Below, piece by piece: positions 1 to 64,000 of a stretch of DNA of 64,000 nucleotides. Position 1 is the stretch's first letter. Each line of letters starts with the position of its first letter. The notes beneath the pieces were generated by a model. The model was not told where the DNA came from and made no database searches. It saw only the letters and a program-made list of their open reading frames with translations. This DNA is from Monocercomonoides exilis PA203 (Eukaryota; Protista; Preaxostyla): assembly GCA_001643675.2 (NCBI GenBank), contig LSRY02000024.1:62001-126000 (forward strand). Direction: 5' to 3'. The position numbers and the translations under genes were made by a program.

Positions 1-808
1 TTTTATCAATATAATTTTAATATGCTTTAGTTGTTCTAAACTTTCCCAACTTGTTTTTTAAACATTTTTTCTCATTTCACACATTTTTTCAAAAAACGCG
101 ATTTCTGGGATATGTATTCATTTGTTTAAAAATTAACTGAAATGAATTAAAAAGAAATTTGAAATGAAATGATATCTCAAAAAAAAAACAACAAAATATT
201 TGTATATGACGAACAATTTTCAGATCAAAATTTTTATATGTTCTGCCATTTCGCTTCAAATTCTTGTTCAATTCTTTTTCATTTCAAAATTAAACAAAAG
301 TTTACAATAAATAACACCTTGTTTTTATTTTTTATGTGCTAAAAATTTGCACTAATTCATATTTGTTCCGAAAATCGTGTTTTTAGCAAAAACAATGATA
401 TGAGAAAAAAGGTCGAGAATTTAATTGAAAAAGTTAAAAACAAGAAAAAATAATAATATAGGAATGTGGAATGATGATGCTGTGGCTTAAAACGATCGGT
501 ATAAAATATTCGCATCATGGCCAGCAAGTCTTTGATCTGAGTACTAAAATAACAAAAAAGATGATTGATTTTTTGAACACGAAAACATCGTAAATTCTCA
601 AATCAGAATGCTGAGAAAAATGTCAATAAAACAGTTCATATATTAATTTATTTGAATAAGAGGGAAAGAAAAAGCAATCATCATCTTTTAAGTGCTAAAT
701 TTATCATGCAATATTTCATTCTTTTCTCGAAAATTTTAAAAGTGTCGTTGTTTGCAAAACATTAATTATCAGAACAGTCATTTTTAACGAATGAAATTCA
801 TTGAATTA

Positions 809-1849
809 GGGTGGTTTTTTTATCCGGACATTTTTTTTATCCGGACAAAAATTAAAAATTTAAATATCTCAACAAATATTCAATATTAATTTCCAGCAAT
901 TTGCACAGTTGTATGTTAGCATATATGACATCGATTCATATACAAAATTTTCATAGCAGTGTTGCATTTTTTTTGAAATAAATAATTTTTATTTTTGAAA
1001 ATCCGACTTTTGATGAATTTTTCTATTGAAACAAAATGTTTCAATTTATCCCATATGTATAAAACTTATTTTTTCCATGATATTAACAATTCTGGTTATT
1101 TTTTATTTTCCACAATTTGCTCTTTCTAACGGAATGAAAATCTATCATTTTTGAAAAATCATTGTCAATGGGACAACTTAAAAATATTTTTTCTTAAATG
1201 AAGGAGCATCTAACTGAAACCAACACTTGCATTAATTAATATAATAGTTATATAAAATTACCACAAAGTAATAATTAAAAATGATTCAGAAGGTATTTTA
1301 TAAGCATCATTTGTTTTCATAATTGATGATTTTTAATATGCAATTTCATTGAAATTAGAATAAAATTTATTTTTTGGAATCTTCACTGAATCATTTTTAA
1401 TTATTACTTTGTGGTAATTTTATATAACTATTATATTAATTAATGCAAGTGTTGGTTTCAGTTAGATGCTCCTTCATTTAAGAAAAAATATTTTTAAGTT
1501 GTCCCATTGACAATGATTTTTCAAAAATGATAGATTTTCATTCCGTTAGAAAGAGCAAATTGTGGAAAATAAAAAATAACCAGAATTGTTAATATCATGG
1601 AAAAAATAAGTTTTATACATATGGGATAAATTGAAACATTTTGTTTCAATAGAAAAATTCATCAAAAGTCGGATTTTCAAAAATAAAAATTATTTATTTC
1701 AAAAAAAATGCAACACTGCTATGAAAATTTTGTATATGAATCGATGTCATATATGCTAACATACAACTGTGCAAATTGCTGGAAATTAATATTGAATATT
1801 TGTTGAGATATTTAAATTTTTAATTTTTGTCCGGATAAAAAAACCACCC
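809..1849. mobile_element. Non-autonomous foldback/long-TIR DNA element (pogo/Tc1-mariner-like ends, TA target duplication)
   Basis: 809-1289 is the reverse complement of 1386-1849, apart from an extra 17-bp TTTTTTTTATCCGGACA copy near the left end. Spacer is ~96 bp. Ends read TA|GGGTGGTTTTTTTATCCGGACA ... TGTCCGGATAAAAAAACCACCC|TA. No ORF. Confidence 0.9.
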
Positions 1850-2485
1850 TACATAATTTCTAATGTCGATTTATTTATTATCCATCTTATGCATTTCAAA
1901 AAAAACTTAGGAATTAAACAACTTATATATTCGTTGTTCTTTTTCGTAAGTTACAAGTGTTTGATACTTGGGTTTTGCCTAATGGGTGATTATTTTTGAT
2001 GTCTCATTTTTCCTTTCAAAATATTCATAAGAAGTGTTTATCAGAAAAACGTGGAAAATAATTTAATTTAAAAAAATAATTATCAAGAAACACTTCACTT
2101 CATTGATTTTGATTTTGATGATTGTTGGATCAACAATTTCATAGAAAAAAACTCATTTATGAAAATACTCTTTTAAGAAACTCAAATGATAAAAATATTT
2201 CCAATAAATAATTTTTGTGACCTTAAAAATATTTCGATGACAATGAATATCACGAAGAACAAAAATAAAAAAGTCTTTCTGTTGGCTGTAATTGAACAAG
2301 ATCCTTCAAAAGATGAGATCATGATTTATTAAGCAATTGACAAAGAGAATGAGAAAGATGATGAAATTGATGATGGTTGTTGAGCAAACTGCTAATCAGA
2401 TTCTGAAATTTCAAAAAATAAAATGAAATTTCCTAAATAAATACATACATTTTTATTTCTTTTATAATAAAAATTTCTTGATTGT

Positions 2486-2726
2486 TTTTAAAACTTTAAT
2501 ATGGCTGATCCTTTTTGAAATCATTCTTTCGTTCGAGTTTTGATCAAAAATTTTATCCCAACTGGATTTATGATAAAATTTTGTTTCTGCAATAACATCA
2601 TCATAAACAATAAGTGTTCCCTATTTCAACGCATTTTCTTCAAAATCCCATTGATAACAAAATTTTGATCAAAACTTAAATGAAAGTTTGATTTCAAAAA
2701 GGATCAGCCATATTGACTGTTTTAAA
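2486..2726. mobile_element. Small degenerate MITE-like inverted repeat
   Basis: AATATGGCTGATCCTTTTTGAAATCA (from 2498) is matched by TGATTTCAAAAAGGATCAGCCATATT (ending 2714). Imperfect complementarity continues inward (GTTTTGATCAAAA) for about 90 bp. Outer limits approximate. Confidence 0.65.
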
Positions 2727-2854
2727 TCAGTTTTTATAAAAAAATCGCTGATGTGTAACTTTTTTTCATGATGCCTTAAAAGGTTTAACATTTTTACAAA
2801 ATATCAAACACAATAATGATTGAATAACGAAAAGATTCAAATTTGTTGAAGGAA

Positions 2855-2892
<38 letters not shown>

Positions 2893-3273
2893 AATAAATA
2901 AATGAAGATTACTTATTAATTTACATATTAAATTCTTCTCTTTTTTTTCGAGAGAAACATTTTAGACACTTTTGCAAACAGCTATAAAAGTTAAATTCGT
3001 TTGTGATAAGAATTTGAACTTGAAGAAATTCATTTAGTCAAAAAGACTATCATTTATGTTCTTATTTCATCAATAAAAAAACATAATCAAAAAACGAAGT
3101 GTCAACTTTATTTATATAAACTTGAATTGCAAAAACAAAAACAAAAAATAATACAATTCTTAAAAACTATCAAACTTTTCCATTATATTTTGAAAATATT
3201 GCTTATAAAATATAAATTAGTTTCTTTCAGTTTGAAAAATTTTTCTTTTGTACGCAATAAATACCATTCCAGT

Positions 3274-3817
3274 TCATTTTTTAACAGTTTTTGTGCCAAA
3301 TGCATTTTTCGTTGATGGTTGAACAGCTGGAATAGGGTCAAGAGCTCCTCTATAATTTGCAGAATAAATTTGACGAGATTGAATAAATTCTGATGCTTTT
3401 AATGTCGCATGTTCGTTTAATCTCATTGGATTACCAGCAGAATCGAAAAGATCTAATATTTTTATTTCTTCACACTCGCTTTCATTTTTATTTTGAATTT
3501 GTAGTTGTGAAGTCGTTATGGAATTCTGATTTGAAGCCTTCACAGATTTTTCTGTTGTTCCTGACTTTGAAACAGGAAGAAGCTTTCTTGTTGATTGCTC
3601 TAATTTTTTTTGTCTAGCCTTTTTTGAAGTATTTGCAATCCACGATTCTATTTCCTCCAAAAGGATTGAAACCTGAAAAAAGCATTATTAAAAATAAATA
3701 AGCATTTAGAATTACTTTACCAGAAAAACAAAAATAAACTGTACAATCAGAGTTAAACATTTCCTTTATCTCATCTTCTGTTGTGGAATTAGGAGACAAA
3801 ACATAAAAAAAACTCAT
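3274..3817 (-). CDS. CXorf65/C22orf15-like small protein; exons 3817-3740 and 3672-3274
   Basis: A GT-AG intron (3739-3673) joins MSFFYV...MFNSDCT to VSILLEEIESW. The pattern N.DC...LL..I ... LDL.D..G...L ... AS.F...R..Y resembles the CXorf65/C22orf15 family from memory. Gene model is good; family call is moderate. Confidence 0.6.
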
Positions 3818-3978
3818 CAGTGATAAAAATAATTATGTAAAGTTTTATATTCGTTTTTTTTTTAACTTTTCTCAATACCAAACACACAAAATAATGAAAA
3901 ATTTTCTGGGAAGGAAATAAATAATTTAATTAACCCATTTATTGTCTCATAAAAGAATAAAACATTATTTGTTTGGAT

Positions 3979-5142
<1,164 letters not shown>

Positions 5143-5454
5143 TTCTCTCTCTCTTTCTCTCTCTTTCTCTTTCTCTCTCTTTCTCTCTTTCTCTCTTTCT
5201 CTCTTTCTCTCTTTCTCTCTTTCTCTCTTTCTCTCTTTCTCTCTTTCTCTCTTTCTCTCTTTCTCTCTTTCTCTCTTTCTCTCTTTTGCTTTCTCTCTCT
5301 CTCAATCAATCTCTATTTCATTCTTTCTCTCCATCTCCTATTTATTTTCTCTCATTCTTCTTTTCTTCCACTTTCATCTGCTTTTTTTTTCTTTTTTGCG
5401 CATTTTTCATAGTTTCTATGAAGCCATTCACTTCGCCCTGAAAACAGGAAAAAA

Positions 5455-5546
<92 letters not shown>

Positions 5547-5548
5547 TA

Positions 5549-5579
<31 letters not shown>

Positions 5580-5615
5580 TTCTCTCTCTCTCTCTCTTTC
5601 TTTTTCTCTATCTCT
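5143..5615. repeat. Compound (CT)n/(CTTT)n polypyrimidine microsatellites downstream of Rab2
   Basis: CT/CTTT array with ~24-bp periodicity at 5143-5303; (CT)n-(CTTT)n-(CT)n at ~5458-5615. Confidence 0.95.
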
Positions 5616-6327
5616 CTGCCAATTCAAATCAACCATTTCACATTTATTGCCTTGTAAAGTGCTTAATTTATCAATTGTTTTATTTTATTTAAATATTTAT
5701 CAATTTATATATTATTTCTTTGCTGTAAATTTTCATTCCATTTTTGCGTATTGTTTTAAACTTCTAATACTTTTTTCTATTCTTTCTTTTTCTTTTTCTT
5801 TTCTTTATTTTCTCTTTCTTTTATAAATAGAGTTTTTCTATATTATTTCTGTTTTAATAATTATTCACTTTTTTAAAAGAAAGTGTTAAAAATAGCAAAC
5901 TTTGGAATTTTTTTAAAATGGAACATTCAAAATTTTTAGCTTCTTCTTCTTCTTCTTTTTGAAACTGTAATGTCATTTCACCTGTAATTCTTATTTTCAA
6001 AGAGAGTTTTGAATTAGCTCGATGCTTAACTTTTTTGTTCTTGTAAACACAATGACAGGCATTGAATTAATTAGTATATTTCTTTTTAATTTCAATTATT
6101 CTCATGTTTTTTTTCTTGATTTGAAGATTAATCATAAATTAAACTCTTTATGAAAAAGCCTGATGAATAAGGTTTCGAGAAAATTGTTTTAATGAAAAAT
6201 GAATTTTTATGATATTTAAACAATTTTTATTTATTCATATCATTAAATAAGTGTTATATGAAACATATTTGATAATCTTCTGCCTTAATTTATATTACAT
6301 AAATTGACTCATTTATAATTTTTATTT

Positions 6328-8000
6328 ATGGATTTTCTGGACAATCAGGATTTATCACACGCAAGAAGAGGGGTTTCAATATTTTTGTTTTCATTCATAT
6401 TTAGGATTATTTTAACAAACTTACTATTTTTGTTTTTGTATTTTGAAAAATAAATATAACATCTTTTTATGAATTGCACATGATTAATATTTTACATTTC
6501 AGCGTTCAACATCATTAGATTTATCAGGGAAATATGGAAAAATGTCTGAGATGGGAGGAATTGTCCAACCTCAAGAGATAATGAAGTATAAATGACATTT
6601 GACACCTTATTATTACCGATGCAAAAAATTCCAAAATATTTTGATTTTTATCTTATAGATTTCTTCATAAATTAGTGCAAGATCTTATAAAGCACAAGCA
6701 CGGATGGCCATTTGCTGCTCCAGTTGATGTTGAAGGGTTGAATATACCTCAGTATAGAGTTATTATCGAACGTCCAATGGACCTTGGAACTATAAAGTCA
6801 AATCTCGAATCTGGATACTATGGAGATGAATACCAAGAATGTCTTTCTGATATCAATCTTGTTTGGAATAACTGCTATCAATTTAACCCTCCAGAGACCG
6901 ATGTTTCGCTGATGGGCAAAGCCCTTCAAACGGTTTACATAAAGCGTCTCGAAAACAGCGGGTATTTCTCCGATGAGATTCTCGCGCAGGCGCGAAATCC
7001 GCACCCGTACAAGTACTTCAAGCCAGCCAACCCACAACCAAAAGTGCTTCCACAGAAAAAGGCCAACCGAAGTGGTCTGGCGACAACAGAGCAGAAGAAG
7101 AAAGCAGCCGCTCTCCAAAAGAGAGCACAGGAGATCCAACGGCAGAAAGCCGGGGCAGAGAACAAAGCGGGGCTGGCTGGTTTTTCTGAGCAGAAAAGGC
7201 GGCAGGCGAAGACGACCGCACAATTAGACGAGCTGCTCATCCCGTTTGAAGGGGATCGAAAGCCTATGGACAGCACAGAGATGGAAGAGCTCTTTGAGAA
7301 CATTCAGGCGCTGCCGGAGGCCTTTTTGGAGAAAGTGGCGCAGTTCATCCAGCAGGTGACGCCGATGAGCGGGGTGGAGGCGGTGGGGGACGATGTGATT
7401 GAGTTCAACCTGGACAGTCTGGATGTGCGTGTGCAGAGGCATCTGCAGAGGTATGTGAACAGCTGCATCCAGGTGATTAAGGAGGCACTGGCGAGTCCTG
7501 CAGGGATGATGATGATGGGAACGGCAAATTCAACAACAAATACGACAACAAATACGACAATGATGAAGATGGGCGTGGTGAAGGAGGAGGAGGAGGGGGA
7601 GAAGGAGAAGGAGAGGGAAAGGGAGGGAGGAGAGAAGGAGAAGGAGGAAAAGAAAGGGGAAATGAATGAGAAGAATGAAGGAGGGAATGGAGAAGGAGAG
7701 AAGAAGGAAGAGAAAGGGGTGATGGCAAACGATGAATTGAAAGGTGAACAAAAAATAATCGAAAATAGAAACGAAAAGAAAGAAAATGAAGGATTATCTG
7801 CTGTTTTTTCATCTTTGTCTTCATCATCATCATCATCTTCTTCTTCTGAACCATCTGAACAAATTGCTTCATCTCCCTCATCTTCACTCCATTCTCAATC
7901 AACCTCTGTCACATCTCAGATATCTTCAACAGAAGAATTAACTGCTCAACCCACTTCTGAACAGTTCAGCTCACAAAACGGAATTTCTTCTTCGCCTTGA
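6328..8000 (+). CDS. BET-type protein: single bromodomain + ET (NET) domain; exons 6328-6372, 6503-6585, 6659-8000
   Basis: Bromodomain: WPFAAPVD, YRVIIERPMDLGTIK, VWNNCYQFN (conserved Asn). ET domain: MDSTEMEELFENIQALP...IEFNLDSLDVRVQRHLQRYV. Upstream GT-AG introns splice in frame. Confidence 0.9.
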
Positions 8001-8373
8001 AAGCCAATTGGGTTTAAATGATAATTTATTTTATTTAATTTTGTTTTATTTTTTTGAAAAAAGAAATAGCTAGAATTTTGAAGATGTTAGCATATCGTAA
8101 TATTTTTTGTGAAATTTGGAATTTTTTTTATATTCAAATTGCAATTTTGTAGAAATTCACTTCATATCTACTTTCAATTTCCTCTTCTTTCAAATACAAT
8201 TTGTGTTTTGACTATTTTGAATCAAAAAATGAAATTACAAACATGAACAATTCTATGAAAATGAAAATTTGAATAAAAAAATTTGCATTATATGCTCTTC
8301 TGTTTTGTTTGACTCTTGGAAAAAAAATTTGAATATTTGGAATAATACCCTTAATACAACAAAGGATAAAAAA

Positions 8374-9502
8374 ATGGATTCTTCCCAACAAGATGTGACA
8401 CCGTTAGAAAGCATGTCAGCAGAAGTTGAAGATCGCAGTACTGCTGGAACTATTCCGCAAACCGGACAGTCAACAGTAGAAGTACATTTGCGCCCTCCTC
8501 CAGATGTTCCTGTTCAAAGTTCTCCAGCAAATCCTTCTCAGCCTCCTCCAATTCCAGTTACTCAACCCCCTGCAAATTTATATACACAACAGCAAGTTCA
8601 ACAAAATCAAATGCAAGTTTCACAGCGACCGCAGCAACAGCAGAAACAAAACAGCAAAGGATGCTATGATAATTGTAAAAGTTGTTGGACTTCCAAAGCC
8701 ATGAAAATATTGTCGAAAATTGCTTCTTTCTTTATCGGAATTGTTCTTATTGTTGTGTCTGGACTTTTAAGTTTTATTTTAATGATTGTTACAAAAGCGT
8801 ACATGTTTCCATATGTAATATTTTCTGTTTATTGCATGTATGAATATTTCGAATTTATTAATTTCCATAACCAAATTTGCTCACAATTTTGCGATATCAT
8901 GCAATTTTAGTGTCTTCGGAGCTGTCTTGATTTTAGTGGAAACAAGAATCAATATATTTGTTAAGACTTTTCTGTTCATATATTCATACTATCACAGAGC
9001 ATTCTTTATCATTTTGTATGTTTTATTTGTACTTCATGTTTGTAATGATGATTCATTTCTTTTATTATTTATTTGAAAATTTTTAAAATTTTTAATTCCA
9101 ATTAACCAACTAATTTGATTTTACTTTAAAATTTGAATGTGCAATTTATTATTTCAAATAGCACTGGCACTTTATCAATGATCTGTTTTCGTTCAATGCA
9201 GAAGTACCATTGGTGCGGCTATCTTTCAGGAGCTGTAATTATTGTCCTTGGAGTTGTATATCTTGTGGTCGGATGCTGCGATGATGGGTACAGACTCGAA
9301 CAACAACGATTATACATGGAAAATGTTGGGATTAAAGCAAATAGTTTGAAATTGCGTTTATTTTTAAGTATTATTTATTGCCTAATTTCAATGCAAAAAT
9401 CTTTTATTTTCTTTTTCTCAAAAAACAGTTCAAAGCAGCACCTCACAGAACAACGCTGTTCCTATGAGTAATGCCCCTCTTGAAAGTCAATCATCAATGT
9501 AA
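8374..9502 (+). CDS. Multi-pass membrane protein, COPI-associated/TVP15-like; 4 exons (approx. 8374-8837, 8911-9015, 9162-9343, 9429-9502)
   Basis: Pro/Gln-rich N-terminus, then TM segments spliced as Y.IVFGAVLILVE...F.F.YSYYHRAFFIIFTGTL...GAVIIVLGVVYLVVG, matching the COPI_assoc pattern. GT-AG introns keep frame. Confidence 0.7.
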
Positions 9503-9865
9503 GGATGGTTACAATTAATTAGTTATTTATTTTTAGAAGTTCTGATTCGTGATGATAATATTTTTGTTAATATTTTCAGTTGTTTTGTATTTATGTTTCA
9601 AAAGTTAAATATGTATTAATAATTGTTTTTTTGCGAATTTTTGTTGTTTAAGCAATTATGTCAAACATTTTTTATAATATCATATCAATGTTTATAATTT
9701 TTTTAAATTTGATTTGAGTTTTCTGATCTTTTATCCATTTCAAATTTCTTGGGAATAAATCTCTTGTGTAAATCTTGAGATTTATCGCCAACTTACAGTA
9801 AGCTGGGCATTCTTACCAGCTTTTCAAATTAATTAACTTATTTTTCTGTTGTAAAAGTTGCATAA

Positions 9866-12800
9866 ATGGGGGGAGACAGTTCAAAAGCCCTTCAACAGAT
9901 GATTGTGAATAGTGGATTTCATTTACCGGCACAACCAGTTCAAGGCATCGAAATTTCTCTTCCCCCGCAATTCTTTTGCAAGAAATATTTTCGACGCTTA
10001 TTTTGCTTATGGAGTGTGGAAGAATCGCCAGAAAAATGGAAACCTGTTTCTCAAGGATGGTATTTCTTTTTTTTATTTGTAAAGAAAGATAATAATTTTA
10101 TATCTACTTGGACAGCTGCTATATTCCAACTCTTGCTGATCTAGGGAAGAGAATTCGTGTTGAAATTTCACCACAAAAGTATTTTACCAAAGAAAAAGTT
10201 TATCCAAAAGATGCCTCTCAATCGAACAAATCTTACCTTTCAGATTTTTCAATGTCCAAGGCATCATTGCGTTCCATCATTCATGGTGAAGATCGAGACT
10301 TTATGGATCGCTTGTTGCTTAATAGTCAGGTTTGCATTAGTTTTTGTGTTCAAATAGTTTGCATTATTTCTTCAAAACAGTCAAGGGCCCCTCAAAACCA
10401 GTTCACAAATTTGCGATGCGTGCGCAGCAGGTCTCGTGGAATTATGCTTTTTACTTTTACGACCGAATCCGACATCAAAAAGCGCTGGATGAGTGCGATG
10501 CTGAAGGAGAAAGAAAGGATGCTTGAGCACACGAACACGATGATGGGGGGCAAGCTGAGACTGAGAGACGATGTGGATGTTCTGCCTGTGACAGACAAAG
10601 TGCTCTATGCGGTGCACGGAAAGCCAGTCTTTGTTGAGGAGAGTGTGGGGGGTGTGATATCAAAGGAGGAAGGGATAAAGCTGATGATCAGAGAATGGGT
10701 GATGAAGGGAATTTATAACGAAGCAAGGATTTCTTCAAGGAAAACTAGGAATCTTTCAAACAACCCTCAAGTCATATCAAAATCCAGTGTCCCACAATCT
10801 TCGTCTTTGCCGGCAATTCAATCGCTTCCATTATTCGACGTGTTTTTCAAATCGACGCTTTTTGCGCTCGATTCGCTTTTTTCCTTTTCGGCAAGCGACC
10901 ATCTTTCTGTTCTGTCGTTCAATTTCAATCCAAATCAGATCCCGCCCATTTTTCCTTTTCTTCAAAAAAGTTTGTCCGGAAACGCAGGAAAAGTGAATGA
11001 TGGATGTTTTAAAGGGTCTTATTTTAGAAGCGAAAAATCAAAGGAAAAAGAAAGAGAAAAGAAAGAAAAGAAAGGAGAAAATGCAGAAAACAGAACTGAT
11101 GAAGAGAATATTCCATCATATTTGTATTCCCCACAAAATTCTCTTCTTTCTTCTTCTCCATTAACCCTATCAAAACCTTCATCATCATCAATACCATCAA
11201 CATTATCTTCATCTTCCAATTCTTCTTCTTCTCCTTTTTCTTCCACTTCGCCGCATGTCATTCATCCAAACGATCATTTCACTCGAACTCCTCTTTCATC
11301 TCACAAAACACTTCAAAATTCTTCTTCTTCCTCCTCTCTCTTTTCTCAAGCTTCTATCAGAATTCATTCACCTTCTTCCTCTTCTTCTTCTATTTCTCCG
11401 ACATCTTCTATTTCTCCGATTTCTTCTTCTTCTTCTCGTTCCAATTCTCCTCCTTCTGTTCTGTCAATTTCTTCTTCCTATTCAAATTCTAATTATTCAA
11501 ACAAAAATAACAATATTAACATTTCATCATCTTTTTCTCCTTTATCTTCTTCTTCTCTCTCTTCTTCCTCTTCCTCTTCTTCTTCTTCATTTATTTCTTC
11601 TTCTTCTTCTCCTTCTTCTCTTCCCTTCCCTCTCCCTCTCTCCTGTCTCCCTCTCCCTCTCTTCTCCTCTCTTCTTTCTTCCTTCATCCACTCCCTTTCT
11701 CCTTCTCTTGTCTCTCTCCAGAATATTCCGGCAGTCGACGCTTATTCCCTCGCCCGCCTCCTTTTTGAGGAATACGAAGGAGTTTTCTTGCTGGACGGAG
11801 GGGTTGATAGAGAAGAGATAAGAAATAATTTTAATAATATTAATGTTTATAACAAATATATAGAAAATATTGAAGAAGATAGAGAAAATATTGAAATGGG
11901 GAATTTTCAAAGAAAGAGGAAAAGAATTGATAATGAAATGGGGAATATGAAAGGTGCTTATTTAGGAAGTTCGAAACAAGAAAAGCAACAAAAAAATATA
12001 AAAAATGACACAACATTTTCATTTTTAAGCAGAAATGTTAGGAAGAAAGCGAAAGATGGCAAAGAAGCAGGAAGAATTAACCAGAAAGAATATAACAACA
12101 GTACTTTCATTGAAGAATCAGAATCAGAAGAAGATTCTTATGATGATTATTTTGGAGAACAAGACAAATTTCTTAAAGAAGAAACAGAAGATGATTTAAG
12201 TGAAGATGAAGAAGAAGACATCGACCAAATGGAAAGCCTGCCAAGCGAAGAATCTTCTTCTTCTGACTCATTTTACTCTGAAAATTCATTTGCAGGAAAA
12301 AATGGTCTTTCACGCCCATACTCCGCATTTCAGTCGCCAGCAATGCGAATGTCCCAAATTAGGAACACTCAAGCACAGAACATCCGCAGGCAAAAAAGAG
12401 ACATTACCAGCGACCCATTTTATTTTTCTGCAAAGAAAAGACAATACAAATCCTCCTCCTCCTCTTCATCTTCTTCATCTTCTTCATCTTCTTCTATTTC
12501 TTCTCCCTCTTCTTCTTCTCCTTCTATTTCTTCTTCTTTTGGCGTCTCACGTGCTCAGAAAGGCCATCTTATTTTCTTCAAGCGCGAGGCATTCCGCCTT
12601 GTGGATGAGCCAATTGCACTCGATTTGTCTGAAATGTGGGTGCCGGAAAACAAAACAGCAGAAAAAGAGAGAGAGAAAGGAGAGAAAGGAGAAAAGGAGA
12701 AAGAAAAAGAAAAAGAAAAAGAGAAGGAATCAATTGAAGGAGGAATAAATAACAGCAATGTTTCTGATTCACAGACTTCAAATGTCACATCATCTTCTTC

Positions 12801-14772
12801 CTCTTCAACTTCTGTTAGATTATTTTCTGGACTTCCAAAAATAAAAGCATTGGGATTGTTTTTACAGCCTTTAATTCCAATTTGCAATTCTTCCTCAAAT
12901 TCTTCATCTTCTTCATCATCTTCTTCTTCCTCCTCCTCCTCTTCATCTTCCAATCAAGATATCCTTCCATTCATTTCTTCTTCTCCACGTCATCCAAACA
13001 TCTCCTGCTTTCCTTCTTCTTCCAATTCAAATTCAAATTCTTCTTCTTCTTTCTTCCTTCCTCGCAAATCCCCCTCCTTCGACCCTTCCTCTCTCACCCT
13101 CCCATTCATTTTTCCGGCAGATTCTTTATCTGCAATGTTTCTTTTGGGTGTGCTCTATGCGAATGACTTATTAACCCCGCCAATTATGATGAGCCTTTTA
13201 TTCGGAATGAACGCGCAGGAAAAGAAAGAAGAGCAGAAAAGAACAAGAAGATGGCGAAAACGCTATAAAAGAATGATTCAGAGCGAAAAAAGAAAAATTA
13301 TTCCGAAAGTCGACTTGCGGAATTATGGGCTTGCCGGCAAAAAAGATGTGCCCATATTTGCAAAGAAGGTTAGAAGAAAAGGAATAAACTATGTGAATCC
13401 AACCTTCTTGAAGAGTTATAACTCAAATTTGAGTTCTTTTAATTCTCCTGTTTCTTCTTCTTCTTCTTCTTCTGTTTCTTCCTCTTCCTTCTCCTCTTCT
13501 TCTTTAAATGCAACAACTTCTTCTTCCATTTTTAATTCTCAATCAAAACAAAATGAACAACAGCAACAACCAATGGACATCAAGTTGTTTTATAGAAATC
13601 TCGAAGAAGACACAAATTTCTGGCAAAAAGACGATTCTGAAATATCTTCATCATCATCTTCTTCTTCTTCCTCTTCTTCTTCTTCTTTATCTACCTCTTC
13701 AATTTCATCAAAATCATCATCATCTTCTTCTTCTCCTTCTCGTTCTTCATCCTTTTCACGTTCTTTCGCTTCATTTCATTCACTTTCCTCTTCTCCTTCT
13801 TCTCATTCTTCATCAGAAGAAGAAGAGAAAGAAGAGGAAGAAAAATTAACAACATCAAAAATTGATAACAATTTCAATGAAATTTCTTCTTCTTCAACTT
13901 TTTCTTCTTCCAAACACGAAATTCATAATAACCCCAATAATAATAATATGATTCTACACAAACATCGTCATCACCATCATAAATATAATAATAAAAATAC
14001 TTCCTTTTCTTCTTCTCTTTCTTCTTCTTCTCTCTCTCCCTCTTTCCTTCTCTATTCTTCTCTCTCTTCTCTTCGCTTCTTCTCTCCCAAACGCATTCTA
14101 ACCCTTCTTCCCAACATCATCAACCACATCCCCCTTCTTTCTCCTTCAAAAGAACAAAAAAACAATCAAACAGAAAACATCCTCTCATTCGAATTGAGCG
14201 AACGAAAAAAGTTTTTCGAGGCAAAAGAAATGGAATTCATTCAGGAAGAGCGCAAAACACACCAAGTCTTACTCGCCGTCTTCTTCACTGCCCACGAACT
14301 TCCTTTGGATGCTGATCCGACCCTTTTATTGGACACAAACCAGGAAATTGTCCGGAAACGCCATCTGCCCATAATTCCCCCGCTCGTCGCTGCCGGTAGC
14401 AGTTTTTCCGGCGCCGGCAAAAATTCCGGAAAAATTGCCGGTAAAAGTGCAGGAAACAAGCGCCGGAAAAAAAATTCCGTGTTTCGGGAGGCGGAGGAAT
14501 ATCGGGATGGAGAAGAGGAGAAATACGGGGCGAATTCGAAGGAAGTCAGCAAAAGCAACATTTCGCGGCGTGTTCGGGTGGAATTGACGCCTTCTACTGT
14601 TGTTGGGATGATCGACAAGTCGATTATGCCGAAGATGCCGAAGCTGGGGCCTATTTGGGAAGCGCGAAACGCGGAAGCGAGCAGAAATTTGTTTGATGTC
14701 CAACAACAAGGATCTAATTCATCATCAACTTCTTCTTCTAATTCAACTCCTCCTCTTTCTCCTTATTCCATT

Positions 14773-14811
<39 letters not shown>

Positions 14812-17800
14812 CCCTCTATTTCTCCCCTCTCTTCCTGCTCCACTGCCTCTCAACGTGTCCTCACGCGCTCTCAAAGACATGAGCTAATCATGCAATTCAT
14901 CATGAATTATGGCCCTTTGAGCAGAAAATTCCGCATCTGCCCGTTTTCCCTCGAAAAGCCCATAAATCCGCTTTCTTTGGGATTTGAGATGGGGAAATTG
15001 TGGGAGAAGGAGAAAGGAAAAGTGAATGAGGAGTTTGAGAGATGGAAGATGTTGGATAGAAAGAAAGAGAATGAGAAGAAGAAGAGAAGAGAAAAAAGAA
15101 GAGAAGAAAAAGTGAATGAAACATCAAAAGATGTGATTCTTCAAGCAAATTCATCATCATCATCATCATGTTCTTCTCTGTCACCAAAATCCACCCAATT
15201 ATCACTCAAACAACACTCAATCCATCATCATCATCATCATTCTCATCATCTTCACTCACATAAAACTTCTCCTTCTCCTTCTCATTCTTCTTCTCATTCT
15301 TCTTCTATTTCATCATCAAAAACAACAAAATCAACTTTTATTTCTTCTTCTTCTTCTTCTCCATCATCTTCTGCACATTCTTCCTCTTCACATTCCTCAT
15401 CCTCTTCTTCTTCTTCTTCTTCTTCTTCTTCCTTCTCCTCTCTCCTTTCCTCTCCTTTCCTCTCCTTCTCTTCTCGCCACTCTCTTTTCCTCTCTTCTTT
15501 TGCTCTCTCAGAAGCAGTCAAACACCACTTCATCTCTCCCAACAGATACAGAGACAGATTCTCTTCGGTTTTCCCCTTTTATTTTTCTTCTCCTTCTTCT
15601 CTTTCTTCTTCTTCTTCTCTTTCTTCTTCTCTTTCTTCTCCTTTTATTTATCCTTCTCCTTCCTTTTCTTCCTCTTCTTCTTCCTCTTCTTCTTCTTCTT
15701 TTCTCTCTTCTCTTTCTCTCTCTTCCACTCAAAATTCTGCCATTTCCAGTTCTTTCTCTAAACTCCTCATAGGCTCCTCCCTCGCCCATGTATTTGATCC
15801 TAAGCCTTCTCATTCATCATCATCTTCTTCCTCTTCTTCTTCTTCTTCTTCCCCTTCTTCTTCTATTTATTCTTCCTCTTATAATTCTTCTTCTCTTTCT
15901 TCTTCTTCTTCTTCTTCTTCTCTTCCTCCTCTTCCTCCTCCTCCTCGCCCCATCCCTTCTCTCCTCTCCTTCGCTTACTCCACAAACAATCCTCCTCCTC
16001 CTTTCGCTTCTTCTTCTTCTCTCTCTTCTCTCTCTTCTTCTTCTTCTCTCTCTCCTCTCTCTTCTTCTTCTTCTCTCTCTTCATCATCTTCTTCTCCTCT
16101 TCTTCTTCCCACTTGCCCATTGTTCCTTGTTTCTGCACTGTTCTGCGGAAATTCCGAAAGCAGCGAAGACTTCCGTGTTTTGCAGGTGCTTAATTTGGCA
16201 TCACAAATCAAGAAACAAACAGACCGAAGAACAAACACAGAATTTGAGGAATTTGAAGAAGGATTTGGGAGTTCTAATGGATCTATTTCATCATCTTCTT
16301 CTTCCTCTTCTTCCTCTTCTTCCTCTTCTCTTTCTTCCTCCTCCTCCTCCTCTTCTTCTTCTGTTTTGTCTGCTCTTCCTCCTTCTTCTTTGACTTTCTC
16401 TCAGAAAACGGCCAAACTCATTCAAAATGCTGTTTTGTGCCACGAAAAGCTGAGCCAAAAGGAAGAAACACACAAAACAGATTTTTACTCGCTTTTGTCT
16501 CCAAAAAAGAAGAAGGACAATTCTTTGGCTTATTCTCCATTTCGATCATTGACTTCTTCTTCTTCTTCTTCTTCAATTTCTTCTTCCTCTTCTTCCTCTT
16601 CTTCTTCTCTTCCTTCTTCTTATGTTCCCTTTTCATCCCAATTGCCCGTCATTATTTGTGGAGACTTAACTTCTCATCGTTTTCCCTCAAAAACATCACA
16701 AAAACTGAAAATTTCTCAAAAAATAAGAAAAAACAAAGGAAATCCAAAAAAGCATAATAATAATAATAATAATAATAATAAATTTGCCTTTGAAAAAACC
16801 AATTCTCCATCTTCAAATTCTCCTTCTCTTTTCTCTCCTTACAAATTGAATCCTCAACCTTCTCTTCCTTCTCCTTCTCTTTCTCTTTCATCTTCTTCCC
16901 TTTCTTCTCCATTCTCTCCTTCTCCTTCTCCTTCTCTTCCTTCTCCTTCAGACACCATCCTCACCCAAACCGGCCTTGTTCTCACAAGCCATCCGTCTCT
17001 CTCTCATTCTGCTCTCCTTCATCGCATCCTGTCTTCCTTCTCTTCCACAAAATCCTCCTTTTCAGAAGCTCATATCCCCCTCTTCGCTTTTGCCACTTCT
17101 TCTTCTTCCTCTTCCTCTTCCTCCTCTTCTTCATCCTCCTCCTCATCTTCTTCTTCTTTAAATTCTTCCTCCCCATCTTCAATTAGAAATACTTCTGATA
17201 ACTCATCCTCTTCTTCTTCTCCTTCCTCTCCTTCTCTTAATCCTTCTTCTTCAATCAATTCTTCATTAAATTCCTCCTCTTCCTCCTCCTCCTCTTCTTC
17301 TCCATTCACTTCTGCTGGCTTAGATGCCTCTCTCACAATGTCCCCTGAACCTTTCCTCACAGAAACAATTAAACCAGATGAAATATTCAATATAAACACT
17401 CAAAATCTTTCTTCTTCTTCTCTTTCTTCTTCTCGCTTTTCTTCATCTTCTTCTCTTCTCTCCAATGAAATGTCTTTTGATCCGTCCAACTTTGGCTCGC
17501 CTTCTTCGCTCATTCCGTGGCTGCGCAGTTGGAACACCCCGCCACTCGAAATGAGAGACATGACAAGAAGAATAAGTGCAAGAAGAAGAAGAAGTAGAAG
17601 AAGAAGAATAGATGGTGGAAATGGAATAAAGAAGGTGAATGTAACGAAAAAGAAGGAGACACAGGATGAGGAAAAGAAGGAAAAGAAGGAAAAGAAAGAA
17701 GGAAAAGAAGAAGATGATGTTGGAATTGCATTTTCTTCGTTTGCTGAATTGGACAAAAACGGATTTTGGCGAAGAAGATGGTATGACGATTGGATGGAAG

Positions 17801-20800
17801 TTGATGACATGAGAGAAAGAGAAAAGGAAAGAGAAAAAGAGAGAGAAATGTTATTACAGAATTTGAATGAAAACTCTGTTAATTCTGATGTCTCACACAC
17901 AAAAGAACAGCAAATAGGACTGAAAAGTTGGAGTTCGCTTGATTCATTCAGAGAATCCGAGCAGAAAAACGGGAAAGAGCACATTTTGCGTGTTGTGGAA
18001 GAGAAGCTGAAGGAGAAGAGGAAGAAAGAGAGGGAAAACCAGAACGAGTGGGAGATCGTGGAAAATCGGGTGAAAAACAGAGAGATGAGGATCAAACGGA
18101 AGCAGAAGGAGCTGAAAAGGCTGGAGAGGTGTTTGGAGAGGGAGATGAGGCGGAAAGAGAAGGAGGAATTTATGCGGATGCTGAGAGACAAAGAGCCAGT
18201 GACGGAAGAGATGAAGGAGCAGATGGAGATCAAGAAGAAGCGGAGGAAGGAGAGAAAGAGGAGAAGGAGGAAGGCAAGGAAGGAGGAAGAAAGGAGAAGA
18301 AAAGAGGAGGAAGAAAAGAGGAGGAAGGAGGAGGAAGAAAGAAAGAAATGGAAGAGCTTACAAGGGAATACCCTGCAGCCAGTGAGAAATGGAGAGAAGT
18401 TGGAACAGAATGAATATGATTCAGATACATATGCAAAGAACACATCGTTTCCGCTTTCGATGGAATCATTGAGGCATTCGAATGAAGCAAATTTGAATAC
18501 AAGTATTTTGGATGGAGATGTGAGTTTAATAGGAATATGTGATAAGAAATATAATGAGGGATCAGACAATTATTCAGAAAGTGTAGATAATAACAATATT
18601 TTGAGAGAAGACGAAAATGAAGATGAAGAGAGAAGAGAAATGAAAAGGAAGAAAAATTATTTCAAAAAATTGAAAAAGAAAGAGATGAAAGAGAAAGATA
18701 CAGAAAAAAGTGAGATTGACATTGAACTTATTGAAGAAGAAGACGAAGACGAATTAGATCTGGAAATGGAATTAGAGTTGGAAAGAGAGTTGGAATTAGA
18801 AGATGAAGAAGAGGAAGAGGAAGAAGAAGAAGAGGAGGAGGAAGAGGAAGAACAATTCAATATGGAAGGAGAGATTGAAGACTCACTCAAAAGAAGAAGA
18901 AACAGTGATAGATGCGAAGAGAAAGAGGAAGTGAGCGATTATTCAAAGCAACATTTGTTGAATTGCAGCAAAAGCGACGAGAAAGAATATGGCTACGATG
19001 AAGAAGTTGGAAAAGAAGAAATAGATGAAGAAGAGGAAAAGAAAACCGCAAATTCTAAAATGGAAGAGAATGCTGATCAGAGAGATGAAGAGGATAAAAT
19101 GGGAAAAATGAAATTCAACGAAGATTGCAGGAATGGAGAGGAAGGAATTAAAGCAATGCATCAATTGAAAGAAGAAGATGATGATGAAGGAATAAAAAGA
19201 GAATGCAATGAAGAAAACAGTTCAACAATTTCCACATTCCCAATATCACCTTCTCCTTTAAATGAAGCTTTATCACCATCCACATCGTCTCCCCTGGATT
19301 CCGGTTTGCCAAGCGAAGTGAAAGTGAACACAGGCACAAAAAGCAAAGAAACAATGGAAAATGAAATTGCAGAGGATGATTCCACATTTACAAAAGTGCA
19401 ATCACAGGCACAACCGGTTGGAGCAATATTAACTCAGTCCTCTCCCCACACCCCGCTTTCTGTACGCTCTTCTATTTCCTTTTCTTTGAGGCATTCACCT
19501 GCTGCTGTTTCTATGCATTCCTTTGGCTCTCAGCCAGAATCAGCTTTTGCCTCTCCCTTGTCATCGCTTTCTTCCTCCTCTGCTTCCCCATTGACTCAGT
19601 CGGATACAAATGTACCGTCATCATCATCGAACTCTTCTGCTTTTTCTTCTGATTCCTCTTCCAGTTCTTCTTCACAGCTTACTCCGCCTTCTCGTTCACC
19701 TTTATCACTTTTTTCGGCTTCATCATCCTCAATGTCTTCCTCTTCCAGTTCCTCCCGCAAATTATCCTCGTTTTTCTTCCTTTCTCCATATTCTTCTTCT
19801 TCATCACCGCATTCAGAGCTTCGCCCTTTGTATTTCCAACCGTCGTTGCGTGAAAGACGGTCCCGCATTCACAACGAATTTGACAGGTTCAATTTTTGCA
19901 GACTGCTTTCTAAATTCAACATGCACCAGATTTGCTGTATATCACACCCGAAATACTTCTGTTTTCCAAATGTGGGAGTCAGTGGAACATGGTTTGGGAT
20001 TGATGACGAAGTGTTTGTGGGGATTGACTCTGCCTTGAAGAAAGAGGAGCTAACAAAGAAATGCCAAATGGACGAGACAAATAATAGATTCAACAAAGGG
20101 ATGTGCATTGAAAGCGATAATAATAATGATGAAAATAGCATATGTAACATCAAATGTGTCGAATCAGTTGAAGAAACATCAGAAGTACAAAGTGAGGATA
20201 AAGACAAAAAACAACAAATAAATTCTGAAAAAACACAAACAAATGAGTCAGATCATCCCATTTTGCCCTCAATTTCTTCCGCTTTATCTCTTTCTTCAAG
20301 CGCATCAAAAGATTGTGATTCAAAATCACCAAGCATTCATCCAATATCTCAGTCAAGGCAACACAAATCTCATTCTTCCAATGAATCGCCTTGCCCAGCA
20401 GCTATTTCTTTGCCTCTCAATGTATCCCATGACAAGCTGATTTCTTTTTCACCGTTTTATACCTCTCTCTCGTCTTTCAGGATGCTCTTTTGCTTGCACC
20501 AGAATAATGAATTACCAGAACCAACATTTTTCGCTGTTGACAAAAAGAACTCCACTTCTCGCTTTTGCAGTCCATTCACAATTATTCCGCACAAGTTGTT
20601 TCGATTATATTTCAGTCATTTTCTTCATCCACCATTTACTCAGTCTATTTTTGCAGTGTTTATTCCACTTCTCTTTCCGCCTCCTCTTTCAAATCTTAAT
20701 ATGAAATGTTCCTCTTTTGGTGCACACAAGCCATTCTCAAGCTCACGCAAAAGCAAATCATCAACTCTTGCTCTTTCTCATTCTCCCTCTCTTTTGTCTT

Positions 20801-22167
20801 CGTCAAACACGCACCCATTCACGTCTGCCACCTCTGGAATTATTTATTCTCCAACTGGTAGTGCACCATTGAATGCATCACAAATGAAACAATCCTCCGC
20901 TTTCACTCATTCTCACTCTTTTTCTAATTCCCTTCCTCCAATTTCTTTTTCCTCATTTGTTAAGCCTTTGACCATGAAAAACAGCACAAAACAGCTTTCA
21001 CCAACTTCATTTTCATTTTCTCCCTTGTCTTCAATTGAAATGTCATCTCCACATTCTTCTCTTAAAACTAATTCGTCCATCTCATCCAAGCAGTTTGATG
21101 AATCTCCCCAAATATTGAATGCCTTTTCTCTTTCACCCTCTCTTTCTGGCTTGCTTTCATCAACTGTTTCTGCTTTGGCATCTTCTTCCTCCTCCTCCTC
21201 AAAAGCTACAAAGAGAAACAAATCATCCTCAATCCGTGATTCTCGATTTCCGAATAGAAAGAGAGCAAAATTGTTTTTTTATTCGTCGCAGTTGTTCTCA
21301 TCATCATCTTCTATTTCAGACTCATTTTTGTGTCAGTCTTCTTCAAGGATCTATTTCCCATCCAGCCCATCTATAATCATCCAATCTCCGATGCAGTTTT
21401 GGGATGTTTGGGACTATGTGGGTTCTTCAGCTGCATTAACATCTTGCGCAATGCCATCCAATCTGAGAAGCTCTCAATACCCAGAGAAGAAGCATTCATC
21501 AGATGATTGTGCGAAATTGCCAACATTCACAACTTATCCCTCTGCCTTGGATGCATCACTTCTCAAAGCACCAACAAGCAACCAGATATTATGCTCCCAT
21601 CTTCTACATCCAGTTGCTTATATCCATTCTGAACTTAGTTTACTGCCTGCTTCAAGTGCATGTAAACAGATGAAAGCTGATCCATCAAATGAGTTAAGCT
21701 TTATCATTCCTCAATCTGATGCTCAGTTGGACTTTCACAATGAAGGTTCAAATTCGTCAATTCAGAATTTTTCTCATTCGTTCAGCAATTTGCAATCACG
21801 CTTGCACTTCAACAGCAATTCTTCTAATTTAAAGGAAGTAATGGTTGAAAATGATAATGAATGTGATTCTGAAACATTATTTAATCCTTTAAAGCTTCTC
21901 CAACTGGTACTTCCTTCCTCGATGTATGTATCTTCAAGAACAAACAGCTACGTTTCAACCTGTTCTTCAGAAAAACGAACAAACGATAATATTCATTTAC
22001 TAAGCTTGTCTTCTCCAGCGATTGCTGTCTTCCATCGCTATTGGGACCAACCATCTCATGCAACATCTCTTCTTTGCGAAGCAGCTGCAGCGAAAGTCGG
22101 CTCGATTGAAGAGTCTCAAGCAAAGTTAGCAGAGGAATCTAATGGGTGCATTGTCAAAGAATGCTAA
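9866..22167 (+). CDS. Giant (~4,060 aa) Ser/Glu-rich protein carrying dispersed, degenerate CCR4/PDE12-like (EEP) motifs; intron 10060-10115 and probable in-frame intron 10330-10380
   Basis: 12-kb stop-free ORF. Exon 1 (9866-10059) splices to give CCYIPTLADLGKRIRVE. Ordered motifs follow: SVLSFN, GHLIFFKREAFRLV, LFLVSALFCGN..SEDFRVLQV..L, PVIICGDLTS, WDVWDYVGSS, CSHLLHPVAY. CDS is confident; family call is moderate. Confidence 0.8.
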
Positions 22168-23039
22168 AGGAAGATATCTCCTGCTTTGAGAAAAAAAATA
22201 AAGATTGAAAAAATAATATGTTTTATTCTTTCATGTTTGTAAATAATCCAAAATAATGGAGATAAAGTCGAACGAAGTGAAAGTGAGTGAGCGCGTGAAG
22301 GAGAAAAAGAGTTGAAATTTATAATAATTTTCAATTGTTAAATGATTGTTTGAAATTTAATTTCTTTCTTTTTTTTTTTAATTTTGGACAAATAGAATAA
22401 TAACAGATAAAAACATGAAACATTGAATCCCGTTATTGTTTTTATCATATTCTAGGGATGAAAGGGCAAGATTAGATGGAATTGGAATAAGAATATTTTA
22501 TTGAAATAAAAATAATAATTCAAATAATCAGAGTTTATTCCAGATAACACCAGTACATTCGAATGAAAAAAATTTATTCCAGAAAGACCAAGTTTATTCC
22601 AATTAATCCCTCAACAAAAATATTTTATGATCTCTTTTCAGTATTTGATTTTCCACAAAATAAGAATACTTGATGATTAATAAAGTATATTAACTTAACG
22701 AAGTCCAATTCTGAAAACTGTTCTCCAGCAGTTATGGTCTCAAATAATTTTTAGAAAATCTTGTTTTCTGAACGAAAGAATTAAAGATAGATGAAATAAC
22801 AGATTCACAACAAATCACAAAGACTGTATTTTTGAAGATTTGAATATGGCATGTTGATATGATAAAAAATGGGTGAATTTTGACTCAATGAAAGAAGAAG
22901 CGTTAAGAAAGCGAGGAAATGGAGAACAATCCAATAATTATTCGGAGTATAAACTGGCAGAATTCTTATTAATTTAACACACAAAGCTGATTATGAAAAA
23001 GCTTTTCCTCTCGTAAATTTTCAGATTTTTCAATCTGTA

Positions 23040-23825
23040 TTGGAACAGAAAGTGGGAACGGGGAGAGCGCTTGTGTGTTTGAGTGTTTCTTCACTTCATG
23101 TACACTTTCGAGTACTGGAGGAGGAGGGATGTATTGTCACAATGTTCCAGCAGCATTCAAAATGAGGAGCCTCCAATTTATTTCTTGTTCGGCATATTCA
23201 CATGGCGGAGGATTGGATTTCAGGCCAGTTCAATCAATACCTCCCAGCAACAACATTTATTGCTATTTCTTCTTCTTCCATGATTGTAGTTGCAACGCTT
23301 CCACTCCATATGGCCACGATGTGTATTTTCAAGACAATAACAATCTCTTTTCGTCATACAACCCGTTCTACGAATCGTTCACAACGAATACAAATGATAA
23401 GAGAGTGTGCTATTTATACAATAGTTATCAACATACAGAAAAGAAGGAATGGTTGAAGGAAGGGATGAAGGATCGGTATGTTGGGGTGAATGGGAATGAC
23501 GCAAACAATCTGTGTGAGATGAGTGAGGCAGCACCTTGCAAGACAGTGGGACATGCGGTGGAGTCGAGCATGGAGCAGCTGAGCTCGACAATCACAGTGC
23601 TGAGTGGGAAGCATGTGAGCGAAGGGGCGACGATCAGTGTTGGGGAAAAGAAGATAATAATAACAGGGAAAGGGAAGACAGTGAGTGTGATTGGGACGAG
23701 TGCGTTTTCTATCTCTTCTACAACTCTGTTCAGCATATCTTCTGGTCAACTGGAGGCGGGGCATGAGGGGATCTATCACAACGCCATAAGAAGTTCATCG
23801 CCAAATATGTTTGCGATATCACTCT
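23040..23825 (+). pseudogene. Fragment of a beta-helix/adhesin-like surface protein family gene
   Basis: CFFTSC...GGGGMY, FISCSA.SHGGGL, PYGHDVYF, KKEWL..GMKDRYVGVNGNDANNLC..SE.APCKT motifs. No recognisable 5' part, and the sequence switches abruptly to unrelated Ser-rich DNA near 23825. Confidence 0.7.
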
Positions 23826-23829
23826 GGAA

Positions 23830-25435
23830 ACAGCAGGAAACATGCAGCAATCGAGCTCAGCTTTTTTGTTCATCTCCAATCTACCATTTTTCTCATTTGT
23901 GCAGCATTCTCTCATCTTCTGCTATATGTTTAGAATCCAGATTTCGTGGACAGGACAAGACAGACACTCCTTTCAGCAGCCAAAGATGGAAAATCTGGTT
24001 TTACTCAGTCTCCACTGATTTCTCTGTTGTTGTCGAAATCGCACTGTTCCTCCCCCGCCTCCCCGCCTTCTTCTTCCTCTCCTTCCTCTCCTCCTCCTCC
24101 TTCTTCTTCTTCTTCTTCTATTTCTTCTTCTGTTTCTTCTTCTTCTTCTTCTCCTTCTTCTGATTCATTAAACACTCAAATTTCACATCATTTCATTCCT
24201 ATTAGTTCAAAACAACATTCATCATCATCATCTTCTTCTTCTTCTTCTCCTCCTCCTCCTTCTTCTTCTTCTTCTTCTTCTTCTTCTTCTTCAACCTCTA
24301 CCTCTTTTTCTCCTTCTTCTTTTTCTTCTGCTTCTTCTTCATCTTCTTCCAAGTCTTTGATTTCTTCTTCGTCTTATCATTTCCCACCAACTGTGCCGTC
24401 TTCAACTTCGTGGCTATTTTCTTCTTCATCAATTCCTTTTCCAACTTTTTCAATGCCATTATCACTTTCTTTGCATTGGATCGGAATATCGACCTTTTGA
24501 TTCATTAAGGCTGTTCAATCGGAATCACAGACAAATTGAACCAAAAATTATTTCATTCACTTTTTATTCTCTCAACATCATCATAATCGTTATCGATGCC
24601 TTTAATAGTTTCACAAAAAATGCATCAGAACTGCTTTCCTCTTCTGCAGTGACGCATTCCGCTCTGCTTCAGATCTTCGTACAGCTTCAGCGCTCTGGCT
24701 GTTCTGAATGTGCTGAAGGGAGTGAATGAGGCGAATGTGCATCGAATGAGAAATGGAAGTGGAAGAGGGAAGGTGCTGTTAGGCTCATTGCGTTCATCTG
24801 CTCGCTTTATGACACCACCAAGAAGCGAAGAGAGAGGAGTGCAAATTCAAATGGAAGAAGCAAAGAACGCGGAGCGCAGATGCAAATTGAGCGCAGAGCA
24901 GAGCAAAGGGAGACAGAAGGAAGATCCAAATACGAAGACGAAACAGAAAGACGAATTTTGCACATTCAAAATTAAAGCTTTCGACCCAAGGCTTGCACAT
25001 GCAGCAACAGAAAGGAGGAGGAGGGACAGGGGAAGAGAAGAAGGAGGTGTTGATGAAGATGATCATCAGCAGACATTTTTCTCGTTCAATTGCACATCCT
25101 CATCTGCCCAGATGCACACTCAAAACATCACAGCCTCCTCGACAATCGCTTCCTCTTCTTTATCTCGCTTGCACCACATCCAGTCATCTGCCTCTTCTGT
25201 TCTTGTTGGAACACCTCCAAAGCCACTCACTCCTTCATCTCCTGCAACAGACACCTCTTCACTCACGCAGAAGTCCTTCGACATGACTAGCCCAAGCTCA
25301 GCTTCTTTATCGTCCATGCCTTCATTTTCCTCTCTTTCATTTTCCACCGCAAAGCATTCATTCATTGGGTTCAATCGTTCTCTAAATGCTGCAGTCAACA
25401 AAATTGCAAGGAATCTTCTAAAGCCAGTGAGATAG
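23830..25435 (+). pseudogene. Decayed 3' part of a Ser-rich hypothetical gene
   Basis: Ser-rich ORF pieces 23946-24500 and 24710-25435 with coding-like composition, broken by stops/frameshifts. No domain recognised. Confidence 0.4.
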
Positions 25436-26778
25436 CAGATAGCGGATGATGATGAGAAGTCATTCCCTTGGTGCAAATGGAATGACTCAAAAATAACTGG
25501 AACATCATTATCTGTAACTGATAGAGTTTCAAGTTGAGGGGCGAATAACATGAATAATCAGGTATCTGTAACAATTTCATTTAAATATTTTTCCTTTTTC
25601 AATTGGATATTGTTTTTGGTTTTTTTTTCCTAATTGATCATAAATGTGAAAAATATTCAGAAAAAATTACAAAAAAGAATTAACAAACATTGCGAAATGA
25701 TAAATTATATTTTGAAGCTCACTGCAGGTCTATTTTGATTGCTGTTATTATTTGCAAATCGAGGAATATTTTATATCATATTTCATTTTTCAAAACAATA
25801 CAAAAATTTTAAGGATCGTAAATCATTTTAACAAATCTAGTTAATTAAATGATATTTTACAAATGAATAAATAAATATTTTGAATAAATAAATGCTTTTT
25901 AAGAATGTGATTCAAGTGAATTTTTTTGAATACCACAATAAATTTTCTTTGAAAAAAGTTATTCCGAAAAGACAGAGTTTATTCCAATTAATTTTTTTAT
26001 TCCAATAAAAGTTATTTATTCCGAATAAACTTGTGACGATATTTTTTGCTTTATGAATTTTGTTCCATTCAGAGTTTCCGAATAAATTTCTCATTTTTTT
26101 TATTTTTCTAAACATTTTTGTATGAGAATGTTTGAGTTGTTATGATATGAAAGTGGAAAAAGATTGGAACAAATCCTTATTTTTTTCATAAAAGCAAGAA
26201 TTTTGTCCCACTTTGTTTATTTTAATAAGTTATTTTTTTTCTAATAAAACCTTTCCATTCCCATTAGATGAATTGCACAATTTTTGTGTAATTGTGAAAT
26301 TTTTGAAAAAATTTGAAATTCGTATATGTTATTGAAATAATCGAGTAATTTTGAAATTTTTCGGAAGAATTGAAAATAAGGCTGTTATTTTAAGTTCCAC
26401 CAACAAATTTCAAGTTTAATAAAATTGTGGGAAAATCTCAAATTTTTCTCAATTTTTTCCCCTTTTTAATACAACTGAAAAAATGAAAAAAAAATAAGTG
26501 TTTTATTAATTCAATTAAAAGAAACATTTATAATTGATTATATTCAACAATTTGTGGATGGAATAATTTTGATTCGTTGCAAAAAAAAGTTCGAAAAATT
26601 ATCTTGGAAGAGTTTGGAAAAACAGGAAATAACAAGTCACAGACATGTGATGAAAATGTTTAATTTGAGTGTATTTAATGATAACAAAGAAAACCTGACA
26701 TCACTTCTCATGAATTCAGATGACATGTTAAAAAAGCATTCAAATAAAAACTTTCAGAAAAAGAAACAATTGAGATAA

Positions 26779-28928
26779 TTAAATAGTATTTCTAGGCATT
26801 GGAAAACTGTCAGTGATTAAAGAATTTGACATTTTTCTTATCAATTTTCTTTCTGAACTAGCTTTTGAGTTGATCTCCTTTATCAATTTTTTTTCCATCT
26901 CTTTTCTGATGGAGTATTCTGTCACTTTTCGATAGAACACTCGATCAGCTGGTTCCAAAGTATTACTGTCAATAACAATGTTGGTTAGCCAACATGCTAT
27001 TTTTGCATCTGCATCAATATTCTGTTTTCCACCTGTATACTTATCCGACAATCTGAGCCATAACTTTTTAAGTCGGCCAAAAAACCATTCCACTGGGATT
27101 CTGAACTTTGCTAGACTTTTATTGAAATTTTCGATTGACTTTTCCATTCTGTCTTGAGATTGACTTTTGTTGCAAGTGGAAGAAGTCACAGAATTACTTG
27201 CATTTGAAGAAGGAAGAGGAGTGTGTGATGCGCAGGGATGAATTGTATCGTTGTTTGAGCTTGAAGTTATAAAAGACGTGTCCGTGGAATTCTGTGAACA
27301 TGAATTCGGAACAGGTGAAAAAGCCAAAGAAAAAGAAGAATTGAGAATTGAAGAAGGGGATCGAGGATTTGAATTTGTTAACGAAGCGAGATGAACTGAA
27401 GATGAAGGAGATTGATTTTGATTTGTGAAACTTGATTTCGAGAGAGGCAAGAATGCAGACGATGAATTTGATTTGGAAGATAAAGAAAAAGATTGTGGCA
27501 TTTCTGACACTGAACATGAGACAGCAGCAGACGATGTGGTAATTTCAGAATTCAAAGAGTTGAACGAAGAATCTGATGAATTAATAATCCCAGCAGATTC
27601 AAATGAAGTTGAAGATGAAATATCATCAGAGATAGTTGAAGAAGGAGAAGGAGAGCAAGAGGAAGAAGAAGTTTCTAATGAAAATGACGAAGCCAAAGAA
27701 GGAGAGGAAGAAGAAGATGTGGATGGAGAAGATGAGCTTAACGATGAGTTGCATGGAAAAGAATTGGGCGATGAACATGAAATGAATGTTGAAGGTGTCA
27801 AACATAATTTTCTTTGACACGAAGATAATTTGCTGTTCGTTGAGTGTTTTTTAATTGGTGTTATGACATCGATATCCGTGAAATGACCCTGATAGCCTTT
27901 GTCTGCAACAATTGCCCATCTGTCTGTGTGAAGAGTACAGTAATATTTTTCTTTTTCTTTGTCCGTCATCTTCAAATATTGGACATATCTTTCTTTTCCT
28001 TCACAAAACAAAGCCACATCATGAACACCTCCCATTACAGCATTTGACACAAATAAAGCTTTATGAGGATACCACGCGGAAACAGCAACTTCAAATTTCA
28101 TACTGAAAACTTGATGGTGTCCATCGTATAGTAGCTTTGAATCTTCAAATGGAATTGGAGGAGTAGAAACTTTGATAGTTGTCGCATCAACCAAAAGAGC
28201 AACTTGTGGATAGTCTTCATTCAAAGGCGATTGAGGTCTTGGAGGATTGATGAACATCTTTTCCAGTGCATTTAATAAATATGGTCTTATGTTCTTGATA
28301 GAATTGCAAGCCATTGATTCTGAAATTCCAAGAGAAAAGGCAATTCTTTTTAACGTTGTTTTGCTTGAAAGCCATTCCAAATAAGCAACAATTTCGTCAT
28401 GTGTTGTCAATCTTTTCTTTTAACCCTGTTTTGGAATTGCGCTTATTTCCGATTGAACTAAGTTGCCTTACTCAATAAGAAAGTCAATTGTTAGCCGAAG
28501 ATGTTCATCATCTGGATTATTCAATAGAGAATCAAAAAGAACTCCGTAGATTTCATTATCATCCTCATTTTTTTCGGTGTGAAATTCCATTTTTTTATTT
28601 CTTCAAGTTGTAAATCTCTTCTCTCTTTCAATGAGTTGAAATCTGGTAATTTATTTCTTTTTGAAGCAATTTTTCCTTTTTTCTTCTTAGGTTTTGTTTC
28701 ATTGCTTGAAGCGTTCAACTGTTCGGGCTTGCCACTCTTCTCAGATTTTGCCGCCTTCGATAATTCAGTTGGAGAATTGTCAGAATTGTTAGAAGAGGAA
28801 TATTGATCTCGCACTTCTGATTCTCTTCTGTTGAAGCAAACCGAACCGGTTTTCCGTTTTGATGGAGTGAAGTCAGAAAGTGAGTTTGAATCTGATTGAT
28901 CTTTGTCTATTGAAGTGTTTTGCATCAC
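26779..28928 (-). mobile_element. PIF/Harbinger-ISL2EU-type (DDE_Tnp_4) transposase gene with disrupted 5' part and a large Ser-rich insertion
   Basis: HTH region (LEWLSSKTTLKRIAFSLGISES), LLVDATT (D1), YDGHH..SMKFEVAV, HD, ADKGYQG (D2), FNK.LAK.RIPVEWFFGRLKKLW (E). Upstream 28411-28928 has a frameshift and two in-frame TAA codons (LIE*GNLV...PKQG*KKRLTTHDE). Confidence 0.88.
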
Positions 28929-30049
28929 TGTTGCTTCGATATCACTTGTTGAGCAGTCTTCATGACTTACAGTTTTATTTTGGGGAAGAGTTTGTCTGCA
29001 AATAATTCTTCAAAAAATTTCCAATGGAATGACTTTCAACAAACCTCAAATCTCTTATTTCGTTGCTTTGTTCCGGCAACCCAAAGAATATTGTTCCAAA
29101 CAAAGATGAGGGAAGAGCTGTCATGTTGTTATTGTTTGATATAATGAAATTAATGGGAATAAATCATGAAACTTGTTCATTCATCCATGACTATAGAGAC
29201 ATTAAAGATATTATGTAAATGATGAATATTGAAATAAATGTTTGAAGAAACAGTTGGTTTTATTCACTTTTTTATCTTTTCTTTCAATCTTTCTTTTTTT
29301 TAAATATTGATTTCAGTAGTGAATAAATATTAGAAAATATTTTGTGACTTTCATTGCCTGTGAAACCATGTATGCAATCATTGAAAGCAATCATTAATAA
29401 ATCGAAGCAGTGCCTTCAATGAAACAAATGACATTTTAAACCTTTTAATGTTTGAAAAATTGACAAAAACCGATGATTGAAAGGAAAAAAGCGGCGTTGT
29501 CGTCCGATTCATAAAGTTTGTTTCCATTAAACCACAACAAATATGATCCGAAAATGAACAGATCATATCCATGGAAATGATTTTCCGCTGGATAAAGAAA
29601 AAATTAATCAAATATTCACAAGCGATTTACTGATTTTTTATTAGTTTTTGAATAAATGGATTTCTTCTGCTGTTATATCTCTTCACGTAGCAATCGAATC
29701 ACTGTGTGTGGATCATATAGTCGTTTGAATAATCTGAGCAAAATGTGAAAATTTGTTCAAAGTCATATAGAACAAAATGTTGATTAAAAAGGAAATACAA
29801 CTAATTTTTGAACGGTTCTATCAGTAATTAGACACAACATACAGGATTTGGAGCTTTTCACAGACTAGATATAAAATCCAACAATATGAAGTTTTGTTTA
29901 ACAATTTTTCCATGGAGAACGAGCATACAAACATTTTGCCTTATGGTTTTATTGATATCAACTTTATCCATCACGTTACGAATCCTCCAAAATATAACTT
30001 GACATTATTTGAAATTTCATATTTTGCAATATGAAAAGATTCTGAAATG

Positions 30050-31413
30050 TCTTTCACATCTTTTTTGCTCATGCTGCATACAGATTAGCCTTGACATTCC
30101 GAAGGCATAGAAGCGAAGATAAGAAAGTAACTGTGGTGTTTGATCAGCGCATTCCGTTGTTTCCATGTGCGCTGCGGAAATTGTGGGGTGTACGTTGCAG
30201 CGCTTTCGGCGACAATTTCAGTTTCGCTGGTGAATCTGCATCATCAACTTGCAACGTTTGTGTGAAAGTTGTTTAGGAGAAAGTGGATCTAAGTATCGAA
30301 CTACGTGAACGCGTTCCATTTGATCTGCATTCTGTTTAATCCTTTTAAGTTACAACCTTCCACAGCTCAACTGGTGTTCCGATCTGCCCAGTCGAGGAGT
30401 GTGACTGTGAAGACAGATGACGAAGTGATAAGATGAGGAGTTGTCGAGAATGAAGTGTGGAAGATTGAGGAGATAGTGGTGAAACTGGCAAGGAAGATTC
30501 TGGAGCTGAGGGTGAAACACAATGCAAAGGTGAAGGAGCTGATGGAGCAGCTGGTGGAGATGAAGAAGAACATAGAGCTCAGCTAGGAGGAGTGGTGAGT
30601 GTGGTTAGCAAACAGATACTAATTGTTTGGCGATGCATGCTGCCATGCTTTTTTCACTGGCCTCTGCATTGTGCGGGATGGTTTTATCTTTGGCTTTGTT
30701 GATTCTGCAGTTGGGGCCGTGTGAAAAGAACCAGGAGAAAATTGCAGTAATTATCAAATATGGAAGTGCTGTGGTCCTTGTGGCACACACAAGTGGAAAA
30801 GGAGTTGTTGTGAAGTTGGGTGTTGAGTGAGCTTTGCCGGAGAAGGAAACTGCTGTGGAGGAGAAGATAAAAGGAGGGGAGCAAATCCTGGGATCAGAGA
30901 ATGATCGGAGAAGAACGACGACGGAGTCAATTGTGGAAGCATTGATGATTCTGGTGGTAGTTGTGAAGGAGGAGTGAATACAACTTTGCGGAAGAAGATA
31001 AACGAGAAGGAGAAGGAAATGAAGATTCTGAGGGAGCTATCGAAAGTGTATGAGCGGATGATAATTGAGAAGAAGGCACTGTTAAATGAGGTGATTGTGA
31101 ATGAGCAAATGATTCTTGTAAGATAGATGCAGCAGCAGTTGTAAATAAAAGCGTCGCATGAAGAGAAGGTGGAGCGGCTTGTTGGGGGGAAATGAGCAGG
31201 AGGAGAAGGTGTGGGGAGGGGGAGGGCATTGTTGGAGGTAGAGAATGCGGGACAGATAAGAAAGGGGCGAGAGAGTGGTACAGAACAAAGAGGAAATGGA
31301 TGAACAGAATAGGAGGCGTAGAAGAGGAAGAAGAGGAAGAAGAGGAAGAAGAGGAAGAAGAGGAAGAAGAGGAAGAAGAGGAAGAAGAGGAAGAAGAGGA
31401 AGAAGAGGAAGAA

Positions 31414-31448
<35 letters not shown>

Positions 31449-31494
31449 GGAAGAAAAGTAAAAAGAGGAAGAAGAGGATGAAGAGGAAGAAGAG

Positions 31495-31529
<35 letters not shown>

Positions 31530-31593
31530 GGATGAAGAGGAAGAAGAGGAAGAAGAGGAAGAAGAGGAAGAAGAGGAAGAAGAGGAAGAAGAG

Positions 31594-31628
<35 letters not shown>

Positions 31629-31665
31629 GGAAGAAAAGTAAAAAGAGGAAGAAGAGGATGAAGAG

Positions 31666-31700
<35 letters not shown>

Positions 31701-31755
31701 GGATGAAGAGGAAGAAGAGGAAGAAAAGTAAAAAGAGGAAGAAGAGGATGAAGAG

Positions 31756-31790
<35 letters not shown>

Positions 31791-33340
31791 GGATGAAGAG
31801 GAAGAAGAGGAAGAAAAGTAAAAAGAGGAAGAAGAGGATGAAGAGGAGGAAGAAGAAGAAGAGGAAGAAGAAAAAGAAGAGGAAGAAGAGGAAGAAGAGG
31901 ATGAAGAGGAAAAGGAAGAGAAGTGTGAAAAGGCAGAAAAAATAGATGTGAGTGAGCTGAATGTGATTCAGCTGTCGCCGCACCACGATGTGAAGAGAAA
32001 GTAGAAGAACTGAATGCTTGCTGCAACTCCAACAGTGGAATAGAAAGAGGCAGGGAAGGCGACTGTTGTTCAGTGGCTGGGAAAAAAGCATGCAGAGCAG
32101 AAGAAGGGTGAGACTGTGCGATGGGAGAAGATCCACAGGGAAAAAAAATTCCGGAAGTTTTTTGAGGATGTGTGGCTATCCGGGAGGTTCATGTGCTAGA
32201 AGTTCACCGTTGATAAGAAATTATGTTTATTGTTTTTTAACATCGAACTGTTGAAGATGCGTTGGAGAAGAAAATCAAGATGTTTTCTGAGGTGTTAAAA
32301 TGGTTGAAGTTGGAGAAGGTGAGGACAGAGTCATCTGCATTCTCGAATTTTTACTGAACAACAACCAGACAGAAGCAGAGTTGCTGAAGGATGCGATTAA
32401 TGCTCTGCATGATTTCATGTTTTGTTTCGATGTGATTTCTTCTTCGTGTTCGTTGTCAGGAGAAGCTTGTGGAAAGATCATGTCTGTTCAAAAGGAATCC
32501 CTTCTGCGTTTGTGCAATCCACAGATTTCACAGGCGCTGTTGCTTTGGACCTTCCGAGATGTATCCATGCTGTCTGTGTGCTGTCCGCCTTCATTTGCTT
32601 CGGTGCTGGAGACATGCCAGTTCAACGACTTCTTCTTGTTGTGTCTTGGGCTAATTGATATGTGTAATGCAACTCACTGGAGAGTTCCTCTAACGAAGAA
32701 TGAAAACAGAGTTATTGCGAAGAGTGCGAGCAGTAACTGCAATGCACGATAAGTGTGCTTTCTGTAGCATCTGCGTGAAAATGGATAAGAGCATTGGTTC
32801 GGCTAAGGATGTGAAAGGAGACTGCACAGAAGGATATCTCAAAGAAAGAAGGGCAGAGGGCGCTGTACCAAATGGTGCGGCTGCCGGTGGTACTGCTGAG
32901 GCTGCAGCTGAGGAGGAATGAGGAAGAAGTGTCGTTTTGCTTTGGGATGCTGCTGTGGGACGGACAGTGAGTGATGAGGTTTCACAAGACGATGATATTG
33001 AAGATGGAGAAGGAATTATATCTTGCTAAGATTCATCAGTATCTGCTTCTTCAGAACATCGTTAAGATCTCCTAAAGAACAAAGAATTAATGATAAACAA
33101 AATGTTGCGGTCCTTTGAGCCATTATTAGATGTGATTGATCATTTGATTTCTCATCAAAAATTTTCGTCAGTATTGTCATCTTCATCGTTGCATTCTTCT
33201 TTTCCTTATTCTTTCCCTTTAATCTCTTGTTTCTTATGGCAGTCATTTTCATTCGAAAAATTGTTCGAATGTAATAAATATATCTCGAATCTTGAGAAAG
33301 CATTGTTTTCTTTCATTTGATTTCCTTCAAAAAGGCAGGA
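30050..33340 (-). pseudogene. Decayed Ser-rich hypothetical gene region
   Basis: Minus-strand reading gives Ser/Pro/Ala-rich coding-like stretches (e.g. 30927-31229, around 32850-33020) interrupted by stops. GC is higher than in flanks. Limits approximate. Confidence 0.35.
31318..31925. repeat. (GAAGAGGAA)n purine satellite with a 90-bp higher-order unit
   Basis: 9-bp unit array. The marker AAAAGTAAAAAGAGGAAGAAGAGGATG recurs near 31454, 31634, 31724 and 31814 (spacing 180, 90, 90). Confidence 0.95.
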
Positions 33341-33429
33341 AATGTTGAAGAAAAAGAATAAAAAATGAGGAAGAAGAAGAAGAAGAAGAAAAGATGATGA
33401 CGACTAAAAATGTTTGAAAATTGTTTTTC

Positions 33430-36400
33430 TGTCGGATTGACTGAAATTTGATTAAGCATTCAGTTTTCCCCAAAAGAGATCAGGAGAAGAGATGGAATCA
33501 TCAGTTATGGAATAGAAATGGAAGTGAAGACAAATGCTAGAGAAAGCTAGCCCAGATGATGTGAAATTATAAGTATGGTCGTCATCCGAAGTGATTCTAT
33601 CTGCAACAAATCGCACATTGTTGGCGTTTAACTGGAGAACATGAGCAGATGATAACGGAGCTGTAGCTAATGGAACTTTCATGGAGGGTTCGCAGAAAAC
33701 TGTAGACTTAGTGAAAAAAGAGTTGTGCAGTATCATGTTCCAACATTATAAGTTCCATTCTTCTCAAATACTCTTAAGTCATTAATATTCACATTGTCTG
33801 AGCAATTCACAAGAGCAAGTTCCTGTTGAAACTGAAATGAGAAAAACATTAGCTGCTTCAATTTTTTCCTGGACAGTTGCGCTCACACCACTTTGTCCAT
33901 ATATCACATAAGTATTGTCATCGAAGTCATCACTTCTTATTTCTGTTATTGTTCCTGTAAATATGTGAACTTCATTTGCATAACGTGGAAAAAGTTGATT
34001 TATACAACGGCTGATAGAATTACACGGATAGCTTTCATTGATCCCACGTGAAAAAGCACATTTGGAATTTGGTTGTGCCGCAGTTGAAAAAAACAAATCT
34101 GGTTCTTCCTCCAGCATCATTAAGCCATTCACTTTTGTCAATGTTTGAACCCGAGTTTGCACTTACTCTGTTTCCTATACCATTCGTGCTTAACCCGCAC
34201 CCTGGTGCCAAACCCGCACCCAGCAAATTTCTTGAAAATAGAAAAATATATTTTTGCTTTTCAAAGAAGTTCATTGATGGTGAATTTTCTAAAAACTTGT
34301 TTTAAAAAATAATGTATTATATTTTTTTTATGAAAAAACTTTCAAAAAAATGAATTTTTGAAATTTTTGTTTTGAAGAGAGCTTTTAAGCTATAAACTGA
34401 AAAAGCAAAAAAGTTAAACTTCAGAAAAATCTTAAATGTTGTTCATTAATAGATTTTCAAAGATTTCGTCAGTTTTTGATGATTTGAAGCATTCCCTGAA
34501 AATTTTCCACCTTTTTTTCATTTGATCGATCCCATTAGGATGAGAAAAACGAATCGAAAGTTCAGCAGTTACTTTGAAAGGGGTTTGTGAGAGTTGTTTC
34601 TTATGTTTTTCAATGAAAACTTCTTTTTATTATTATGGAGACTCGAAATTTCTAAGATTTAATTGTTTGTTTTGATGTTCAAATTAGAAAGTCCTTTATT
34701 GTTTTACCCACAACAATTGTTGAAAGTATATTTGTGTATTTAGTTTATGTTTAAATCATACGATTGCACATTCATTGTTGTTCCTTTCAATGAATAGATA
34801 TGTTTTATTTATATGTTTTGACGAAAATTATATTTTTGTCGTTTATGAATGAATAATCCATCAAATGCTAATCATTATTTTTATTTCAGATACGTGTCAA
34901 ACTATAACTGTGCATGTTTTATTTACTGGTTTCAAATATTTCATTTCAATAAATTTGAAGCTTTTTGTTTTTATTCAAATTTTTTAAATAAGACTGTTAT
35001 TTTAAGAGTAACAAATTTTTGAAAATAGTTGTGCTGTTAGACATTTGATATTGTATTTGTTGTTTCTGTTTTTTTAAATAATATTTAAAGTGTAATGTCT
35101 TATTCAAAGCAATTCCAACAATGCTTAAAATGTGTTTTCAATTTGGAAAAGTTTCGAAAAGACAAAATATAAAACGGAATGTTTTTAAAACTAAACGTTC
35201 ATCCATATTATATGCTAATATTACAGAATGGCCTAAATATTGCTCTCATTTTTCTTTCAAAGAATCAACAATTAAACACTTCAATAACATGAAATCCTTG
35301 GATTTATTCAAGAACTTGAAAATTGGTTATTTTGTACAGTTATTTCCTTTTTTGATTTTTGAAATTTGAATACGTTCATCGTTCAGTTTTTAAATATGAA
35401 AGTGGAATTTTTATTTGAAATGAAATGAAAAAGAAATATTTCTTCAGACAAAACGCACGTTAGATAAAAAAAAACAGAAGGACGATTTTTGTGATGTGTC
35501 CATATAAATACCACTTTTTAGCAATTAAGCAAATACTGAAGAAAAATAGAAACAAAAATTCGAAAAAACTACAAATTACAAGAAATAATAAAATGATTGC
35601 AAACACAGAACGATGAAAAAATATATATATTAAAAATAGTGTCAACAGTTAATAAATGAATGTTATTTCGAAAAATCAACTAAAATTTAAAAAATGTTGT
35701 AATTCTCGCAAAGTTTTTCATTTTCAAATTAAACTCAGAAAACACAAATAATTGCAAATGTCATCCAAAATTCAAAATAATGATATGAAGTGAATTTTGT
35801 TTTTACGAACGTCACAGAATATACAACAGTAATATAAACGATTAAAAATAAAAAAAAAATAGAAAACGCTTTATACCCAAACAATTAAACGAACGAATAA
35901 ATCTAAGAAATTTCGAGTCTCCATAATAATAAAAAGAAGTTTTCATTGAAAAACATAAGAAACAACTCTCACAAACCCCTTTCAAAGTAACTGCTGAACT
36001 TTCGATTCGTTTTTCTCATCCTAATGGGATCGATCAAATGAAAAAAAGGTGGAAAATTTTCAGGGAATGCTTCAAATCATCAAAAACTGACGAAATCTTT
36101 GAAAATCTATTAATGAACAACATTTAAGATTTTTCTGAAGTTTAACTTTTTTGCTTTTTCAGTTTATAGCTTAAAAGCTCTCTTCAAAACAAAAATTTCA
36201 AAAATTCATTTTTTTGAAAGTTTTTTCATAAAAAAAATATAATACATTATTTTTTAAAACAAGTTTTTAGAAAATTCACCATCAATGAACTTCTTTGAAA
36301 AGCAAAAATATATTTTTCTATTTTCAAGAAATTTGCTGGGTGCGGGTTTGGCACCAGGGTGCGGGTTAAGCACCAATGGTATATCTGTTTGAACAACAGT

Positions 36401-37140
36401 TTGGATGAATGTTGTTTAGCGTAAAGTCTTGAAAAGAATGCCATGTCCACATTTCACACATGTGTTATAACGGAAAAAACAATAGAAAAATTAAATTCTT
36501 TTATTTTCTGCATTGATTTGTGAGCCAATAGCACATATGCTGTCATCGAAAAGCAGTTGCAAAATAGGCAGTCATTCATTAAGACTTTGTCCATTGAAAG
36601 CCAATGCTCAGTTGCACTGCCTCCAGAACCAGATGAGTTAAGCGCACTGCAGTTGAATAAAAAACTAATTAATAACACATTTCTTCTGCCTCTCGTTTCT
36701 CTTTGCACGCAGATCAATTGCCCCTCCGTCGTTGCAGAAAGTGTAATTTTGAAAGGAGCAATCATAAACCACTGGCTGTGTATTAACATTTTCGATCTTT
36801 ATCCCTTCTCCACCTCCCAACTCGGTGGTTCTTTTCGCGGAACGTTGAACAAATGTGGTATGGAGTAAAATACATTCTGCTATCTTCAATGCATCTATTC
36901 CTCCACATCCTGTAGAAGAAGCATTACATTTAGCAAAAGACGAATTTTCAATCTAAAGAACGGTTTTTTCACAGTCTTGGAAATAAAGTGTACATCCTTG
37001 TTGCGATGTATAACCAATTCATTTCCATAATGAAAAGGACTAAATTTCTGTTGTATCCATTTAGTTTTTAATTTTATTTGAAGATTATTCAATTCTCTTT
37101 CACCTTGAGATAAGTATTTTTCATTTGAATTGCTCAAACC
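33430..37140 (-). pseudogene. Adhesin-like surface-protein pseudogene split by the 34180-36379 element
   Basis: The 5' half (36382-37140) has DCSFQN.TFCNDGGAI, NCSA...GSGG and GHGILF motifs. The 3' half (33430-34177) has NRVS...DKSEWL...RTRFV and PCNSISRC. Many frameshifts. Same family type as 23040-23825. Confidence 0.7.
34180..36379. mobile_element. 2.2-kb non-autonomous TIR element (~480-bp TIRs, TA target duplication; Tc2/pogo-like CC ends)
   Basis: 34180-~34660 is a near-perfect reverse complement of ~35899-36379. Ends read TA|CCATTCGTGCTTAACCCGCACC ... GGTGCGGGTTAAGCACCAATGG|TA. Interior is AT-rich and non-coding. Confidence 0.9.
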
Positions 37141-37710
37141 AAGATAAACAGTTAAAATGAATGCATAAGTTTTTTTTCAAATCTGAAAAATTTTTCACCG
37201 TGATAACTTGTGAAACACATTGTCCCTCATATATCTTGTTCAGAAACTTTCGTGATAAAATGCAACGAATCTTATGTCACCAGAAAACAAATATTCAAAT
37301 TGATCAAACAATAACATTAAAAATTAATATATCGAACAGGTTTTTTTGGATCCTGATGTTTTTCAAGATATTCTTTCTCACTTGTGAATTTTTGAATATT
37401 GATGATTAATAATTGCAACGGAGCGTTTCATAACTTTCTCCAATTAACAAATATTTAGATCCTTTGAGACTTTTTAAAAAAATTTTGACATTTATCATTC
37501 ATCTGAAAAAAAAATTCAATGAAAACTTTCAAACTGTCATTATAATGTATTTGAAAAGAACAAAATAGAATTCAAAAGCTTATTTCGAAAAATCATTCAT
37601 TATTTCATTAAAATTTTGTTAAAAGATTATTTCTTTAATAAATAATAATAAAAAACAACAGAATATTTATCGAAAATATGATTTGAAAAACTTCATGTTA
37701 ATGCATAATA

Positions 37711-38105
37711 CAGATATCGCATAAAATACCGGACATCGCACAAAATACCGGACAAGATCGATATCTCAATAACCACAAGAAGAAAAATTCTGACAATTTT
37801 CCTCAAAATATACCCCATCAATACAAACTCATGTGATATACAAGACTTTCAAAACAGCTTCATTTGTGCTCAGAAATATCAATTTTCGAAATATTGGAGA
37901 AAGACAAAATCTTATTTTCCGAGATTATAGAAATAATTTTCTCTGAGCATAAATGAAGATATTTTGAAAGTCTTGTATATCACATGAGTTTGTATTGAAG
38001 GGGTATATTTTGAGGAAAATTGTCAGAATTTTTCTTCTTGTGGTTATTGAGATATCGATCTTGTCCGGTATTTTGTGCGATGTCCGGTATTTTATGCGAT
38101 ATCTG
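37711..38105. mobile_element. 395-bp MITE, CAG termini, TA target duplication (Tc1/mariner-pogo type)
   Basis: TA|CAGATATCGCATAAAATACCGGACATCGCACAAAATACCGGACA ... mirrored at ...TGTCCGGTATTTTATGCGATATCTG|TA. TIRs are ~165 bp, each with a tandemly duplicated ATCGCAYAAAATACCGGACA motif. Confidence 0.92.
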
Positions 38106-38801
38106 TACATTTTTTCACAGAAAAAACTTGTCTACCTGAGTTATTGCAAAATTCCCCAAAAATTTCAAAATATCCATAGACAATTTCAAAATTATTGGGT
38201 AATTTTGAAATAACCCAATAATTTTGAAATTTTTTTTTATTTCACAATTCATCTAATGTGTCAATTTTATTTTGCACGATATGTCAGAATAGAAATTATA
38301 CGATTGCAGAAAAAGTTTGGAATGAATCATCGAATTTTTCATAAATGCAAAAAATATGCCCCACATCTGGGGCGAAATTTTTACAACTATGAATAAAACT
38401 GAGATTTGTTCCATTCTTTTTCTTCAATCATTTCATTATAACTCAACCTAAACTATGCAAATAATTACAGAAAAATTAAAAAATTGAGAAAAATATTTGT
38501 CAGAGAAGAATGGAACAAAATTCATAAAGCAAAATATTTTGTCCCATCTCTAAACTTTCATCAACTAATTTGTTGGTTTGATCAAAAAGAAACAAAAGAT
38601 TTTCATTTTCTGTCTTCATTCAACCAATACCAGGTTTTTTTTCACTCTCTTTTGCAATTCTTTTTATATAACAAAAATAAAACGGATTGAATTGCTATCA
38701 TTTTAGGACTGCAAGATAATCAATGTTGTTTGTATTTATCTTTTATTTTGTTATTTACAAGGCTTCACCCCTCTTTTTGAATATTTTTTGCAACAAGCAA
38801 A

Positions 38802-40237
38802 ATGAGCTTGTCAAATGATAATTCTGAAAACAGAATACAGATGATCACCAAAACAAAGAAGTTTACAAGTTTGCTCTTTTATTTGGATTGAACCATTCTG
38901 AACAAAAATTTTGTCTTTTTGAATTCCCTTTGTAGAATTGTTCGATGAACTTGAGCGTTGCAGAGACGGCGAACAAATGCAGAAAATTGAAGAGATGAAT
39001 GGATTAATTGATGAAATGAATAAAGAAGAATTAAAATCAATTTTCACAATAGAACTGTTCAATACAATCTACAGAATGATTAAAGAAAGGAGGATTTCGA
39101 TGGAAAATGTACTTGTGCTGTTGAAGCATGTTGAATATTACAAAGCGATGAAAAAAATTTATTTTTATTCTTTTGATGAATCATTATTGGGCAAAAGAAT
39201 GAGAGAGATGATAATTGATGAAAATAAAAAGAAAAAGGATGAAAATCTTTTGACTGATCTTTGTGAATGTTTTGCTTGGCTGAATGATGATGATGATATC
39301 TCAGATGAATTACGTTCAATAATTGTGCCTTGCCTTCTGAAAGCTGCCTCGAAGAAAGATGAAAACGAGGAGACTCAAAAAGAAGAGGAAGTGGCTTTAC
39401 AGGCGTTGGACAATATTGTGATGTTGGAGGTCAGATTTATTTTTTCATATATTTTTGAATAGTTTTTATTTTTTAAATTAGTTTATCGAACAAAAACTGT
39501 ATTTGAATGAGATAACAGAAATTATTAAACATCACCAGGAACATCAAAATCTGACACAGCTTGCCTATCAATCAGCTTGGCAGTTTTTAATTGACAGGTT
39601 TTTCAGAGATAAAGACTTGGAAATAGTTATTGTGAATGAACTTCATTTTCCGAGAGAGGCTGCAACAGAACTGGAAGAGCTAGTAAAGAGTATGGATTGG
39701 AAGAGAAAAGAAGAGGAAGATGGAATAATAGAAGTATTTCTTCTAAGGAGATGGGTCTATAATATTGATTATTACTTTACCTCGTGCAAATTGTGGAACG
39801 AAGAACTTGCTGGACTCATTAACAGCGTTGTTCAACTATTTCGAGATTCAAGAGATAATTATCCAGATACAAGCCATCAAAGCCTCTCTTTATTAAGAAG
39901 AGCAGCAGAAAAGAGAAATGTGAAAATTGATGCTTTTGAAAAGAAAGGTGTCATAGTTCTGTTTTTTGATGAAATGAAGCAATCAACTTTGGATGATGAT
40001 ATTTTGTGGAATTGCTTGCTTTTCTTTTTGAATATTTCAGAAAGATTGAAAGAAAAGAAGGATAGAGAAACGGACGAAACTAAACGAAAAGAGTTGAAAA
40101 GAAAGATATTTGAAAAGATGGAGGAAGATGGATTTGAAGATGTCATAGCTGGCTTTCACAAAGCATTTGATTTTCTTCACAGAATAATTTATCCAAGAAT
40201 ATCGTTAGATGTGTATGATTATTTTGTTAACGTTTAG
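38802..40237 (+). CDS. 3-exon helical (possibly ARM/HEAT-like) hypothetical protein family, copy 1; exons 38802-38868, 38936-39429, 39482-40237
   Basis: In-frame GT-AG splicing. Shared family motifs LF.ELE.C...EQ.QKI.EM, DLCECF, PCLLKAA, LAYQSAW.FL, LWNEELAGLI, EKMEEEG.ED; three paralogs in window. Confidence 0.85.
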
Positions 40238-41257
40238 TCAAATTCTTTTCAATAAAAATTGTGACTCTAAAATTATATTCTCTTTTCTTTTTTATTCATT
40301 TCACAAAATTGGAGGAAAACAAGAATTGAATTGTTATTAAAAATATTTTTCTTTCCTTTTACAAAAAAAAAAAAAAAAAAAAAGAAAAATAGAATTTCTT
40401 TTCAATAAGTTCCATCAAGAATCTTCATAAAATGGATCATTTCCATCCATCTTCATCAACAAGATTCATTTTGAGCAATGTGTTCAATTGTTCAGTTATT
40501 GCCTCTTGAATCCACTGGTCTCCTTTGCTTTTTCTCTTTCGAACTATATTATCAAACAAGAGAAGGCGAAGAAGAAGAACAAAATGTTTATTTTTAAGAA
40601 ATATAAAAAGACATCAAAGAAGAAATGCTTGTTAAAGAATCCAGTTATCAACACCTTTTGAGTAAAATAAAATAGAAATAAATCAGACGACGAAGAAGAA
40701 GAATGAAAATCTTATTCAAAAACTGCTTGGCTGAAACAAGTCAATCTCAATTGAATTTTATCTCTGTTTCTCTTTCTCTTTTGCTCATAAATCTTCATTT
40801 GAAATTCATCCAATTTTTGTCTCATTGCACTTCACTTCCATTCCATCCGTCATCTGAAAGTGACTCAATCCCAATTCATCTGAGTTGTGTGTTGCCTTCT
40901 TTGTCGAAACGAATGAAGAAGAAGAAGAAGAAGAAAAGGAAGATCACAAATGTTGAAATGAAGACAGATGCTGTGTGAATGTTTGGATGAGTGAAGGAGG
41001 GTGTGTGAGTGAAGTCGAAATGGAAGATGAGAATGAGAAGAATGAATGAAATGAATGAAGAACACACAATTTTTGTTGAATATTCTTCGTGTTCAACTGA
41101 AAATGTTGCTTCAGAACAAAATCTTTTCTCTCTTCTCTTTTCTTTTCTCTTCTTTTCATATTTGTTTTTTCACATGCTCATTTTCTTTCATCTTTCTTCT
41201 TCATATTTTCTTTTCTGAGATGAGATGAAATGAATGGAGATGCGTAGAATATTCCAA

Positions 41258-42717
41258 TTACAGACACGTTAAATATTCAGAAGCGTTTTTTGGTAATTCA
41301 TCATAACCATTTTCACTTAGAAAAGAAATCACTCCATAAAGGCTTGTTGTGATATCTTCGTGTCCTTCTTCTTCCATCTTTTCAAATATCTTCCTTTTCA
41401 ACTCTTTTCGTTTTATTTTGGTAGATTCTCCATCGGTCTTTTCTTTCAGTCTTTCCGAAATTGAAAAACAGAATCTCAAACAATGATATACCATATCGTT
41501 ATTCAATGTTGATGGGTGAATCTCCTCCAGAATAACTTCAACAGCTCTGCTCTTTAATAAGATATCTTCATGCTCAACTCCGATTCTTGCTGCAATTATT
41601 AATACACCAACGCATTCATTGCGTATGATTTGATATCTACCCCTTGCTGCTAGAAACACTTGAACAATGCTGCCGATGAGTCCAGCAAGTTCTTCGTTCC
41701 ACAATTCGCACGAGGTGAAGTAATTATCAATATTATAGAGCCATCTCCTTAAAATATCCACTTTTATTCTTCCATTTTCTTCTTCATTTCTCTTCCAATC
41801 CACATTTCTTTTCAGTTCTTCAATTTCTCTTCTTGCTTCTCTTGCGAAATGCAGTTTATTCGTAATCACTTTTTCCAAGCTTTCGCCGCTGTAATATCTG
41901 TTCATCAAAAACAGCCAGGCAGACTGATAAGCAAGTCGCGTCAGATTGTGATGTTCCTGGTTATACAGGATAATCTCTTTGATTTCATCCAAGAAAAGAT
42001 CTCCTTTAAATATCTTATTAAATATAATAATAACATAATAAATGAACCATAAACAATTCAATAAATCAATCAATAAGAAAGTCACACGTTGCGCAACCCA
42101 ATATTGCTCAAAGCCAACAAAGCCATTTCCACTTCTTTTTGAGTCTCCTCGTTTCCCTCTTTCTTCGAGGCAGCTTTCAGAAGGCAAGGCACAATTATAA
42201 AACGTAAATCATCTGAAATGAAGTAGAAATTCAGCAAAGCAAAACATTCACAAAGATCAACCAAAAGCCTTTCGTTCTTTTCTTCTTTTTTCTCTTCTTC
42301 TTTAATGATCATTTTCTGAAATCTATCACTCAATAAAGATGTACTAAATTCATAATCATAAAAGTATTTCAGTTTCTTGCAATATCCTGCATTCTTCAAC
42401 AGCAAGATTGCATTTCCCCATGATAATGTCCTTTCTTCAATCATTTTGTAAATTTTATTGAACAGTTTCCTTGTGAAAACTGTTTTGATATCTTCTTTAT
42501 TCATTTCATCAATTAATCCATTCATCTCTTCAATTTTCTGCATTTGTTCGCCTTCTCTGCAACGCTCAAGTTCATCGAACAATTCTTCAAAAAACATTCA
42601 AAATACAAAAATTTTGTTCAGAATGGTTCAAACCAAATAAAAGAACAAACTTGAAAACCTCTCAGTTCTGGTTGTCATCTGTATTCTGTTTTCAGAATTA
42701 TCATTTGACAAATTCAT
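41258..42717 (-). CDS. 3-exon helical hypothetical protein family, copy 2 (convergent with copy 1)
   Basis: Exon 1 MNLSNDNSENRIQMTTRTERFS is nearly identical to copy 1. ORFs 42082-42597 and 41258-42187 carry exons 2 and 3. Confidence 0.85.
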
Positions 42718-44312
42718 TCTGTTTGTTGCAAAAAATATTCAAAAAGAAAGGCAAAGCGTGATTAGAAACAAAATAAAAGATAAATACACACATCGTTTAT
42801 TATCTCGCAAAATAAAAAAGATTTCAATACAAACTACTTTGTTTTTTGCTTTATAAAAAGAAGTGTTAAAGATATTGCGAAGAAGTCGCAAGGATTGGCT
42901 GTATGAAGAAAGATATGGAAATTTTTTGTTGCTTTTTGATCAAACCAAAAGAAATTCAAGATGGTGAAAACGTTATGATTTTTGAATTTTTTTCGGAAAT
43001 GAAGCAGTTTTTAACAAATTTCGGAGATGTATCAATCAATAACAGCGGAATGGAATCTCTATCATTTTAAAAAAACTAACGGGCAGATAAGTTTATTGTT
43101 AAAGAGAAAATGTTATACATATTTCTGGACTTCAATTCTGACAAGAAAAAGGGCAACTGATGTTTGTATGCTCAAAAAATGCTATCTGTTTTTGACATTT
43201 ACGCATTACACTTTTGTGTAGATGATTCGTGGAACTTTAGAAGATGAAAGAATTCGACAATCAAAAAGTATTGACAATACAAAAGCATTGTGCAGTTGCT
43301 TCAAAAGAAAGCGAACTTGAAACGAACCAACAAGTTGAAAGAAAAAGGTGAAAAAGTATCAACCACAAAAGTGGCCAAAATGATTAGATAATGAACAAAA
43401 ATGAAAATCATTGTGAAGGCAAGCTCCAACGGCAAAGTTTCATCGTTTCACATATTGGTGCTAAAGCAACAAAAGAAGAATCAGACAATGACTTTTATGT
43501 TCTAAATCATTGAACACCTTATACAAAAAGAAAGTCATTTTGTGAGATTGAACGGGAAAGAAAGAAAGAGATGCCAGAAGACTCTAATCCTTGAGAGACA
43601 TCATTGAATACAGCGAGCGTTTTATGATTTTCTATAACTCTAATAAGATTGATCCGACTTCAACAGAAGGAATTTATCTCATCATATGGATTTTCTTTAA
43701 CCAAAATATGGAGATTGATAAACACATTGATTCTTGTTCTGGAAACATTGTTTGTTCCGATATTATTCCTTTTGAATAATCCAGAGAATCTTTTTAAATT
43801 CATTCTTCGATATTTCAACAGAATACAAAAACTTCAACTTTGCCATCTCCTTAATCTTACGTTTTTTTATAGGAAACACTGAATGGAATGAATGATTGTG
43901 ATGTTGAACATCTTTAGAATTTTCAGTAATGTGTGCATCCAACAAGCAATTAAAGGAGAAAAGAGAAGAGAAATTAGAAAAAAGGAAAAGTATATTTGAA
44001 AAACAATTTTATGAAAAAGGAGAAGAGATGTTTGAGAGACCAGTTTGTTGGAGGAAATCGAGGAAATTTACATTTATGGGGAATTGGAAGATCTGCAGAA
44101 ATGTGAGGATTTGAGAGAGAAAGAAGAGAGATAGAGAGAGAAAGAAGAAGAAGAGGAGGAAGAAGAGAAAGAAGAATGAGAAGAAAGAGGAAAGTGACAA
44201 AGAAAAGTATTTGGTAAAAATGAAAGAGAAGAATGCAAAGTTTGTGCTCTCGTGCTCAACTGCTACGAGATCAAAGAGAAGTTTTTTAAAAATTATTTTC
44301 AAAAACTGAATA

Positions 44313-46318
44313 GGGTAATAATTTTATCTCGACCTTTTTTTTTTATCTTGACCTTTTTTTTTAATTAATCATTAACTTTTCCCACAATTTCATATTTTTA
44401 AAGATTTTTAAGTATATATATGAATTCAACAGATAAAAATAAATACATTTTGAAACAAACCCAATTTCGCATGGGGGGGAGATGGGGGGGTTTAGCCCCT
44501 TCATTGAACTTCTGTGTGGAATTGGAGGGTTACATGGGGCATAAAACCTTTAGTTTGTTTAAAATGTTATTTTTCGATTTTTTTTCATTTCATTTCAATT
44601 AAAAAAATAAAAAATTATTATGATCTTAAAAATATTATTAAAAAAATGAAAATATCAACAGAAATAAAATTAAAAGAAGGTCAGAAAAAATTACAGAGAG
44701 CAATGTCTTCGCGCAAGTATCGAAAATACAACAGTCGGCTGGAGCGAATGGCTCACATCGTTGTTGATGGAGTTGTTCGTATAACTGATGCTATCAATTC
44801 TAAGGAATTTAGTCGCACTGGAATTAAAAATGCAGTTAGAGCGCTGAGAAAAGGAAGGCTGGTTGGAAAAATTGGCAGACCTGCAGCAGTTGTTGGCGAA
44901 AAGGAACAAAGAGTGATGGACATTATTCACATTGAAGCAAAGTCTGGAACATGTTTAACGTTAAAAAAAACAAGAGAATTGGTTTGTTTAATTTTTATTA
45001 ATATATTTTAATCATTTGTTTTTCAGATAGAAAATGTTATAAACGACAACGATGATGAAGACGCACCATTTACTGAAGTTTCAATGTCTGCTACGTACGG
45101 CTTTGTCAAGCGTCATCCGGAGCTGAAGACTGGCACGCCGAAGAATCTGGACATTAACAGACTGGCTGTTTCGTGCAGAAGTGTTTTAAAACCCTGGTAT
45201 AAAACACTCGACGAGCTTCATGAAAAGTTTCATTATAATCCAGCTTTAATTACAAATATCGAAGAATCTTCAACGCGCGTTCCCACAGACTCAAAACGGC
45301 TTGTAGTTCATACAGCAGATACAAAAGCAGGTTTTTCGAAGGAACCACAAAGAATGATAAATTCTACATTCGTGGCAGCTGTTGCAGCGGACGGATATGC
45401 CTTTCCTTCTGTCATTTTGTGGCCAAGTGCAAAGCTGCCAGAAGAGCTGAAAAGCCTGTTATTACCAACGCTTGAGATATGGGCAAATGAAAGCAGCTGG
45501 ATGGACAACGTGTGCCTTTAAAGGTATGCTCTCACCGTTCTTCTTCCTTTTGTCATCGAAAGAAGAAAGCGCATGTCACTTGAAAACGAACACATTCTTC
45601 TCCTTCTTGATTCTCATGTATCTCGCGCAGATCCATCGATTTGGCGAGAATTCCAAAAACAACAAGTCTACGTTTTAACCTTCGTGCCACACAGCACACA
45701 CCTCTGTCAACCGCTGGACAGAGGAGTGTTTGCTGTGTTCAAATCTGAACTGACAAACAGATTTGAAGCTTCACATTCCTCTCCATCTTCTTTAAAACGA
45801 GCTGCAATAACAGACGTTCTGTCTCACGCTATCCTCACTGTATTCTCTCCTTCTGTAATTCAGAAAGCTTTTGTCTGTAGTGGTGTTCTGTACAATTCTT
45901 CTGGGCCAGTTCTTTTGAAACTGCCCGAATCTTCGATTTTCCCTCTTCCATCTCGCAGAAATAGATTCAACTTTTATGGAAAAGTGATAACCGACGAAAA
46001 TCTATTAGAGAAATGGGAAAATCATTTGAAAATGAATATTGAAAGGATAAATGAAATGGATGAAAAGGAGAATGATGAAGTGAAGACTGTTGTGGATGAA
46101 AAGAAAAAAATAAAAAGAAGATTTCTTCATGTCAAAAACGATGATTCTGATGAAGAAAAGAAAGATAATGCATTAAATCGAGCTGAAGGAAAAAGGAAAG
46201 TTATCAGAAGAATTAATTCTGATTTTGTTTTCTTTTAATTATGTTGTTTTTTGAATTTTTTTCACTTCATTTTTTTGGGTCAGAATAAAGAAAAAGGGTC
46301 AAGATAAAATAGTAACCC
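44313..46318 (+). mobile_element. Full-length pogo-like (DD35D) DNA transposon with TA target duplication, probably inactive
   Basis: TA|GGGTAATAATTTTATCTCGACC ... GGTCAAGATAAAATAGTAACCC|TA TIRs enclosing a DDE_1-type transposase gene. Confidence 0.9.
44646..46238 (+). pseudogene. pogo-like DDE_1 transposase with a 45-bp intron (44982-45026), in-frame TAA (45519-45521) and first catalytic D replaced by E
   Basis: GRP motif, YGFVKRHPEL, NIEES (canonical N.DET), AVAADG, SSWMD, LLLLDSHVS and PHSTHLCQPLDRGVF, with 35 residues between D2 and D3. ORFs 45084-45521 and 45573-46238 share a frame. Confidence 0.9.
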
Positions 46319-47031
46319 TATTGAAGATTATTATATTGTTTTTCGCGTATTTATTGGTTTTTTTCCATTTCCTTGTTAATATTTCCGCTTTTCTCAATTT
46401 AAAGTGGAACATTTGTTCTTTTTTTGGATTAAAAATACTTTGCGCTTCCTTATTGAATTTTATAGCTTTTCAGAGTGGAATTATGTGGTAGAAGATTGAT
46501 TTGATTGATTAATGATTGAATAATGAATTTCTCCTTCTAATTCAGAACTTGAAGAAGCTGCTTTTTATTTTCTTCATCATCCTCTGAAAAAAGTGTAACT
46601 TTATTTAAAGCAGCCAAATAATGAAATCCTTCTTCTTTACAACACATTTCAAAAACGAAATATGCTGCCTTTAGCTTATATGGAGCAATATTCTTGCATT
46701 TATGAAAAAAACAACTGCTTGTTTCAAACTTTCTCTTCTTTCATATCATAATTAATCAAGCAATCTTCACTAAAAATTTTTGTTTGAATTGAAAATTGAA
46801 TGCGAAACCATTCTGAAGTAATTGAGTGGAACAAAATTCATAAACAATAAAATATCATCCCATACATAAGCAATAAACTTTATAAATTCAATTTGAACAT
46901 ATTTGTCAATAATACATATCTTTAGTAACAATCATTTAGTTTTTTATTTAATTTTTTTTTTGAAAAACATACCCTTAATTATATTTGTATTGTCAACGCA
47001 AATAATAAAATGCTACTGATCAAAAATCGAA

Positions 47032-48225
47032 ATGGAAAAAAAGGTGTCTGACAAGCCGAAAAGCATCGAACAGCGTAAGCAGCTGTACAGCCTGGATGGG
47101 ATCCGCGGGTTGTGCGGGATGTGCGTTGTGTTCTACCACCTGGTGGGGACTATATACCATTACCAGCCGTACACAAAGATTGTGAATCACGGATACTTGA
47201 TTGTGGACTTTTTCTATTTGATCACCGGGTTTGTGTTGGGGTATGCGTACGACAAAAAGAAAACGTCACTGTCAGCCTGGAGCTTCGTGAAGAGGCGTTT
47301 TGTGCGACTGCAACCACTGGTATTCCTCACTTCGCTGGTGCCAACGTTTTTCTTGCGGTACTTGAATGCACCTTCAATCGGGTGGGTGAATTACGGGGAT
47401 GTTCCTGTTTTGAACAGGGTGGTACTGCTGATTTTAGCTACACTTAACATTCCAGCACCGAAAAGTCTTGTGTACTCAGCAAACCCGTCGATGTTTCCTC
47501 TGAACCCGCCTCAGTGGTTTTTGGTGTTTGCATACATCGGGAACATTCTGTATATAGCGGTGCTGAGGTATTGTCGAACTTCTGTTCTTTGTATGTGTGC
47601 TGCGATATCCGCGATGTGCACTGGATACATTACTTTCACATCTGAGTTTGGGTACGTGAACGGAGGATTCCTTCTAAACGATCGGAAGATGGCGCCGTTT
47701 GGGATTGTGAGGCTGATGACACCTCTGCTGATCGGGCAGGTGATAAGCAGGGTTTATCAAAAGCAGGAAATGAAGTTGAAAGAAGAGGAAAAGAAGGGAA
47801 AGAAGAGCTCAGGGGGAATTAGATTTGCATTCTGGATTGCGAGTGCTTGCCTGATTTTGATGAGCAAAGTTCCGTATCTACGCAAGGAGGGGGAAAGCGC
47901 ATACAGAAACGCAGCGTTTGACACAGCAGCAGTGACTATTATTGAACCACTGATATTGATGGTGATCATCAACGGATGCCAGCCGAGCCAATGGGAGTGC
48001 GACTTGTTCGTGTGGATGGGAAAGATGTCGTATCCGCTTTTCCTGTGCCATCACATTTTTGTAGACTTTATGTTCTGCTGGGTGGCGAACAACAATCTTA
48101 CGTTTGACTATGTGTGGATCATGTTTGTGGGGATTATTGTGTTGAGTGTTGCTCTTGCGCATTTCTACGAGATTTACTTCAACGAACCTGTGCAGAAGTG
48201 GATATCAACACGTCTTCATGTGTAG
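47032..48225 (+). CDS. Acyltransferase family 3 (OafA/YrhL-like membrane O-acyltransferase), bacterial-like, intronless
   Basis: LDGIRG...VVFYH, NHGYLIVDFFYLITGFVLGYAYD, FVKRRFVRLQP, MFPLNPPQW, YIGNILY, MGKMSYPLFLCH, NEPVQKW; about 10 hydrophobic segments. Confidence 0.92.
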   Translation: MEKKVSDKPKSIEQRKQLYSLDGIRGLCGMCVVFYHLVGTIYHYQPYTKIVNHGYLIVDFFYLITGFVLGYAYDKKKTSLSAWSFVKRRFVRLQPLVFLTSLVPTFFLRYLNAPSIGWVNYGDVPVLNRVVLLILATLNIPAPKSLVYSANPSMFPLNPPQWFLVFAYIGNILYIAVLRYCRTSVLCMCAAISAMCTGYITFTSEFGYVNGGFLLNDRKMAPFGIVRLMTPLLIGQVISRVYQKQEMKLKEEEKKGKKSSGGIRFAFWIASACLILMSKVPYLRKEGESAYRNAAFDTAAVTIIEPLILMVIINGCQPSQWECDLFVWMGKMSYPLFLCHHIFVDFMFCWVANNNLTFDYVWIMFVGIIVLSVALAHFYEIYFNEPVQKWISTRLHV

Positions 48226-48939
48226 AGTAAGGCAAAGCATTTTTGAATGAAGTCAACAAAAATCGGGGAAAAAAATGAAATTGACTTGGAAATTATAGCG
48301 GCGATACGAATTCATTTCGAATTTTTATGTATTTATATTTTTGTTTTTTGTTTTTTGTTTTTATTAAAACAAACACATTTCCACGTTAAAGCATGAATCA
48401 ATGCTTTGACTTGAAAGTGAATTGCAAGCAATGACAAATTTAAAACTCATAAAATTTTTTTCACTTTTATTTTTTTCATAATATCTTGAAACTTTTGGAT
48501 GGTCGTTGGAAAAATAACTCCTTATTGAAAGCGGAAAGGTTTGATTTCGATTCTAAGATAGGAATGTTTTTCGTGCTGCGATATTTCAAGGAAGGAAAAC
48601 CATTTCTTCAATAAAATATCTGGAAATACAAAAAGGTTTGATTGCAAAAGAGAAATTGAAATGAAAATTACCCTTTTTGTACTTCTTTTTGCGAGACTCA
48701 CATAATTAGCTTTTTCGAAACATTGCTACTTAAATACTTGTGATATATTTTAAACTCATCTTTCAAAATAATAAGAAAATTATTTCTCTTGCATTTTAAT
48801 AAATATTCAAAAAAACAAAAAGAATCCAAATATTCAACATAAAAAAATAAGTTCGTAAACACTCCAAAATCAACGAGGAAGATAAATGAAAAAGCTAAAG
48901 TCCTAACTGTCATGATTTGTGAATATAATAATCAAAATA

Positions 48940-50555
48940 ATAAAATCCATCAAAATCAAAACTGATTTAATGAATCCAAATCTCTTTGAAACGAAAGAAA
49001 ACAGGAACAAAACCTATCAAACCAAAAGAGAGACGAAACATTTATCATTTTCACTAATTCACTTGCGGATTCTGGAATGTCTCGAGAAAATGATTGCAAA
49101 CGAGTGTCATTGGCCAGTTGCAATCCACCAAATGAAAGAAATTTTCTCAAATTGTTCAATTTAAAGCTATCAGTTTCTTTCTCATTTGACGAACAAGCTT
49201 CTGCCACTCTATCTATCTCATTCACACTCATGTGAACTTTTCCATTCTTTTTCTTTCTTCTCAGCTTTCTCTTTGCTTCAAAATCCACATGATTCCGTTT
49301 TTGCTGCATAAACATGCTGTTCAAACGCATAACCTTTTTTTCTTCCATTTTTAAAGCCTCAAACACTTTTTTCTTTCTTTTTTCTTCATTTTCATTCTTC
49401 TGAAAAGATTAAAGCAACACAAACATGAAAAGCTCAGAGAAAGAAGGGAAAAGAAGATGGTGAAAGAAACTGTGCGAAGAAAATGAAGAAAATGAAGATG
49501 ATGAAGAAAGACGAGATGAAAAAGAATCCTTCAAAGAATTCTGAGTGAAGGTGAAAGGGGAAGGAGAAGGAGGCAGTTGATGAATGCTGAATGGATACAA
49601 TGCAGACAGCTTCACAGGAAACTTGTTTGTTTGCAACATCCCCAAACACGATTTGTTAGAAGAGAAGGAAGGAGAAGAAGAAGAATTAGCAGAAAATTGA
49701 TCGAAACAGCATGAAGAGAAATAATCTTTATGTTGAAAAGCAGAAAATTCACCATTCGACTGACAATGGTTAGTTTTATTGCACATCCCTGAAACCAATT
49801 TTGAGGCTATTTCTCTTGCTGAAGAGTCAGAAAGAGAGTGGTTGTGATAGCAACAATGATGATATCGGTGACAAGATGTGTTAATGCTTTGCTCATTAAC
49901 ATTAACATTGGCGATCTGCTTGCTGCTGTTTGATGAAGAGGCAGACAAAGGCAATGAAGAAGACAACGATTGCTGTGGAGAACGAATGAACGGTGAAGAA
50001 TTGCAAGAAGAGTCAGATTGGAAGAAGCTTCGATATTTCGAAGCAGTTGAAGAAGAAGACAGATTTATCAACAGACTTTTTGAGCGAGCAGAAAGAGCTG
50101 AAGAAGCAGCAAGGGCTTTTGAAGAAGGAATGAAAGAAGAAACAGCCGGCAGATTTGAAGAAGCCAATGAAACAGAATAGCGCTTCATTGGCGAATCAAC
50201 AGCTGAAGAGTTGTTCCTCCTCTTGTTCGCATTGCTGGAATTTTCTGCAACGAAAGAGCGTCTCATTGAACTGCACTCGCTGCAATGGCATCTGATTCCA
50301 GAAAGAAAGATGGAAAGCGGATGCGAAAGAGAGGAAAGCGAGGAAAGAGAGAAAGAAGAAGGAGAAGGATGAAGAGAAAGAGGGATTGGAGGAAGATGCA
50401 GAGCAGAGGATAGAGAATTGTCGTTCGAAAAAGACGGGGAGAGAGAAGATAGAGAAGAAGAAGAAGAAGAAGAAACTTCTTTCTCTGTTAGACAGATCAG
50501 ATCATCCAAACGCGGGTGTGGAGGAATGATTCCAAGTTCAGATGCACTTTTGTGA

Positions 50556-50586
<31 letters not shown>

Positions 50587-51000
50587 AAGAAGAAGAGGAA
50601 GAGGAAGAGGAAGAAGAAGAGGAAGAAGAGGAAGAGGAAGAAGAGGAGGAGGAAGGAAGAGAAGAAAAAGGAAGAGATTTTCTTCTTGGACGTTTCGATA
50701 TCTGAGAAAGAGGCAAAGAAACAGTGGCAGAAGAAGCAGCAGAGTCGAAAGGAGAAGAAATATTTTGAAGGAGAAGAAGAGAAGGAAGAGGAAGAGGAAG
50801 AGGAAGAGGAAGAGGAAGAAGGAGTAGAAAAAGAAGAAGGAGAAGAAGAAGACGAAGACGAAGAAGAAGGAAGTGGAGGAGGAAGTGAAGGAAGAATTCT
50901 CCACCAGTCTAAAATTCAGTCTGTGCTGAAAAGGTGAGAATTCCAGAGTACACATAATGAAAATTACATCGTCAGTTTCAATCTGTTGCACTATGAAGAA
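48940..51000 (-). pseudogene. Ser-rich hypothetical gene, probably disrupted or mis-spliced
   Basis: 435-aa Ser-rich ORF (49409-50716) followed by a Lys/Arg-rich ORF (48956-49366). Stops upstream; no domain recognised. Confidence 0.4.
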
Positions 51001-51549
51001 GAATTTATTAAAATGCCTGGGACAAATAAGAAAATCTGACTTCTGAATGAAGATTAAGCGATAAAACGAAGTTGAAAAACTGCTTCTTCATTGTAGATCC
51101 GAAGTTTATATTGTTCGAGGGGAATGTTTTTATCGCAGCTCAAGCAATGGATTCAGATCAAAAGGGTTCCGCAACGAATACACAATGTCAAGCAATTGTT
51201 TCTGCGATGAGTTTGAGAAGTTTTGAAACAGAGTTTGACCATTTCCAGTCAGGAACCAAATCATAATGGTGTTGAAAAGAAGTGCAAAGGCAATAACTGC
51301 TTTTGAAGAATAGGCTGTTCAAAAGCTTATTCACTCTGAAAAAATGTGCATCGGTAACTTTGCTTATGATGAAGGTTTCATCACGTTTCATTTGCTCCAA
51401 TATTTCTCCTTTCGTTCCCTTTCTCGCTTTTGCACGAGTTCAAATTGTCATCTTCAAACGCAAAAGAATAGCCAATTTTCAATACGCATATTATCTCTCC
51501 TCCATTTTGACCTTTAAATGAAACTTTTTTTCAACTGCCTGTTTTAATG

Positions 51550-52470
51550 ATTATCATATTCTTTGCATCTGTTGTGCAGATAAAACAAGATTGAACCATT
51601 CCTTCGAAAAGAGCTGTTGGTGGAAAAAATCACAGTCACTCATATGAAGAAAAGTTTTCTCATCCACTTCAAGGAAACCTGATTGATTGTGAGTTCCAAT
51701 TTCATTAGTGCAAATGCTTCCAAGTCCCGCTTCTGTGTTGCCACCTGATAATGAGATCAATGGATTTCCACTTAAAGTGATTGACGAAACTGAAAACGAA
51801 TCAATAGTCATGTTTATGAATTTTCCTAATAAGAATAGTTATGCCAGTTCTGAAGAAGGATCCTAAAGAGTTTAAGTTCATTGACACAAAATTAGTGATG
51901 ACAAAAATGACGAAATTTAAATGGAGTGAAGAGGAAGGGAAGATGGAAGAGAGAACACAAGTTTTGATAATTCTGTTTCAACGCTCACTGTTATCATTGC
52001 TGTGTTGGTTTCAGATGCCACGGCAGAAACAGTTCAACCGCTGAGTTCATCATTTCCTCTGATTTTAAGTATCTGTCCAGCAAAGACCAATTCATCGCTC
52101 ATCATAATCATTCCACTCACAACAACTTTCTTTGTGCCTGTTTGCCTTGTGAGTGAGTGCTTCATTGTCAAACAAGGAAAATGGACAATTTCGCAGAGTG
52201 AATGATCAAATGCCTCGTAATTGCTCGCAAAGATTTTTTCAGGGTTGAGGAGATAGATGCAGAGAGGGGTGGCAGTGCTGGTGTTTCCATTGTCGTATCC
52301 TCTCACTCTGTCGACTGAGTACAAAGAGGCTGTTACACACGAGATCATTAAAGGATTTTCGATTGCCTGTTGATTGGGAGAAAAGACGAAGATATAGCTC
52401 CCCCAATTGGCTGTATTTGAGTCAAAGGAAAAAGAAATCAGATAATTGGGATTATCGTTCATCAATCGAA
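51550..52470 (-). pseudogene. Fragments of an adhesin-like surface-protein family gene
   Basis: TANWGSYIFV, GYDNGNTS.ATPLCIYL, D...C....FPCLT..H and TIDSFSVSSITLSGNPLI segments in broken frames. Confidence 0.6.
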
Positions 52471-52714
52471 GGATTCCTCCGCCAAGACCATCCTTTACAG
52501 AGTAAAGGTACTCATCGAAATGTTCTCCTTCAACTTAAACTTCATTTTCTTCTTCTGCACATAGCATTTTATATCCTCCATTGCATGAACTTATACTTCC
52601 ACACATCAAAAATGTGATTGAAATAACTTCCATACTTTCCTTGATCCTTTAAAAAACAAGATATTTGCTGTTTTTTTACCAATTTTTTACTGAACAATAC
52701 TATAGCTTCATATA

Positions 52715-53866
52715 CACCAAAAATAATTCAAATTCGAAAAAGAATAATTCAATTTCGTAATTAATAATTCGAAATCGAAAATTTATAATTCGATTTCGGA
52801 ATTAATATTTCAATTTCGAAAATTTATAATTCGATTTCGGAATTAATATTTCAATTTCGAAAATTAATAATTCGATTTCGGAATTAATATTTCAATTTCG
52901 AAAATTTATAATTCGATTTCGGAATTAATATTTCAATTTCGAAAATTAATAATTCAAATTCGGAATTAATAATTCGAAATCGAAAAAGAATGATTCGATT
53001 TCGTAATTTATTAATTCGATTTCGAAAAAGAATAATTCAATTTCGAAAATGATTATTTCAATTTCGAAATTCATTATAAACTGAAATTTTAAATTTTTCT
53101 CGAGAATGGATTACAGAAAAGTTCAAGTTATTTTTTAACCAATCAAATTTTATTACTCATAGAAAACTGTTTTTTTTATTGCAACAATCAATAAATCAAT
53201 TTTTTGAACTTTTTTTTTCATTTTCGAAAATCATCGCTCAAATAATAATAATTTAATAAAAATTCATTCTATATAATACCCAATCAAAAATTGCAAATAA
53301 TCAATCACAATTAATTGAAAAATAAAAAACAAGAATTGTTTTTTACCAATAGAAAAAATACTTTTTCTTTGGAAAATACATTAAAATCATCAATTTTTAA
53401 TATGAAAATGAATTCATTTTAATTTCAAATTAACTTCAATCAATAAATTTTCAATCAAAATGAAAGATAATTTTAAATGAAAATGCGTCATTTTTCAAAT
53501 ATCGATAAACAAAATTTGCTGATGAGATAAAAATAAAAAAAATTTAAAACACCAAACACAACTTATTCATTCCACAAATCAAAAAATTTTACGTTTCGAA
53601 ATTGAATTATTCTTTTTCGAAATCGAATTAATAAATTACGAAATCGAATCATTCTTTTTCGATTTCGAATTATTAATTCCTATTTTGAATTATTCTTTTT
53701 CGATTTTGAATTATTAATTCCGAAATCGAATTATTTTTTTTCGAAATTGAAATATTAATTCCGAATTCGAATTATAAATTTTTGATTTCGAATTATTAAT
53801 TACGAAATTGAATTATTCTTTTTCGAATTTGAATTATTTTTTTTCGAATTAGAATTATTTTTGGTG
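52715..53866. mobile_element. Foldback element with CAC termini, TA flanks and inverted arrays of a 21-bp subterminal repeat (CACTA/EnSpm-like non-autonomous)
   Basis: TATA|CACCAAAAATAATTC ... GAATTATTTTTGGTG|TATA. A tandem ~21-bp unit (AATAATTCRATTTCGRAAWTT-like) fills ~52722-53070 and is inverted at ~53595-53860. AT-rich centre. Confidence 0.85.
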
Positions 53867-54482
53867 TATATGTTAAAAAATTTTTTTCTTAAATATATGC
53901 GCATAAATGAAAATTCAAACATGAATTTGTTCATTTTTCATCTCGAGAAAATATTCGGAGCCAGCCTTTGCTTCAATGGAAGTGATGTTATATTCTGAGT
54001 ATTGCTTAATTCCATTCAAAGAATAAAATTGAAAAAAAAAATCGAGATATAAAGACTTTTAATCATAAAAAACGAGCAACATTCATTTTGATCAAAAAAC
54101 AATTTTTAAAACTTTTCTATTTCAATTTTTTATTTCTTATAAAGAAGTTCGCAATAAATAAAAACATTTTCATCTTCAACTGATAAAATATCACACAATT
54201 CAATAAAATTTTTCATTTTAAAAAAGCTGCAGATTTCAGTTTGTTGATGAAGGAAATTATCCAAAAAGAAAAATTAAAATTGTGAAAAAATAAAATGTGA
54301 AACATTTCATTTCTTCAAACATTAACTGAACAGCTAGTAACAGATAATACATAAAAAATATTTTTGTTTTAAAAACAAAAAACGCTCAAAGTTTTGTTGG
54401 ATCATTTATCAATTCAAAAAAAAAAAGGAAAGGAAAGGAAAAAACGATTTTTGAGTTTAAAAATCAAATCAAAAGAATTTGG

Positions 54483-55981
54483 TTAAACGTTAACAAAATA
54501 ATCAGAAAATTTTAATGATAATTCTTCATAATATTTTTCGTTAATAAAAGAAATCACTCCATTGAGGCTTTCAACATTATCTTCATATCCTTCTTCCTCC
54601 ATCCTTTCAAATATCTTTCTTTTCATTTCTTTTCTTTCCTCCTCTTCCTTTTCATCATCCTTCTTTTCTTTCAATCGCCTTGAAATATTCAAAAAGAAAA
54701 GCAAGCAATTCCACAAAATATCATCAACCAAAGTTGATTGCTTCATTTCATCTGAAAACACAACCATTGTGCCTTCCTTATGCAAAACATCAATTTTCAC
54801 ATTTTTATTTCTTGCTGCATCTTTCAAAGAAACAATGCACACATAGTTTGTATCTGGATAATTATCTCTTGATGCTCGAAACACCTGAACAATGCTGCGG
54901 ATGAGTCCAGCAAGTTCTTCGTTCCACAATGTGGACCAGGCCAAGTAATAATCAACAATATTGATCCATCTCCAGATCACAATCACTTCTTTCGCTTCTG
55001 TTTCTCCATTTTCCTCTTCTTTTTTCTTCCAATCCACATTTCTTTTCAGTTCTTCAATTTCTCTTCTTGCTTCTCTTGCGAAATGCAGATCATTCACAAT
55101 CACTTCTTCCAAGCTTTTGTCATTGTTAAATCTTTTTATCAAAAACTGCCAAGTTGATTGAGAAGAAAGCCTTGTCAGGTTGTAATTTTCTTGATGATAC
55201 TCGATGATTTCTACTATCTCATTCAAATACAGTTCTTGTTCAATTTCCTTACAAAAATACAAGAAAAACAAATAAATAACTTCAAAAATGAAAAAGAAGT
55301 GAACATACGCAATATTGGCTAATGTGACTAAAAGCTATGAAAGCCATTTCCACTTCTTTTTGCGATTCCTCGTTTTCCTCCTTGTTCAATGCAGCTTTCA
55401 GAAGGCAAGGCACAATTATTGAAAGCAATTCATCAGGAACGCATTTATAGTGAAGTAAAAGATAACATTCACAAAGATCAGTCAAAAGCTTTTCATCTTT
55501 TTTTTTCTCATTTTCATCAATCATCATCTCTCTTATTCTTTTGCTCAATAATGAATCATCAAAAGAATAACATATTAAGCATTTCAATTCCTTGAAACAT
55601 CCAGCATTCTTCAACAACAAAATTGTGTGTCCCCATGACAATTTCTCTTTTTCAATCATTTGGTGAATTTTGTCGAATAACTCTTTTATAAATATTGATT
55701 CAAATTCTTTTTTTTCCATTTCATCAATTAATTCGATCATTTCGTCAATTTTCTGAATTTGTTCAACTTCTCTGCAACGTTCAATCTCATGGAACAATTC
55801 TGCAAAGAATATTCAAAAAAACAAAATTTTTGTTCAAAATTGTTCAATCCAAATAAAAGAACAAACTTGAAAACTGCTCGATTCTGGCCGTTTTCACAAC
55901 ATCGTCTTCAGACGTATATTCTTCAGAATAATAATCTTCAGAATAATCATCTTCAGAAATATCCTCATCTGACAAACACAT
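54483..55981 (-). CDS. 3-exon helical hypothetical protein family, copy 3
   Basis: Exon 1 MCLSDEDISEDDYSEDYYSEEYTSEDDVVKTARIEQFS with GTTTGT donor. Exons 2 and 3 lie in ORFs 55282-55797 and 54483-55271. Confidence 0.85.
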
Positions 55982-58900
55982 TCTTTTTGTTGCAAAAAAT
56001 ATTCAAAATGAGGGGTAAAGTCTTGTAAATAACAAAATAAAACACAAATACAAGCATAGTTGATTATCTTGCTGTGTTAAAATGATCACAATACAAACTG
56101 TTCTGTTTTTGTTATATAAAAACAAGTGCAAAAGAAATAGCGAATAAGCCACAAAAATTGTTTGAATGAGGCAGGAAATGGAAATCTTTTGTTTATTTTT
56201 TGATCGTAACCAACATATTATTAAAAAAAATGTTTAAATAAGAAAAAAAAAAGAATTCTTTTTCATCATGAATAGCATATTTCTAATTCATGAATTGAAT
56301 TAATCGCAAATGCCTTATCAAAGTGAAAAAGAAATTCAGCAGATTGAATGAGCGAACGGAAGATGTTTTTGTTTTTTTGTGGAGAAGAATGAGTCTGAAA
56401 ACCAAAAACAGATGGTTGTTGAAGGTTCGACATATTTTGTGGATTGCTGCATTTTGAACTCATTTGTCAAAGATCATTGGGTTGCGAAAGATGAAAAGAA
56501 ATGAAATTCTGAAAATACTAACAAATCGTCTGAACAAAAGAAAAGAAAAGAAAAGTTCTTGAATAAGGAGAACATTCTTGTTGAGTGGCAGAAGATCAAG
56601 GTCCAATGCTTCAATTGCTAAATAATCTTGTGCCATGAAGAAAAGGAATAAATTTCAACTCCAATAGAAAAGACGGAATTCTTTAAGTTTGGTGGGAGTG
56701 AAACATCAAAAGGAAATTTATTCATTTGATTGGATACTAAAAACAGATTTGTTCATTCAAGGCCGTTTTCATTTCAGTTGAAAAGAGGTTTGGAGAAGAA
56801 TGAGGAAGACGACTTTTCCATGAGATACACTCCAGCAAGGTTATTCCCCAACAAATGAAAGGGAGAATGGGGTTTTGGAGGAAAGAAAGAAGTACAATCA
56901 AATTTCAGTTTCTTTGGAACGAAGAGAACAGCTTCCTTTTTGAACAATACTCAGATAATTCTTTCGTATGCTGCAATCAACCGTTGGTGAGATTGGATGT
57001 TTTCAATTCATCTTCAACGATATCTATCAAACATTGACGCATTGTGAAAACAAATTCAGAATGTCAAACAACGTATCGATTTATCATCTTTCTGGATCAA
57101 TTCCGACTCAAAAGGAGATTTCATTATCAATTAGAATCAACTCATTTCCAGCAAAAATCTGTTTCTGTAATCCTTCCACTTGCCTCTTATGTTTCAAAGG
57201 CTATCGGTTTTACTGAAAAAAAACTCTTTCAAAAATTGAGTTTCTCTTCCTCATCATGGCTGATCTAGCTCTTCTGTTGTGTGCAGGCACAGAATGTTAA
57301 TTTTTCAATTTCTCAACTGTCAAACATCAATTTTTAATGCATCTGAGAAGAATGCAAGCTCGACTTCTTTTTCTTCTTTCATCTCAAGTGAGCACACGAA
57401 TTCAACAAAGAGAGACGATTGAAAGGAATAGGCAATAATCAAAAGAGGAAGTTCCACTGATGAAGATATTTGATGAAAAGGCTGAAGAAAAGATGATAGC
57501 GAAACAAAGAGAAGAAAATGAAGAAGATATTTCTTTCCAGATGATTTTCAGCCACAACAGTTTCAGAAAAGTTATTGAGAAAGTTGATGAACTTTCATCA
57601 TTTTTCATGATTTTTGCGAAAAGGAGACGTCGAATGGAATGATTGAAGTGTGTTGAATTTTTCATGCAGCGGAAGACTGAAGAAGATGGTTGAGATAATT
57701 ATAGGTAGAGAAAGATGGGGAAGATGAAGAAGCTGTACATGACAAAGTTTTCGACGATGATGAAGAAGATGGATGGACTTCATCCAAAAAGAAAGGATTG
57801 TTGGTGGAGCAGGGGAATTCTGGTTGTTGCACACAATAAATTGAAATTCACTGTTTGAGAAAGAGATGGAAGCGAAGATGGTGCAGAAGAGAAGGGAGAA
57901 GATCACACTTTCTATTTGATTGAATTCAACAGACAAAACAAATATTCTGAAATGGTTTCTGATGAGAAAGAAAAAGAAACAGAAGAGTGAAAGAAATCGT
58001 GATTTATACTGAAACTTTCTTTGCTTCAGTCCACATGTGACTGTGCTTTGAACGTCAAACTGAAATCACAATCAGTTTGAATGATAAGTTTCAATGCAGG
58101 TTCACAAAAATTAAAAGTCAATTGAATGTTTAGTCAGACATCATTCAATTCTGTCTTTTTTTTGCGCTTTTATGCAACTTAAGGAATTCAAGAGTTCACT
58201 GAACAAAACTGTTTTGAAGATATGAAAACAACAATAACAAATGCAAATGTGACACTCATTCATAGGGATTTCAAAGCTTTGCATCAACAGAAATGCAAAT
58301 TGAAACGGAATAGCTGGTTAAATAGTTGAAAAATAATCTGCTTCTTTATTCATTGGGAGTTGTCAAAAATCTATGTTTGTTGAATGGCTTTATTTTCTTT
58401 GAACCTCTTGTTAGCTTCTCAAATGATTAAAGGAAATAGAAGGATAGGATGAAAAACATTACAATTTGATATAAGAATACCTTTGATTTGAATGAGAAGT
58501 GTATATAATTGTTGAAATCCAATCTATTCGTATCGGACACAAGACGATGATGAAAATGAAGAGGATAGATGAGTACTATTTGTTTTCTTGAAAATGAGAT
58601 AATGTTTAAAAAGAACAAAATAGAATGAAAAAGTTGATGCTTGTCAGTGTTAAGCATTCTATTAAGAAATAACTAACAAAATCCTTTTTGCTTTGGAATT
58701 TGCGAGTTATTCCTTGATGGAACATTCTGTTTTGATTCCCCAAAGAGTTTCATTCTTGCGAATTATCTTTTGAAGCAAAGTGTATTATAACCTTGAATTA
58801 ATAAAGTGTGTCCTTCAAGGGAAAAACTCTTTGATCCAACTGTGTGAAAGTCTGATAATTGTTCAATCAATAATTTTGAAGATATTCTTTCCATTTCTTT

Positions 58901-59449
58901 GCATTTTTAATCAACTCAAAATAAATAAATAAACTTTACTTTATTATCCTTTATGGAAAAAAAAAATAAAAAATAAAAAATAAATCAAAAACAGTATTTT
59001 CTATATTTATTTATTTATATATTTATTTATTTTATTTATTATTATTTATTATTCCCCCTTTTTATTTGCACTTCTTCATTTCTTCGAGGCAGAACGGGAA
59101 GGCCGCACATAACCAGACGAAGCATAACCAGCAGCTATCGAAGAAGAAGGCGAATTGGATCGGCGAGAAGGGCCAGAAAGAGGACGAGAAGAAGAAGAAA
59201 AAAAAACAAAAAAGAGGAGGAGGAAGAAGAAGAAGAAGAAAAAGAAAAAGAAAAGGATATAATGAAAAGACAGATTTTGTACAGATGGCTTTTCATTTCC
59301 GATATTGCGAATGACAGTTGAAAAAAGAGGAACAATTGAAATTATTTTCCTTTCAATTTGCTTAGCTGCCGATTGATAAGCATTAACACATTGGAAGGTC
59401 TGCTCTCTGATCCGAAGTTAAATGAGAGTTATTATAAAAAGAGGAAGAA

Positions 59450-59795
59450 GAAGTTGAGAAGAAGACGATGGTGAAGAAGAAGAAGGAGAAGAAGAAGGAG
59501 GAGGAGGAGAAGGAGAAGAAGACGAGGATGAGGAAGATGAAGATGAAGATGAAGAGGAGGAGGAGGAGGGAGAAGAAGAAGAAAATTGGGATGAGGAGGA
59601 AGAGGAAGAGGAAGAGGTAGAGGAAGAAGAAGTCTTGTCAGTTTTGGGATGATGGTGAAGTGAACGGGAAGAAGGAGAAGGAGAAGGAGAAGGAGAAGAA
59701 GAAAGAGGAAGAGGAAGAGGAAGAGGAAGAGGAAGAGGAAGAGGAAGAGGAAGAGGAAGAGGAAGAGGAAGAGGAAGAAGAAGAAGAAGATGATG
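59450..59795. repeat. GAA/GAG/(GAGGAA)n purine low-complexity tract in a decayed coding-like region
   Basis: Direct inspection. It generates poly-S, poly-E and (LP)n shadow ORFs. Confidence 0.85.
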
Positions 59796-61229
59796 AAACA
59801 CGTGCTGAATGATCAGAATGCAACACAATAACAGCATTTGCACACTATATTCATTCATCAGCAGATATGAAGAAATAAAGAAAGAAAGAAAGAGAAGCTG
59901 AAAGAGAAATGGAATGAAATGAGTTGGATGGAGCTCTTCTGCAGGAAGTTGAACGACAAATGCGAACAAGACTCATCTGAAGAAAATGAAGGCGCAGTGA
60001 ACAGTTTTTAATTTCATAACATCCAATAGCGGTAAGAGAAGGAAGATTTATTCTGTGCTGTAACATGAGAATTTGATGGTTATTCAAACATCAAATTCTC
60101 AAAAAAAGAAGAAGCCGATCTTTTCATCAGCCAAGTTAATATAATATCGTCAATGAAGAGATCGAAGGAGAAGGAGAAGGAGAAAAAAATGTGTTTTCTT
60201 CAAAAATGCTGCTTGAAATGGATTGTCTCTGAGAATAGCGCTCAACATGAAAAAAAAGCTGTTGGTTGAAATAGAAAATAGATATAAAAAGAATATAAAA
60301 ACAATTCGTTTTGCATTGATTATGAAGATTCCTCAAAAGAACACACCTGCCCTCCGCATCGCAAATGCAGAAGATTGTCCAATCACTGTGCTGTCAATCT
60401 CCTTTTCCATTGTTTCACAGTGCTTCTTTCTCCATCTTCCTTTATTTTCCACAAAATTTTCCTGCTTTTGATATTATCATCTTCTTTTTTCCTTTAAAAA
60501 ATGATCTCCGAATATTTTCTTTCCAAGTGCTTGATTAATGTTTCCATTCTTCTTTTTCGCTCTCAACCAAATGCTTTGAAATCAAATTTGTTTTCTTCTC
60601 CTTTCCCAATTGCGTGTTAAACACATGCAATTCTCATCTGCTGATTGTATCTCAGCATCCATCACTCTTCTGATGTTCTCCTCAAAAAAACAAAGGAATG
60701 GCCATTTGTATAGTTTATCAGAATCTTGCACTCTGAAAAGGCCACAGATGGAAACGTACTCGCTATAAACAAGACCTTTAAAAAATGAATATATCATAAT
60801 TTTCACATGTTATTTTGGAAAATGAATATCCTTTAAAGATGCTTTTCATAAAAATCATCTCGCACAATTTAATCATCGATGCCTTGAAGTCGCTGTCTCG
60901 TGCAACCACACAAAAATTATATTGCTTATTTAGCAAGATATATTTTCCTTCCAACTCTCAACTTGTTAAATTTCCATTCATGTTCAAAGAAAACAATTCG
61001 ATCAAAGAATCCATAACAGCAAACCAACAAGGATAAAGTGTTCTTTTTCTTTTTCACACTTTGAAAAAAGTTCTTTCATAAAAAGGATTTTATGAGGAAA
61101 GATATTATCCAGATAGTTTTGTAAAATTTATAATTGTCATTTATTCTCTGTCTCGATTATTCTTTATATTTGGATTGATAAAAATGTTGATGTTGTCTGA
61201 ATGATGTATTTTGCAAAAAGTCGAAGGAA

Positions 61230-62632
61230 ATGAGCATCACCGAAAAGTTCACTGGTTTGCATCCATTGCTGCATTTGAATTTCTGGTAATTGCTTTTCTT
61301 TCTTTTTTCATAATTTTGAAGCATTGTTTGATGGACTTGAAGAGTGCGATGAGGAGGAACAAATGCAGAAAATCAAGGAAATGAATGAAATGATCAATGA
61401 AATGAATAGAGATGAATTCAAATCAGTTTTCACAGAAGAACTATTCAAAAAAATTCACCAAATGATTGAAAAAAAGACATTATCATGGGGAAACGCAATT
61501 TTGTTGTTGAAGCATGTTGGATATCGTCAAATGCTGAAATGCTTTTATGATTATGAATTTAGTGCATCTTTATTGAGTGCTCGATTTCAGAAAATGATAA
61601 TTGATGAAAACGTGAAAAAAGGAGAAAAGAACGAAAAGTTTTTGAAAGATCTTTGTGAATGCTTCTCTTTGCTATATATCTGCTTCATTTCAGATGATTT
61701 GCTTTCAATTTGCGCGCCTTGCCTTCTGAAAGTTGCATTGCCCAAAGGGGAAAGTGAAGAAACAAGAAAAGAAATGAAAATGGCGTTATTGGCTTTGAGC
61801 AATATTAGGAGCTATGTTTGAGCATTTCTGTTTCATTTTTGAAGTTATTTATTTGTTTTTCTTGTATTCTTATAAGGAAATTGAACAAAAACTGTACTTG
61901 AAGGAAATCAAAGAAATCATCAAATATCATCAGGAACATCAGAATCTGACACGGCTTGCCTATCAGTCTGCTTGGCAGTTTTTGATAAAAAGATTATACA
62001 ACGACAAAAGCTTGGAAGAAGTGATTGTGAATGATCTGCATTTCGCAAGAGAGGCAGCCAAAGAATTGGAAGATCTGTCAAAGTGTGTGGATTTAAAGAG
62101 GAAAGAAGAAAGAGCAAAAGAAGCGAAAGAAGTGATTGTGATCTGGAGATGGATGCTAATAATTTATGAGTTCTTTTTCTCATGCACATTGAGAAATGAA
62201 GAACTTGCAAAGCTAACAGCCAGCCTTGTTCGTTTATTTCGAGCAGCAAAGGATAAATACCCAGATATAAGCCGATTGTGCATTTTTTCTTTGAAAGATG
62301 CATCAGACAAGAAAAATATGGAAATTGATGTTTTGCAGAAGAAAGGTGTCATAGTTCTGTTTTCAGATGAAATGAAGCAATCAACTTTGGATGATGATAT
62401 TTTGTGGAATTGCTTGCATTTCTTTTTGAATATTTCAGAAAGATTGAAAGAAAAGAAGGATGATGAAACGGAAGAGGAGGAAAGAAAAGAAATGAAAAGA
62501 AAGATATTTGAAAGGATGGAGGAAGAAGGATATGAAGATATTGTTGAAAGCCTTAATGGAGTGATTTCTTATATAAAAGAAAAATTCACTGAATTATCAA
62601 AATATATAAAAGATTATTTTGTGAATTCTTAA
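61230..62632 (+). CDS. 3-exon helical hypothetical protein family, copy 4
   Basis: Short exon 1 MSITEKFT with GTTTGC donor; exon 2 from 61322 (ORF 61324-61821); exon 3 in ORF 61814-62632. Same family motifs. Start codon uncertain. Confidence 0.8.
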
Positions 62633-62756
62633 CCATATTCTTTTCAATAAAAACAGAAACTCCAAAATGATATTTATTATTTCTTTTTAATTTATTTACA
62701 GTTTGGGGAAAAATTATTTCGATAAATTTGAATATATTTTTTATTTCCTTTATCTA

Positions 62757-62817
62757 AAAAATAAAATAAAATAAAATAAAATTAAATAAAATAAAATAAA
62801 ATAAAATAAAATAAATA
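62757..62817. repeat. (AAAAT)n microsatellite
   Basis: About 12 AATAA units. Confidence 0.9.
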
Positions 62818-64000
62818 GAATATATTTTCAATTAGTTCCATGCAGAACCTTCGTTGAATGGATCATTGCACTCCATCTTCTTTTTCAAGATTCATTTTTA
62901 TTTCAATGTGCTCAATTGTTCAGTTTTTGCCTCTTGAAGCCTCCGAACTTTTGAGCTTGTTCTCTTTCTGATTATATTTTCAATGAACAAGAGAAGGCGA
63001 AGGAGTAGAATGAAATGGTAATTCTTGAGAAGAATCCAAAAGATATGAAGAAATGAATGTTTGCTGAAGAAGCCAGTTGAAAATATTGATATAACAAAAT
63101 TATGCAGAAATCAAAATGATGGAGGAGAAAAAGCATGAAAAACTTTTTCACAAAAATCTTATCTGAAAAAGTCAACCAAAATGGAATTCTTTCCCCTTTT
63201 ATTCTCCTGATTGTCCATTCTTCCAATCAGTCGCAAAAGCTCTCACAATCTTTTCACTTGTTTTTTTTTCCAGAAAAGAATATCTTCTGATGATTCTCTT
63301 CCTTCCCTCAGTTGTCATTTGCAATTCTTCCTTCTTCATTTGAGAATTTCTTCATTCCACTTTCAAAACACAACATTCAAATGTTTTTCAAAAAAAAAAA
63401 AAAAAAATTTTTTTTTTTTGTTTCCTCCTTTTTTTGTTGTTGCTTCACTTTATTTTGAATGAGTGGATAAATAAAATATGTATTTTTTCACAAAACCTTC
63501 AAATGCCTGCGTTTGTGGTCATTCTGTGTAATGAAAAAATGGAAAAGATGCTATTTTGAAATTTCACAATGGAGTGAATCTCATTTCATCGAACAAGAAC
63601 AAAATAAACAGCAAATTTTTTGAAAAAATGCAAATGCCTAACAAGTTTGCCAACTAATTGTTATCCAAAATGCTTGAGTGGAGTAACACCATTTCCAGCT
63701 TGCACGTTCTATTTTATAAAACCATTTTATCAATTTTGTTGAATAATCCTTCAAAGAATACAGAATCGATTTCTTCTTCTTTTTGTTTTTGACATAAGGT
63801 TATTTTTCGATTGACACTTTTCACAATGTTGGCACATAATTTTTATGAAATGAAAAAAAGTGAAAAACACATCAAAAAAATTCAAAACTCGAATCAATTA
63901 CTTTTCTGACTTTTCTTTTTTACATTTTCACATTCAAAGGAGCAAATTTATCACTTGTTTCATCGTTATCATTCTTTATTTTTCTGAATTAACTTTTCAC

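Follow-up and report, generated by a model that had tools for sequence, protein, structure and literature searches.

The closest described counterparts of the gene analyzed here are PDE12 and the plant CCR4a/b proteins ('CCR4 homolog 1/2'; PF21171 or zf-C6H2 plus PF03372), with which it shares the N-terminal motif 'W..V...Y.PT..D.G..L..E' and then a CCR4-type EEP domain whose motifs come in the same order. These proteins are compact, ~550-620 aa in length, and catalytically complete. The catalytic roles of the Glu and of the Asp-His pair have been described, and the exchange E240A by itself abolishes the activity of CNOT6L (PMC6158716). In the window, by which we mean the whole stretch of 64,000 nucleotides of Monocercomonoides exilis DNA, we found a gene that, judging from sequence comparison, very probably has at least seven giant sister genes, the eight or more members making up a lineage-specific family derived from a CCR4/PDE12-type EEP enzyme with a PDE12-like N-terminal module. 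In the literature we found no paper linking Monocercomonoides to CCR4 or AIR9 to PDE12.

Positions 9866-22167 on the forward strand very probably form a single M. exilis protein-coding gene with a predicted product of ~4,064 aa, its splicing being read from the DNA; all features described below lie on the same strand. Exon 1 (9866-10059; 64 codons plus 2 nt) starts with MGGDSSK, carries the island 'LP..PVQGIE' and ends with '..W..VSQG'. It is followed by a predicted intron of 56 nt (10060-10115; GT..AG, phase 2) with a stop codon when read in the frame of exon 2, and the exon break at this place is common to all M. exilis paralogs inspected. Exon 2 (10116-10329) has the motif 'YIPT..DLG..IRVEI' at 10120-10173 and encodes a putative PDE12-like/A9-type N-terminal module. 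A second intron is probable at 10330-10380 (51 nt, GT..AG), where the window gene is in frame and without a stop; in the paralogs C14 and C25 the matching place, between 'SQ' and 'GT', is occupied by an intron that contains a stop, and the paralogs C47 and C2 are without the 17 residues of window 10330-10380. The main exon (10381-22167; ~3,928 codons, stop at 22165-22167) encodes low-complexity sequence, rich in Ser and in Glu/Lys/Arg, into which the conserved islands are set. An earlier note on this DNA had described a 12-kb frame kept open, and this holds for 10096-22167, which runs for 4,023 codons without a stop (genome GC content 37%), but not for the start at 9866, which is not continuous with the long frame because the 56-nt intron intervenes. 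Similarly, the 'P..PVQG' island that had been assigned to the N-terminus is present there, but in the separate 5' exon. Between 76 and 81% of sampled words from 9700-15699 are present in four RNA runs from one study. We discount an antisense ORF at 17400-18569, which merely mirrors a tract rich in Glu and Lys.

The M. exilis genome contains at least seven paralogs that share the islands in identical order and whose main open frames measure 2,080-5,757 aa, which brings the family to at least eight. Scored on a profile built from four other paralogs, the window ORF reached 136 bits, compared with a shuffle null of 22 +/- 2.7 (z ~40). The 64 aa of exon 1 are conserved at 8 loci (E 1e-11 to 3e-34), and the YIPT motif occurs at 8 genome loci. 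No relatives beyond M. exilis were found by a word search with residues 60-380 of the paralog MONOS_404 (C14), which, restricted by its length window and word index, returned the query alone. A pseudogene or chance ORF is rejected in view of the eight intact frames (2,080-5,757 codons), which point to selection.

The window protein is 24.7% serine and has 27 poly-Ser runs of at least 6 residues; low-entropy segments cover 47% of its length. As had been proposed, a compact enzyme appears several-fold enlarged by loop insertions: the ~300-residue EEP core is kept as a dozen short collinear islands of core strands and helices, split by loops of 150-1,580 residues that are Ser-rich (mostly TCT codons) or Glu/Lys/Arg-rich, and in each family copy the EEP domain extends over more than 1,200 residues. 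The islands quoted in the earlier note are all in place (YIPT at 10120, SVLSFN at 10906, LIFFKR at 12568, QVLLAV at 14263, LFLVSA at 16120, IICGDL at 16651, FWDVWD at 21397 and TSNQIL/LLHPVA at 21574-21618), and they exceed chance because they are conserved, with their order unchanged, in seven paralogs.

Along the main exon, EEP strand 1 corresponds to 'DHLSVLSFN' (10843-10959), in which the metal-site Asn is retained. Helix 1, strand 2, helix 2 and strand 3 correspond to 11665-11796 ('LVSLQNIP', 'YEGVF'); here 'LVSLQN' (11707), which the earlier note had not listed, is the 'DI.CLQEV' strand with the catalytic Glu changed to Asn. A further strand island, GHLIFFKREAFRLV (12553-12627), matches the canonical 'DG.A.F.R..F'. 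The island 'HQVLLAVFF..PTLLLD' (14257-14334), left unplaced by multiple alignment and matched by eye to the paralog block 'MRALGMFL..TPPLL', is likely the strand preceding the NTH strand. The 'NTH..P...DVKL.Q' strand and helix follow at 16120-16209 ('LFLVSALFCGN..RVLQVLNL'; His to Leu), then the 'P.I.CGDFNS' strand at 16618-16701 ('LPVIICGDLTS'; Asp retained, Asn to Thr) and, behind this GD strand, a helix and loop at 16960-17034 (GLVLTSHPSLSHS). The block 'NTPPLEMRD' (17521-17571) is conserved, family-specific and outside the canonical EEP. Near the C-terminus, the island IIIQSPMQFWDVWDYV (21373-21420) matches the canonical 'L.SAY' element and 'LPTFTTY' (21517-21537) the 'P.FTNYT' loop, so that 'WDVWDYV', previously read as the LDYI motif, is instead the element ahead of that loop. 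The LDYI strand itself (canonical 'G.LDYIF.S..L') is APTSNQILCSHLLHPV at 21568-21624, with the Asp of the Asp-His pair changed to Asn; ILCSHLLHPVAY, previously taken for SDH, belongs to this strand, which reads SDY in paralogs and SNQ in the window gene. The SDH assignment was thus off by one element, the true SDH strand being at 22012-22050 within the last-strand island 'SPAIAVFHRYW' (22012-22053; canonical 'PSDH..L.A.F'), where the window gene has lost the catalytic His together with the residue next to it (paralogs SHRPVFTVYHRFW).

The N-terminal motif aligned with the N-terminal region of PDE12/CCR4a-type proteins over 18 columns (hhalign E 2.6e-4, template 83-100), and the end of exon 1 aligned weakly with the PDE12-like N region (E 0.21). 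Language-model look-alikes of MONOS_404 residues 1-520 were EEP and PDE12-like_N clusters (0.92), the nearest of which has PF03372 and PF21171; atlas leads for the N-terminal module were A9/SCAB Ig-type domains, at 0.8 only. A genome scan with PF21171 gave no match, at this locus included, and its control match was absent as well. Substrates of N-myristoylation begin with Met-Gly and carry a small residue at position 6 (PROSITE-type pattern G-{EDRKHPFYW}-x(2)-[STAGCN]-{P}). We observed an MGxxxSK start that is invariant in five aligned copies and in the copy C2b, with Pro at position 3 in one copy, and an NMT_C gene lies on M. exilis contig 29 (E 3e-24). The start and the presence of this enzyme gene make the family putative N-myristoylation substrates.

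Could the EEP resemblance of the islands have arisen by chance in an orphan low-complexity protein? Pfam returned no match to the whole protein of the window gene or to ten islands, even at E <=10, and the PF03372 genome scan left the window locus unflagged, the curated Pfam model not being passed; among PDB sequences, the whole protein and the paralog profile brought up poly-Ser noise only. The N-terminal 292 aa gave no match in a word search or in a full HMMER search, and neither did the window protein and its pieces across Pfam, the PDB and 1.8 billion proteins. When EEP profiles were run with plain hmmsearch, the window ORF yielded weak fragments only, and a generic EEP profile chained to this ORF alone exceeded shuffles at low insertion cost only and was not significant at insertion costs of 15-20 bits. 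These results would suit a chance resemblance, but we consider such an origin extremely improbable given the collinear conservation of the islands in seven paralogs and the outcome of the comparison that the earlier note had suggested, that of trimmed islands with EEP domains. The paralog alignment, trimmed to conserved columns and concatenated, matched a CCR4/PDE12 EEP alignment by hhalign over 276 columns (99.3%, E 1.4e-20). The match extends from the first to the last strand, which bears out the canonical order that had been proposed for the motifs. Without the window gene the family still matched (99.1%, E 7e-19), as did the window gene alone when cut to the family conserved columns (94.9%, E 4e-8), whereas reversed or column-shuffled controls stayed at E 0.14-0.74. 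Compared block by block, the family gave hits in collinear order along the template, at 163-218 (E 4e-4, improving to E 5.5e-5 when the window gene was left out), 348-387 (E 1.9e-5) and 453-474 (E 0.12); window 11627-11664 was masked with X in later alignments. Only a single block aligned when the full-length paralog alignment was left untrimmed, and for the paralog C14 the sole family reported was PF03372 at E 0.0032 and 17.7 bits, under the cut-off of 24.5.

Homology to EEP enzymes leaves the questions of activity and folding. The catalytic positions are altered, as the earlier note had suspected, both in the window gene and across the family alignment: none of the eight copies has the complete set, and the NTH His, GDFN Asn and SDH Asp have been exchanged in every one of them. 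The LQE metal-binding Glu (CNOT6L E240) is kept in one member of eight and reads 'LQN' in the window gene. The window copy, the most eroded, also has SNQ at the DY Asp, Leu in place of the NTH His and GDLT in place of GDFN, and its last strand is without His; of the set it keeps the first Asn and the GD Asp alone. An active derived EEP hydrolase, a nuclease or phosphatase with an altered active-site set, might still persist in some members at least: C14 retains the Glu, GD Asp, DY Asp and last His, and EEP enzymes have switched substrates elsewhere, Nocturnin and plant CCR4C reportedly being NADP(H) phosphatases and ANGEL2 a cyclic phosphatase. We judge this improbable in view of the three residues lost throughout the family, the further losses in the window copy and the effect of the single E240A exchange in CNOT6L (PMC6158716). 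Conservation of the hydrophobic core strands alongside drifting active-site residues is the pattern of a pseudoenzyme. It is also unlikely that the islands no longer fold jointly, leaving a disordered protein whose pieces are separate binding motifs or decaying remnants. Loops of up to ~1,580 residues between neighbouring core elements and the erosion of the window copy would fit such a protein, and AlphaFold2 modelled the N-terminal piece of the window gene at 10381-10992 poorly (pLDDT 44). However, the conserved parts are buried hydrophobic strands and helices instead of surface motifs, the first half of a paralog's domain, covering the helix 1-strand 3 unit, is predicted in EEP topology (pLDDT 82-95), and the eight intact frames favour selection.

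A more far-reaching reading, to which we give somewhat less than even odds, is that an EEP sandwich assembles from ~12 islands across 4,000-5,700 residues, giving a myristoyl-anchored dead relative of PDE12/CCR4 in eight copies in a mitochondria-free eukaryote, which possibly tethers RNA or nucleotides at membranes. In the explanation that we favour, the islands would still pack as an alpha/beta sandwich, the product would no longer cleave RNA and may act as a binding or scaffolding module, and N-myristoylation at MGxxxSK would anchor it to the membrane. Trinucleotide-repeat slippage probably drove the growth of the loops, and these kilo-residue disordered segments may be spacers or platforms for phosphorylation or interaction.

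These results put a name and a probable fold to giant proteins that had been 'uncharacterized' and without a Pfam assignment in an amitochondriate model eukaryote; there are at least eight of them, including MONOS_404. They show to what extent low-complexity growth can stretch a compact enzyme fold with its core strands still under selection. Standard domain scans are blind to such genes, which were recovered by paralog-guided trimming followed by profile-profile comparison, and this bears on the share of known folds in disguise within the 'dark' proteome of repeat-rich protists. If the islands do assemble, no single domain described so far would be discontinuous to a more extreme degree, individual loops in it exceeding 1,500 residues.

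Compared with PDE12 and CCR4, to whose individual subgroups the family aligned at hhalign E 1e-8 to 9e-11, the giants are 2,100-5,800 aa long, have loops of up to 1,580 aa and an MG start, are invisible to Pfam and have most catalytic residues missing. A likeness exists with non-catalytic EEP proteins such as EEPD1, an EEP fold whose proposed nuclease activity is described as 'enigmatic' and which is reportedly kept for clamping (binding) DNA and not for any cleavage that has been demonstrated (PMC12988330). EEPD1 differs in being a compact animal protein of another subfamily, without giant loops. Within M. exilis, the same superfamily includes the canonical CCR4-type genes MONOS_6713 (contig 6, 440-504 aa) and a gene of 1,202 codons (contig 14, ~812.9-814.7 kb), both of which, unlike the giants, are catalytically complete (N, E, H, D/N, D, D-H) and score above the Pfam cut-off. 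The 1,202-codon gene has in-domain insertions of tens to ~200 residues, some of them Ser-rich, and shares the unusual 'CGDL' spelling with the giants. In Plasmodium and Dictyostelium, homopolymer-rich inserts occupy surface loops of conserved folds and usually measure tens to a few hundred residues, whereas in the M. exilis giants one domain is stretched ~12- to 18-fold, and this in eight paralogs.

The serine-rich gene of Monocercomonoides exilis PA203 (window = contig 19:62,001-126,000 of the 82.3-Mb, 101-contig assembly) contains 4,023 codons without a stop on the forward strand (10096-22167), in DNA of about 38% G+C. The earlier note's 12-kb open frame holds for this stretch, but its start at 9866 joins the frame only through a predicted 56-nt intron, read from the sequence (10060-10115, GT-AG, phase 2), which would link a 64-codon first exon beginning at that ATG to the long frame. 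A second intron probably occupies 10330-10380 (51 nt with GT..AG ends, in frame and containing no stop), the exact site of a stop-containing intron in the paralogs on contigs 14 and 25, and the 17 residues are absent from two other paralogs; reading the open frame alone would thus make the protein 17 residues too long. Splicing out both introns gives a predicted protein of ~4,064 residues, in line with the ~4,060 proposed previously. Serine accounts for 24.7% of residues (TCT = 53% of Ser codons), there are 27 poly-Ser runs of at least six, and low-entropy windows cover 47% of residues. Among sampled 31-mers of 9700-15699, 76-81% were present in four RNA runs from one study, so RNA libraries contain at least the 5' half of the gene. 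We also observed a Pro/Leu-rich stretch encoded at 11627-11664, just ahead of the 'LVSLQN' island, and a 389-codon antisense ORF (17400-18569, minus strand) within a Glu/Lys/Arg-rich tract, which we rejected as a gene because it appears to mirror low-complexity coding sequence on the other strand.

Direct searches returned little. Pfam gave no match to the whole window protein or ten islands even at E ≤ 10, the PDB sequence search returned only poly-Ser noise, and a search with the N-terminal 292 residues of the long frame drew a blank both in a word-indexed library and against 1.84 billion representatives searched in full with HMMER. A genome scan with PF03372, the endonuclease-exonuclease-phosphatase (EEP) domain, matched only three ordinary CCR4-type loci elsewhere and did not flag the window locus; neither did a PF21171 scan, whose control likewise had no match. 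When a generic CCR4/PDE12 profile was chained on the window ORF, with an insertion cost independent of length and window-shuffled controls, it scored 68 against 40 ± 4.5 for the shuffles at a 10-bit insertion cost and did not beat them at 15-20 bits. With direct searches empty and chaining significant at 10 bits only, the window gene taken alone is barely detectable.

The gene has relatives. Searching the genome with the window N-terminal piece identified four further loci, and profiles of exon 1 and the 'YIPT' module gave eight loci altogether, window included, so that the family has at least eight copies. Their main frames comprise 4,016 codons in the window gene, 2,537 on contig 47, 2,097 on contig 2 at 1.48 Mb, 2,080 on contig 14 at 1.71 Mb (MONOS_404, publicly recorded as 'uncharacterized' without a Pfam domain), 5,757 on contig 25, 3,918 on contig 27, 3,833 on contig 2 at 0.61 Mb and 2,866 on contig 52. 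In an E-INS-i alignment, about eighteen conserved blocks keep one order throughout the copies, with unalignable low complexity between them. A profile made from four other paralogs and cut to the conserved blocks chained on the window ORF with 136 bits versus 22 ± 2.7 for shuffles (z ~40), stably at every insertion cost tried, and the window gene therefore belongs to this family without doubt. The largest paralog (stretches L014 and L015, contig 25:1,656,000-1,674,499, minus strand) has its 5,757-codon frame uninterrupted and strings the same islands over ~5,200 residues. In the contig 2 copy at 0.61 Mb (stretch L020:2401-3480, minus strand), T-rich 'translated intron' stretches follow 'VSQG' and 'NTQV'; both N-terminal introns appear stop-free and in frame, so that the raw ORF is continuous from the MG start.

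The earlier note had proposed CCR4/PDE12-type EEP homology, and comparison of the trimmed islands with EEP profiles bore this out. Our query was the paralog alignment cut to conserved columns, in whose choice EEP information played no part, and the hhalign target was an alignment of 55 CCR4/PDE12/ANGEL-type proteins. Five paralogs aligned over 276 columns from the 'SYN' first strand to the 'SDH' last strand (99.3%, E = 1.4e-20), four paralogs without the window gene gave 99.1% (E = 7e-19) and the window gene alone, over the same columns, 94.9% (E = 4e-8), while reversed or column-shuffled queries reached at most 0.4% (E = 0.14-0.74). Block-by-block matches to A2, a template EEP alignment, were collinear in template positions: 163-218 for the 'DI.CLQEV' unit (E = 4e-4, or 5.5e-5 when the window gene was excluded), 348-387 for the 'CGD' strand and next helix (E = 1.9e-5) and 453-474 for the last strand (E = 0.12). 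PF03372 was the sole family that Pfam reported for the contig 14 paralog (E = 0.0032, under its cut-off), and language-model look-alikes of MONOS_404 residues 1-520 were EEP and PDE12-like_N clusters (0.92; the best ten all one family). An AlphaFold2 model of the first half of the domain of the contig 2 paralog, built on paralog pieces only, had a core pLDDT of 82-95 and a predicted order of strand-helix-strand-helix-strand-strand; its Foldseek PDB matches listed to rank 50 were all EEP enzymes (E = 0.01-0.17), including CNOT6L, CCR4-CAF1, TDP2 and ANGEL2. These structural results agree with EEP without deciding the matter; the profile evidence we regard as decisive for homology of the family, and we hold it very likely that the window gene has this homology and island architecture.

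Paralog alignments and the family/EEP profile comparison place the islands on the forward strand as follows: strand 1 'SVLSFN' at 10906; the DI.CLQEV unit 'LVSLQN..YEGVF' at 11707-11787; the 'DG.A.F.R' strand 'GHLIFFKR' at 12562; the NTH strand and helix 'LFLVSALFCGN..RVLQVL' at 16120; the GDFN strand 'IICGDLTS' at 16651; the 'L.SAY' element 'FWDVWDYV' at 21397; the 'P.FTNYT' loop 'LPTFTTY' at 21517; the LDYI strand 'TSNQILCSHLLHPV' at 21574 (SDY in paralogs); and the SDH strand 'SPAIAVFHRYW' at 22012-22050, where paralogs read 'SHRPVFTVYHRFW'. All islands quoted previously were found in place, and the 11707-11787 island is an addition; two assignments shift, since 'FWDVWDYV' had been taken for LDYI and the 21574 island for SDH. 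The gaps measure ~265 residues from strand 1 to the LQ strand, ~260 from 'YEGVF' to the 'DG.A.F.R' strand, ~565 from there to 'QVLLAV', ~620 to the NTH strand, ~160 to the GD strand, ~1,580 to 'L.SAY' and ~150 from the LDYI strand to the last, whereas equivalent gaps in compact EEP enzymes are roughly 10-60 residues by alignment consensus. The largest loop also holds conserved, family-specific blocks found in no canonical EEP, among them 'PLEMRD' (17521-17571) and, in paralogs, 'MTKEER..PYK', 'WDPFG' and 'RDPALVPIFDP', possibly an inserted module.

The first exon, of 64 residues, is common to all copies and carries an MGxxxSK start, 'LP..P[IV].G[IV]E' and 'W..[VI]SQG'; it is followed after the intron by 'Y[IT]PT..D[IV]G..L.VE'. 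The latter aligns with its PDE12/CCR4a-type counterpart (E = 2.6e-4, 18 columns), and the exon-1 end aligns directly ahead of that motif (E = 0.21); the PDE12/plant-CCR4 N-terminus proposed before thus stands at motif level and no further. Language-model look-alikes of the window N-terminal piece were A9/SCAB Ig-type domains (0.8), a lead only. A conserved region of ~200 residues (10381-10700 and paralog equivalents), with 'SAPPSQF', 'G.IEF' and 'ES..PV.SL.E', separates the YIPT motif from EEP strand 1; the language-model look-alikes of this region were low-scoring plant AIR9-A9/SCAB Ig-PH domains, and no confident AlphaFold model of it was obtained. With its conserved MGxxxSK start, the family matches the N-myristoylation pattern; a gene for N-myristoyltransferase is present in the genome.

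Of the canonical catalytic set (N / E / H / D-N / D / D-H), just two residues survive in the window copy, the first Asn and the GD Asp. Elsewhere this copy has LQN, Leu in place of the NTH His, GDLT and SNQ, and its last strand lacks the His, as the suggestion of altered His, Asn and SDH positions had anticipated. The full set is found in none of the paralogs. In every copy whose island could be placed, other residues stand at the NTH His, GDFN Asn and SDH Asp positions; several islands of contig 52 and, in the contig 2 copy at 0.61 Mb, the LDY island could not be placed. Glu is kept on contig 14 only, and the last His in five of the eight copies (contigs 47, 2 at 1.48 Mb, 14, 25 and 27), being gone from the window copy, contig 2 at 0.61 Mb and contig 52. 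In CNOT6L, E240A abolishes deadenylation, and Nocturnin needs its Asp-His pair (PMC6158716). Judging from these replacements, catalysis has probably been lost in the giant family.

Because conservation falls on buried strands and helices, the islands may still pack into a sandwich. The protein might bind instead of cleaving and be anchored at the membrane, its giant Ser-rich, charged loops, perhaps arisen by repeat slippage, serving as spacers or as interaction or phosphorylation platforms; a scaffold at the membrane is a tentative reading that we consider rather doubtful. No paper connecting Monocercomonoides to CCR4 turned up in our literature search.

Unlike the giant family, two ordinary CCR4-type proteins of this genome, MONOS_6713 (to which a CCR4-type protein of the assembly is 100% identical) and a 1,202-codon gene (L003/L004, contig 14:811,358-816,232), keep every catalytic residue. 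The latter has a Gln/Pro-rich tail, EEP-domain insertions of tens to ~200 residues and the 'CGDL' spelling common to the giant family, and is an apparently active enzyme at an intermediate stage of the same inflation. Pseudoenzymes with an EEP fold, like low-complexity tracts inserted into conserved domains, are known in kind but not to this degree, a 12- to 18-fold stretch in eight paralogs of a family to which standard scans are blind.
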